Shown here piece after piece: positions 1 to 64,000 of a DNA stretch of 64,000 nucleotides; position 1 is the stretch's first letter; each line of letters starts with the position of its first letter. The stretch is from the NCBI GenBank assembly GCA_030390025.1, contig CM059445.1, positions 55,924,001 through 55,988,000 of the forward strand. The letters are read 5' to 3'. This DNA is from Squalus acanthias. Its lineage: Eukaryota. A program made the translations under genes and the position numbers. The notes under the pieces were generated by a model. The model was not told the DNA's origin. It was given only the letters and a program-made list of their open reading frames with translations, and made no database searches.

Positions 1-398
1 AGGGACATGGAGCAAAGGCGGGTAAATGGAGTTGAGGTGCAGATCAACTATGATCTAATTGAATAGTGCAACAGGCTCGAGGGGCTGACTGGCCTACTCC
101 TGTTCCTATGTATTCTGCGCCTCAGCTCCACCTCAAAAGAGTTCCCCCTGCTGCAGCAGCGTAACATTTTTCCATTTCCCATACAAGCCATCCTGCAGCC
201 TCTCTGAGCGAGATCGGCAATTCGTGCCAAATTAGGGGCAACTGGATCGAGATTTCACCAACCCATTTCACATCAACCTTTACAGTCAAAATACAGAGAA
301 GAACTTCTTTGAATCACGCTTGCTGGGTTCAAAGCCAGGCCGCAGAGGTGAAAGCACCGGGTGTATCCCACTCGCTCCAGAAAATATTCACAATTTAA

Positions 399-1365
399 GT
401 GCTACAGCTATTCACAATATATATTAATGATCTAGACAAGGGAACTGGATGTAATATCTCCAAGTTTGCAGACGACACAAAACTGGGTGGGCATGTGTGC
501 TGCGAGGAGGATGCCGAGAAACTCCAGGATGATTTGGACAGGTTGGGTGATTGGGCAGAAGCGTGGCAGATGCAATATAACGTGGATAAATGCGAGGTTA
601 TCCACTTTGGTGTTAAAAACAGAAAGGCAGATTATTATCTGAATGGCAATAGAGACCTGGGTGTCCTTGTGCACCAGTCGCTGAAGGTAAGCATGCAGGT
701 GCAGCAGGCGGTTAAGAAGGCAAATGGTATGTTGGCCTTCATAGTGAGAGGGTTTGAGTACAGGAACAAGGATGTCTTGCTGCAGTTGTACAGAGCCTTG
801 GTGAGACCACACCTTGAGTACTGTGTGCAATTTTGGTCGCCTTATCTGAGGAAGGATGTTCGTGCCATGGAAGGAGTTCAGCGAAGATTCACAAGGCTGA
901 TACCTGGGATGGCAGGAATGACGTATGAAGAGAGATTGGGTTGATTGGGCTTATACTCGCTGGAGTTTAGAAGAATGAGAGGGGATCTCATTGAAACTTA
1001 TAAAATTCTGACAGGACAGGACAAACTAGATGCAGGAAGGATGTTCCCGATGGTCGGGAGTCCAGAACCAGGGGTCACAGTCTATGGATAAGGGGTAAGC
1101 CATTTAGGACAGAAATGAGGAGGAATTTCTTCACCCAGAGAGTGGTGAACCTGTGGAATTCTCTGCCACAGAAGGCAGTAGAGGCCAATTCATTAAATAG
1201 ATTCAAGAAGGAGTTAGATATATTTCTTAAGGCTAAAGGGATCAAGGGATATGGGGAGAAAGCAGGGACAGAGTACTGAATTTGGATGATCAGCCATGAT
1301 CGCATTGAATGGCGGAGCAGGCTCGAGGGGCCGAATGGCCTACTCCTGCTCCTATCTTCTATGAT
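399..1365 (+). mobile_element. CR1 (HER1-like) LINE 3' fragment
   Basis: RT motif SKFADDTKL, VRPHLEYCVQFWSP, FFTQRVVNLWNSLP, CR1 3' tail. Confidence 0.92.
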
Positions 1366-1420
1366 TCTACAAGAACACTCAGTGCTCCAAGTTGATGGCT
1401 ATATCCGTGTTTCTGTTCAG

Positions 1421-1561
1421 CTCGATGCCCTCGAAGAGGAACTCCGTTGTAGACGTGCACATTGGCATCATCAGCGGCAGAAGGAAGAAGCTCTTTTCAT
1501 TGCTTTGAAGGGTTTGCTGCAGGAAGTGTCTGACACCAAAGCCGATTGCAAATTCGTGAAG
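1421..1561 (+). CDS. Uncharacterised gene A, internal coding exon (first recognisable in window)
   Basis: ttctgttcAG acceptor, aag|GTacag donor; 141 nt open frame LDALEEELRCRRAHWHHQRQKEEALFIALKGLLQEVSDTKADCKFVK; phase 0 fits next exon. Confidence 0.75.
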
Positions 1562-2217
1562 GTACAGTATTGTCAGTGTAAGGTCTTCAATAAAGCTCTT
1601 GAACGTTGAAGTCAGGTGTCACAGGTTTATTAAGCTTACAGTACATGCAATAGTACTTAAACATACACTTAAAAGCTTGTACTTACAACCACATCTGATG
1701 AGGGTTGGTTGGGGATTCAAACCTGTTCAAACAGTTCTGAGCTCAGTATCTTAGGCCTTTACGAATCCAATTACTCATTACAAACTGACACTTGTTATAT
1801 ATTTCTCTCACTCCCTCTTCATCAAAATCCACGCCTTTCTCCATTGCATGATTATACAAAAGTTAAATTACAACTCCATATAAGGAGAATTTAATTGACT
1901 TATCCCTCATCAATAGCTTTAGTTTTCCTTACTTAACGAGAGATTTTTCCTTTGGGCTAGCAAGATATCGTATAACTCCCTTACTTAGCGATAATTTCAC
2001 TCGTGTTACATACAATTGCTATTCTGTTATGGTTCTGTAAGAGTAGTTATCTTTTTTTTGGACTATGTAAATGAGACTTGAGCCTTTGCCTCTTCAGACC
2101 CCAGGCTCCAGCCTTGGGAAGAGTTCAGCAGCTTATTGCTTCTATTTACTGTTTCGGTGATTATGTTCCTCTGTGGACTGTGTTGAGGTCTGAATCTTTT
2201 TACCTGATTTTCCTTAG

Positions 2218-2359
2218 GTTGAGGAGAAGGTGATGGCCCTTGAAGATACCATTGACTTGTTGCAAGACTATGCACAGAGTGAAGCACAGCGCAGGCACAC
2301 AGAGGAGTCACACTTTGCATCCTTGATGCCAACTGACCTGTTGCTTTTGGTTTCTCAAG
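2218..2359 (+). CDS. Uncharacterised gene A, coding exon
   Basis: tttccttAG acceptor, caag|GTaatc donor; VEEKVMALEDTIDLLQDYAQSEAQRRHTEESHFASLMPTDLLLLVSQ; phase 0 to 1. Confidence 0.75.
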
Positions 2360-3602
2360 GTAATCCTATGTCCGCAGTCGTCTAAATGCAGCTTTCAACC
2401 AATCCATTCTCACGTAACATTCATTCCATTTCCCAAAGGCAGGTGCTTCCAAACTATGGAGACACCAACTGCACTTCCTGTGGATTTTTGATTCTGTTCC
2501 CACTTCTACCCTTTACAGCCATATTAGTCCCCTGATGCTGTGTTTACCCTCTGATCTGCCCTGTTTATAGCATGGGATAGATTCCGCACTGGGCAGATAA
2601 GACAAGTGGCTGCAGGCAGGCAGGCAGATGGCCGTGCACGGGTCAGCAATCCAAAGCCTGCCTGTCCTCTCGGCCAATTAGTGGCCAGGTAAGAGGATGA
2701 CCTGCGTCCCCAGAGGCAACATTTACAATACCGCCTTGGGGATGATCCCCGCAAGAGGGTGGCAGAAGGAAACAAATTCTCCAGGTGGATCTCAGTGCTT
2801 CCAGAGGCAGCAACCTCACCTCATTTGTCTTAGAGTGCTTCAGAGACTCGAGGCTGTTGTCAGTGGAAATGTCCAGTTTCGGTCACTGAGGCACAAGGAG
2901 AAGACTCCAATCCTGGAGCTGGTACGAGGAGAAAGCCACGAGGCTGACCCCCCCCCCCCCCCTAGTGTAAAGGATTGAATTGTGAGGAAAGACTGAAGAA
3001 GCTTAGGCTCTTCCATCCTGAGAAGGGATATTATAGAGGCATCAGGTGTCCAACAGTTCAGAGAAAGTAAATCCAATGCATTACTTCAAGATACGCCAGC
3101 AGACCAAGGGGCACTGGTTCAAACTAATGAAAAGCAATGTCAAAAAGTTCTTTGTGCAAAGAGTGATGAATGAATGGAAAGACAGTAGAGGCAAAGACCC
3201 TGAAATCATCTGAGAGGTGGTTGCACGTTGTGGCCACTCTTTGTACGAGGCTGACAATGGACCTAAATTTGCGTCTCCCCCCAACCCCACTTTGATAGCA
3301 CCGTTTCAAGTAATACTTTGGATTTTCCTTTTCTATTCCACTTAATATATCTCTAGAAGAAGCGGAGCCATGGGTTTCTCTACACAGATGGGCTGACGAG
3401 CCTTCCTTATCCATATTTATCTTGCTATCTAGTGTTGGAGCATAAGATTGTGTCTATGACAGTCTTGCCACTGATTGATTTTTTAACTCCAAGCTGGTCT
3501 TTGGAGGGTTTTTTTTTAATCATTGTAACACACTAGTTTAAAAAAGCCAAATTTAAAACCAAACATATTCTTCTGTCTTTGCCTTTATGTGAGATTTTGA
3601 AA

Positions 3603-4068
3603 AAAGAAAAGACAGACTTGCATTTCTATGGCGCCTTTCACGACCTCAGGACGTCCCAAAGCGCTTTACAGCCAATTAAATACTTTTTGAAGTGTAGTCA
3701 CTGCTGTGATGTAGGAAACGTGGCAGCCAATTTGCGCACAGCAAGCTCCCACAAACAGCAATGTGATAATGACCAGATAATCTGTTTTAGTGATGTTGAT
3801 TGAGGGATAAATATTGTCCGAGACACCGTGGATAACTCCTCTGGACTTCTTCGAAATAGTGCCATGGGATCTTTGACGTCCACCTGAGAGAGCAGAAGGG
3901 GGCCTCTGTTTAACGTCTCATCTGAAAGACAGCACCTCCGACAGTGCAGCATTCCCTCAGTACTGCACTGGAGTGTCAGCCTAGATTTTTGTGCTCAAAT
4001 CTCTGGAATAGGACTTGAACCCACAACCTTCTGACTCAGAGGTGAGGGTGCTACCCACTGAGCCACGG
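3603..4068 (-). mobile_element. tRNA-derived Deu-domain SINE (SacSINE1-like)
   Basis: reverse complement has a pol III head (TGGCTCAGTGG...GGTTCAAGTCC) and the Deu core gagcttgctgtgcgcaaattggctgcc. Confidence 0.85.
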
Positions 4069-4398
4069 TAAATGTAATTCTGCAAGAGGAGGCTGAAACC
4101 CCAGCAGATCTTTCACTTAAAAACGTGGGACAAATGTGAATCCTTCTAACCTTACTGAGGTCTGTTTTGAAATGAGATCAGAAGGTAGCTTCGAAAGATG
4201 GAGGTCATGGGACCTATTTGATCTCGTTCTTTATGGGTAACAACCCTTCCATCTTCCCATTACAGCATCCAGCTGTAAATATGTCCAGTATCCTGGCCTT
4301 AACCACCCTCGTTGGCAAGCTGTCTCAGCTGTTGGTCACCCTCTGTGTAAAGAAATATTTCCCAATACCTGTCCTAAACTTGGCCTTCGGAACCCTGA

Positions 4399-5926
4399 GG
4401 GGGAAAAATTGGGTTGGTCTGCGCCTCTCGTTAGCACCCCCGGGCGCAGCGCCGCAAACGCCTCCCGCAAAATTCAGCGGGAAGTTAGCGGCAGCGGTAG
4501 CCGGTAGCGCCCCGTGCCGCTACACCGCCGGCGATGATGTCATCACCGTGCGCAGTGCCCCGCTTGCACCCCGGCCGCAAACTTCCCTTGTGCTCCCTGA
4601 CCTATCGCCGCACGATGGGCTGGATTTTCCAAGCCCCGAGGAGGCGGGCATGGAGGCGGGACTGCCGGTAAAGTAGGAGAAAGTGGGGGCGGATGGCAAA
4701 CCCGCCCCCATCCCGCCTCCGTGCCCTTTTGCCAGGAGGTGGAAGGATGTGTTGCTTCGGGTCCCGTCTCCTGGAGGCGGGAAAGGCATTTAATCCTTTT
4801 AACTGCCTGTTAACAAGTAGTGAACAGGCAGAAAAAAGGATTAGTGCCATTTTACCTTCACAGGTGAAGGCTTCCTGACCTCGGAGAACCCCGCTGGGTT
4901 GGAGGAGATGTGGAGGAGGTCTGCGGTGGTCGGAGGCACCTGGAAGTAAGATGTAGAGGTGAGTGATGGGTGCAAATGTGGGGTGGTAAGTATGCAAGGT
5001 GAGTGATAAGTTTTTAAAAATGTTCACTTACCTTGTTTTCTTCCTACAGCCTTCAGCCGCGCTGGATCGGGAGAGCCGACATCCTCCTTGTTGATTTCAC
5101 AGACTGACTGTTGGATGCTCCGAACCAACAGTCATGTGAAATCAACAAAGTTGAAAGGTTTGATGAGTCCTGAGCACAAGGGCTCATTAAACTACACAGA
5201 ATGTCAGTGTTTGACAGCTTCACAGAGCTGTCAAACACTGACATTTCTTCTTTCAAGAAGTCTTGACAGATAGCACGTCTGACGTTGACGTGCTCTGTCA
5301 GTGACTTCCTCCCTAATTGGCCTGCTGAGCCCGCAGGGCAGGCTTAACAAGCTCAATCAGGGGAAAATCCCTCTGGTTGGTCAGGCGAGGATGGAGGCGG
5401 GACATTGACACGACAAGCAGCAGTCCCGCCTCCAACTCGTCTCCATTCACAAAATCCAGCCCGATGTGTCTGACAGGATCAGGGGCCGTTTTTGCAGCGG
5501 AGTCGGCGCTACTTAAAGGGGCAGTTGTCGGGCAGCCATTTTTATTTTGGCCGACTGCCAGCACCTGCCCCCTTTAATGTTTGTATGCGGGGTGCCGGCC
5601 GCGATCGCTCAGCCCGGCGCTGTTCTTGAGTGTCGAGCTGTTTCCACGGCACCCGGCTCCCCGGTGGTCCAGCAGGGCCCCGGTGCGCGCAGCGCTAGGC
5701 CCCTCCCCTTTAACCAGGGGCGGAGGCCTGCAATGACGCGGCGCTGCTGCACATAGCGCCGTGAAATTCAGTAGTAGCGCCCCAAGCAGGAGGTGGAGTG
5801 CTTTCCACTAATGCCCCACCTCCTGCTTAGGGTGCTACTACTGAATTTACGGCGGAGGGGTGCTAACCTTTTCAGCGCCCCGGCGATGTAAGTGACCCAA
5901 AATGGGCGCCACTCAATTTTTCCCCC
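4399..5926. mobile_element. Non-autonomous PIF/Harbinger-like DNA transposon with nested MITE
   Basis: TIR GGGGGAAAAATTGGGT / ACTCAATTTTTCCCCC, 3-bp TSD TGA; related inverted copy at 14579-15458. Confidence 0.7.
4617..5462. mobile_element. PIF/Harbinger-like MITE (nested)
   Basis: perfect 12-bp TIR GGGCTGGATTTT / AAAATCCAGCCC, TSD GAT; second copy at 28538-29359. Confidence 0.8.
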
Positions 5927-6047
5927 TGAGACTCTTAGCCTGCTGCCTGACTCTCTACTTAGGAACAGAAAGAAAGTATGTTCCTGTGTTGATTCTGAGG
6001 CACAGCACAGGATAGCTGCAATATTCTGCATGAATCGTATTAGGTAT

Positions 6048-6228
6048 TGACGTAAGAAAACTACTAGGCACTTGGTCTAAGCGTTAAACAAAGCTTTAAT
6101 CAACTGTTTTACAACATGGAGGTCTAGTTGTGTCCTTCACTAGTTCCTGTTAAGAATGTCCTGCGCAAGCTGGGCCCGTGCCCGAGTATTTATACTCTCC
6201 CTGGACAGCGCCACCCGCAGGCCACTCA
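6048..6228 (-). mobile_element. Short solo LTR
   Basis: TG...CA ends, 4-bp TSD GTAT, minus-strand TATAAATA followed about 90 nt later by ATTAAA. Confidence 0.55.
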
Positions 6229-6361
6229 GTATTATTTCATAAGTCTTTCTTTCTTGATTGACAGATTCATGTCAGGCATCATATGGCTCAACACTCTTTG
6301 GTGCATCTATCGGTTTTGTTGCTAATCTGAAGCATGTTATGTCGTGTTCTTCAATGTATAG

Positions 6362-6546
6362 TGGACAAGGAGGAGGTGGAGCAGCAGCTGCTGTATTTAG
6401 CCGTGGCTCAGACATTCCTGGAAAAGGTGACACAGTTTATTCAAAAGATGCGTCAGGATGAGGCTCGACAGAGGGGTCGACTGCGGGAACTGCAGGAGGG
6501 TATCGACCGACAGGCAGAAGAAGTTGCTCGGTTGAAGTCCCAGCAG
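6362..6546 (+). CDS. Uncharacterised gene A, coding exon (coiled-coil-like)
   Basis: tgtatAG acceptor, cag|GTgggc donor; DKEEVEQQLLYLAVAQTFLEKVTQFIQKMRQDEARQRGRLRELQEGIDRQAEEVARLKSQQ; phase 1 to 0. Confidence 0.8.
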
Positions 6547-7432
6547 GTGGGCAACACTGAGCACACAGTGTGTACATCTGGCGTGCAATTTGTTCTTACA
6601 ATGTTGGTTGTTTTATTTTTAAAAAGGTTTCTATTCCTTGACCATCAAAGCTGTTTACTCCTTCAGCCAAGGCTGCCAATAAAGCTTCTCCATGATGCTG
6701 CTTTTACGACAGCTAATGAAGGGCTTATTTGTTGAATTCAGTTGTTGTGATATGGAATGCGCTGCCTGAAAGGGCGGTGGAAGCAGATTCAAGAGTAACT
6801 TTCAAAAGGGAATTGGGTAAACACTTGAAAAGGAAAAAAGATGCAGGGCTCTGGGGAAAGAGCAGTGGAAATTGGGACTAATTGGATAGCTCTACCAAAG
6901 AGGCACAGCAGGATGGGCTGAATAGCCGCCTTCTGTGCTGTACCATTCTATGAGATACACATTTCTTTAACAATGGAGGACAAGCTGATAAAGCTGTATT
7001 TTTTTTTAACACAGCATACGGGATCTTAAATTTTATAAATAGGGCCATAGAGTACAAACGCAGTTAGGCCGATCGTCAGGATTTACGGGTCGCTGTGGCT
7101 ACCAACTCCATTTTGAGGCCATTACCGCCCCCGTCAGTGCCGATTTTCACCAGGTTAAAATCGACCCCCAATGATTCCAAATACCAAGGTGAAGGACCAA
7201 GGCCAATTATGCAGGACAGCGCCAAGGCTGTAATGAGATGGATCGGGAAATAGTGATTAGGGTGACCCGCCCCCCCCAAACTTGAGTTTAAAACCTTAAA
7301 GATTGAAAGGAGGAAAAAAAAACCTGAGGGAGGGAAGGAGTTCCACAGTTTTCAGGTCCTGGGAAAGAATGAGGTCAAATAAGATACATGTCATGGGACT
7401 TGATCTCAACACGGTGAAGATGCAAAGCTACA

Positions 7433-7960
7433 AATAAAAACAGGAAATGCTGGAGATGCTCAGCAGGTCAGGCAGCATCTGTGGAGAGAGAAACAGAGTT
7501 AACGTTTCAGGTCGATGACCCTTCGTCAGAACTGGAAAAAGCTGGAGATGGAACAGGTTTTTAAGCAAGTGCAGGGGCAGGGAAAGGGGGGAGGGGAGGA
7601 AAGAACAAAAGGGAAGGTCTGTGATAGGATGGAAGGCAGGAGAGATTAAGAGACAAAAGGGGTGATGGTGCGAGGCAAAAGGAGATGTTAATGGTACAAG
7701 TTAAGAAACAAAAGCTGGCTCTAGATGAAGTGTAAATGGCAATGGTTGAATGATCGATAGGGGCAGAGGTTATGGTCTGAAATTGTTGAACTCGATGTTG
7801 AGTCCAGAAGGCTGTAAAGTGCCCAATTGAAAGATGAGGTGCTGTTCCTCGAGCTTACGTTGAGCTTCATTGGAACAGTGTAAGAGGCCGAGGATGGTGA
7901 GGTCAGAGTGGGAGTGCAGCGGAGAATTAAAGTGACAGGTGACCAGAAGCTCGGGGTCAC
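7433..7960 (-). mobile_element. Penelope-like element 3' fragment (family B)
   Basis: GIY-YIG endonuclease C-terminal remnant plus pyrimidine-rich 3' UTR; TSD CAAAGCTACA (7423-7432 / 7961-7970). Confidence 0.8.
7497..7533 (-). ncRNA. Minimal hammerhead ribozyme motif (family B)
   Basis: minus strand reads agtt-CUGACGA-ag-gguc auc gacc-u-GAAA-CG-UU-aacu. Confidence 0.7.
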
Positions 7961-8179
7961 CAAAGCTACATTTGTTGACTGGAATTTCTTTTCCCTTGTC
8001 CGCACCAGTTCATATCAACGCACAAAAATCTGAGTTAAACCTGACTAAGATTATCATATTAGGCTTGTACCTGAGTCGGAATAAAAGTTATCCTTTGATT
8101 CTCACCCATACAATCGTTACTCCCAAGAAAGCCATAATCCTGAATACACTGCTGATCGGCCGCGCTCTTTTTCTCATAG

Positions 8180-8305
8180 GTGAAAACCCTTCTGACTCAA
8201 GAGTTTCAGAAAAACATAATGAACAGACGGACTGGCCTTGACATGGTCTACATCAGGTTGGAGCATCTCCGAGATCTGGCAGAGCTGTGTGCACTGGAGG
8301 CCAAG
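8180..8305 (+). CDS. Uncharacterised gene A, coding exon
   Basis: ttttctcatAG acceptor, aag|GTaaac donor; VKTLLTQEFQKNIMNRRTGLDMVYIRLEHLRDLAELCALEAK; phase 0 to 0. Confidence 0.75.
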
Positions 8306-8812
8306 GTAAACACCGCCCATTGGAAAAGTCACTTATCTGTGTGACAGGTTGTGAACTATCCACAGGAACATAGGATTGTACAAGTCAGGAAAAGACCATT
8401 GTGGTCTATCTAGCCAGTCCCAATGTATAGGAGATATCGTATCCCACAAACCCTCTTATATCACACCATCAAATTTTTCTCCAGTTATTCATTCGACCCT
8501 CGCTTGAATTGATGGACATTCAGCCCCCTCAGCCTGCCTTTACAACCCATTCCATACATTCACCGCCTTCTACATTAAGCAGTTAAATCGAAACTATGTT
8601 TTCACCCTCCCTGTATTAACTACTCCTGAGTCAATTGTAAGACAATATATTATTGGGATAGGCTTTTTCTTTGTTGTATGGAGGTGAAATGTTGCTAACC
8701 AGGGCTGGATAATTCAAACTCACCAGCTAACCTCCCCCAGCACTGCCCATGGAGAACAACCATTAAGAATAGGTAAGTAGTGTCTCTCACCTTGTGTAAC
8801 TTTCCGTTTCAG

Positions 8813-9008
8813 GGTATTCTCTCTGGGGGTCTCTACCGTTTTGGAGACTATCAGTTGATCGGGAGCCGAGCTTCTGGTCATTTTCATGGGGCTCCGGATT
8901 CCACCAACCGAAAAATGCTTCCTCTTCTCAAACAGCTGATAAGCCTGTTGGAGGCCGACAGGAACATCATCCTATCCCCAGACACTCTGAATCTTGTGTC
9001 GTACAAAG
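8813..9008 (+). CDS. Uncharacterised gene A, coding exon
   Basis: tttccgtttcAG acceptor, aaag|GTaacc donor; GILSGGLYRFGDYQLIGS...LLKQLISLLEADRNIILSPDTLNLVSYK; phase 0 to 1. Confidence 0.78.
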
Positions 9009-9130
9009 GTAACCGTTGAACTTATTTCAGCTTCTGTTGGTTTTTCATCTCTTTCCCTTCAGTAATTGAGTGTTGAGTGCTCTGGTAGTTTGAATATGTG
9101 CTTTCGTCCAATATGGTTCTCTATCTCCAT

Positions 9131-9415
9131 TGGGGCATAGGTTTAAAGTAATTGGTCGGAGGTTTAGAGGGGATTTGAGGAGAAATTTTTTCACCCAGAG
9201 GGTGGTGGGGGTCTGGAACTCACTGCCTGAAAGGGTGGTAGAGACAGAAACCCTCATCACATTTAAAAAGTACTTGGATATGCACTTGAAGTGCCGTAAC
9301 CTACCGGGCTACGGACCAAGAGCTGGAAAGTGGGATTAGGCTGGATAGCTCTTTGTCAGCCGGCATGGACAAGAGGGGCCGAATGGCCTCCTTCTGTGCT
9401 GTAAATTTCTATGAT
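9131..9415 (+). mobile_element. CR1 LINE 3' end
   Basis: GHRFKV...RRNFFTQRVVGVWNSLP plus CR1 tail. Confidence 0.85.
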
Positions 9416-9709
9416 TCAAGCCCGTGCCCATCTATTGCCCTACCGCGTACCTCTGCTCAGGCTTGAATTCTTCTCTATTCCAGCATGACACATCCAGTCT
9501 CCATACTATCAATCTTGTGCCATTCTCACAACTGAGACCATCAAACTGGGCGCTGTTAACTCACAGCCGCAGTGCGCAATGTGAAACTCTAAATTCAATT
9601 TGTTTGTAACTTTAATGGATGTCTGTGAGAACAGGTTCAGCTTCTTGACTTGTGCTGAGAGCAAAATGGGATTAAAAAAAATAGGCTTGTCAAGCACAAC
9701 AACTTAAAT

Positions 9710-10097
9710 CAGACAATTTCAGACCATAACCTCTGCCCCTATCTTTTCTTTTTCTCTCTCTCACATGGCAGCTGTCGATTATTCTGCCATTGCCATTTAC
9801 ACTTCATCTCGAGTCATCTTTTGTTCTTAACTTGTCCCATTACCATCTCCTTTTGCCTTGCACCATCCTCCCTTTTGTTTCTTAATCTCTCCTGCCTTCC
9901 ACCCTATCACAGACCTCCCTTTTGTTCTTTCCTCCCCTCCCCCCTTTCCCTGCCCCTACACTTGCTTAAAAACCTGTTCCATCTCCAACTTTTTCCAGTT
10001 CTGACGAAGGGTCCTTGACCTAAAACGTTCACTATGTTTCTCTCTCCACAGATGCTGCCTGACCTGCTGAGTACTTCCAGCATTTTCTGCTTTTATT
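9710..10097 (+). mobile_element. Penelope-like 3' fragment (family B), ribozyme core decayed
   Basis: same tail as 19983-20393; GAAA changed to AAAA; flanked by AACTTAAAT repeats. Confidence 0.75.
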
Positions 10098-10359
10098 AAC
10101 TTAAATGAGTGCCTTTAACGTAGAGAAACTTCCAAACGCAGTGCGATGGCGCGAGTTACATCATCCAGTCGCTTGCGCGTGATGTCCGTGAAACAAAAAC
10201 AATACACGGCCGCTCCAGCTCTTCTTCCTCCAAAGCACCTGGATCAAACATGCAGTTGGTAGCATCATCCACTTTTTGTCAAGTCTAAAACAGGACAGAG
10301 AACACGTCAACTTGAGCTCATCCAAAACTCTGGTGCCCGTATCCTAACTCGCACCAAAT

Positions 10360-10642
10360 CCAAAAATGTGTGGGTTAGGTTGATTTGGCTATGATAAATT
10401 GACCCTTAGTGTTAGGGGGGATTAAATATGTGGGGTTATGGGGATAGGATGGGATATGTTAGGGGGAATTAAATACGTGGGGTTACGGGGGTAGGGTGGG
10501 ATATGTGTACTGTGGGGATTAAAGCAGGGACAGGGTACTGGATTTGGATGATCAGCCATGATCGTATTGAATGGCGGAGCAGGCTCGACGGGCCGAATGG
10601 CCTACTCCTGCTCCTAGATTCTATGTTTCTATGTTTCTATGT
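10360..10642 (+). mobile_element. V-SINE (HE1-like) 3' part with CR1-derived tail
   Basis: gggttaggttgatttggctatgataaattgacccttagtgt V-domain-like sequence; (TTCTATGT)n end; similar copy at 63256-63415. Confidence 0.65.
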
Positions 10643-10934
10643 TCACCCGCCACCCCCTGTCTCGCTGACCTACATTGGTTCCCGGTCCGGCAACACCTCG
10701 ATTTTTTTAAATGGTAACGTTTGTTTTCAAATCGCTCCACGGCCTCACCCCCTCCCTATCTCTGTAACCTCCTCCAACCCTACAACCTTCCGAGATCCCT
10801 GCGCTCCTCCAATTCTGGCCTCTTGCGCATCCCCGATTATAATCGCTCCACAATTGACAACCATGGCTTCAGCTGCCTAGGCCCTAAGCTTTGGAATTCC
10901 CTCCCTAAACCTCTCTACCTCTCTCTCCTCCTTT

Positions 10935-11140
10935 AAATGTGAGAAGTCGCACAACACCAGGTTATAGTCCAACAGCTTTATTTGAAATCACAAGCTTTCG
11001 GAGCGCTGCTCCTTCGTCAGGTCACCTGACGAAGGAGCAGCGCTCCGAAAGCTTGTGATTTCAAATAAAGTTGTTGGACTATAACCTGGTGTTGTGCGAC
11101 TTCTCACATTTGTCCACCCCAGTCCAACACCGGCATCTCC
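10935..11140. mobile_element. Palindromic Penelope-like pseudo-LTR insertion (family A), copy 1
   Basis: 88-bp inverted arms 10935-11022 / 11024-11111; direct repeat TCTCCTCCTTTAA at both ends; interrupts an L2-type tail. Confidence 0.8.
11022..11058 (+). ncRNA. Minimal hammerhead ribozyme motif (family A)
   Basis: ucac-CUGACGA-a-ggagc agc gcucc-GAAA-GC-UU-guga. Confidence 0.75.
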
Positions 11141-11792
11141 TCCTTTAAGACGCTCCTTAAAGCCTACAGTGACCGATGAACGTGACCCGTGCATTCTCCT
11201 GCCTGTATGGGTTGTGTCAGCTTTCCCCAAAGCACAAGGGATTACTGTGCCTCAATTACTGGCACCTTGTAGAGTAGAAACGTGAATTTTCTTTAATCAA
11301 AATGGACTTTCAGATAAAATACTGCGGCTTTAATGGAAGTCACTTTTCTTCTTGATCCCTTGCGGTCGCTTCAAAGTTCAGTCTCTTCCCAGTGGGTTTG
11401 CGCTTGGTCTTTTAACGCAAAGAACGATAACTCTGACACTAGCAGGCAATTAAATTCAGTCTCAAGTGGGCATTCCATTCTTTACACAGCAAGAACATCC
11501 AGTAAGTCATAGTTAGGCAGCCAACGGCAGAGTCGTGGAAAACGATGGCACGAAGAGAAATAGTGCATATATTGAGGTGTGGATGTGACACAGATGTCTT
11601 TCTCAGGACTCATACACGGTCAACCACTGCAGTGTATTAGCTACACCATCAAAGCTACTAAGGTGCAGAGAAAAAGAGAAAAACAATAAAATCAAGAGTC
11701 GCACCCGAAATGTTAACCTTTGTCTTTCAGATACTGATCCAGTAGGTTCTATTCTTATAATGAAATAAAACCAGATTAAAGAAGGAATTAAT

Positions 11793-11923
11793 CAATGTTC
11801 CCCCTAAGGTGCGCGGCCGCACATCAATGGCGAGTTCCCGCGCAGCCCGCTCACCCGCTGGAAGAGATAGCGCGCAGCAAATTTAAAGGGCCCGGGCAGG
11901 GAATAAAATTAGAGGGAACATTG
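11793..11923. mobile_element. hAT-like MITE
   Basis: TIR CAATGTTCCC / GGGAACATTG; same family as 55377-55524 and 60750-60905. Confidence 0.7.
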
Positions 11924-13627
11924 CTTCTAATAGGAGGACTCAGAGTTTATAAATGATCCCTCGCTCCAGCATTGCTAACACTCGTGAGTCACCTGTGATT
12001 TATGGAAGTGTTCAATGCTTGCAAATTACACGTGACAATTTAGACATGTGGGATAAATCACAGGACCCGCAAACGTCAACTCGCTGCCGTTTTACATTTC
12101 GTCAAATAGCACATTCTCAGTGTTCTGTTGTTTTTCGCCTCGGCGAGTGAAAGTACAAAAATAAATTGTTTCCGGATGTTCACGTCGCCTGGTCCGAGCT
12201 TGGAGCAGTTGGTAGCACTCGCGCCTCCGAGTAGAAGGCTCAAGCTCTACTCCCTGGCTTGAGCCCATACTCTAGGCTGAAACTTCAGCGCAGTCTCGAG
12301 GGCAGAGTTGCCATCGCTGGATGGGCATATTCCACACAGCCTCCTGCCTCTAACTGCCCCGCCTCCACCCCACTCCTCCATTGGTCACTCAAAACAACCT
12401 CCACCTTCCCTCACCAATTGGAAAGCGAACAGACTCTTCATTATCCAGTTGGATTATTCTTGACTGTCAGTCAAACAGCCTTTCTCCCTCGCCCCCCCCC
12501 ACCATCTCCAATATTTTTATAACTAATAAACAGAAATATTTAAAAAAATGAAAACAACACTTTTTTTCTAATGCCTCCTATGATTTTCCACCTGGGTTGC
12601 TCCCAGCAGTGTCCTGGAGATTAAAGGCGCTATGTAAATATTGGTGTCATCCCACAGCATTCAAACCAGGATTGGCAACTCAGTGAGGGGGAAGGGGGTG
12701 GGCGTGCAGGTGGGATTGAAGCAACCTCTGTTCTGGCGCCGTACACTGATGTTCCAACATGTTCAGCCACCAACTAAAGTTTTGCTTGTAATCCCCCCTC
12801 CCCTCCCAGTGCGTGTTCTGGTTTATATGTATAGCTTGCTAAATGTTAGACATCAGTATGGAGATACTAGATATGTGCGTGCATGACGACATCATGGTGC
12901 GTGATGATGTCATCACCAATACGCCCTCGGACGCGCCCCCCCCCTCCCCCTCCCCTGTAAGATTGGCAGCAGCCAGGAAGGCCCAGTGTAAAACTGGTCT
13001 AAAACAATCGCAGGACACCAAAGCTACAGGAAGCCAGTGCCTGAAGAAAAATATAACTTTTTTATTCGTTCACGGGATGTGGGTGTCGCTGGCAAGGCCA
13101 GCATTTATTGCCCATCCCTAGTTGCCCTCGAGAAGGTGGTGCTGAGCCACCTTCTTGAACCGCTGCAGTCCATGTGGTGAAGGTGCTCCCACAGCGCTGT
13201 TAGGGAGGGAGTTCCAGGATTTTGACCCAGCGATGATGAAGGAACGGCGACGGTGTGTGACTTGGAGGGGAGCGACTTAAGAAATCACAAGGAACTGGTT
13301 CAAAAAAAAACCCAAAGAGAACATTTTTCTTTAATAAACTCTCACTGGAACGTTCAGTTTATATTTCCAGATAAATTACCAATAACCTGAAAAATGACCT
13401 GTTTAACGACTCTTCCAACACGAATACTATCCTCAGGCTGAGGTAACCATGCAGCGGTTTGCTTCCTTCAAAAGGATCATCACTTCAAACACTGACCTTT
13501 CTGACTTAACAGATTTCAAAGTAGCAAATACCACAGCCTCAATAAAACCAGATGATAAATCTATCATATGATTTCAATGTTTTATAATAAAAAGTAATTT
13601 TTTTCCCCATCTTTTGCTTCCCCTCAG

Positions 13628-13708
13628 CCACCGGAGCCTTTGAGCAAACAGCGAGTTTCGCTGCCATGAAAGTTGCTTTGCTTCAGCCGAGACCCAGTCC
13701 GCCCTTGG
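13628..13708 (+). CDS. Uncharacterised gene A, short symmetric coding exon
   Basis: long pyrimidine tract then ccctcAG, ttgg|GTaagc donor; 81 nt, phase 1 to 1, TGAFEQTASFAAMKVALLQPRPSPPL. Confidence 0.6.
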
Positions 13709-13782
13709 GTAAGCATCGTCAGCGGTTAGATGGAGCTTTTGATTCTCAAGTGTTGCTGATGCACAGGTTTACAGTGCAGTTT

Positions 13783-14088
13783 AGAAACATAGAAACATAG
13801 AAGATAGTAGCAGGAGTAGGCCATTCGGCCCCTCGAGCCTGCTCCGCCATTCGATGAGATCATGGCTGATCATCCAAACTCAGTACCCTGTCCCTGCCTT
13901 TCTCCCCATATCCCTTGATACCTTTAGCTTTAAGAAATATATCTAACTCATTCTTGAATATATTTAATGACTTGGCCTCAACTACCTTCTGTGGTAGAGA
14001 ATTCCACAGGTTCACCACTCTCTGGGTGAAGAAATTCTTCCTCATTTCTGTCCTAAATGGCTTACCCCTTATCCTTAGATTATGACTT
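13783..14088 (-). mobile_element. CR1 LINE 3' end
   Basis: RKNFFTQRVVNLWNSLPQK on minus strand with tail. Confidence 0.85.
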
Positions 14089-14578
14089 CTAGGGGTCTAT
14101 TTTGCTATTGAGCAGGCTGGGCAGCCAAGCCACATTTGCCAATCTTTCCTATTACATAGAATTGCCGAGAATTTACAGCACAGAATCCGACGTTTATGCC
14201 CCGCATGAACCTCCTCCCACCAATTTTCCTTTAATTTTTTTGGGTGCCCGGCCCCTTTAAGGGACTGTGCGGCCCATTCAATTTTTCCTATTTAAAAGCC
14301 GGTGAGCCGGCTGCGTGGGAGCTGCAGAGTGCTGCGCGGCTGCGCTAGGCTGGCACTTCAGTGTCTTGAGGGAGTGTTGCATTGTCAGAGGTGCCACTTT
14401 TGAGATGAGACATTAACCGAGACTCTGTTCTGCATGTTCAGATGAACATAAAAGGTCCTCCCTCAACCGGCACCACCCAAAAACAGATTGATCATTCATC
14501 TCACTGCTGTTTGTGGGACATTGCCTTGTGCAAATTGATTGTTGCATTTTTCTATGTAACAACACTTCAGACTCCTTG

Positions 14579-15458
14579 GGGGAGAAATTCAGTATCGCCC
14601 CATTTGGGGCGCAATTATCGGCCGGGCGCAAAGTTTAGCGCCTGGCGCTAATTATCGCCTCCGACTGCAAACTTGGCTTCTATTGCCCCTGGAGGTGATT
14701 GGAGCACTAAGTCAGGCGCTTCACACCTGTCTTAAGGCGCAAAGGCCGAGGAGCGAGGCGCTACCTCAGAGCGCTGGCGAAGCTCATGTGATGTCAGTCA
14801 GCAATGGAACACAGACACACTGGCGCCGGCCAGTTCTTAAAGGGGAGGGTTGATCTTGCTCTCCTGCTCATTGCAGCCTTGAATCTCGGCCTGGAGAGAC
14901 CTGAACATCAAATCTGCTGGAAAGAATAATGGAGAGTACCAGGGAAAGAGCTCAGAGTGCAGCCCCCCACAGTCTCTTCTAAATCGATACAAGGAAGGGC
15001 AAATCAAAATGAACCTGCAAAGTGCTGCTCAGTACCCAAAACTCCTTCACACAGCGTTGAATCTCTCCAGAAGTCTCTCTCTCTCTCAGAATGCATGGTG
15101 CAAAAATGTCACCAACAAAAAAAGGAAGGAAGCGGTCGCCTTTAAATAGCGCTCCCCCAGTCCCTTCCCGACTGCAAAACGCTCCCTCAACCTGTTGTTG
15201 CTAGCGGCAGGCGGTAAGGCAGGGGGCGCCACTCAATATCCGGTGCGGGGCGCTACCGGGGCGTTACACACTCGACTGACGTCACGATCTGCCGGCGCAG
15301 GAGATCGTGGCGGTAGTGTTTAGCGCCGCCGCAAAATATCTGATTAATTTTGTGAGCGGCGCAAACATCTCTGCGCACGGGCGCTAGATGTTTTGCGCCC
15401 CATTAGCGCCCTCTTAAGGCGCTAACGCGAGGCGCAAACCAACTGAATCTTTCCCCCC
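14579..15458. mobile_element. PIF/Harbinger-like non-autonomous element inserted in a Deu-SINE tail
   Basis: TIR GGGGAGAAATTCAGT / ACTGAATCTTTCCCC, TSD TTG; GC-rich interior related to 4399-5926. Confidence 0.7.
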
Positions 15459-15919
15459 TTGGATCTGAAGCACTTTGGGACATCTTGTGAATGTGTTAAG
15501 GCCCATTTAAAGGAAAGATCTTTCTTTTGAAAGAAAGAACATATAATGGGTTACAACAGCAAATTTCCCACAGGAATTGAGCGTAAAAATGCCTCGGCAA
15601 ATAGTCCATAAAATGAATACTGTCTTCAAACCTTAAGCAATGCAGAGGATTCCCCAAAGTACCTCAATGGCCCAATTAGAATGACCAACATGCGGTATGG
15701 CACATAATAAATGTGAAGTTGGCTTTGGGAAGGGGACCTAAGGGTAAGACTTGCCTTCCAAAAAAAAGTACTGACTGGGAAACAGCTCAACTCATCTGAA
15801 TAAACCTGTGTTCAACTTAGCTGCCTGGCCCAGAGGTGCATTTGAAGAGCAATATGGAAATTTTGTGTAATCGGGTTTCTGTTACCTTGACTTAATAGTA
15901 GATCTTTTCATGCTTGCAG

Positions 15920-16072
15920 AGCAAGACTGGGCCAAGCTGCTGCCACAATCTCCACTCTTCAAGCTCCTGAAGGAAATAAATGAACATCTGAAAGCAAATC
16001 CAGAAGCAGAAAAGCTTTCACAGGCTAAAGACCATCAACAGGGCACAAGTCAAATCGAAGACAAATACCAAG
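15920..16072 (+). CDS. Uncharacterised gene A, coding exon
   Basis: tgcttgcAG acceptor, caag|GTacag donor; QDWAKLLPQSPLFKLLKEINEHLKANPEAEKLSQ...; phase 1 to 1. Confidence 0.78.
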
Positions 16073-16254
16073 GTACAGCGACTTAATAACTGATCAGTCC
16101 AGAGGCAAGTGTGAAACCATCGAACTTAACTGGAATATTCTTTGAGCAAACTAAAAATTCTGATCTTGAACTTATGTCATTTCTGGTGAAAGAAACCTTT
16201 TGTCTGATACTCTCATGGGCTAGTCAACTGAAACGAGGTACCGTTTCATTACAG

Positions 16255-16406
16255 AAACAGGCAGACCGTACATTGATATTATGGACGCACAGTGGACATG
16301 CGAAGGAAATCTGGCACCGTTGACTCTTGAGAAGATTTCAGTGACCGAGCTGGTTGTCTATCGTTTTGGAATCTTCATGGTTCAGCTGGTGACGAGATCA
16401 ATCAAT
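16255..16406 (+). CDS. Uncharacterised gene A, coding exon (alternative in-frame start at 16261)
   Basis: cattacAG acceptor, aat|GTgaga donor; RPYIDIMDAQWTCEGNLAPLTLEKISVTELVVYRFGIFMVQLVTRSIN; phase 1 to 0. Confidence 0.8.
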
Positions 16407-17160
16407 GTGAGAGTTTCTTGTGGCTTTAGTGATAATAAGGGGGGAAACTAACCGGAATCCTGCACACTCACTGTCTTGAAGTCAAGATTCATCATACTCT
16501 ATTTTACTCAAACTCGTTCTTTCCTAAGATCTCAAAACTATGAAACTTGTTAACCTCCCTCAGTCTTCCTTCATAGTTGCTGGTGGCTTTCTTTTCCACT
16601 GAGACAGCTAAGAGGGGATTTAATCATGGTTTTCAAAATTATGAAAGCTTTCGAAAGGGTAAGTACTGAAAGATTGTTTTTATTGGTTGGCGAATCGGTA
16701 ACAAGGGGGCATAGACTGAAGATTCTCATTAGAAGAGCAAAGAGGGGAGTTAGAAGTGTTTTCACCCACACAGGGTCATTAGAACATGGAATGCTTCACA
16801 ACAAGTTACTACTACTAAGACAGAGCATCATTGAAAAAATGAAACTGGATATTTGAAAAGCAAGCATATAAAAAGGAAATTAGGAAAGAGCTGGGAGATG
16901 GAATTAGAGTAGATAGCTCCAGTTGAAGAGCTAGCATTGGCTAGCGCCATGGTGTGTGATGGGCTGAATGGCCTCTTCTGTCCTATCATTTCTATGGTTC
17001 TGTTCAGGATTTTAAACTATGATCTTGGCATCGCTTAAATGCTATTTGCTGAGTTAGCATGTCTTTTCTCTTGTGAAGACCCATGTAAGAACTGGGACGT
17101 CATTCTTTCTGAGAAACGTCCCTTATAGTGTAAAGGTGGCTCATTGGATCCAAATCTTTT

Positions 17161-17328
17161 GGGGGCAATTTTAACCTAACTCAACCATCAGGTGCAATGC
17201 CGGTTTTACACTCACCTCAATTTTACTCTTCATTGAAGTCAATGGAGTAATATTGGGCTGGGTGTTAAACTGGCGTTCCACCCGATCCCGTGGGTTTTCC
17301 GCCCGGCGAGGTAGGTTCAAATTGCCCT
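17161..17328. mobile_element. Small MITE (Harbinger-like ends)
   Basis: GGGGCAATTTTAACCTA ... TAGGTTCAAATTGCCC, internal near-palindrome cattgaagtcaatg. Confidence 0.55.
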
Positions 17329-17393
17329 CATTATCTCTAGCTGTTACTGTATGTCACGTAACATGACAGTAATATTTTCACATTTCTTTAAAG

Positions 17394-17480
17394 GCGCCAG
17401 AGATCAATCTGCTTCTTGCCTCCAGTTTGCCGACCAACAATTACACACGCAATGCTTTCCGCAATTCCTTCTTCTATCAG
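17394..17480 (+). CDS. Uncharacterised gene A, coding exon
   Basis: tttctttaaAG acceptor, cag|GTatgt donor; APEINLLLASSLPTNNYTRNAFRNSFFYQ; phase 0 to 0. Confidence 0.85.
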
Positions 17481-17934
17481 GTATGTAACTCGTGGTAATT
17501 TATTCCTCTACCAGCAACTGAACTGGGAAGGGACGGAACCTCCGCCCATCCCTCACAAGGCCAATGGTGTCAGGGGCAGGAACAGGAACAGGCACTTGCT
17601 ACGCTGGGGGTTCCCACTTGCCGGCTCAGTGGGAGGCCAGTGTGCTGACTGAGGTGAGACGCACCAGCCTCCAGATGGGCCCAACTGGGTGAGGGAGCAG
17701 GGGGTAGGGGAATGAGAGTCCACTTGAGGGATCAGCATGGGCGCCTAATGAAAAGGCCAGTTTTTGCGTACCCGTTTGCCCAGGGAGTTAAGAGAGGTAC
17801 TTTCAGGTCTTGGGGAGGGGATCTGGGCAACCCTATCCAATGATCATGATGCGGAGATGCCGGTGTTGGACTGGGGTGGACAAAAGTGAGAAGTCGCACA
17901 ACACCAGGTTATAGTCCAACAGCTTTATTTGAAA

Positions 17935-17971
17935 TCACAAGCTTTCGGAGCGCTGCTCCTTCGTCAGGTGA
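17935..17971 (-). ncRNA. Minimal hammerhead ribozyme motif (family A), opposite strand
   Basis: exact reverse complement of 17974-18010. Confidence 0.75.
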
Positions 17972-17973
17972 CA

Positions 17974-18010
17974 TCACCTGACGAAGGAGCAGCGCTCCGA
18001 AAGCTTGTGA
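17974..18010 (+). ncRNA. Minimal hammerhead ribozyme motif (family A)
   Basis: complete CUGACGA / GAAA / CUU core with stems I and II. Confidence 0.75.
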
Positions 18011-19149
18011 TTTCAAATAAAGCTGTTGGACTATAACCTGGTGTTGTGTGACTTCTCACTTCTATCCAATGATGGCCAGGCAGCAGAGTTGTTGGCAGCA
18101 CGGGGCAGCTGGGCAATGGAGATGTGCCCATAGTGGCGTTGGCACCCACCGGTCCTTATAGAATTGAGGTTGCCTCCTACTGACCCCCAAAACTCCCAAC
18201 GGGATCAGCACCAGAGGGAACTGGCAGATGAAATCCCAGCGCAGCCACCGGACTCACGGCCCACAAGTCCCTAATATATACAAGTAGCATAACCCAGCAA
18301 ACGAGAATGTAACATGCTTCAGGAAAAGATTCTTCTCTTGTCGCACAAGAAGTGCATATATTTTATTTTTTGTTTAAGTCCTCTCCCCGGTATAATAATT
18401 AAAAAAATTAAAAAAGCCTCACTATCTGACACAAAACTACATGGCAAAACCCATCATCCATTAAGTTGGTGCGAAGAAAAATCTCTGTATATAACTGCGG
18501 AGATTTCCTGACGAGCAAGTTTCCCAGATTTAAAATATTTCTAAACGGATATAATGATGTTTTTGGCCAGTTTATTGGCACACTGCATTTTCACTGACTA
18601 GACCAGAGTTTCGATCCAGCCCAGTACAATCCAATCCAGTCTTCCTCATTGCTGGTCGTAGGGTGTCATGTAAACTATCGGTCTTCGCACAGTTCATTGT
18701 GGTGTGGGCCGACAGCACAGAACTGCCCACAAACTGGCACTTTCACACAAATTGTCTAAGAGTGGCTGATGTAGAAAAATTAAAAACAATCAGGTTGGTG
18801 CAGTAGGAGCTGCTCTTCAGAGGATGGTTTTAAGTAATGTTGAACTTTATCGATCCCACGCTGTTACTAACTCAGAGTGGTTGATGCTGATGCTCGATGT
18901 CCAAGCTCCCTAGCCCTGACCTTCGCCTTGATGTGCACGATATATAAAATTTAGAATCAGGCTTTTCACCATCGAATAGGCCGGATTAACTACTAACCAA
19001 CTAGTATAAATGCGAAAACTGCTGATGGCTTCACGCTTCTGGCTAGAGATGTTGGGGAAATGTTATGTCTTCATTGCATGAGCTGGAATCTGGCAAAGCG
19101 GATTGCCCACCCTTTATGGAACCCGTCCGATCTTCATTCCATTCAGATG

Positions 19150-19550
19150 TGACAACAACAACTTGTATTTATATTGCGCCTTTAATGTAGGCGCTTCACA
19201 TGAGTGTCATAAAACAAAATTTGACACCGAGCCACATAAGGAGAAATTAGGGCAGGTGACCAAAAACTTGGTCAAAGAGGTAGGGTTTAAGGAGCGTCTT
19301 AAAGGAGGAAAGAGAGGTAGTGAGGCAGAGAGGTTTAGGGAGGGAATTCCAGAACTTAGGGCCCTGGCAGCTGAATGTACGGCCGCCAATGGTGGAGCAA
19401 TTAAAATTGGGGATGCTCAAGAGGGCAGAATTAGGGGAGCGCAGAGATCTCGGGGGGGTTGTGGGGTTGGAGGAGATTACAAAGATAGGGAGGGGAGAGG
19501 TCATGGAGGGATTTGAAAACAAGGATGCGAATTTTGAAATCGAGGCGTTG
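19150..19550 (-). mobile_element. L2-type LINE 3' tail
   Basis: PRSLRS...GGRTFSCQGPKFWNSLP...FKTLLKPYLF with (TTG)n end; similar at 56985-57260 and 61965-62405. Confidence 0.75.
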
Positions 19551-19754
19551 CTTAACCCAGTTTTAACTCCGTCAAAATTTGGTTCCAATCTGGTTAGCCT
19601 AACTTGCTAGAAGCTATGGGCGGAAAGAAAATAAATGTTCCGTTCTTTAGCATTGTTCTTCATGAGCTCAACACAAACTAGAAACAATTTTACTTTTGAT
19701 TGGGTATTGTAGCTTCAAAGGTTATAAAGTGACAGTCAAAGCTTTTTATTCCAG

Positions 19755-19901
19755 CATTCTCAGAAAACGCTGTACATTCGCCGACAGCGACTGGCATCTG
19801 TGGGCGACTTCTCCCTCCTCCTGGTTCACTGTTTGGCTCACCTCACTGCAGACGAGCTGAGTGATGACTCCAATCCTCTGTTCCTCAAGCTCTTTCACCA
19901 G
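19755..19901 (+). CDS. Uncharacterised gene A, coding exon (HxxxH motif)
   Basis: ttttattccAG acceptor, cag|GTattg donor; HSQKTLYIRRQRLASVGDFSLLLVHCLAHLTADELSDDSNPLFLKLFHQ. Confidence 0.85.
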
Positions 19902-19982
19902 GTATTGCTGTACAGTTTTGTAGCGACATAATTAAATTCGACACAGACAAAACCGGGATTGAACAGTAAAGGCAGCCACTTT

Positions 19983-20393
19983 CCAGCCTTCTGGACTCAA
20001 CATCGAGTTCAACAATTTCAGACCATAACCTCGACCCCTATGTTTTCATTTTTCTCTCACAGGGCAGCTGTTGATGATTCTGCCAGTGCCATTTACACCT
20101 CATCTAGAGTCATCTTTTGTTTCTTAACTTGTCCCATTACCATCTCCTTTTGCCTCGCACCATCATCCCTTTTGTCTTTTAATCTCTCCTGCCTTCCATC
20201 CTATCACAGACCTTCCCTTTGTTCTTTCCTCCCCCTCCCCCCTTTCCCTGCCCCCGCACTTGCTTAAAAATCTGTTACTTCTCCAACTTTTTCCAGTTCT
20301 GACGAAGGGTCATCGACCTGAAACGTTAACTCTGTTTCTCTCTCCACGATGCTGCCTGACCTGCTGAGTGTTTCCAGCATGTTCTGTTGTTGT
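19983..20393 (+). mobile_element. Penelope-like element 3' fragment (family B)
   Basis: QPSGLNIEFNNFR ORF end; 16-bp TSD TAAAGG(C/T)AGCCACTTT. Confidence 0.82.
20295..20331 (+). ncRNA. Minimal hammerhead ribozyme motif (family B)
   Basis: agtt-CTGACGA-ag-ggtc atc gacc-t-GAAA-CG-TT-aact. Confidence 0.7.
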
Positions 20394-20476
20394 TAAAGGT
20401 AGCCACTTTATTGATTTATACATTCTTCTCAGGCAGTCAAATCTGAAATCAAATGCCTATTGTGCTCTAATCCCAG

Positions 20477-20674
20477 GCGTTGAAGACCTTGTTCCAGGAC
20501 ATGTTCTTCACCAGACTCCGGATTCCTCCTGCCTTGCATGCACATGAGCTGAGGGCTTCCACATGGGACAACCTATTCCGAAAAGAAATCTACCCGGAAA
20601 TCTATACAGACGCAATTTCTGATTTACTAAATGTCAAGCTGAAGGACCCAGAAATCTTGGCATTTGTTGCGGAG
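20477..20674 (+). CDS. Uncharacterised gene A, coding exon
   Basis: ctaatcccAG acceptor, gag|GTaatg donor; ALKTLFQDMFFTRLRIPPALHAHELRASTWDNLFRKEIYPE...; phase 0 to 0. Confidence 0.8.
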
Positions 20675-20984
20675 GTAATGGTTGTGTTTTTAATTCAACA
20701 GAACATAGTTTTAAGGCAAGAGTGCAATAACAATTTGACTACTTCCTTGGTTTAAAGAAATTCTGAGCTCCACAAAGAAGTCGGTATAAAGAATGAAAGG
20801 CTTGCATTTACACAGCACCTTACCACCTTATCGCTCAAAAACATCACAAAGCCCTTTGCACATGATGAATTACTTTGAAATGCAGTGACTGTTAGGGAGG
20901 CAAAGGTGGCATATATTTTGCACATAGCAAGATCCCACAAACAGCAATAAGAACCTAAGAAATGGAATGGGCCATTTGGCCCTT

Positions 20985-21880
20985 TAGAAACATAGAAACA
21001 TAGAAAAATGGGAGCAGGAGTAGGCCATTCGGCTCCTCGAGCCTGCTCGCCATTGAATATGATCATGGCTGATCCTCTATCTCAATACCATATTCCCGCT
21101 CTCTCCCCACACCCCTTGATGCCTTTTGTGTCTAGAAATCTATCTATCTCCTTCTTAAATATATGCAGTGACTTGGCCTCCACAGCCTTCTGTGGTAGAG
21201 AATTCCACAGGTTCACCACCCTCTCAGTGAAGAAATTTCTCCTCATCTCAGTCCTAAATATCCTACCCCATACTCTGAGACTGTGACCCCTCGTTCTAGA
21301 CCCCCCAGCCAGGGGAAACATCCTCCCTGCATCCAGTCTGTCCAGCCCCGTCAGAATTTTATACATTTCAATGAGATCCCCTCTCATTCTTCTAAACTCT
21401 AGTGAATACAGGCCTAGTCGACCCAATCTCTCCTCATACGACAGTCCTGCCATCCCAGGAATCAGTCTGGTGAACCTTCGCTGCACTCCCTCTATGGCAA
21501 GTATATCCTTTCTTAGGTAAGGAAACCAAAACTGCACACAGTTTGAGCCTGCCCCGCCATTCAATAAGATCATGGCTGATCTTCTACCTCAACTCCACTT
21601 TCCCGCCCAATCTCCATATCCCTTGATTCCCTTAGTGTCCAAAAATCTATCGATCTCTGTCTTTAACATACGCAACGACTGAGCCTCCACAGCCCTCTGG
21701 GGTAGAGAATACATAGAATCATAGAAATTTACATAGGATTACATAGGATATACGGCACAGGAACAGGCCATTCGGCCCAACCAGTCCATGCCGGCGTTTA
21801 TGCTCCACTCGAGCCTCCTCCCGTCTTTCCTCATCTAACTCTACCAGCATGGCACAGAAGGAGGCCATTCGACCATTCCA
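20985..21880 (-). mobile_element. Cluster of nested CR1 LINE 3' fragments
   Basis: CVQFWFPYLRKDILAIEGVQRRFTRLIPG ORF remnant plus several tails. Confidence 0.88.
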
Positions 21881-22281
21881 ATAAGATGAATGACCAGTTC
21901 ACCTGTGTTTGGTGCTGTTGATTGAGAGTTAAATGTGTATATTCATACCACGTGAAACTGTCCCATTACAACATGGTGACATCTCGCAACAAGTTCCTTA
22001 ACGTTAAGGCAGTGCCCAGTTCACTGATGGAAGGACGTTTCAGGAGCAATTCCTGATGTCTCTAAGAACCTGAGACTTCACAAAGTGAATGGAAACGGCA
22101 AGCCAACCGAAAATGGTAAATGTACAGATCAAAGCTTCTTGAAAAAATTTTTGTAAATTAATCCAAAGAGGCCCAATTTGGATTCATACTTCAGATTCTT
22201 CACTGATCCAAAGTAATATGCTCTTGTGAGGAAATTGTTCTTCAGTGACTTGCTAAATGGAGCAACATGCATATTTTTCAG

Positions 22282-22391
22282 CACCTGCCGCAGCGCAAAA
22301 AAACTGGGAACGGCAACACAACTGGGACCACAGTGAAAGACCAGCGAGCTGAACGTCTTCAGGGCCAGAGTGAAACACAGAAGAATGAAGG
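22282..22391 (+). CDS. Uncharacterised gene A, penultimate coding exon
   Basis: atttttcAG acceptor, gaagg|GTacac donor; HLPQRKKTGNGNTTGTTVKDQRAERLQGQSETQKNE; phase 0 to 2, which is the phase the last exon needs. Confidence 0.6.
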
Positions 22392-22555
22392 GTACACCGA
22401 CACTTAGGATGTATCCAGCTTTAAAGCAATAGGACCTATCAAATGACTGCATAAAGTGTCCAATGATTAATATTAACCTGTAACTATAATACTCAGCATT
22501 TCTTTATTCAGGGTATATTCTTTAAGTAAATCATTTGTTACAATGTAAACATACT

Positions 22556-23335
22556 ATACCCCTATATATCACCATATTGTGGTGTACCCCTGTATCACAG
22601 TGTATCGTGGTGTACCCCTGTATGACAGTGTATCGTGGTGTACCCCTGTATGACAGTGTATCGTGGTATACCCCTGTATCACAGTGCATCGTGGTATACC
22701 CCTGTATCACAGTGTATTGTGGTATACCCCTGTATCACAGTGTATTGTGGTATACCCCTGTATCACAGTGCATCGTGGTATACCCCTGTATGACAGTGTA
22801 TCGTGGTATACCCCTGTATCACAGTGTATTGTGGTATACCCCTGTATCACAGTGTATCGTGGTATACCCCTGTATGACAGTGTATCGTGGTATACCCCTG
22901 TATCACAGTGTATTGTGGTATACCCCTGTATCACAGTGTATCGTGGTGTACCCCTGTATCACAGTGTATCGTGGTGTACCCCTGTATCACAGTGTATCGT
23001 GGTGTACCCCTGTATCACAGTGTATCGTGGTGTACCCCTGTATCACAGTGTATCGTGGTGTACCCCTGTATCACAGTGTATCGTGGTGTACCCCTACAGT
23101 GTATCGTGGTGTACCCCTATATATCACCATATTGTGGTGTACCCCTGTATCACAGTGTATCGTGGTGTACCCCTGTATCACAGTGTATCGTGGTGTACCC
23201 CTGTATCACAGTGTATCGTGGTGTACCCCTGTATCACAGTGTATCGTGGTGTACCCCTGTATCACAGTGTATCGTGATGTACCCCTGTATCACAGTGTAT
23301 CGTGGTATACCCCTGTATCACAGTGTATTCTGGTA
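22556..23335. repeat. 28-bp minisatellite
   Basis: about 27 tandem units of TGGTGTACCCCTGTATCACAGTGTATCG with variants. Confidence 0.95.
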
Positions 23336-23995
23336 CTTAATAAGCCATTGAGGGAGCCTGAAATGAATCTTTAAAAGACCTGAAGACATTAAAAGCTCCT
23401 TTTGCCCATTCCCACTGGGATACCACTTGCTACAGTAGATGTTCACAGTCCATGGCTATGATAAATGCTATCTTATTGGAATGACACCATATGGCATCTT
23501 TAGCAACAAAAGAGTTGAAGGGTAATGTATTCCTGTCTCTCAATGTGCCTTTTTCGCCCTCTCTGACAGTTATAATTCCGGAGATCCAAATGGGGTTACA
23601 AAATGAACAATCACAGCCCTGAAATTACCTTGTGGAAAACTAGCTTAACAGGGGTAATGTTCACCTTGACGCCTGGGGATAAAACTGGCATTGCGATCGG
23701 CTGCCTATTATAGAAAACGGCAATTTAACACGTGGACAATAAGCTGAAATTCCACACGTGTTTGTCAGAAATTCCGTCCCTGTTATTTTATTGGAGGTGT
23801 TTACTGGTTTATAAAAAATGGGTTACGTTTCCACTAATGTAAGGGATAAAGCAACTTCAGACAGACACAGTAAGAATTTGTATGTTGGTATCCTGTGACA
23901 GAATTATAAGGCTCATGAGACGATTAGCTTCATGGATGCGTGCTAAAAATGAAATCCATTGCAGCGTAAAGTTAACTTCTTATCTGTTCACGCAG

Positions 23996-24191
23996 AGTTT
24001 GCTTCGAATCAAAATCAGAACTGGACCTGGAGATCCTTGAAGAGAAGATAGATAATCTAACCATGGAGCTCGCCGCAGTCTTTGAGTCAGAGCAGAAGGG
24101 CCAGGAGAGCATGGTGGCTGTTTCAAAAATAAGAGCCTTCTTAAAAGAAATCGAAGAACTGGAAGCAGAATTAGCAAGCAGGAAAAAATGA
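23996..24191 (+). CDS. Uncharacterised gene A, last coding exon (coiled-coil C-terminus)
   Basis: tctgttcacgcAG acceptor; VCFESKSELDLEILEEKIDNLTMELAAVFESEQKGQESMVAVSKIRAFLKEIEELEAELASRKK then TGA. Confidence 0.75.
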
Positions 24192-24953
24192 ACTCTTCGC
24201 TCCTGTACTACCACACTGTATAAAATAATATGATAGATTCATAAGGAAAATGTTGTAGGGCTGTGGGGATAGAGCAGGGAAGTGGGACTAATTGGACAGC
24301 TCTTTTCAAAGAGCCGGCACTGGTGCGATGGAAGGATGCTGTATGATTCTATAATTCATCCAAAAGCAACCTATCTGCATGTTGAACCCCGGTGATTGAT
24401 TTTGCTCTTGTGCTATTCCCTGTCGTGGACCTTTCCTTTAAGGATTGGCTACTCGTCCAAAGGATCTCCCAACCATTGGACTGGAGGATTTCTGCTTCTG
24501 TGGAACACTGCCAACTCCAAACTCTGTGATCAATTACACCCACTCTTCGATGGAGAATTGCACTCATTTCCTCCCATCTACCGGTTTATACAACAACAAA
24601 CATCCATCCATTAGAAACAAAGCAATTAAACTTGAGATCAGCAATGACGCATCCAGGTTTTAGTTGGATATTATGTTACAGGACAACTTTACTTCTGAAG
24701 AGTCAACAAAAGGATTATTTCTCTCTTGCTACATGGTTTGATGTGTCTGAGTATCGCTTGACTTTGTTACTCTGTTCTGTGAATTCATTGCCTAAATGAA
24801 TATAATCTCTTACCCTTCTGCCTGTTTTGTTTGAAAATACTTTATTCATTTAGTTTGCATTTATTGACGCTTTGTGAGGCCTGGCCGTTTACTCAGCTTG
24901 CCGCGGGTTTTGTTGAAAATTCACTTTCATTTCTCCTGTGTTTTCAATGTATG

Positions 24954-24959
24954 AATAAA
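24954..24959 (+). terminator. Probable poly(A) signal of gene A
   Basis: AATAAA about 760 nt after the stop, in AT-rich unique sequence. Confidence 0.5.
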
Positions 24960-25296
24960 AGTGAAGTGATTTGATGTCAATTCATAAAACACTGTGCATT
25001 TCTGAATGCTTGAATTGATCTATAGTATTGCTTGTTGCTCTTTCGCCACATGGAGGCTCTGATTATGGTGAACATTTCAAATTCACAAGTGTCAAAAACC
25101 AATGAAAATATTTCTCAGAAAATATCTTCAACACAAGCAACTCCGTGTTGTTTTTATTAAACGGGATTAGTGTTTTTTATTTAGATTGGGCATTGTATGG
25201 TAATTTACTGCAACAAATGATGGTCAACATTCATCCCTCTTTGTTCTGCCACGGCTGTGTTTGCCTGGGCTACAAGCCAGCACAAATAGGTGAGCA

Positions 25297-25852
25297 GCTG
25301 CGTACAGTTTTGGTTTCCATATTTAAGAAAAGATATACTTGCTCTAGAGGCAGTTCAGAGAAGGTTCACTCGGTTGATTCTGGAGATGAGGGGGTTGACT
25401 TATGAGGACAGGTTGAGTAGGTTGGGCCTCTACTCATTGGAATACAGAAGAATGAGAGGCGATCTTATCGAAACATATAAGATTGTGAGGGGGCTTGATC
25501 GGGTGGATGCGGGGAGGATGTTTCCACTGATGGGTGAGACTAGAACTAGGGGGCATAATCTTAGAATAAGGGGCTGCCGTTTCAAAACTGAGACGAGGAG
25601 AAACTTCTTCACTCAGAGGGTAGTAAATCTATGGAATTTGCTACCTCAGAGAGCTGTGGAAGCTGCGACATTAAATAAATTTAAAACGGAGATAGACAGT
25701 TTCCTAGCTGATAAGGGAATTAAGGGTTATGGGGAGCGGGCAGGGAAGTGGACATGAGTCTAGGTTCGGATCAGCCATGATCCTATTGAATGGCGGAGCA
25801 GGCCCGAAGGGTCGTATGGCCTACTCCTGCTCCTACTTCTTATGTTCTTATG
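25297..25852 (+). mobile_element. CR1 LINE 3' fragment
   Basis: CVQFWFPYLRKDILALEAVQRRFTRLI ... tail. Confidence 0.9.
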
Positions 25853-26069
25853 CCTCCGCCATTGTTGCATTGGACTAGTGCTCGGAGGAGCGGAACTATT
25901 GAAGTATCTGCTACTGTACTATTCTTTTTGGTGTTGAGAAGTCAGCAATGTGGAAGACTGTGAATACAAAGCCAGACCCTACCACCATCATGCCAAGTTC
26001 TGACATCTTGTGTTATGAATGATCAATTTTGACTTGATTTAATAGAAGGGATTTATATATTTAATAATA

Positions 26070-26420
26070 AGAATTGACGGGGTAGATGCTGAGAGGCTGT
26101 TTCCCCCGGCTGGAGAGTCTAGAACTCGGGGTCACAGTCTCAGGATAAGGGGTCGGCCTTTTAAGACTGAGATGAGGAGAAATTTCTTCACTCAGAGGGT
26201 AGTGAATCTTTGGAATTCTCTACCCCAAAGGGCTGTGGATGCTCAGTCGTTAAGTATATTCAAGGCTGAGATAGATAGATTTTTGGACTCCAGGGGAATC
26301 AAGGAATATGGAGATCGGGTGGGAAAGCGGAGTTGAAGTCGAAGATCAGCCATGATCTTATTGAGCAGGCTTGAGGGGCCGTATGGCCTACTCCTGCTCT
26401 TATTTCTTATGTTCTTATGA
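26070..26420 (+). mobile_element. CR1 LINE 3' fragment
   Basis: ORF2 end and (TTCTTATG)n tail. Confidence 0.85.
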
Positions 26421-27187
26421 ACTACCACATTCAGTGCTGTGACGCTATGAAAACAAAACCACTGCTCTGCTGGTCCTACTGTTTTGGCTTTGGAGCAGAA
26501 GGTCAGTCTTTGGGTTTCAATCAAGCCGGTGGGTAGGATGGACAATGGAACCACTTTTTCTGATGAGCAATCTATCCCACATCTTCAATATTTCTCACAA
26601 GTAGACTCCTGAAGCCATACAGCAGTGACTGCATTTCAAAAGTAATTAATTAGCTGTTAAGTGCTTTGGGAATTCCTGAAGAGATGAAAGGCATGATCTA
26701 AATTGCAAGTTCTTTCTTTCTTACACCAGGCCAACAAAGATCCAACCCATCTGTTACATAGCAAAATATTTGGGTAGGAGAAGCCTGCCCACACAATAAT
26801 CCCTTCTTTCCTGCGCGATATCTCCATCTCATTTCAATTAACCTCGCATTCATACAGCACCTTGTCAGGTCCGCAGGATATCTGAAAGTACTTCCCAACC
26901 AATAAGTTATGTTTGTAGTGCAATCACTGTTGTGTAGGTAAACATGCCATTGCAAGGTTCCAGAAACTGCAAATGAGATACATGCCCAGTTCATCTGTTT
27001 TTGGTGGTGTTGACTGAGGGACAAATGTTGACCAGGACACCGGCATAACTCTGCTTTTCAAATGGTGCCACGGGATCTTGAACGACCAGTCGGGGCCTCA
27101 GTTTAACAGCTCATCCAAAAGTAGTTCGCAACCACAACTTGTATTTATACAGTCACTTTAATACAGAAAACATCCCATGGCACTTTA

Positions 27188-27655
27188 AAAGAAAGAAAAG
27201 ACTTGCATTTATCTGGCGCCTTTCACGACCACCAGATGTCCCAAAACGCTTTACAGCCAATGAAGTACTTTTTGAAGTGTAGTCGCTGTTGTAATGTGGA
27301 AACGCAGCCGCCAATTTGCAAACACAGCAAGCTCCCACAAACAGCAATGTGATAATGATCAGATAATCTGTTTTTGTGATGTTGGTTGAGGGATAAATAT
27401 TGGCCCCAGGACACCAGGGATAAACTCCCCTGCTCTTCTTTGAAATAGCGCCATGGGATCTTTTACGTCCACTTGGGAGGGCAGAAGGGACTTCCAAAAG
27501 ACGGCACCTCTGACAGTGCGGCACTCCCTTGGTACTGTACTGGGAGTGTCAGTCTAGATTCTTTTGTGCTCAAGTCCCTGAAGTGGGGACTTGAACCCAC
27601 AAACCTTCTGACTCAGAGGCGAGAGAGTGGTACCCACTGAGCCACTGGCTGACAA
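27188..27655 (-). mobile_element. Deu-domain SINE
   Basis: full-length, matches 3603-4068. Confidence 0.85.
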
Positions 27656-27779
27656 CAACTGAGCAGCCCCTCCAAGTAGTGGAAGAGGGGCTGCAAGCTC
27701 TCGCACTCTGCGTATACGTGGGAGTTTGCCCTGCTCAGCCAGCAACAGCAAGAGCAAGAGCCACCTGCCAGAAGACTTT

Positions 27780-29845
27780 CGAAGGTTAAGGGGTGATCTG
27801 ATCGACGTTTTCAAAGATATTAAGGGGAACAGATAGGGTAGATAGAGGGAAACTATCTCCACTCGTTGGGGGTTCTAGGACTAGGGGACATAGTCTAAAA
27901 TATAAAGCCAGACCTTTCAGGAGTGAAATTAGGAAACACTTCTACACACAAAGGGTGGTAGAAGTTTGGAACTCTCTTCCGCAAACGGCAATTGATGCTA
28001 GACTACTGAGGAGGACTGCAACAAATTACTAATAAACTTGCAGAATGGGCATATAATTGGCAAATGAAGTTCAACACAGATAAATGTGAGGTATTACATT
28101 TTGGTAGGAAGAATAGGGAGGTCACTTATTACTTGGAGGGTGCGAGTCTAGGTGGGGTAGAGGAACAAAGGGATCTCGGAGTACAAATACACAAATCACT
28201 AAAAGTTGCGACGCAGGTTAGCAAGGCCATAAAAAAAGCAAACCAAGCACGAGGGTTTATTTCTAGAGGTATAGAATTGAAAAGTAGGGAAGTTGTGCTA
28301 AACCTGTATTGAACCTTGGTTAGACCACACTTAGAGTACTGTGTATTGTTCTGGTCGCCATATTATAAAAAGGATATAGAGGCACTGGAGAAAGTCCAGA
28401 GAAGATTTACAAGGATGATACCAGAAATGCGAGGGTATACATATCAGGAAAGGACGAACAGGCTGGGTCTCTTGTCTCTTGAAAATAGAGGTCTTTAAAT
28501 TTATGAAAAGTTTTGATAGAGTGGATAAAGAGAGAATGGGCTGGATTTTGATACTCAGGTTGGGTTGCTGTCGTGAATCACACATTCTGGCTTGTAAACC
28601 CGCCTCCATCGACTTGTGGCCAACCCACTGTATTTTCCCTTGATTGACCTTGTTGAGCCCGCCCAGCGAGCTCAGCAGGCCAATTAAGGGCCACCCGGCA
28701 ACAGGTGACGTCACAGATTGACATTTTATCTGTCAAGAGCTTTTGACAGCTCTGTGAAGCTGTCAAACACTGACAATATGATTTCTAACTTGAGTCCTTC
28801 CTCTCAGGCTGAGTTAGAAATCATTCCACCACAGAAAACAGAAGGCTGCAGTTTTTGACAGGACCACGGCTTTTCTGCTTTCTGTGCCGGTGAGATTTCT
28901 GACTCCCGAGAACTGAAGGGCTGACACCTGCAGGAGGAAGTTAAGGTAAGTAAAACTTTTTCCCACACTTAGCACTTACCTTACACACTTACCTCTGCAC
29001 ACATGCACCCATCACTCACCTGCCCACCGGACATATCGACCCCTCCAACCCCTGCAGACCCACGGTCCGCCCCGATAACTTGGCGTGGTTGCCACCTGTC
29101 GGGAAGCCCACATTTCACCCTTTAAAATAGGGATTAGGCAAAAAACTGCCTGTTAACTACCTGTTAACAGGCAGTTAATTGTCACTAATCCCTTCCCGCC
29201 TCGGGGAGTCGGGTCTCAGCACAGGTCGGGTACCCGCCGCCAGCGAAACTGGCATGGAGGCGGGATGGGGTCGGGATGGGGTCGCGACCCCCGAATCTGC
29301 AACTTTAACCCCCCACACGCCTCCAAACCCGACTCCACGGGTCATTGAAAATCCAGCCCAATGTTTCTACTTGTGGGGAAGAGCGTAACTGAGGCCATCA
29401 ATATAAGATAGTCACCAAGAAATCCAATAGGGAATTCAGAAGAAACTTCTTTACCCAGAGAGTGGTGAGAATGTGGAACTCGCTCCCACAGGGAGTGGTT
29501 GAAGCGAATACTATAGATGCCTTTAAGGGGAGGCTGGACAAGCATATGAGGGAAAAGGGAATAGAGGGTGATGCTGATAGATTTAAATGAGGAAAGACGG
29601 GAGGAGGCTCGAGTGGAGCATAAACACCGGTGTGGACAGGTTGGGCCGAATGGCCTGTTTCTGTGCCGTATATCCTGTGTAGATCAATTGTTAATTTTAA
29701 ATCGGAGATCAATAGATTTCTGTTAACCAAAGGTAGTAAGGGATATGGGGCAAAGACGGGTTTAGGTCGCAGATCAGCCATGATCTCATTGAACGGCGGA
29801 GCAGACTCGAGGGGCTGAATGGCCTCCTCCTGCTCCTATGTTCCT
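27780..29845 (+). mobile_element. CR1 LINE with a second CR1 inserted (about 28001-29680), itself carrying a MITE
   Basis: KFNTDKCEVLHFG and VRPHLEYC remnants; outer copy resumes at about 29681. Confidence 0.8.
28538..29359. mobile_element. PIF/Harbinger-like MITE
   Basis: TIR GGGCTGGATTTT / AAAATCCAGCCC, TSD AAT; inverted homologue of 4617-5462. Confidence 0.8.
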
Positions 29846-29884
29846 CTATTTCCGAAGACAGGCTCAGGAAACAGATAAAGAAAG

Positions 29885-30172
29885 ACTACAATTCCCGGCG
29901 TGCCTTCGCGCGCGCAGGCGCAGTTCGCGGCTGGCGGGGAGAGCCGCCGCGCAGGCGCAGTTTCCGGGAGAACCGCCGCGCAGGCGCAGTTTCCGGCTGG
30001 CGGGAGAGACGCCGCGCAGGCGCGCTGAGATGGCGGCGCGCCTGCGCAGACGCCCGCCGGGGCCTACCCCTCAGGCCTCGGGCTGTCGCTGCCAGCTCGG
30101 GAGCGGTGGGATGAGGCACGACGGCTCGCCGTTTCTCTCCCGTCAGACTCGTTAGGCTTGGGGTTTTTGCAG
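29885..30172 (+). promoter_or_regulatory. DPAGT1: DPAGT1 CpG-rich promoter and probable non-coding first exon
   Basis: CpG-dense; ACTACAATTCCC (ZNF143/SBS-type) at 29885; repeated GCGCAGGCGC (NRF1-type); AGATGGCGGC (YY1-type) at 30028; donor gcag|GTaggc at 30172/30173. Confidence 0.75.
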
Positions 30173-30277
30173 GTAGGCTCCGACACACCCGGAATCTCAC
30201 GTTCAAAAAGGTTTCCTCACTCCCACTCCCCTTCAATAAAATGAACTAAAACTTTTATTTTATTTTTTTCCCCTCAG

Positions 30278-30432
30278 ATGTCGGGCCTGCCCGCCCTCCC
30301 GCTGCTGATCAACCTGAGCTGCTCGGTGCTGGGCTTCCTGGGCACTGCCGTCCTCATCCCGGCCTTCAGGGAGCATTTCATCGCAGCCAGGCTCTATGGC
30401 ATTGACCTCAACAAAAGCTCCAAACAGCAGAT
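30278..30432 (+). CDS. DPAGT1: UDP-GlcNAc:dolichyl-phosphate GlcNAc-1-phosphotransferase, coding exon 1
   Basis: ATG directly after ccctcAG; [51 protein letters not shown] matches the DPAGT1 N-terminus; donor at|GTgagt. Confidence 0.95.
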
Positions 30433-30487
30433 GTGAGTATGGAGAAGCAAGGGCTCAAAGTGACAGAAAAAAAAAAGAAAGGACTTG

Positions 30488-30957
30488 TGTCAGCTGTGGC
30501 TCAGTGGGCAGCACTCTCCCCTCTGAGTCAGAAGGTTGTGGGTTCAAGTCCCACTCCAGAGACTTGAGCACCAAAATCTAGGCTGACACTCCCAGTGCAG
30601 TGCTGAGGGAGTGCTGCACTGTCTGAGGTGCCGTCTTTCGGATGAGACGTTAAACCGAGGCCCCGTCTGCTCTCTCAGGTGGACGTAAAAGATCCCACGG
30701 CAGGCACTATTTCGAAGAAGAGCAGGGGAGTTCTCCCCGGTGCCCTGGCCAATATTTATCCCATAATCAACATCACTAAAACAGATTATCTGGTCATTAT
30801 CACATCACTGTTTGTGGGAGCTTGCTGTGCTCAAGTTGGCCTCCGCGTTTCCCACATTACAACATTCACTGCACTTCAAAAGTACTTCATTGGCTGTAAA
30901 GCACTTTGAGACGTCCGGTGGCCGTGAAAGTCGCTATATAAATACAAGTCTTTCTTT
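30488..30957 (+). mobile_element. Deu-domain SINE in DPAGT1 intron
   Basis: A box TGGCTCAGTGG, B box GGTTCAAGTCC, Deu core, tail ataaatacaagtctttcttt. Confidence 0.88.
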
Positions 30958-31496
30958 AGACAGCACCTCAGGACGTCCCAAAGCTCTTTACAGCTGATGA
31001 AGTACTTTATTTTTTTTTAAAAAAGTGTAGTCACTGTTCCAATGTAGAGAAATGCAAGACAAACAAGCTAGCACAGAGTAAGACAGTTTTAAACACCAAG
31101 CTTTAGAGAACTATGTGAAACTGCTGGTAACAGAACAGATTATCTGGTCAGTATCACGTTGCTGTTTGTGGGAGCTTGCTGTGCGTAAATTGGCTGCCGT
31201 GTTTCCCACATTACAACAGTGACTACACTCCAAAAAGTACTTCATTGGTTGTAAAGCGCTTTGAGACGTCCTGAGAAGACCAATGCAAGTCTTTCTTTAA
31301 GTTTCCCGCTGCCAACTGACAAAAATATTTTATTATTTTAATATTTCCCGACTAATCACAAAGCTGCAAGTAACTGGCATTTGTATTGACAATGAATTCC
31401 TCATCACACAACCTTTGCTAATATGTATCTGTTAAACCATTTAAAGATCCAGGCTCCTTTTAAAAATACTTTCAATGTACACCACTCTCCTTTTAG

Positions 31497-31958
31497 AAAA
31501 GTCTTGCATTTCTATAGCGCCTTTCACGACCTCAGGACGTCCCAAAGCGCTTTTCAGCAAATGAAGTACTTTTTCTTTTGAAGTGTAGTCACTTGTAATG
31601 TAGGAAATGCGGCAGCCAATTTGCGCAGAGCAAGCTCCCACAAACAGCAATAATGACCAGATAATCTGTTTTTTTTAGTGATTTTGATTGAGGGATAAAT
31701 ATTGGCCCCAAGACACCAGGGATAACTCCCCTGCTCTTCTTAGAAATAGTGCGATGGGATCTTCTATATCCACCTGAGAGGGCAGGCGGGGGCCTCGGTT
31801 TAACATCTCATCCACAAGATGGCACCTCTGACAGTGCAGCACTCCCTCAGTACTGCACTAGAGTGTCAGCCCGGATTTTTGTGCTCTGGAGTGGGACTTG
31901 AACCCACAACCTTCTGACTCGGCGGCGTGGGTGCTACCAACTGAGCTATGGCTGACAC
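31497..31958 (-). mobile_element. Deu-domain SINE in DPAGT1 intron (inverted relative to 30488 copy)
   Basis: reverse complement of the same consensus. Confidence 0.88.
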
Positions 31959-32246
31959 TTTGCGGCATCACGCAGCCAGTGAAATGATAGCTTTGCACCA
32001 CTGGCGGCCGTCCTGTTTGTCAAATTACTGAAGCAAGGTACGATCAAAAAGAAAACTGCAGTGTTTCCCAAAGCAATAGGCGATAAATTTGCTTCACGGT
32101 TAGGCAGCCAGCCCTGATCACTCTGTAAAATTGAACTTGTGCTTGGGTCAACTTGATGTCTCAGTCCAAAGCTGATTGTTAAAGACTGACTTCATTCTGT
32201 TGCATTTCCTGCATTCCTGGTAAATTTCTGCTCGTTTGTCTCGCAG

Positions 32247-32367
32247 CCCAGAATCCCAAGGAGTAATCAGCGGTGTCGTCTTCCTCATTATTCTTTTCTG
32301 TTTCATCCCTGTTCCTTTCCTGCACTGCTGGGCGAAGGAGCAGTGCGTCAGCTTTCCCCATGATGTG
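32247..32367 (+). CDS. DPAGT1: DPAGT1 coding exon 2
   Basis: [40 protein letters not shown]; AG/GT boundaries; 121 nt. Confidence 0.96.
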
Positions 32368-32659
32368 GTAAGTGATCTCCTTCCCTATCAAATAATACCC
32401 TGTCTATGGACTGCTAGTGCACCCCATAGCTAGTTTTAGTACAGTGGTTCTGATTTGGACAGAGTTACCCTGTATGTAACACACTTTAAGAGGAGTGGGT
32501 GACATATCTGGAATTCATACGTGATCTCCCCAGACTGGCTGAGCATTTTCAATCCAACCTTAACTGACGTTTACTTTAACATTACCTCCATTGTTAATCT
32601 CATCACTGTGAGATTAACTGCCATGTTTTCCAAAAACTATACGTGCAAGAGATCACCTT

Positions 32660-33658
32660 CAATCATCTCAGCCCCAGGACATCGCTGCAGGAGTTCCTCA
32701 GGGCAGTGTCCTAGGCCCAACCATCTTCAGCTGCTTCATCAATGACCTTTCCTCCATCATAAAGTCAGAAGTGGTGATGTTCGCAGTGTTCAGTTCCATT
32801 CGCAACTCCTCAGATAGTGAAGTAGTCGGTGCCCGCATGGGCTGGGCTTGGGCTGATAAGTGGCAAGTAACATTCGCGCCACACAAGTGCCAGGCAATAA
32901 CCATCTCCAACAAGAGAGAGTCTAGCCACCTCACCTTGACATTCAGCTGGATTACCATCGCCGAATCCCCCACCATCAACATCCTGGGAGTCACCATTGA
33001 CCAGAAACTTAACTGGACCAGCCACATAAATACTGTGGCTACAAGAGCAGGTCAGAGGCTGGGTATTCTGCGGCAAGTGACTCACCTCCTGACTCCCAAA
33101 ACCTTTTCACCATCTACAAGGCACAAGTCAGGAGTGTGACGGAATACTCTCCACTTGCCTGGATGAGTGCAGCTCCAACAACACTCAAGAAGCTCGACTC
33201 CATCCAGGACAAAGCAGCCCACTTGATTAGCACCCCATCCACCACCTTAGAAGATTCACTCCCTCCACCACCGGCCTACTGTGGCTGCAGTGTGTACCAT
33301 CTACAAGATGCACTGCAGCAACTCACCAAGGCTTCTTCGGCAGCACCTCCCAAATCCGTGACCTCTACCACCTAGAAGGACAAGGGCAGCAGGCGCATGG
33401 GAACACCACCACCTCCAAGTTCCCCTCCAAGTCACACACCATCCTGATTTGGAAATATATCGCCGTTCCTTCATCGTTGCTGGGTCAAAATCCTGGAACT
33501 CCCTCCGTAACAGGACTGTGGGAGTACCTTCACCACATGGACTGCAGCGGTTCAAGAAGGCGGCTCACCACCACCTTCTCAAGGGCAATTAGGGATGGGC
33601 AATAAATGCCAGCCTTGCCAGTGACCCCCACATCTCGGGAACGAATATAAAAAAAAAA
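32660..33658 (+). mobile_element. CR1/L2-group non-LTR retrotransposon 3' fragment with poly(A)
   Basis: WADKWQVTFAPHKCQ, ILGVTIDQKLNWTSHI, EYSPLAW RT C-terminal motifs; antisense tails at about 13060, 37327, 43622 and 44017. Confidence 0.85.
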
Positions 33659-34622
33659 GTAATCTTCCTTGTAACAATAACTTGGAACGAGAAAAGATCA
33701 TTTGGGCCTTCGAGAATGCTCCATCCACAGACCATGGACTCCTGTGCTCCAATTCCCAGCAATTACATTATTAAAACCAGCTCCCTTAACCTGACAGTTT
33801 TGTGCATCCACAGTTCTGACGTTTGGATAATGGAACTGATATTAGCAATACACAGACATCACTCTCCCACCATTCAAACATGCAGAAGCCTCGAGATCAG
33901 TTGCATCCCTTGGCATGATACTGCAGAGGCTCAGGGACCATTATGTTGCCCCCAACATTTGATTGTCCCTATCGTATTTACCTTTATAACATTCAATCCT
34001 GTCCCGAACCATAAGTTGCAGCTTTTTAAATGTGTTAATCGGCAAAGGATTAACTGGGAGTCTTATTGAATATATCCACAGCCCTGTGAGGAATAAAGTT
34101 CCATTCTGCTGTTCTTGTGAAAACAGGTTTGTTCTCGTTCTAAGACAAGTTTGCAGTCATTTTGGCCAAGCTTTTGGTCACCTGTCCTAATATCTCTTTA
34201 TGTAGCTCAGTGTCAAATTTTATCTGATTAGGGTCCTGTGAAGCGGCTTGGGACATTTTACTACATTAATGGCGGTACATAAATGCAGGTTGTTGTCACG
34301 GCATTTGAAATCACTTATTCTTTTCACCCCCCCCCCCACCAAAAAAATCATCTTTAATAGTTTACATTGGTCTCAATAAATATCAAACCAATTGCAAAAA
34401 CACAGCATGTGGAACAGACACATTTTGCCCAAAGTGCAGTAAATTGGTGTGCCAGTGCACTGTGCCATGGAGCGTCTTACAAATCCCCACATAATGTCCA
34501 GACTCCGGTGAGCTGTCCAGAAAGACCGAGAATGGAAACCAGAAACTGAGACAAGGTAGCTAAATTGCTTTAATGTACTACAATAGCAAAATACTGCGGA
34601 TGCTGGAAACTGCTTCAGTGTA

Positions 34623-35057
34623 CAGGAAACTCTTTATTAACCAGCACCGACGGGACCGGCGTGGTGCCGGTTTATCAAAAAGTCCGGATAACGGAGAGTT
34701 ATATCTACCAACGTACGAGAGCCCCGTACACATTGACATGCGCCTGCATTCGGAGCTCCGTCTCCCCGGGGACCGCCAGCTGACCATCTGTCGTGTGCGC
34801 AGATTCTACCAGCACAGACCGACAAACTGGGACATGGCAGCGGCTCAAGCCCTTTATTCCCCTTCCCCCGCTGCCTACCCGGGCTGCACATTCCCCTCCC
34901 AATCTACACGCTCCGATACAAGGCAAACGCCTCGGGGTTTTTTTTAAAGTTAATCTTAAACGAGAGATGAAGGAAAACCCCGGTTACCTACTCAAGAATT
35001 TTGCCGGTTAAGAGAGATTTCCGGATATTTGGGTGCCGGTTAATAAAGAGTTTCCTG
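34623..35057. mobile_element. Tc1/mariner (pogo/Tigger-like) MITE
   Basis: TIR CAGGAAACTCTTTATTAACC / GGTTAATAAAGAGTTTCCTG, TA TSD. Confidence 0.82.
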
Positions 35058-35228
35058 TACTTCCTTGCAGTCTTCCTAAGCAGCTGGCAGCAGCAGCGTG
35101 AACAGATCCTGCCTTTTCAGGGAGGTTGTGACGTGTGTCGCAAGAAAGAGAGACGAAAGCTTTTGCGGAAAGTCAGCGCAGTACAAATCTAGTATTGAAA
35201 ATGTTTTTTTTTTGAGTTCATGCTGTAA

Positions 35229-35474
<246 letters not shown>

Positions 35475-35644
35475 TAGAGCTTGGCGTTCACTACCTGCTG
35501 GCAGCTTTATCATAGTTGCTGGCCAGCTAAAGGAAAACAGGAGTTTAGTTGACGTACCAACCTATTCTGTCTGTTGCTTTGCGAGTTGGTGACAAACAAA
35601 CAAATAATTTCTGTATGCCTGATCTGTAGTATTTTCTGGTACTA

Positions 35645-36057
35645 CAGGAAACTTTCGTTTATCCGGCATCGACGGGACCGGCGTGGTGCCAGTTTATCGA
35701 AAGTACCGGATAACGGAGAGTTATATCTACCGAGGCTATTTTTAACAAAGAGACTCCAGGCAGCGCGGGAGAATCAACTCCTGCTACTGCAGTGTTTCGG
35801 ACTTCCGACAGCGCCAGGAGGCCGAGTAGTGGCACTTTTGAAAAGTACCCCTACTGACTAAATCGGCGTTCGCGGACTCGTGATCGGCAACATTGCCGGT
35901 TATTTGAGAGGAGTTTTCGGAGCGCTCGGCGTTCGCGGAGACTCGACTGCGACTCGGCAACATTGCCGGTTATTTGAGAGGAGTTTTCGGAGGATGATTT
36001 TTGCCGGTTAAGCGAGAATTCCGGATATTTGGGTGCCGGATAAACGAAAGTTTCCTG
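35645..36057. mobile_element. Tc1/mariner (pogo/Tigger-like) MITE, sister subfamily
   Basis: TIR CAGGAAACTTTCGTTTATCCGGCA / TGCCGGATAAACGAAAGTTTCCTG, TA TSD; internal ~65-bp tandem duplication. Confidence 0.82.
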
Positions 36058-37173
36058 TAATATCTACTCCCAAGATTCTACGCTATGGCTAAGTTGATCG
36101 TCCTGATAACCCAGAATTAGTGAGGCTACTTCAGAAAATCCAATGCCTGTAGCTCACCAGCTCAGTTTCCCTCTTGTAATGTAGGCATAGTTACACACAA
36201 ACTAAGGATGGATTTTCCTATATTAAGGAACATGTGGTACTCAGTCTCTAACGAGAGTAGTTACCCATCCTCCTTAACGTGTTAAATACATGAGTGTGCT
36301 TACATCATGGGCCCTGAATAAGTGAGGACCAACCTGCAACATTCCCTTGTAAACTCCCAAGTTTGTGATATCTTATGTATGGATATATGTGGGGTTTTTT
36401 TTTAAGTTCTCTATCAATCGCCTATTGGGCCAATCATAAATCTTAACCAGCATGTCGAGGATTAGAAGTTTGACCCACCATCAAAGCCACTTGGGTGAAC
36501 CACACTGGACCTCTGCAGGATCAGGGAATTCAGCTTATGATCTTCCAGCGGAAGTGCTCATGTGAAAGGGGGAGTCGTCATTTTTCAGTAAAATCGAATG
36601 GGTCGATTTAGGATTTGAAATATCTCAACACTGGGATTTTAAGGGAACCCATTAACTGAATATAAAATGTAGTTAGATTGCCCATTTACAGTTGGGGATT
36701 TATAATGCTAATGACCATTATAAATGAGGAGGCTGAAATTCCAGTGTTGAGGGTATAATAGTGAATAATAATCACAGGACATGTAATCTCAGTAAGGAAA
36801 TAATGAACATGCAGAGCAATGAGGATGTGTAATGTATATGAAGAGGTTGATATTCAGCTTTTTGTTTGCTAGTTTTGGCTGCCATAGCATCACTGATATA
36901 GTCAAGAGAAATAGTAGGCAGCCAGTATGAAAGAGTGAAGCTTTTAATTTTCTCTCTTTTAAGTGGTACCTAGAAGTAATTGTGATCCCCAATTAACCAG
37001 TTTTATGCGTGTATTGTACCTGCTTTAATTGGGAATTAAACTATTTTTGCAGCGTTACAAGACTTAGTTTTGTTGGGGAGAGAGGGTGGAATCAAGACCG
37101 TATCAGATGCATGCTGGACCTGCCTAATAAATTCCTGTGTAAATGTCCGTGTCTCTTTTTTTGTTCCTTTCAG

Positions 37174-37320
37174 GAATCCTGTATTATGCCTACATGGGAA
37201 TGCTGGCCGTGTTCTGCACAAATGCCATCAATATTCTGGCTGGCATCAATGGCATTGAGGCTGGGCAGTCTCTGGTGATTGCCATGTCCATCATCGTTTT
37301 CAATTTAATAGAGTTAAATG
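37174..37320 (+). CDS. DPAGT1: DPAGT1 coding exon 4
   Basis: [48 protein letters not shown]; AG/GT boundaries. Confidence 0.97.
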
Positions 37321-39364
37321 GTAAGTTTTTTTTATTCATTCGCGGGATGCGGGCGTCGCTGGCAAGGCCTTTATTTCCCATTCCCAATTTCCCTTGAGAA
37401 GGTGGTGGTGAGCCGCCTTATACAACTGAGTGGCTTGCCAGGTCATTTCAGAGGGCAGTTAAGAGTCAACCACATTGCTGTGGGTCTGGAGTCACATGTA
37501 GGCCAGACCAGGACGGCAGATTTCCTTCCCTAAAGGAGATGAGTTTTTATGACAAACCATTAGTTTTTTTATTCCAGATTTATTTAATTGGTTGAATTTA
37601 AATTCCCCAGCTGCCATGGTGAGATTTGAACTCGAATCTCCAGATCATTAGTGCAGGCCTCTGGATTACTAGTCCAGTTACATAACCACTATGCTACCGT
37701 GCCCCGATAAGACCCAACCATGGTGTTTAGATCTTGCAGCTCGCACTCCTTAAGATTGAAAGCTTTCATTTTATCGCATTTGTGTTGCTTTACCTGCTCT
37801 CAGTGGATTGTTCTGATGATGTCATGACCCTCGGCCCCTATACTCATTGGTTCAGCTTATGACATCATCCAGTGGAAATGCTCATGTGAAAGAGGGGGGA
37901 CCGTCATTTTCCAGTAAAATTGGGGGTATCGATTTAGGATTTAAAATATCTTAACAGAGGGATTTTAAGGGAACCCGTTAACTGAATATTGGAGATTCAT
38001 GGGGAAAAGGTTAATTTATTTTACGAAGGACTTCTTCCCATGCCATACGCCACCTGTGCTGGTGCCAGTCAGTCAGTCAGTAAGCAACTCCCAGATCGCT
38101 GCCAATGCTGCTTTTCAGCTGTCCACTAATTGGCACAACAGAGACTCTCCCTTCAGTTTGTCTCCACTCCCTGCGGAGGATACCAGCCTGCATTTGGCAC
38201 CCTCCTGCTGAGAATAGCGGGGTTGAGGGGGGTGAAGCCTGGATCGATTCTTCAATCTTATCATCAAGACGATGCTCGCCCCCTCTTATCATGCGAGCAA
38301 TTCCTCTAAATGATGTCGGATGCTAAACAAATGAGGTGTGTCCAGGATATCATGAACCTCAGAGTTCCACGCATTAATGGTCCATGTCACCTAATGTTGG
38401 TCCTTTATATTATTCTAATAGGTTAAATACATAATGTATTCCTAAGGCTATTTTTGTTTTGATTTGTTTTCTAACTTTTATTTCTCTGAAATAATGGCTG
38501 AAAAGTACTTTAGGTGCAAAGTTTAAAAAGTAGTTTCTGCTCCTTGTAACCTGATTTGATGTAGTGGTGTAGTGGGTTACGAATCTAGCGAAGACTGTAG
38601 GGATGAAATAAAATGAGTTTAGGCATTCTCAAGTCAGTTCCTGGTGGGCACGGGCATACAGTGCGAAACTGACCATAATTGGACACTAAATTGGTACATC
38701 GCTTAGAGACGTTATAAGGAAGGTGGGTGCGCACTGCGTCCTCTTCAGAATGCAGGACATTGCTCTCCTGCTGTACCTGACCTGAAGATCTTTGATGTTG
38801 ACAGTAGGAGACAAAAGTGGGAAAAGTGTTGCATTCCCCAGCACTGACATCCTTCACGCTCAGCCCAATTTATGCACAGCCAGCTCCCACTAGGAGCAAC
38901 GTGACAATGACCAGATAATTTTTTTTTTAAAGTGATGTTTGTTGATATTGGCCAGGCCACCCATGGCCAAATGTCCTGTCAACAATTACTGTATGGGCTC
39001 GTGTCTGGAGATTATCCATGTGGGTGAGCTAATGGAGGCTATCTGGCACCCATGAAAGCGCACCCCAACACGAGTTGGTAGAACAGGCCCGAGGGGCTGA
39101 ATGGCCTACTCCTGTTCCTATGAGTTTGTACTCTCAGCAGGGGGAGACTAGGAATGTTTTTTTTTGAAAACGTGGTGAGTAGAGATTTTTTTTAACGAGT
39201 GGCAGAAAACCGGCACCTTTTAACTGGGAATTGGTGTAGAACATAAGGAAGGAAAATAAACTTAAAGGGAAGGAATAAAGCAAAAGAATACAACTGTTCT
39301 TGGAGATGGTACCCTCTTGCGTTTGTGGTAAATATTAACCAGTCTGTTTGTTTTCCTCTTTTAG

Positions 39365-39449
39365 GTGACTACAAGGATGACCACATATTCTCCTTATACT
39401 TCATGATACCCTTTTTCTTCACCACTTTAGGACTGCTGTACCATAACTG
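39365..39449 (+). CDS. DPAGT1: DPAGT1 coding exon 5
   Basis: DYKDDHIFSLYFMIPFFFTTLGLLYHNW; AG/GT boundaries. Confidence 0.97.
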
Positions 39450-39713
39450 GTACGATAACTTTTTAAATTTCTGCTGTTTCTACCTCAGGCAGTCAACGCC
39501 AGGTACAGGTGCACTGATCCATGCAGGTATCAGCTTACCTGGAGTCCGCTGCACTGAGGTTTGCATTGTAATTTTCTTTTTCCTGTGCATTACTTAGAGT
39601 AGAGAGAGGACACATTCTATCATTGAAATATACAGCAAACAGACACCGTTCCAAAGGGAACTTGAAGGAGCAGGAGGGGGGGGGGGGGGAAACATTTGCA
39701 AACAAAATGTGCG

Positions 39714-39876
39714 GAGAGAGAAACCGAGTTAACGTTTCAGATCGATGACCTTTCGTCAGAAGTTCTGAAACGTTAACTCCGTTTCTCTCTCCACAGACGC
39801 TGCCTGACCTGCTGAGTATTTCCAGCATTTTCTGTTTATATTTCAGATTTCCAGCATCCGCAGCACTTTGCTTTCG
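39714..39876. mobile_element. Penelope-like family B end with inverted 5' piece
   Basis: head-to-head partial copies; 18-bp TSD TTGCAAACAAAATGTGCG. Confidence 0.78.
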
Positions 39877-40433
39877 TTGCAAACAAAATGTGCGAGCTGG
39901 TGACCAACAGAGCAATAGGATGGGGGTTGATTCTTGCAGTTCCTTATACATCGAATTGCTGGCACCAAATTACATTGAATTTACAGCACAGAAACAGGCC
40001 ATTCGGCCCAATTGGTCTGTGCCGGTGTTTACACTCCACACGAGCCTCCTCCAACCCTATTTCATCTCACCCTATCAGCCTAACCTTCTATTCCTTTCTC
40101 CCTCGTGCACTTCTCTAGCTTCACCTTAAAGGCATCTATGCTACTTGCCTCAACTACTCCATGTGGTAGCAAGTTCCTCATTCTCACCACTCGCTGGCTA
40201 AAGAGAAGTTTCTCCTGAATTCATTCTTGGATTTATTAGTGACTATCTTATATTTATGGCTCCTTGTTCTGGACTCCCCACAAATCTGACAGTGAAACAA
40301 TTCACTCGTTCTCACATATCGGTATCTTTTATTACATGAAGCTAGCAAAGGGGGGGGGGGAATCTACTGTGGCCAACACCTAAAATTCCATTAGAATGTA
40401 TATCTCTTGTGCAACAAGGAATGCATTATGTAG

Positions 40434-40632
40434 CCATGATGTGGAGATGCCGGTGTTGGACTGGGGTGGACAAATGTGAGAAGTCGCACAACACCAGGTT
40501 ATAGTCCAACAGCTTTATTTGAAATCACAAGCTTTCGGAGTCACCTGACGAAGGAGCAGCGCTCCGAAAGCTTGTGATTTCAAAAAAAGCTGTTGGACTA
40601 TAACCTGGTGTTGTGCGACTTCTCACTTTTGT
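40434..40632. mobile_element. Palindromic Penelope-like pseudo-LTR insertion (family A), copy 3
   Basis: inverted arms joined at 40540/40541; TSD ATTATGTAG. Confidence 0.8.
40541..40577 (+). ncRNA. Minimal hammerhead ribozyme motif (family A), sense in DPAGT1 intron
   Basis: tcacCTGACGAaggagcagcgctccGAAAGCTTgtga intact. Confidence 0.72.
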
Positions 40633-40979
40633 ATTATGTAGAGCAGTGGTTTTCAAGCTTTTTTGTGTGAGGATATTCTTGCAAGTATTGTTGCAATCCT
40701 GGGGAGCCCCCAATTTAACTTCATAAAAAGTGTCGGCTTCCCAAAGGACAGCCATGCTATCTTTGCATAAAACATCCTTTATCAGCATTATGTTACTATA
40801 TTTTACATCAAAGGAAACTTGATTATGAGGTCACTGCATGCACACAGCGGCAGAAAGTAGGCGTAGGCAGTCGAATTCCTTACTCCACTGTGGTTTATTC
40901 TTTCTGCTGAAAGTTTGGGGCTGTGCCACAGTTTGTTGGGGAAAAGCCATTTTGACCTGTACTCTTTCATGTGCTGCAG

Positions 40980-41168
40980 GTATCCGTCTAGCGCCTTTGT
41001 GGGCGACACATTCTGTTACTTTGCGGGAATGACTTTCGCCGTGGTCGGGATCCTTGGCCACTTCAGTAAGACCATGATGCTGTTCTTCATCCCTCAGACG
41101 CTGAACTTCCTTTACTCGGTGCCTCAGCTCTTCCATATCGTTCCGTGCCCACGCCACCGAATACCGAG
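40980..41168 (+). CDS. DPAGT1: DPAGT1 coding exon 6
   Basis: [31 protein letters not shown]...PCPRHRIPR (FVGD and PRHR motifs). Confidence 0.97.
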
Positions 41169-41584
41169 GTACGACCAATCTACCACGTGCTTTTTTAATC
41201 GGGGCGAGACTCTCAGCTTCCAGGCCAATGTGCTATCTCTGATGGAGGGAGCAAATGGGCAACCTGCTCCCAGACCTTGTCAGTCAGCTGCTAAAAGGAA
41301 AGTAAATTGAGCCCAGTGGGGCGATACTTTATGAACGAGAACTAAACATGTGCAAGAGCATTGTCAGTGTCTGATGTTAATCTTAAAATATTGAAACCTG
41401 GTGGGGAGGGATGTTGAAGGGCTTCCTGTCCATTTAACCCTGAAACTGTCTTGGATGCTGTGTATGAAAATGTCTACAAGTAGTCCTTATAGCGCACATT
41501 TAGTATAAGTAATTTCTGCCAGAAAACCGTGCATAAGTAGTAATCGTGTTTGTTTTTTTTTTCCTTCTCTGTTTCCACACCCAG

Positions 41585-41672
41585 ACTAGATCCTAGTACT
41601 GGAAAGCTGGGCATGAGTTACTCAAAGTTCAAAACCAAGGATTTGCCTAAACTTGGAGACTTAATATTAAAG
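41585..41672 (+). CDS. DPAGT1: DPAGT1 coding exon 7
   Basis: LDPSTGKLGMSYSKFKTKDLPKLGDLILK; AG/GT boundaries. Confidence 0.95.
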
Positions 41673-41877
41673 GTACTTGTTTTATTTGAAACTAGTGAGC
41701 TTCCTGTGGCCTGGGACAGAACGGAATGTCTTTTACCTGAGTTTGTTATTATGGTCCGAGCAAGGTTGCAGCACCCCCTCTGGAGCAAGTAAATTAACAG
41801 GCGTTCATGTCATACTGTTTTTTTGAGAGAGTGCAACACCAGCCCTGGAGGAAATATAACAGGCGTTACCCATTGAT

Positions 41878-42347
41878 TTAAGAACATAAGAACATACGAA
41901 TTAGGAGCAGGAGTAGGCCATATGGCCCTTCGAGCCTGCTCCGCCATTCAATAAGATCATGGCTGATCTTCGACCTCGACTCCACTTTCCCGCCCGATCC
42001 ACATATCCCTTGATTCCTCTGGAGTACAAAAATCTATCGATCTCAGCCTTGAATATATTCAACGACTCCGCATCCACAGCCCCCCGGGGTAGAGAATTCC
42101 AAAGATTCACAACCCTCTGAGTGAAGAAATTTCTCCACATTTCATCCTATATGGCCGACCCCTTATCCTGAGACTATGACCTATAGTTCTAGACTCTCCA
42201 GCCTCTCAGCATCTACCCTGTAAAGCCCTCTCAGAATCTTACACGTTTCAATGAGATCACCTCTCATTCTTCTAAACTCCAGAGAGTATAGGCCCATTCT
42301 ACTCAATCTCTCCTCATAGGACAGCCCTCTCATCCCAGGAATCAATT
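41878..42347 (-). mobile_element. CR1 LINE 3' fragment
   Basis: RNFFTQRVVNLWNSLP on minus strand. Confidence 0.88.
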
Positions 42348-43851
42348 TCAGTGTACTGGGGTGGGCAGCGTTACCAACGCAAAAGATTTCAATATATTGT
42401 AGATGTTTCTATCCTTGTGCACACACATTCTCCATTTTTCGAGTTCTCTGCTGCAGACTGCACAGCCATATTGTCAGCAGGAGGTGTGCTTTTTGCATGG
42501 GGAGGGAGGAACTGGTTCTCGGCTTAAAACCGAGCCAGGAGTGCTTTGGATACACAACTCTCTGCTGCTGGGTTGCCTTGCATCCAATTTTCGATTGCAC
42601 ACCTGACTTAGTTCCTTTGCAAGTTTTTGCTTTAGAACAAAATGAGTTTCCTTATAACACATTCAGGCACAGATGCAGTGAAATCAAGCCCATGGTCGCT
42701 TCTGGTCAAATCATGTCAGTCAAATGTAGGAGTTGTCACACCTGCCTGAGATCTGCATTCAACAAATAAAAAGAAGTACAACAGCCTTCCACAAACTCCA
42801 CCTTTACACAGTCAACAATAACAGGGTGGAGCGTTTGTTAGGTGTCTGAAGTGCAGTGACTGTCATTGTAAGTGAAGTGTTTGAGATGTGATGAGGCGCT
42901 TTATAAATATAATGGAGTCATAGAGTTATACAGCACAGAAAGAGGCCCTTCTGCCCATCGTGTCCGCGCCAGCCATCAAGCCCTGTCTATTCTAATCCCA
43001 TTTTCCAGCACTTGGTCCGTAGCCTTGTATGCTATGGCGTTTCAAGTGCTCATCTAAATGCTTCTTGAATGTTGTGAGGGTTCCTGCCTCTACCACCCTT
43101 TCAGGCAGTGAGTTCCTTTCTTTCTTTTCTGGTTAAATCTAAACTAACTGTTCATTTTCCCTCTTCTGAGTTGGAGTCCTCTGGATACAGTTTTTGTAGT
43201 TAGGTGAAATAATTTATTGAAGTTAATTTTATCTGTACTATCTCTATCTACCAACTGTCATGAGGTTTCTCTTTGTAGAAGATGCTTTTGTCCTATAATT
43301 CAGACCTAGAGCTGTAAATCTCTTTTCTTCTGATTTCACTTTGTTTAATTCAACAACAAAAAATCCAATTCACAAATACTGACCTGTGACAGGGCTGTTC
43401 GCACTAAAGTGATTTTGTTGTAAATTATCAGTGTTTAAAATAAGAAGCAAATGAAGAAATAAAAATCTGCTCTGAAAATGAGTGCAAGTTTAGAGAGTGG
43501 CCAAATCGACACAAGGCACCTTTCTCAATGGGAGCACAAGTCAATCTGACCTGTTCTGCCCCTCTGACAAGCCAATCACAGAGACCAGGTCATCAGCCCA
43601 AGGTGATGTGGAGGGAAATATTATTTTTTGTTCTGGGATGTGAGCATCGCTGGCAAGGCCAGCATTTTTTTGGCCATCCCTAATTGCCCTCGAGAAGGTG
43701 GTGGTGAGCCACCTTCTTGAACCGTTGCTGTCCGTGAGGTGAAGGTGCTCCCACAGTACTGTTAGGTAGGGAGTTCCAGGATTTTGAAATAAGTTGGGAA
43801 AGAATGAAAGCTGTTGACTTTGGGAATGAAAGCTAACGCTGTTTCTTGTAG

Positions 43852-44007
43852 GTGGCTGACAAATTGTGGCTGGTGAAGGTGAACCGAGGAATTGGAGAAG
43901 GCAACGAATACACAGAGTGCAACAACCTCACTCTGATTAACTTTGTAATAAAGCTGATAGGCCCAACACATGAGAGAACCCTGACCATTATACTTCTGCT
44001 GATCCAG
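43852..44007 (+). CDS. DPAGT1: DPAGT1 coding exon 8
   Basis: VADKLWLVKVNRGIGEGNEYTECNNLTLINFVIKLIGPTHERTLTIILLLIQ. Confidence 0.96.
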
Positions 44008-45382
44008 GTGAGACCTGATTTTTTAAATTTGTTCCTGGGATGTGGGCGTCGCTGGCAAGGCCAGCATTTATTGCCCATCCCTAATTGCCCTTGAGAAGCT
44101 GGTGGTGAGCCTGCCACCTTGAATCGCTGCAGTCCGTGTGGTGAAGATACTCCCATAATGCTGTTAGATAGGGGGTTCCAGGATTTTGACCCAGCGACAA
44201 TGAAGGAACGGCACTATATTTCCAAGCCAGGGTGGTGTGTGACTTGGAGGGGAACTTGGAGGTGGTGGTGTTCCCGTGTGCCTGCTGCCCTTGTCCTTCT
44301 AGGTGGTGGAGGTCGCGGGTTTTGGAGGTGCTGTCGAAGAAGACATGGCGAGTTGCTGCAGTGCATCTTGTAGATGGTACACACTGCAGCCATGGTGTGC
44401 CGGTGGTGGAGGGAGTGAATGTTTAAGGTGGTGGATGGGCTGCAGGCAGCAAAACCTTTACACCCAGTTACACCTGGACACTCAATAAACTCACTGAAAG
44501 AGCAGATGAAAGATATTGTAATGCATCGATTGTTCCCGTGTATACTAAGTTGCTTTAGACTGCAGTAGATGGCTCTTATAATTTCACTGTATTTCCTTCC
44601 GAGTTAAATTATTTTTAAATAGCTAGAGGTAGCCGTGTCTGCTTCAAAAAATGTAGATCTTGTGACCTGAGATCTCTAACAAAAGCCCAATGCTTCCTAT
44701 TCACCATGGCCACTGTAAGTGGAGCAGGGTTTCCATTCGAGTAACTGGCTTTAGAACAGGAGGATGGAAATCAACCTGTTGCAGAATCAGTAATGCTTGG
44801 TGATGCTGTCCCAATGAGCCGCTGTGCATGTGGTGAGAGTGCTGGTAGGTAAAGTCCTTTAATGTTTTTGCCTCCAGTGTCAAGATCGGGTCTAGCATAC
44901 TGAGCAGATCTTCCTGTACTCCTCTTCCTCGGTGTAGCTTAGCCCCAACCTCAAGAGCCTCCTCTCCACCAGTGTGGATTGTTCCGTTCCTCGTACCAGC
45001 TTAATCTTGTGGTGTTTTCGAACAGGTTTCCCGTGGACAGTAATGTTCCATTGAACCATGCCCCTATGATCTTACCAAAAACTATTCCAAATTGGATTTT
45101 ATGTAGCATGTTTGCAGTCACTGGAGAGAAGACATTTGTGTCCTGACTTGGGACTGAATCCAGCTGTCAGGAAGTAGAAGGAGAGCATGCTTAACCTACT
45201 GTACCACTTAGTCACAATTTGACTGAGTGTTAATGTAAAATTAGATGGATTTTGTATTTGATCAAATCTACAAGGAATTAGACAGTATAAATTAAGAGAT
45301 CATGGAGGACAGAAATTAAATCAATCTGACTTTTGTTTCTTGTTTTTAACCTCCTATTTGTCTTCCTTTCCCCCCATCCCAG

Positions 45383-45448
45383 GTCACCGGAAGTATGTTT
45401 GCTTTCATGGTCCGCTATCACCTGGTCCGCTGGTTTTACGATGTCTGA
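45383..45448 (+). CDS. DPAGT1: DPAGT1 last coding exon
   Basis: VTGSMFAFMVRYHLVRWFYDV then TGA; the nine exons sum to 1221 nt = 406 aa + stop. Confidence 0.95.
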   Translation, partial: VTGSMFAFMVRYHLVRWFYDV

Positions 45449-46724
45449 TTCTCATTCGCAAATACTTGAGGCACAGTATGGGTTATTCCTGTGGTGGGGG
45501 TGGTATTTTTCTCTTATCCCCCCCACCCCCTCTAGCTCACAGGACACTGGATTGTCGATCGCTGCCCTGGATGGATGTGCTTTTTGTCTTTTTTTAAAAA
45601 AACATCTGTTGTTTCTGCACTTCATTGTTAAATAATGTTACTGAAGATTAAGTTTGTAGATTTTTGGCTTAATTTGAAATTCCAGGAATCAAATGATGGA
45701 ATAGGGAATGTACAGTCAAACTTCTATTTTTACTTTTTAAGGGATCGCTTGAAGTAATAAGGTGACTGCGTATTTCCTCCAGTTTGGGTGGAGACAATTT
45801 AAATTCTGTGTAAATTTTCCTTGAACCATGTACTTCATTGTATTGCACACATCATTGCTGTATATCCCTCTAGAACTTGGTGCAATATTTAAGGACATTT
45901 GTCTGTTTTCCAGTATGTAGAAACCTTTGAATACCTTAAGTCAGAGAACCGTATCTTCATTTCAAGACTATTTGCCACCTTCAAATGTCTTTAGTTCTAG
46001 AGATTCTGAACTCTAATATGCAGTGAGACAGCGTGAAATCACTCACGCTCCTGTATCATTCCAGTTCCCTATTGTGTAGACATGGAAGCTTGGCATTTTC
46101 ATCTCATTTCATCCATAAAATATCCTTTCCAATTCTGCGTTAACCTGTTCGGATTTAAATAACAAATGACGTCTGTAATTGTTCATGTACTGGATCTTCA
46201 GTGGAACAAAGACTTTGAGAGCTTATCAGGGCAGTCATCACTCTGTCTTGGAGGCAGGCAGTAGACTGGCAGTAAGTGAATAGAAAGCCTGTTGATGTAG
46301 CTGAGCCTCCTCCCAAAGATCCTGCAGTTTGAAACTTTGAATAAGGTGTAATATTGTGATCGAATGTTAAAATGACTTGCTTACCAATAACTCTACATGT
46401 AATATCAAAGGGCAAGCATGCCGACTTGTGCAATAAGGAGCATGCATTTTAAAACTGTAAATAAAGTGTAGAATCAAACTGTGTTTGGGGTAGGGGGGGT
46501 GGGGAAGCTGACAGTGCGATCTGGTTAGATCACATGTTCCCCAGTGGCCATTAAAAGTGTAACTGCAGTCAAAGGGTACCAATGGCCAAGCAGCTCCTAC
46601 ACAGTGGTTTGTACATTTAAAAGTAAAAGATGTGGCTTTCCCACCAACCCCTTGCTGTTAGCAAGCAGTACCCTGGCAGTCTGTTGCCAAGGTTAAAAAT
46701 CCAAAGAAATGACTTACAACTTAA

Positions 46725-46910
46725 ACAAAAATACTGCAGATGCTGGAAATCTGAAATAACAACAGAAAATGAAGGATTCTCTCGGCATCTGTGGAGAGAG
46801 AAACAGAGTTAACATTTCAGGTCGGTGATTGACGTGAACCGTTAACTCTCTCTCTCTCGCTACAGATGCTGCCTGACCTGCTGAGCATTAACAGCATTTT
46901 CTGTTTTTAT
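46725..46910. mobile_element. Decayed inverted Penelope-like family B ends
   Basis: catctgtggagagagaaacagagttaac followed by its reverse complement. Confidence 0.65.
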
Positions 46911-47715
46911 TGCTGTCATTTAAGTTGATTTTTTTTTTTTAAGAGAGTGCTGTAGATGGAGACTGGGAGTGCATACAAGAGCAAACCACAGTGCATGAAA
47001 CCCTAAGAAATTCAGCTGTGAAATACTACTGGCATGCTTCAAAAGATGTAATTTATTTCTAACACTTTGGAATTCAAATCAAGACTCAAGCAACTGATTG
47101 ACACGATGTAATATTTTTGTGCATTTTCAATCTTGGTAGCATTTTACTTTCCTCAGTTACACACCAATAACTTAACTTGCCAGCATTTATTTAATCTAAT
47201 ATTGGATGAGAAGCAGAAATCCCGTTGTCTGGATATTTTGAGTCGAAGAGGGAGACTCCGCTGCGAAGATGAGCTGTTGCAGGCTATGCATGTGGTCACT
47301 GAAATGAATCTATTGTTCAGAAGTCCTTAGTGTGAAGAGTTCACACTTTGTTAAATTGCTGTTGCCCTGGTGCGACCTCGATTCTATGCTTGGTAACTGG
47401 AAAGATTAATGAATGAATAATTGAATAAAGTGAAGTGCAAGAGCATATTGCTTTTTCATAAAAGAAAATACATTGTGTATATATATGTACAACTGAGACT
47501 GAGAGAGACTCTGGAATTTGACTTGATAATATAAATGAAAACATGGGTTTGAGAATTGTGACCTCCGCATCTAAATAAAATCTTTAAAGAATACAGCTTA
47601 AGTACACTGGCTATATATCACAAGCATGCATAGCAAATTCAAAATGGGACCTTTTTATAGTGCTATATGCAGTGAGACACTAATGAATATTAAGTGTGCT
47701 TTGTCCTGGTTCAAA

Positions 47716-48142
47716 AAGAAAAGAAAGACTTGCATTTATATAGCACCTTTCACGACCACAGGTTATCCCAAAGTGCTTTGCAGCCAATGAAGTACTGTTG
47801 TAATGTAGAAAACACAGTAGCCAATTTGCACAGAGCAAGGTTCCACAAAGAGCAATGTGATAGCCATAATCTGTTTCAGTGATGTTGGTTGAGGGATAAA
47901 TATTGGCTGTTAACCCGGGGGGAACTCCCCTGCTCCTCTTCTAAATAGTGCCATGGGATCTTTTACTTCCACTTGCGAGGGTAGACGGGCCTCGGTTTAA
48001 TATCTCCTCTGGCAGTGCAGCACTCCCTCAGTCCCGCACTAAAGTGTCAGCTTAGATTTTGTGCTCAAGTCTGTGGAAGTGGGGCTTGGGGCTTGAAAAT
48101 TCTGGCTCAGGCAAGAATGCTACCACTGAGCCCCAGCTGACA
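47716..48142 (-). mobile_element. Deu-domain SINE (diverged)
   Basis: similarity to other copies in the window. Confidence 0.78.
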
Positions 48143-48934
48143 ACTGGTGCAATATACCTGGCTTCAAACTTGCCATTCGATTGTGAGCATGTACTTCGGC
48201 AATAATGATGCTGCCCAGGCTCCATTGTCAAAAACTAGTGCAGTGCTCCAAATAACTGGCATAATACTTACTGAGAAAATATAGCAGAATTCTTACACAC
48301 AATGCTTTTTCTTCCCCTGTGGCAAGTGAGTTTGTTGCACTCATTTTCTCCGATGCTATACTTTCCAAGGCAACAAAATCCTAGGATTTTTGTAACTGGA
48401 ACTAGGGAGAGCAATAGGAAACAAGGAATTAAAGTGTGGATGGTATGAAGGATTAAGAAATGTTCATTCACATTTTTAAGCAATTAGACTCGCCATTCCT
48501 ACTTTACAACAGTGACTACACTTTAAAAAGTACTTCATTGGCTGTAAAGTGCTTTGGGATGATCTGAGGTTGTGAAAGGTGCTATATAAATGCAAGTCTT
48601 TTATTAGATTTTAAATGATCTGCCAATTCATAGTGGAAATGCAGTATTAAAAAATGTTACCAGAACTTCCCCAATGGCCTAGTATAGAATGGACCCATCT
48701 CATTGCTGTTTCTGGGAGCTTTCTGTGTGCAAATTGGCTGCCATGTTTCCTACATTAACAACAGTGCCTACACTTCAAAAGTACTTAATTAGCTGTGAAG
48801 TGCTTTGGGACATCCTGAAAGTTGCTATATAAATGCAAGCTCTTTCTTTGACCCATACAGACCAGTAAGGTGTGAGGTTCAATACCCAATCTGTACTGAG
48901 CTTTTCTCTGCTGGAGCAGCTGTAGGAGCTTGTC

Positions 48935-49215
48935 ATGGTCAGTGGTGGTTGCAGGAGTTGTTGTAAAGGCCAATGGCTACTGACATTGATGGCCATGTGT
49001 TTGTCACACGTCCATTTTTCAATTTTAGCCACCTTTTCAGCAAGGTTTTTTTCCCTGCTATTGACACTGGCTTCAAAGAGCGTGGTGCCACACTTTGTGG
49101 CAGAATTCCAGACTCTACAATCTTTGGCTAAAATTTCCCAGGTTTCTGAATGAATGCCACATTCTTTCAAGTCTTTGCTTCAGGTTATCCTCAACATTTC
49201 TTCTGGCCGTTTACT
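48935..49215 (-). mobile_element. Old RTE-like LINE 3' remnant
   Basis: KECGIHSETWEILAKDCRVWNSATKCG resembles the RTE ORF C-terminus. Confidence 0.5.
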
Positions 49216-50406
49216 GTCTTTTGTTTTTCTTGCCATCAGCTGGTTGTAGAACGCAACTTTGAAAAGTAATTTGTCTCATGTGGAATTGCCCAGCCATTTG
49301 AAGCTGTGCCCGTATAACCATGACTTGTATGCTGGTCTTGTGAACGAGATGCATCATAAAGGCTATTTGGCAGCCTTGCAACTATAAAGTGATTAGTTTC
49401 ATAAAATGATGATTTGGAAAAATGTGAACTCTTTTCAGGCTGCACGGCACCAATGAGTAAATTTGGTCAGTTCTTCTAAAACCAGCAGTTGTCCAATTCC
49501 GACTTGGCGTTTTCTATTTTCATCCATCTCTCTGTGTCCAGCTGAACCTAGGTCACGGGTCATGCTCTATATTTAAAATACCAGTCTTGCATAGAATACA
49601 AACAGTACAAGGTTGTAATCTCATTCAGATGGCATTGCGGGAGCAGTTTATGTCAGTCATCTGAACAAGATGATGAGATTACTGCCTTCAAAGCGTATTT
49701 TCTAAATCTATAACAATACTATTTCCAGTCATCCATTGCAAATAAAATTCCAGTAACATTGTAGTAGTTACATCACTATGTTTCAATGCATCTGCTGAAT
49801 GGACTGTGCTGGATGTTGATACTGGCCATGACACTTGCTGGCAGAGAGGAAATTACCTTCTATACGGCAACAATAGAGCCAAATCTAAAGGGACACAAGA
49901 ATGGGTCACAATGAAAAGAATCTAATTTCAGGGTTCAGATGGCAATGAATTGTTTGAACTTCATTGTAGGTATTGGTGGTTATGTTACTGGGGTAGTAAT
50001 CCAGAGGCCTGGACTAATAATCAGGAGAACACGGGGGGTGAAATTGCAACTGGTTGTGCCCGTCCTCCAGGCGGATAACGGGGCATAGAGTTCCAATTAA
50101 GGAGGCCAACCTCTCGCACCCGAATAGTGTCAGAAACACATTGAGCACCATATTGGTTTGGTCACTCTACTGGCATTAGGCCCCTTGAATATGCTAAAAA
50201 GGGGCCCAACGCCTGTTTTAGGACCCATCCTGGAAATTTGTTTGCCCTACTGTATTTACTCAGACTCAAGCCATTCCGATTCAATACAGTGGAATAAAAC
50301 ATCTCATTTAAGTTCAATCACATAGTAGAGCAGACAAACATTTGATGTTTGCTGTCCACCATGAGGCTTGCGGCTTGCAAAAAACACACGGAAAATAAAA
50401 CATCAT

Positions 50407-51130
50407 GGGCTGTATTTTGCGACCCCTACGGGTGTGTACACGCCCGTAGGGGCCGCGCAAGTTCCGGGTTTAGGCATGCGAATCGCATGCGCTAAAACCT
50501 GGAACTTGCGATCTGTCAAGAATCTTCTTGACAGATCCTCTGCATCCCCGGGAGATGGGCCTCTGTGGGTGGAGAGTTGCGCTATTTGCCCAACTTCTGC
50601 CCGCTGAATGCCTGTGAAATTCGTACGCCTGGTAAAAGCAAGCGTAAGGCCTGCTTTTACCAGCATAAGAGTTTTAAAAATTGGAAAAATAAAATTTTAT
50701 CACTCATTTATACATTAAAAAACCTGTCCAATAAGGTAAGTTTATTTTTAGCCCCGTTAAAACATATAATTATTTTTTCAAAATATTAAATTTGTTTAAA
50801 ATATTTAATTAAATGGCATTTTTTATTTCATGTGATCGTGTATTTTTTAAGTGATCCCCATTCATACTTATGGGAGTTCCGTACGGAACTCCCATAAGTA
50901 TGAATGGGGATTCCCTTTTATTGGTTGGGCCGGCCCACGTGATCCCAGGGGCGCTTGCGAACCGCCTGTGCCCCTGGGCTACGTGGGGCTCTACCCGCGG
51001 GTACCCGGAGAGGCCCAGGATCGCAAGCCTCCCTACCTCCCGGGCCACCAGGTAAATGTGTAGATTTTTTTTTACAGGTCGGAGGCATCCGCCCGCGGGA
51101 AGGCGGTCTTGGTTACGCCGCGGATATGCG
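50407..51130. mobile_element. Palindrome-rich non-autonomous DNA element (Harbinger-like left end)
   Basis: starts GGGCTGTATTTT, like the GGGCTGGATTTT TIR; several internal hairpins; right TIR not found. Confidence 0.5.
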
Positions 51131-51359
51131 GTTGGAAGCTCGAAAGGGGAAGCTAGATAAACACATGAGGGGGGAAGGAATAGAGGGATATGTTGATGGG
51201 GTTAGATGAAGAGGGGTGGAAGGAGGCTCATGTGGAGCATAAACACCAGCACGGAGCAGCTGGGCCCAGTGGCCTGTTTCTGTGCTGTAAATTCTAAGGA
51301 TGTAAATTCTGTGCTGCGGGAACTGGCGGCGGAACCTTTGTTCGGCGGTTAGAAATTTT

Positions 51360-51558
51360 ACGGACCCAGCCGGACGCGGCACTGGCCGGAAGCGATGGTG
51401 CGCCAATCAGAGCCAAGGAACGGTCCTTGTCACTTGTTGATTGGACAGTTTGTCCGGGCCGCCTCCTTCCGATTGGATAAAGGCGGTGTCAATCACACCA
51501 ATCAGCTTCACACCGCCCAGCGAAGGTGATTTTAAGGACTCTGGAAGCAGCGACTCGG
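51360..51558 (+). promoter_or_regulatory. HINFP: Probable HINFP promoter and non-coding first exon
   Basis: CpG-rich patch with ETS-type CCGGAAG (51386) and four CCAAT/ATTGG boxes (51403, 51440, 51472, 51498); candidate donor tcg|GTaatt; the HINFP ATG exon downstream begins with an acceptor. Confidence 0.6.
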
Positions 51559-51639
51559 TAATTTTTATGTGTAGAAATAATAACAATAATTTTAACATTT
51601 ATGTATATATAAAAATAATTTCCGTACCGTGGGGGCAGA

Positions 51640-52830
51640 GGGGGGAGTGGGGGCTGAGGCAAGGGGAGAGGGGGCAGAGTTGGGGCGAGGGGGATGAGGG
51701 GGATGAGGGCAAGGGGAGAGGGGGATGAGGGCAAGGGGAGAGGGGGGATGAGGGCAAGGGGAGAGGGGGGATGAGGGCAAGGGGAGAGGGGGGATGAGGG
51801 CAAGGGGAGAGGGGGATGAGGGCAAGGGGAGAGGGGGATGAGGGGAGAGGGGGATGAGGGGAGAGGGGGATGAGGGCAAGGGGAGAGGGGGATGAGGGGA
51901 GAGGGGGATGAGGGCAAGGGGAGAGGGGGATGAGGGGAGAGGGGGATGAGGGCGAGGGGAGAGGGGGATGAGGGCGAGGGGAGAGGGGGATGAGGGCGAG
52001 GGGAGAGGGGGGGATGAGGGAGAGGGGGGATGAGGGGGATGAGGGCGAGGGGGGATGAGGGCGAGGGGAGAGGGGGGATGAGGGCGAGGGGAGAGGGGGG
52101 ATGAGGGCAAGGGGAGAGGGGGATGAGGGCAAGGGGAGAGGGGGATGAGGGCAAGGGGAGAGGGGGATGAGGGCAAGGGGAGAGGGGGATGAGGGCGAGG
52201 GGAGAGGGGGATGAGGGCGAGGGGAGAGGGGGATGAGGGCGAGGGGAGAGGGGGATGAGGGCGAGGGGAGAGGGGGATGAGGGCGAGGGGAGAGGGGGGA
52301 TGAGGGCGAGGGGAGAGGGGGGGATGAGGGCGAGGGGGGATGAGGGCGAGGGGAGAGGGGGATGAGGGCAAGGGGAGAGGGGGGATGAGGGCGAGGGGAG
52401 AGGGGGGATGAGGGCGAGGGGGGATGAGGGCGAGGGGAGGGGGGGATGAGGGCGAGGGGAGAGGGGGATGAGGGCAAGGGGAGAGGGGGATGAGGGCAAG
52501 GGGAGAGGGGGGAGAGGGGGATGAGGGCAAGGGGAGAGGGGGATGAGGGCAAGGGGAGAGGGGGATGAGGGCAAGGGGAGAGGGGGATGAGGGCAGGGGG
52601 AGAGGGGGATGAGGGCAGGGGGAGAGGGGGATGAGGGCAAGGGAGAGGGGGATGAGGGGAGGGGGAGGGGAGGGGGAGGGGGATGAGGGCAAGGGGAGAG
52701 GGGGATGAGGGCGAGGGGGATGAGGGCAAGGGGAGAGGGGGATGAGGGCAAGGGGAGAGGGGGATGAGGGCAAGGGGAGAGGGGGATGAGGGCAAGGGGA
52801 GAGGGGGATGAGGGCAAGGGATGAGGGGGA
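51640..52830. repeat. G-rich polypurine minisatellite (~22-bp unit GGGGGATGAGGGCAAGGGGAGA)
   Basis: direct inspection; about 50 variable units. Confidence 0.95.
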
Positions 52831-53052
52831 GAGGTGGGGGCGGAGTGGAGTTGGGGCGGGGGGAGGTGGGGGCTGGGCAGAAGTGGGGAGTGGGCTGAGA
52901 GGGCGAGTGGGGGCTGGGGGTAGAGGGGGAGGGGGAGTGGAGCTGAGAGGAAAGGGGGGAGGGGGCAGAGGGTGTGGGGGATGAAGGGGGCAAAGAGGGA
53001 GCGGGGGCTGAGGCCGGGCGAGTGGGGCTGTTGGTGGGGCCGGGTGGAGAGG

Positions 53053-53625
53053 CTCACTCTTATTGCGCTGGTGGATGGCAATTACCATCACCAGTTTAGA
53101 GGGCACAACCAATAAAAACTGTGACTTAAACCAAAAATTAAAAGAAAACTTACCAAATTAAATCAGAGTCCTATTTTCACGGGGGTGATTAAGCACTCCA
53201 GTCCCGTCGGTCGCGGAACGCATCAAGCGTGCCAGTGAACACCGCGTGCTCACTGTTATTGCACTGGTGCATGGCAAATAGCCATCACCAGTTTAGAGTT
53301 AAGCATATGCCCCCTCCTCAGGCTCACAACCAAAAAGGACTGTAACTTAACCAAAATTAAAAGGTAGCTTAACAAATTAAATTAGAATTCTATTCCCGGG
53401 GTAATGATGCACTCCAGTCCCTCCGGCCCCCCCCCCCCCCCAAAACCTGGCACCAGGTGACCAAAGATCAGGAGCGTGGGACTGAAGTGCAGCCAAAAAT
53501 TGAGGAGCAGCCCCTTCAATTAGTGGAAGAGGGGTTGTAACCTTTCACACTCTGTGTATACGTGGAACACGGCTTCCTCCAGGCCGCAGAGAATGCAGGT
53601 GGCCTGGGACTCTGCGAACCGACTT
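53053..53625 (-). mobile_element. Tx1/L1-like LINE 3' end with duplicated tail
   Basis: CILCGLEEAVFHVYTECERLQPLF (CCHC zinc-finger-like end of ORF2); tail present twice (about 53053 and 53249). Confidence 0.6.
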
Positions 53626-55376
53626 AAAAACATTGCACAGGACTGCCCTGTCAGGTGGAGAGGCTCATCGCTCACTGTCCCCTTTAAACTTGGGTTTAAA
53701 TGCAACTTTTTCCACACAGGGGAATTTATTTTATTTCCTTTCCCTCACCCCCCCCCTCCATCTCATTTTCACCTGTCCAAGCCACCACTAAGATGGTCAA
53801 TTGTGATCACAAGGTACCGTCATTGAATCCAAAGGTGCCTGTGACCCAAATTTGAGGCTTTTCCATCTTTCACCCAAGTCCCAGTCCAGGCAGGTTGCAA
53901 CATCTGAGTGGGATTGTGGCTTGAGTTACCTGCTTTGCTTTGTTGATGTTGGAATTCTTTGAAAATTATAATACCTCCACTGAAATAATTGAAACATTTG
54001 CTTCTATTTTAAAAAAAATCCAATCTTTGGTGTCTTTTTTTAATGTTTTTAGACATTTCCAGGAATCTCCTTCAGTAGGTGGTTAGTCTGGTCGGGAAAT
54101 GGATATATGGCAGTCTAGATCTCCGATTTAAAGTTAAAAGTTTTATTCTGGGAGGGTACACTGCAGCTTTATTGATTCCAAACATTGTACTGTAAAACAT
54201 ATATATAAATACTTTTCAATTATAGAATCTTGTTATAATATAAATCACTCACACTTTAAAATGAGACCTAAAATGTATTCTTGGAAGTCTTTGTGGAAAG
54301 ACTGCTTCCTAACTGCAGTCCTTCTTTCTGTTTAAACACTGTGTTACAGGCCAGGATTGAAGCCCAGCCTGTTTGTGTCTTCAGTGATTTTCTGAAAAAA
54401 AAATCTGCATCTAATGTTTAAATGCACTGAAATAATTGAAATGTTTTTAGTTAATGTGGTTGCAAATTATATTTGACAAATACAGGCAGTATAGTGATGG
54501 CTCCACGTTGCGAAACGTATCTGGGAGTTTTATGTCTATGTTTAAAGGCCATTATCTTCAATGAATCAGGTATTCAGAATGGCAGTACACAATGCATTCA
54601 AACCATAAACAGCACTCTAACTGTCCTGTTATATTCTCAGGAATTGGTCTAACCTCCACAACTTTCTTGGCAATCTGGGCAGCCTCGGCAGACCTCGTGA
54701 GGAACCACCTCCGAAGCAAACCAGCAACTTTTCTGAAATTCCAGATGCCGGTTGTGATGGGCAATCAAGGCAGAACTAAGATGGAACTATGCATGCTGGT
54801 AAATTGAGAATCTGCACGGATTAGAAGATGCGAGATCTCAACTCCTCAAATATGTGAGAGCAACTGGACATAGGATGTGATTTTTGAGTGGAGCAAAATG
54901 GCAAAGCGGAAGAGAGGGTAAATGATTCTTCACGTCCGGTCTCCTTAATAAAGCAACCGCATAAAACGGTGGCTAACAGCACTAGAAAGATAAAGGATAG
55001 TATACAACGCAGTGGAACCCGACACAACTCATTGCAAGCTCTTAACGCCCACTTCTGCAAAACCAGGAATTGCATAATAATAAGGATATTACCGTAGCCA
55101 CAGAAGGATCATCGACAACGAACTAGTCTTTCCCAAGGGTATTTACAGAAGAACCAATTACACCAGCAACTATTTGAATTAGATACAGATAGAACAGAAA
55201 CTGGTTGGCACCTCCTGTTCGGACATGTATTTTTCCAATGTTGTCGCTTAGTCTTGCACAGCATATTGACAACGATACGCTATAGGAGAAATCGCACTAA
55301 TGCCAACATGTTCTTGTGTAAAGCTCTTAATTTGTTGTCTCAAATTACCCCACAGCACTAGTGAAAGACCTTTAAC

Positions 55377-55524
55377 CAATGTTCCCTATAAAAAAAATTC
55401 CCGTGCGCGGTCCCTTTAAATTTGCTGCGCGGTATCCTCTAGCAGCAGCAGCTGGTGAGCAGCCTGCGCGGGAGCTCCCGATTGGTGCGTGGCCGCGCGC
55501 TCGCGCACCTTGGGGGGAACATTG
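55377..55524. mobile_element. hAT-like MITE
   Basis: TIR CAATGTTCCC; 8-bp TSD CCTTTAAC / CCTGTAAC. Confidence 0.78.
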
Positions 55525-55859
55525 CCTGTAACCGTCAGTATTTCGCCATAGTGCTGTACGGCTCAAAGCACTCTCTAGACACAGACCACATTTATAGAGA
55601 TACACAATATCTAATTGTACTGCTGGGTGATTAAGTGGACATGGTGGGCAAAATTCAGACTCAACATTAGGTCCTACTGAAATCCTAGTGACTCCATTGT
55701 ATGGCTTGCATTTTAATTGTTGCACTAAATTGTAATCATTCATGTAAGGATTTTTAAGTAGCGAGTATTATGGGGTATTGGATCCCTCCTAAGAATTTTA
55801 CTAAAAGTTATTTAAGTACAAATGAGATTTCCTGTTTGTACTCACGGTAATGTTCCATT

Positions 55860-56244
55860 AGAGATTTGAGCACAAAATCTAGGCTGACACTCCAGTGCAG
55901 TGCTGAGGGAGTGCTGCACTGTCGGAGGTGCCGTCTTTCGGATGAGACGTTAAAACCGAGGCCCCGTCTGCTCTCTCAGGTGGATGTAAAAGATCCCATG
56001 GCACTATTTTGAAGAGTTATCCCCGGTGTCCTGGCCAATGTTTATCCCTCAACCAATATCACTAAAAACAGATGATCTGGTCATCATCACATTGCTGTTT
56101 GTGGGAGCTTGCTGTGCGCAAATTGGCTGCTGCATTTCCTACATTACAACAGTGACTACACTTCAAAAGTACTTAATTGGCTGTAAAACGCTTTGGGACG
56201 TCCTGAGGTCGTGAAAGGCGCTATATAAATGCAAGACTTTCTTT
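55860..56244 (+). mobile_element. Deu-domain SINE (5' truncated)
   Basis: Deu core and tail. Confidence 0.85.
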
Positions 56245-57814
56245 AAAATTTTCAACAGGAGGAATTTAATTCCCTTTTTCTTTGGGTGACATGGTCAGCT
56301 AAACACGCCTGCTGGGAGTGCAGTGTGACTTTTGTATCCAAAGAAACAAATGGTAAACTTTAGAAGATTCACTTTCACCAATAGATGATCAGATATTAGT
56401 GTTTCAAAAGATATGAAGTAGAAATGTGAAGCCAACTTTGGGGTTGCTTATTCCAAAGATACTGTTACTAGGATTAAGTGAAGCCCAATATGACATTTTT
56501 ACCCAGTTGTGCGGCAGGTGATAGAACCATGGAAATTTACGGCACAGAAGGAGTCCATTCGGCCCATTGTGTCCGAGCCAGCCGAAAAAGAGCTATCCAG
56601 CCTAATCCCACTTTCCAGCTCTTGGTCCGTAGCCCTGTAGGTTACGGCACTTCAAGTGCAGATCCAAGTACTTTTTAAATGTGATTGAGGGTTTCTGCCT
56701 CTACCACCCTTTCAGGCAGCGAGTTCCACTGGGTTTTCCATGAAGTGCAATGGTGGGCTTGTCAAAGTTTCATACTGTGCTCACTTGAAAACATTCAGTA
56801 TTACAATTAGCTTGTATATCTTATCCATCCAAAAGTTAGGTTTTATCTGGAGAGTAGGTGAGTTGCCGACAAAAGAACACTTTTTAAAAGTAATTCCTTG
56901 GCTGTAAATTGCTTTGGTATGTTCTGAGGACATGAAAGGTGCTATATGAATGCTAGTTCTTTCTATATAACATCAGGTCAGTCACAACAACAACAACAAC
57001 TTGCATTTATATAGTGCCTTTAACGTAGTAAAACGTCCCAGGGCGCTTCACAGGAGTGTTATCAAACACAATCTGACACCGAGCCACATGAGATATTAGG
57101 GCAGATGAGGTCGGTTTTAAGGAGCGCCTTAAAGGAGGCAAAAGAGGCGGAGAGGTTTAGGGAGGGAATTCCAGAGCTTAGGGCCTTGGCAGCTGAAGGC
57201 ACGGCCACCAATGGTTGAGCGATTTTAAAATCAGAGACGCTCAAGAGGCCAGAATTAGTGTCACTGGTAACGGGAGCAATTTGAGGTGTTGAATTGGGAG
57301 TAATGTGCAAAAAGTGTTTTGGTGCAGTTTTTAAAGCACATTAGCTTAAGTGGAATTTTAAGGCGTATTGGTGCCACGCACTCTGCATTCACTTGGTGAC
57401 AACACCTGAGGAAAATCTGTGACCGGCTACAGCCAGGTTCTGGAAAGGAGTTTTGAGCCATCAGCAGCCAGTTTCTTTGAAATAAGCAATCAAATTTATA
57501 GGCATTGCCCTTTTTCTTTCACATTTAGTTCCTTATGAATCATTAAGGTCTGCTCATTTGTAAAGCTAAGTCTTTTTAAAATTTACCACAAAACAGTTGA
57601 GTCATCAGCACCTAAGAAGTGAATAATCAAATCCTAGAAAGGGAGTCTAAACCTTTTTAAAGTTCTCCCAAAACCTGCGCAATGATTCTTGTTATATATT
57701 AAAAAAAAATAAAAGGAAGAAATGACAATCTGACCGAACTGAAGATATGATGAAACGTATTTTAAATCCAGTAACGTAGTGAGCGTATTTTCTTATTTGA
57801 CCAGATGCGACGTA

Positions 57815-57974
57815 ATGGCTGCGGGGAAGAACATGAAGTACGATTCCCTGGTACTTTTGTGTGAATGGGGCTCGTGTGGATTCACCGCGTCTGGAATGGA
57901 AGAGTTCAGCAACCACATCGCAGGGCATTTAAAGGAGCAACTGCAGGGGGATGAAAACGACATTGAGCCACAAG
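57815..57974 (+). CDS. HINFP: Histone H4 transcription factor HINFP (MIZF), first coding exon
   Basis: MAAGKNMKYDSLVLLCEWGSCGFTASGMEEFSNHIAGHLKEQL (C2H2 finger with the HINFP CEWGSC motif); acceptor ends 57804, donor caag|GTaggg. Confidence 0.9.
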
Positions 57975-59851
57975 GTAGGGTAGCCGCGCAGTGGATGAGC
58001 AGCACGGAATTATTTTGAGGTTGGCACTGGCGACTTTTGATTAAAAACGGTATTTGCAAGTAAATTCAGTCTGGCACTCTGGATGAAAGTAACTGGTAGC
58101 TTACTGGTCGTGATGCCAGTAATATCTGGAGTAAAAAAAAAAACCTGTATAGATACAGCCCCTTTTTTCCTTTGGCCATTTTTCTCCCCTTTCCTTTGTG
58201 CCCTGGGTTATCATGGCAGGGATGAGTGACTAGCTCCCAGGTTTCCATCATTGCTGCTCTGATTTGGCTACTGCAGAGTATGCAGGGGTAGCTTGTGATG
58301 ACTGCTACGGATTGATTGATTTTATTCCTCTCTTTCCCCCTTCATTATCGGCACGTGCCTGGCCTCGGCATTAACCCAGTCTAGATTTTAAATGGCGAGA
58401 GATTGGGAAATGTTGGTGTTCAGATGGGAACCTGGGTGTCCTACACGAATCACTGAACCTGTGGAATTCTCTACCACAGAAGGCCGTGGAGGCCAAGTCA
58501 CTGAATATATTTAAGAAGGAGATAGATAGATTTCTAGACACAAAAGGCATCAAGAGGTATGGGGAGAGAGCGGGAATATGGTATTGAGATAGAGGATCAG
58601 CCATGATCATATTGAATGGCGGAGCAGGCTCGAAGGGCCGAATGGCCGACTCCTGCTCCTATTTTTCTATGTTTCCATGCTGCCTGAGCATTTCCAGCAT
58701 TTTCTCTCTTTTTTTATTTCAGATTTCCAGCATTCGCAGTAGTTTTGCATTAATGAAAATGCATTTCCACACAATACATCATTCTTTCAGCATGTGATGG
58801 AAAAATGTTAAAGTTAAAATATGTGAATTTATCCACATTTAATGACCGAACCCCCCCCCCCACTGAAATACTGTTTTCAGAGTGTTGCTAATAAACAAAC
58901 ACTGTCCTTTGCAGAATCTGGAAATGATCATGCAAATTCTTAACCTTTCACAAACTCCCAACTCGCCCAAAACTCCAACGGCCATATCCTACCCTGCATT
59001 AAATCCTGCTAGCCCATCACCAACGCTGCCTGGAAGCTGCACCGGTCTCGCACAGCCCCGGGACCGGCTTTTCCAATGTGAAGCTTTGCGCATGCGCGAA
59101 ACTTTGAACGGGCTGCGCAGCCCGTTAAAGGGACTGCACACCCAAATTTAAAATTAGGGCAAACATCGAACATTGCCCATCGCCCCATCCTCGTCAAACT
59201 CCACTGGCTCCCTGTCCCTCAGTGTGTTAAAATCTTTAAAAGAAAAGAAAATACTTGCATTTCTATAGCGCCTTTCACGACTTTAGGACGTCCCAAAGTG
59301 CTTTACAGCCAATTAAGTACTTTTGAAGTGTAGTCACTGTTGTAAAGACAGCGATGGCCTTTCCCCACCCCACCTCCTCCAGCCCTCTGGCTTCATGGGG
59401 ACCGCCCCTTCCCATTCATCCTCCATCAATAAAAGAAAGACTTGCATTTATATAGCGCCTTTCACGACCACCGGACGTCTTAAAGCGCTTTACAGCCAAT
59501 GAAGTACTTTTGAAGTGGAGTCACTGTTGTAAGAGCAGAGCTTTCAGCTGCCTCTGTCCTATTTTATGAAATCTCTCTAAACCACTAGGCCTTTCTACTT
59601 CTCTCCCCATCTTTCAAAGTCTCCTCAAAACCTCCTCTCTTTTCTGCTGCGTTTCTGGTCATCTCTTCGAACCGTTTCTCCTTTGTGGAGCAACAATATT
59701 CCGTTAAAGGCACGAGAAAACTGTAAATGATTGCTGTATTACTGCTGTTGGGATAAAAGGTGGGAGGGGGTGTCAAACACCCACTCACTATCGTGCTTCA
59801 TGTTACATCCAACCAGCTAATGTACTTGCAGAAAACTGGGTGTGTCAATCT

Positions 59852-60190
59852 AGAACATAAGAAATAGGAGCAGGAGTTGGCCATTCGGCCCCTCGAGCCT
59901 GCTTCGCCATTCAATAATAAGACCATGGCTGATCTTCTACCTCAACTCCACTTTCCTGCACTATCCCCATATCCTTTTTTTCCCCTTAATATCCAAAAGT
60001 CTATCGATCTCTGTCTTGAATATACTCAACGACTGAGCATCCACAACCCTCTGGGGTAGAGAATTCCCAAAGATTCACCACCCTCTGAGTGAAGACATTT
60101 CTCCTCATCTCAGTCCTAAATGTCCTACCCCGTATCCTGAGACTGTGACCCCCTCGCGTTCTAGACCCCCCCCTCCCCAGCCAGGGGAAA
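59852..60190 (-). mobile_element. CR1 LINE 3' fragment
   Basis: reverse-complement CR1 tail and ORF2 end. Confidence 0.8.
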
Positions 60191-60749
60191 GACCCCCCCA
60201 GCCAGGGGATTGACCTTTCAATGGAACCGGTTGTGACGAAAGGTCACTGACCTGAAACGTTAACTCTGTTTCTCTCTCCACAGATGCTGCCTGACCTGCT
60301 GAGCATTTTCTGTTTCGATGCATTTTCATTGTTATGCGTATATAGTTAATGCCGCTGAGCTAAAGAGGAATTTTATTTTCAATTGCCTAAATGGTGCAAA
60401 GGGAGATCTGTGTAATGTGAGCATGGTCTCCGCTGGCCCATGTTACAATGTTTAACACTTTAAAACTGTTGGGTAGGCAGTTTGAGAGCAAATATTTTGT
60501 GCTTGCCCCTCACCCATTTAACACCGGGGACAATAAGATGGCGAACGTATTGTAAATTCTTGGCGTCACTGAAGCAGAAGTTCATGTTGTTTGCCGATTT
60601 ATTTATTTTTTCCTCCTACACTGACCCAAATCAAATGAACCAGCAGTTCAAAATGGCAAGATAGAGCGAATGAATCACATAAGTGTACCGACATCTCCTG
60701 TTATAAAACTGAGGGGTACATGGGGCAATTTAGTAGAAAGTACTCCAAC

Positions 60750-60905
60750 CAATGTTCCCTCTAAGCTGCGCGGGTGCGCAGTGCCCGTGAGGTCCTGCGC
60801 TGGTCGCTTTTGTATTGTAAAAACCGCGCGTGCGCAAAATTTGAATGGGCCGCGCAGCAACTTTTAAGGGCCGTGCACGAAAATAAAAAATTAGAGGGAA
60901 CATTG
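60750..60905. mobile_element. hAT-like MITE
   Basis: TIR CAATGTTCCCTCTAA / TTAGAGGGAACATTG; 8-bp TSD ACTCCAAC / ACTCCGAC. Confidence 0.8.
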
Positions 60906-60964
60906 ACTCCGACCTACTCCTCCCTTTTAGAATATAAGCAAGTAGCAAATGTAGATAACATTGA

Positions 60965-61454
60965 AATAACAACAGAAAATGCTGGAAACACTCAGCAGGT
61001 CAGGCAGCATCCGTGGAGAGAGAAACAGAGTTAATATTTCAGGTCTGGGACCCTTCGTCAGAACTGGAAAAGGCCGGAGATATAACAGGTTTTAAGCAGG
61101 TGCAGAGGCGGGGAGGATGTGAAGGAACAGTCTGTGCTAGGGTAGGAGGCAGGAAAGATAAAATGTTGCAAATGGGGATGGCAAAATCATACAGCCTGAA
61201 GAATGGGGGCAGGGCTTATAGTCTGAAATTGTTGAACTCAATGTTGAGTCCAGAAGGCTGTAAAGTGCCTAATCGAAAGAGGAGGTGCTGTTCCTCGAGC
61301 TTACGTTGAGCTTCATTGGAACAGTGTAAGAGGCTGAGGACGGAGAGGTCAGAGTGGGAGTGAAGCGGAGAATTAAAGTGACAGGCGACCAGAAGCTCGG
61401 GGTCACCCTTACGTACTGAACGGAGGTGTTCCGCAAAGCGGTTGCCCAATCTGC
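60965..61454 (-). mobile_element. Penelope-like element 3' fragment with GIY-YIG endonuclease remnant (family B)
   Basis: RRLGNRFAEHLRSV...VACHFNS...RKLEEQHLLFRLGTLQPSGLNIEFNNFR; 14-bp TSD GTAGATAACATTGA; hammerhead motif at 61029-61065. Confidence 0.88.
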
Positions 61455-61590
61455 GTAGATAACATTGACTTGGGTACTGGAGAATAAACTTTTTTTGAAG
61501 GTGGGATGTGGAATGAGACACGATGAACATTTGTTTTGACAGAGAATACTAATCCTGTGCTGATCCCATTTTGTATCTTTGTTTTCCCAG

Positions 61591-61817
61591 AGGAGCACCA
61601 GTGCCTGTGGGCAGACTGTGGGTTCTACTCAGTGGAGAGTTCGGCTGACCTGATCCGTCATGTTTACTTTCACGCCTACCACACCAAACTGAAGCATTGG
61701 GGCCTACAGTCCCTGCAGGCTCAGACCGAACTCGAGCACTGTTTACTGGACCAGCAGAGCCGCAACATCATTCCAGAAATCCCAGAGAGCTTTGTCTGTC
61801 TCTGGGGGCACTGTGAT
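61591..61817 (+). CDS. HINFP: HINFP coding exon 2
   Basis: [42 protein letters not shown]...[20 protein letters not shown], very close to human HINFP. Confidence 0.96.
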
Positions 61818-62745
61818 GTGAGTCACTCATTCAAGTCCCAATCTCGTTTCCGTATCCTGTACTCTCCTTTATTTTAATTTTACCCATGAGATTTTTTTAA
61901 ATGTACTTTCGAGCTTCAGTGTTTTAAAGCATAACAAAATCCTCTATGAACACAACAGGGCCATATTGTGTTTGCTGACCTCCATCGGCTCCCGGTTAAG
62001 TAACGACTTGATTTTTAAAAATTCTTGTTTTCAAATCCCTCCATGGCCTCACCCCTCCTTATCTCTGTAATCTCCTCCAGCCCTATAATTCCCCCTAGAC
62101 CTTTGCACTCTGCCTATTCTGGCCTCTTGAGCATCCCCAATTTTAATGGCTCCACCATTTCCGGTTGTGCCTTCAGCTGCCTAGGCCCTAAGCTCTGGAA
62201 TTCCCTCCCTAAATCTCTCCGCCTCTCTACCTCTCTTTCCTCCTTTTAAGACCCTCCTTAAAACCTACCTCTCTGACCAAGCTTTTGGTCACTTGCCCTA
62301 ACATCTCCTTGTATATCTTGGTGTCAATTATTTTTTTCTTGCTAACGCTCCTGTGAAGCGCCTTGGGACGTTTTATTACGTTAAAGGCGCTGTATAAATA
62401 TAAGTCATATTGTGGTCAGAGAATGTGATGTTGGGTGGGGGGAGGAAAATGTCATTCCCAAACATCCGTGGCGGCTGTAAATTTCTGGCTCCTTTGTTAC
62501 TGGTGCAGCATCTTTATTAATGGATGTGCTTGTCCTGGGGGGTGGGAGGGGCGTGGAAAGCTGCATTGTTTATGAACTATTTCGCAACTTCACTCGCTAG
62601 GAGGGAGGTGACCCGATTCAGGCTGGCTTCCCCTACTGTGTACCAAAGGTGAAACTCGCAGAGATTGCACGTTGCATTTAACAGTTTATCGCCAACCCGT
62701 TGCGCTTTGCCACTTTTTTCAGTCCTGCTATTTTTTTCCTTTTAG

Positions 62746-62857
62746 AGCTCTTTTGAGAATCCGGAATGGTTCTACAGACACGTAGACATGCATGGAATGT
62801 GTTCGGACCGTGACGCAACCACAGACACTAATCTAATCATCCCCTGCTGTTGGAAAG
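62746..62857 (+). CDS. HINFP: HINFP coding exon 3 (gene continues beyond window)
   Basis: SSFENPEWFYRHVDMHGMCSDRDATTDTNLIIPCCWK; AG/GT boundaries. Confidence 0.93.
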
Positions 62858-63227
62858 GTGAGTCCCCCCCTCCCTGGAGTCAGACTGCCCAACAAACTCT
62901 CTGCTTAGTTCCACAGTCTTTATTTTGCAGGCTGACCCCGTGATGAGGTGAAATTTAATGGGAAGGTTCCTTGGTAAGTTAATTATAACCGGCCAAGAGA
63001 TCTTGAGAGAACCTAACCGACTAATTTCAATGAGTACCTTTTAATAAATAACTTTGGTAGCCGGGTAGAAAATTGTCCCCCCCCCTGTTCGAGAAAATGC
63101 AGTAAATGTACTGAAACGACTCCGTTTCACTTCCGAGACTGGGCTTCGCAGCCCCGCGATAGAAGAAAGACTCTCCCAGGTAGTGATTATAGCTGAAGTT
63201 GGGAGGACTGAGTGATCAGGAATAGAA

Positions 63228-63812
63228 AGAAAGAAAGACTTGCATTTATATAGCGTCCAAAGATGTGCGGGTTAGGTTGATTTGGCTATGATAAATTGAC
63301 CCTTAGTGTTGGGATTGGTTACGGGGGTTACGGGGATAGGGTGGGAAATGTGTCGGTGCAGGCTCGATGGGCCGAAATGGCCTCTATCTGCATTGTGGGG
63401 ATTCTGTGATTCTGTGAGGACCACCGGACGTCCCAAAGCGCTTTACAGCCAAGGAAGTACTTTTTGAAGTGTAGTCACTGTTGTAATGTAGGAAACGCTG
63501 CAGCCAGTTTGCGCACAGCAAGCTCCCACAAACAGCAATGTGATAACGACCAGATAATCTATTTTTAGTGATGTTGATTGAGGGATAAATATTGGCCCCA
63601 GGACACTGGGGAGAACTCCCCCTACTCCTCTTCGATATAGTGCCATGGGATCTTTTACATCCACCCGAGAGAACAGACGGAGCCTCGGTTTAACGTCTCA
63701 TCCGAAAGGCAGCACTCCCTCAGCACTGCACTGGGAGTGTCTGCCTAAATTTTTGTGCTCAAGTCTCTGGAGTGGGACTCGAACCCACAACCTCCTGACT
63801 CAGAGGCGAGAG
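63228..63812 (-). mobile_element. Deu-domain SINE interrupted by a V-SINE (63256-63415)
   Basis: similarity to other copies; insert on + strand. Confidence 0.78.
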
Positions 63813-64000
63813 CAACTTGGGCTTTTCCACCCTGAAAAGGAGAGAGCTTCATTGACCATACTAAATGACAAGAAAAGATAAAACCAGAACTTCAAATCAA
63901 TTTAAGCTGCGGCAGTAAGGCAAAGTGGCACAGATTCAAACTAGCCGACAGCAAAATAGCACTAATGTCAGGAAATTCTTAGTGAGCAATACAGGAAACT

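Follow-up and report, generated by a model that had tools for sequence, protein, structure and literature searches.

The hammerhead motif and its copies in the window

The window, that is, the whole 64-kb stretch of DNA analysed, contains a 37-nt motif, AGTTCTGACGAAGGGTCATCGACCTGAAACGTTAACT, at positions 20295-20331 of the forward strand, and an identical copy at 7497-7533 of the reverse strand, both of them as claimed by a previous sequence-only reading. The features of this locus and of the related ones are compiled in Table 1. The motif is almost certainly a minimal type I hammerhead located in the pLTR of a Neptune-type Penelope-like element, referred to here as family B. Its cut site and residue numbers were placed by the standard hammerhead scheme, as set out in PMC4209133. 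The stem II that had been proposed for the motif is better parsed with an extra unpaired A, followed by five pairs that open with G10.1.U11.1, and according to this parse family B differs at position 11.1 from the second hammerhead family of the window, family A.

Table 1. Features of the family B locus at 20295, of the other family B copies and of the comparison family in the window.
Feature	Position	Strand	Remarks
Left target-site duplication	19967..19982	+	16 bp, one mismatch relative to the right copy
5'-truncated Penelope-like insertion	19983..20393	+	411 nt: ORF end, 3' UTR, hammerhead, short-form tail
End of the RT/GIY-YIG ORF	19984..20028	+	last 14 codons and stop, QPSGLNIEFNNFRP*
TATA-like box TTAAAAA	20264..20270	+	31 nt upstream of where stem I begins; putative promoter element
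Initiator-like CCAGTTC	20293..20299	+	predicted start at A20295, where stem I begins
Minimal type I hammerhead motif, family B	20295..20331	+	window sequence; standard hammerhead numbering
Stem I	20295-20298 with 20328-20331	+
Core CUGACGA	20299-20305	+
Extra unpaired A	20306	+	after A9
Stem II	20307-20311 with 20315-20319	+	loop 20312-20314
GAAA and palindrome AACGUU	20320-20323; 20322-20327	+
Predicted cut	20327/20328	+	after GUU; standard hammerhead scheme
Tail	20332..20393	+	in full-length copies, runs on into the 5' region of the element
Right target-site duplication	20394..20409	+
Family B copy	7432..7961	-	identical hammerhead 7497-7533, longer endonuclease remnant, 10-bp target duplication
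Family B copy	9713..10097	+	hammerhead 9997-10033 with G12 to A, 12-bp target duplication (one mismatch)
Head-to-head inverted pair of family B ends	39712..39877	.	junction within the hammerhead, 18-bp target duplication
Inverted pair of family B ends	46728..46911	.	partial hammerheads; target duplication looked for, none found
Family B stub	60227..60315	+	from the 5' edge of the hammerhead, C3 to G; target duplication looked for, none found
Family B copy	60962..61440	-	endonuclease remnant, hammerhead 61029-61065 with broken palindrome, 14-bp target duplication
Family A hammerheads (comparison family)	10988..11058; further 17935-18010, 40541-40577	.	head-to-head

The four variants previously listed at 9997, 39727, 60232 and 61029 all exist, each of them damaged in the core, in stem I or in the palindrome. 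The variant given at 60232 truly occupies 60229-60265, where C3 is changed to G and the copy is truncated at the edge of the motif, and in the one at 39727 an inversion junction has replaced the 5' strand of stem I. One locus, the inverted pair with partial hammerheads at 46728-46911, was absent from that list. Of the 7 window insertions tested, 5 are flanked by target duplications of 10-18 bp. The family A pairs at 10988-11058, 17935-18010 and 40472-40630 are arranged head-to-head and joined at or inside the hammerhead, and the last ~35 nt of the tail are absent from one of their arms.

Within the window, a loose core pattern yields 12 matches compared to a shuffle mean of 4.8, with 1 of 100 shuffles as high, which is a weak enrichment. 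Throughout the genome (3.7 Gb), the core pattern of family B yields 55,856 matches compared to 11 for the reversed control, which indicates that the motif is not a product of chance; a stem-only pattern, which matches both strands at each site, yields 110,394 matches, equivalent to ~55,000 sites, and family A accounts for 77,701 motifs. The window also holds an open frame at 40867-41310 (+), without a Pfam match at E 0.01, that we presume to resemble part of the GlcNAc-1-phosphate transferase (DPAGT1), and two long minisatellite-like tandem arrays (22500-23370 and 51500-53100) that yield low-complexity open frames.

The host element

The insertion that carries the motif keeps only 14 codons of its ORF, and 266 nt of pyrimidine-rich 3' UTR separate the stop codon from the hammerhead; the copies at 7497 and 61029 keep ~60-70 codons of the endonuclease end. 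The motif is thus placed downstream of the end of a GIY-YIG ORF, as had been stated. Seven long genomic copies (L031-L037), whose frames are broken but readable, show a single ORF with a reverse transcriptase (RT) that includes YIDD, a CX4CxxC linker and, at the C terminus, a GIY-YIG-type domain, and this ORF ends in the same C-terminal peptide (QPSGLNIEFNNFRP). The Pfam matches of these long copies to RVT_1 (E 0.00065) and GIY-YIG (E 0.006) are weak and below the curated cut-offs, and Pfam gave no match for the 79-aa endonuclease remnant of the window or for two N-terminal pieces. The pLTR context, together with the RT, linker and GIY-YIG domain upstream of the motif in the long copies, supports the reading that this minimal hammerhead is tied to a GIY-YIG Penelope element.

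The linker reads CKRRRCNTC in family B and CHGNLCKTC in family A, both of which fit CX2-5CxxC, a motif that by the criteria of PMC8557442 points to Neptune or Nematis; according to a 2026 preprint, Neptune and Poseidon are the sole PLE groups found in vertebrates. These sequence features support a Neptune-type Penelope-like retroelement as the host of family B, with the clade set by the linker motif alone. Partial tandems, inverted 5' copies, an optional tail and target duplications are all present among family B copies. A non-LTR retrozyme, which would consist of short non-coding tandem units each with a hammerhead, does not fit the window copies, which are dispersed and carry ORF ends and target duplications.

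The first ATG downstream of the motif (20349) lies 21 nt past the predicted cut and opens a 30-codon frame that stops ahead of the main ORF; in 25 of the 29 copies parsed this frame ends in TAA, and the main ORF begins nine codons later. A splice-acceptor-like stretch precedes the start of the main ORF, and the arrangement suggests a putative retained 5' UTR intron ahead of it, as in Drosophila Penelope. Directly before the main ATG lie, in copies L068-L097, an in-frame TAA that is conserved and a pyrimidine tract with YAG at its end.

Families A and B

Family A is likewise linked to a GIY-YIG ORF end and a CxxC linker (L024, L037 and L107). The endonucleases of the two families are ~37% identical, their ORF ends differ and their linkers are of the same kind; A and B are thus two related but distant lineages. 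The palindrome is AACGUU in B and AAGCUU in A, and neither family has a helix III. The sequence-only reading held that the two families share an identical core and a length of 37 nt, and that stem I, stem II and the palindrome differ between them with pairing kept. The core is indeed common to both, whereas the shared length is incidental, since loop II has many lengths in family A; most pairs do show two-sided changes, but only two lineages are being compared.

A search for further hammerhead families with a CGU palindrome yielded 138 matches, and the 100 listed are mostly double mutants of family B, so separate families of this kind were discarded. One locus (L182:1497-1540; G000:C3:123434184) is an older, diverged relative of B whose stem II is shorter and pairs poorly and whose tail has also diverged, and a few similar matches are found on C2 and C8. 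A common unrelated repeat contains CTGAGGA...GAAA without stem II or a UH triplet, and represents a natural false positive for loose hammerhead patterns.

Conservation of the fold

Among 85 family B copies that were not chosen by a hammerhead pattern, the unpaired core letters C3-A6, G8, A9 and G12-A15.1 match in 82-85 of the 85, and position 10.1, opposite U, is G in 44 and A in 40. The frequent variants of family B fall at N7, in loop II, at 10.1-11.1 (A-U, G.U or G-C), at 11.2 (G-C to G.U), at 1.1 (U-A to U.G) and at H17 (U or C). Most copies lack the usual G10.1-C11.1 pair: U11.1 is present in 55,856 copies, as in the G.U at 20307/20319; A10.1-U11.1 with an intact stem is found in 28,879 copies genome-wide, and G10.1-C11.1 in 840, compared to 327 copies with C3 changed to U. 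The non-G-C combination, at which pairing is kept, marks family B as a variant hammerhead.

Each of the nine pairs of family B is formed in 108-122 of 125 copies, a set from which 30 loci picked for broken stems were excluded and in which G-C copies are over-represented by design. The extra A between 9 and 10.1 is present in 118/125 copies of B and 73/74 of A, part of the sample having been chosen with this A fixed. When 12 recurrent types (10 of B, 2 of A) are compared, all 108 of 108 cells are paired and 7 of the 9 pairs change on both sides, compared to at most 47% for slid controls; these types were chosen by hand, six of the seven two-sided pairs come from the A-B contrast alone, and the comparison is not tree-aware. 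In contigs of four other organisms, variants above 5% occur at N7, 10.1, loop II and 1.1, and also at G8 and G16.2, which lie in CpG.

That the motif could be a neutral relic of a few master elements, its apparent covariation reflecting just two ancestors, is very improbable. The relatedness of the copies, which inflates the pair counts, and the hand-picking of the recurrent types would be in keeping with such a relic; yet about 10 of the 25 nt upstream of the motif have family-level variants in the 85 copies and the core has none, and family A shows a two-sided change of its own in stem I (C-G in 55 and U-A in 12 of 74 copies), with a loop II that varies in length between stems that are fixed. 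Taken together, these patterns of variation support RNA-structure selection acting on the hammerhead fold in the Penelope pLTR. The previous claim of a selected RNA structure is therefore supported, and by a case stronger than the A-B contrast on which it was made, since it draws mainly on variants that keep the pairs, both within each family and in four other organisms.

One of these four organisms shows C3 to U at 9% and G8 to A at 10%, with C3 to U below 3% in the other three; it could hold a U3-A8 subfamily such as that reported for Schistosoma. A compensatory subfamily of this type was rejected for the present genome, in which 42 double changes compared to 327 single C3 to U changes represent approximately the rate expected from CpG decay at G8.

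Predicted folding and catalysis

According to the energy model, the hammerhead fold makes up 0.2% of the monomer ensemble of family B and 9% of that of family A; stem I is absent from the predicted fold of B in its sequence context, and the B dimer reaches -8.5 compared to -22.9 kcal/mol for the best duplex. Energy models thus disfavour the hammerhead fold of naked B RNA, either as a monomer or as a dimer. It should be noted that such models score three-way junction cores poorly. No Rfam hammerhead family matched at gathering score in the window, nor at E up to 10 within 20100-20500.

These predictions bear on the reading in which the fold is kept as a protein binding or positioning signal, or as part of the core promoter, with catalysis being vestigial in family B. 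In its favour, besides the unfavourable folding, G10.1-C11.1 has been lost in ~98% of the core-intact copies (55,856 compared to 840, from patterns that differ slightly), and the motif overlaps the predicted start, so that a promoter constraint at the DNA level is possible. However, the letters that are invariant are exactly those of the catalytic core, in two lineages with differing stems, and the stems vary with pairing kept, which is not required of a DNA promoter. At the family level, moreover, H17 is only U or C, which the NUH rule allows. We regard this reading as unlikely.

Minimal PLE hammerheads cut weakly and only as dimers (PMC4209133), and the hammerhead of an Anolis element needs protein for cutting and is dispensable for insertion in vitro, with unprocessed RNA as the main substrate and no reads ending at the cut (PMC11167929). 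No data on the activity of hammerheads with U11.1 were found in the covered parts of PMC2837043 or PMC544870.

Where the copies begin

The initiator consensus is YYANWYY, which occurs 5 times in the 370 nt between the stop codon and the end of the insertion. Across subfamilies, a TTAAA box is located at -32 to -28, with A at -27 in 86/93 and at -26 in 87/93 copies. We compared these candidate promoter elements with the 5' ends of genomic copies in three samples.

None of 30 near-full-length copies (including two pairs of duplicates or partners) begins at the predicted cut: 19 start at 7215 or earlier, the reference motif being at 7210-7246, and 11 well after the cut. Among 65 incidental copies, which include some duplicates and inverted partners, 1 begins exactly at the cut and 5 within 5 nt of it, while 9 start at -40 to -28, 12 at -27 to -6 and 5 at -100 to -41. 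The third sample consists of pattern-picked copies from 60 loci, of which the 53 kept extend to C3. In 13 of these the 5' end lies at most 8 nt upstream of C3, 6.8-fold the rate of the adjoining 92 nt (p 5e-6); with inversion junctions removed, the figure is 9 of 47 (p 2e-4). The point where these ends gather is the A of CCAGTTC. The 5' truncations that are also common inside the motif, as in the 12 copies at -27 to -6, indicate that the pile-up is not one sharp end. Family A shows a similar tendency for ends near TCACTTC, with a less fixed position of the TATA-like box. From these positions, the first base of stem I is likely where the transcript begins; the hammerhead would form the first 37 bases of the element RNA.

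Two other templates were considered. If the cut RNA served as template, 5' ends would be expected at the equivalent of 20328, where they are rarely seen, and this template was rejected. A template spliced at the CAG immediately within stem I is not supported by the truncated copies, which share no upstream exon and several of which keep the AG. Among the 15 contigs listed, of a set with 117 more, none has a splice-like joint; contigs of this kind do not reveal ends, strand or level.

Intact motifs are found at both ends of long copies, and 16 of the 30 near-full-length copies reach beyond the predicted start by 26 to over 1,200 nt on its upstream side, more than one linear RNA with a fixed start could provide, which implies that read-through, template jumps or circles must also occur. 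In L090 and L096, a long segment runs straight into a short one whose first base is that of the hammerhead, a layout that looks like a template jump from the 5' end of an RNA; both segments of L096 (G000:C3:25992935-25996241) begin at that base (7213 and 7210).

A circular template would account for part of this picture. In the cleave-ligate model proposed in PMC4209133, the hammerheads of both terminal repeats would cut, the unit RNA would be ligated into a circle, and reverse transcription around it would yield copies longer than one unit and so restore the upstream TATA-like box. Such regeneration is what an upstream promoter needs, the copies that reach beyond the predicted start agree with it, and the intact motifs are compatible with a motif rebuilt at the junction. 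A circle, however, has no 5' end and hence does not explain why 5' ends gather where stem I begins, the segments of L096 fit jumps from a linear 5' end, tandem read-through likewise yields long 5' repeats, and hammerhead mutants had no effect on insertion in vitro (PMC11167929). We consider the circular template, the main rival reading, rather doubtful.

A proposed mechanism

We favour a mechanism based on a linear, mostly uncut RNA, to which as a whole we assign a probability of about 0.5. Transcription would be directed by the TATA-like box and the initiator, producing an RNA with the first base of stem I at its 5' end. The element protein would begin reverse-transcribing this RNA from its tail and, once on the 5' repeat, would run off the RNA end, leaving stubs. 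Two transcripts may pair through the AACGUU palindrome as a dimer, which the element protein would assist and which the hammerhead would cut only rarely; the cut would remove the capped 33-nt leader and retire that RNA, a putative self-limiting role. New insertions would carry an intact motif.

The absence of starts at the cut among the 30 near-full-length copies, and the single exact start among the 65 incidental ones, are the basis for considering the template uncut, and the mechanism fits the Anolis element in its protein-dependent cutting, its hammerhead that is dispensable for insertion and its lack of reads at the cut. The unfavourable folding predicted for B, the loss of G10.1-C11.1 in most copies, the frequent truncations inside the motif, the 16 long copies that begin 26 nt or more upstream of the predicted start and the repeated occurrence of YYANWYY in the 370 nt count against it. 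More tentatively, we can envisage that the element's dimeric protein would pair two transcripts through the palindrome, that their mutual decapping would act as a built-in negative feedback, and that the stubs, tens of thousands in number, would record run-off at the uncut 5' end. If true, this would answer what Penelope hammerheads do, a role called unclear in PMC8557442.

Comparison with known systems

The motif as such is ordinary for Penelope-like elements. Minimal hammerheads have been described in metazoan PLE pLTRs, among them those of the Xena, Poseidon and Neptune elements that fishes carry, and one genome can contain several families that covary (PMC4209133); the family B hammerhead belongs to this published class of Neptune-element ribozymes. 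Our literature search, made chiefly in article texts, turned up nothing on Penelope hammerheads of sharks and nothing on transcription starting at stem I, which is weak evidence of absence; the sole match for "shark" was a simile of hammerhead shape in PMC6155905, the text portion and the one supplement of PMC4209133 covered here name no shark, and the 2026 preprint includes one cartilaginous fish.

Family B shares with the minimal hammerheads of PMC4209133 the pLTR site, a short stem I, the extra nucleotide 9/10.1, the lack of helix III, the palindromic 15.2-16.2, several families per genome, compensatory changes and mostly solitary truncated copies. It differs from them in its stem II of 5 bp and in being mostly G.U or A-U at 10.1-11.1, where G-C is highly conserved in the published set, although the published search descriptor does not include it; the motif numbers are ~56,000 (B) and ~78,000 (A), compared to ~4,000 in coelacanth and ~9,000 in Xenopus. 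With the Neptune clade (PMC8557442), B has in common the C-terminal GIY-YIG, the CX2-5CxxC linker, 5' truncation, partial tandems, inverted 5' copies and the optional tail. Having two Neptune-type lineages with many subfamilies in one genome shows which changes the fold tolerates, such as the loss of G10.1-C11.1, and the copies of A and B also show where reverse transcription stops.

The Poseidon element PAc of Anolis carolinensis (PMC11167929) resembles B in its pLTR hammerhead, in a tail that runs into the 5' region, in having two favoured 3' ends, at about +65 and +100 relative to the cut, and in the lack of ends at the cut. The PAc ORF begins inside the hammerhead, whereas in B the first ATG lies past the cut and the main ORF still later, and B has a Neptune-type linker, unlike PAc. 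A promoter in the pLTR is also known or proposed for D. virilis Penelope and Adineta Pen2a (PMC2377424, PMC3846280); in the latter a TCACT initiator-like site accompanies a putative TATA box, as it does in family A. The start of D. virilis Penelope is separated by 46 bp from a downstream intron, the end of which abuts helix I (PMC2377424), whereas the predicted start of B is the first base of helix I itself, a position that makes the decapping and circle models directly testable.
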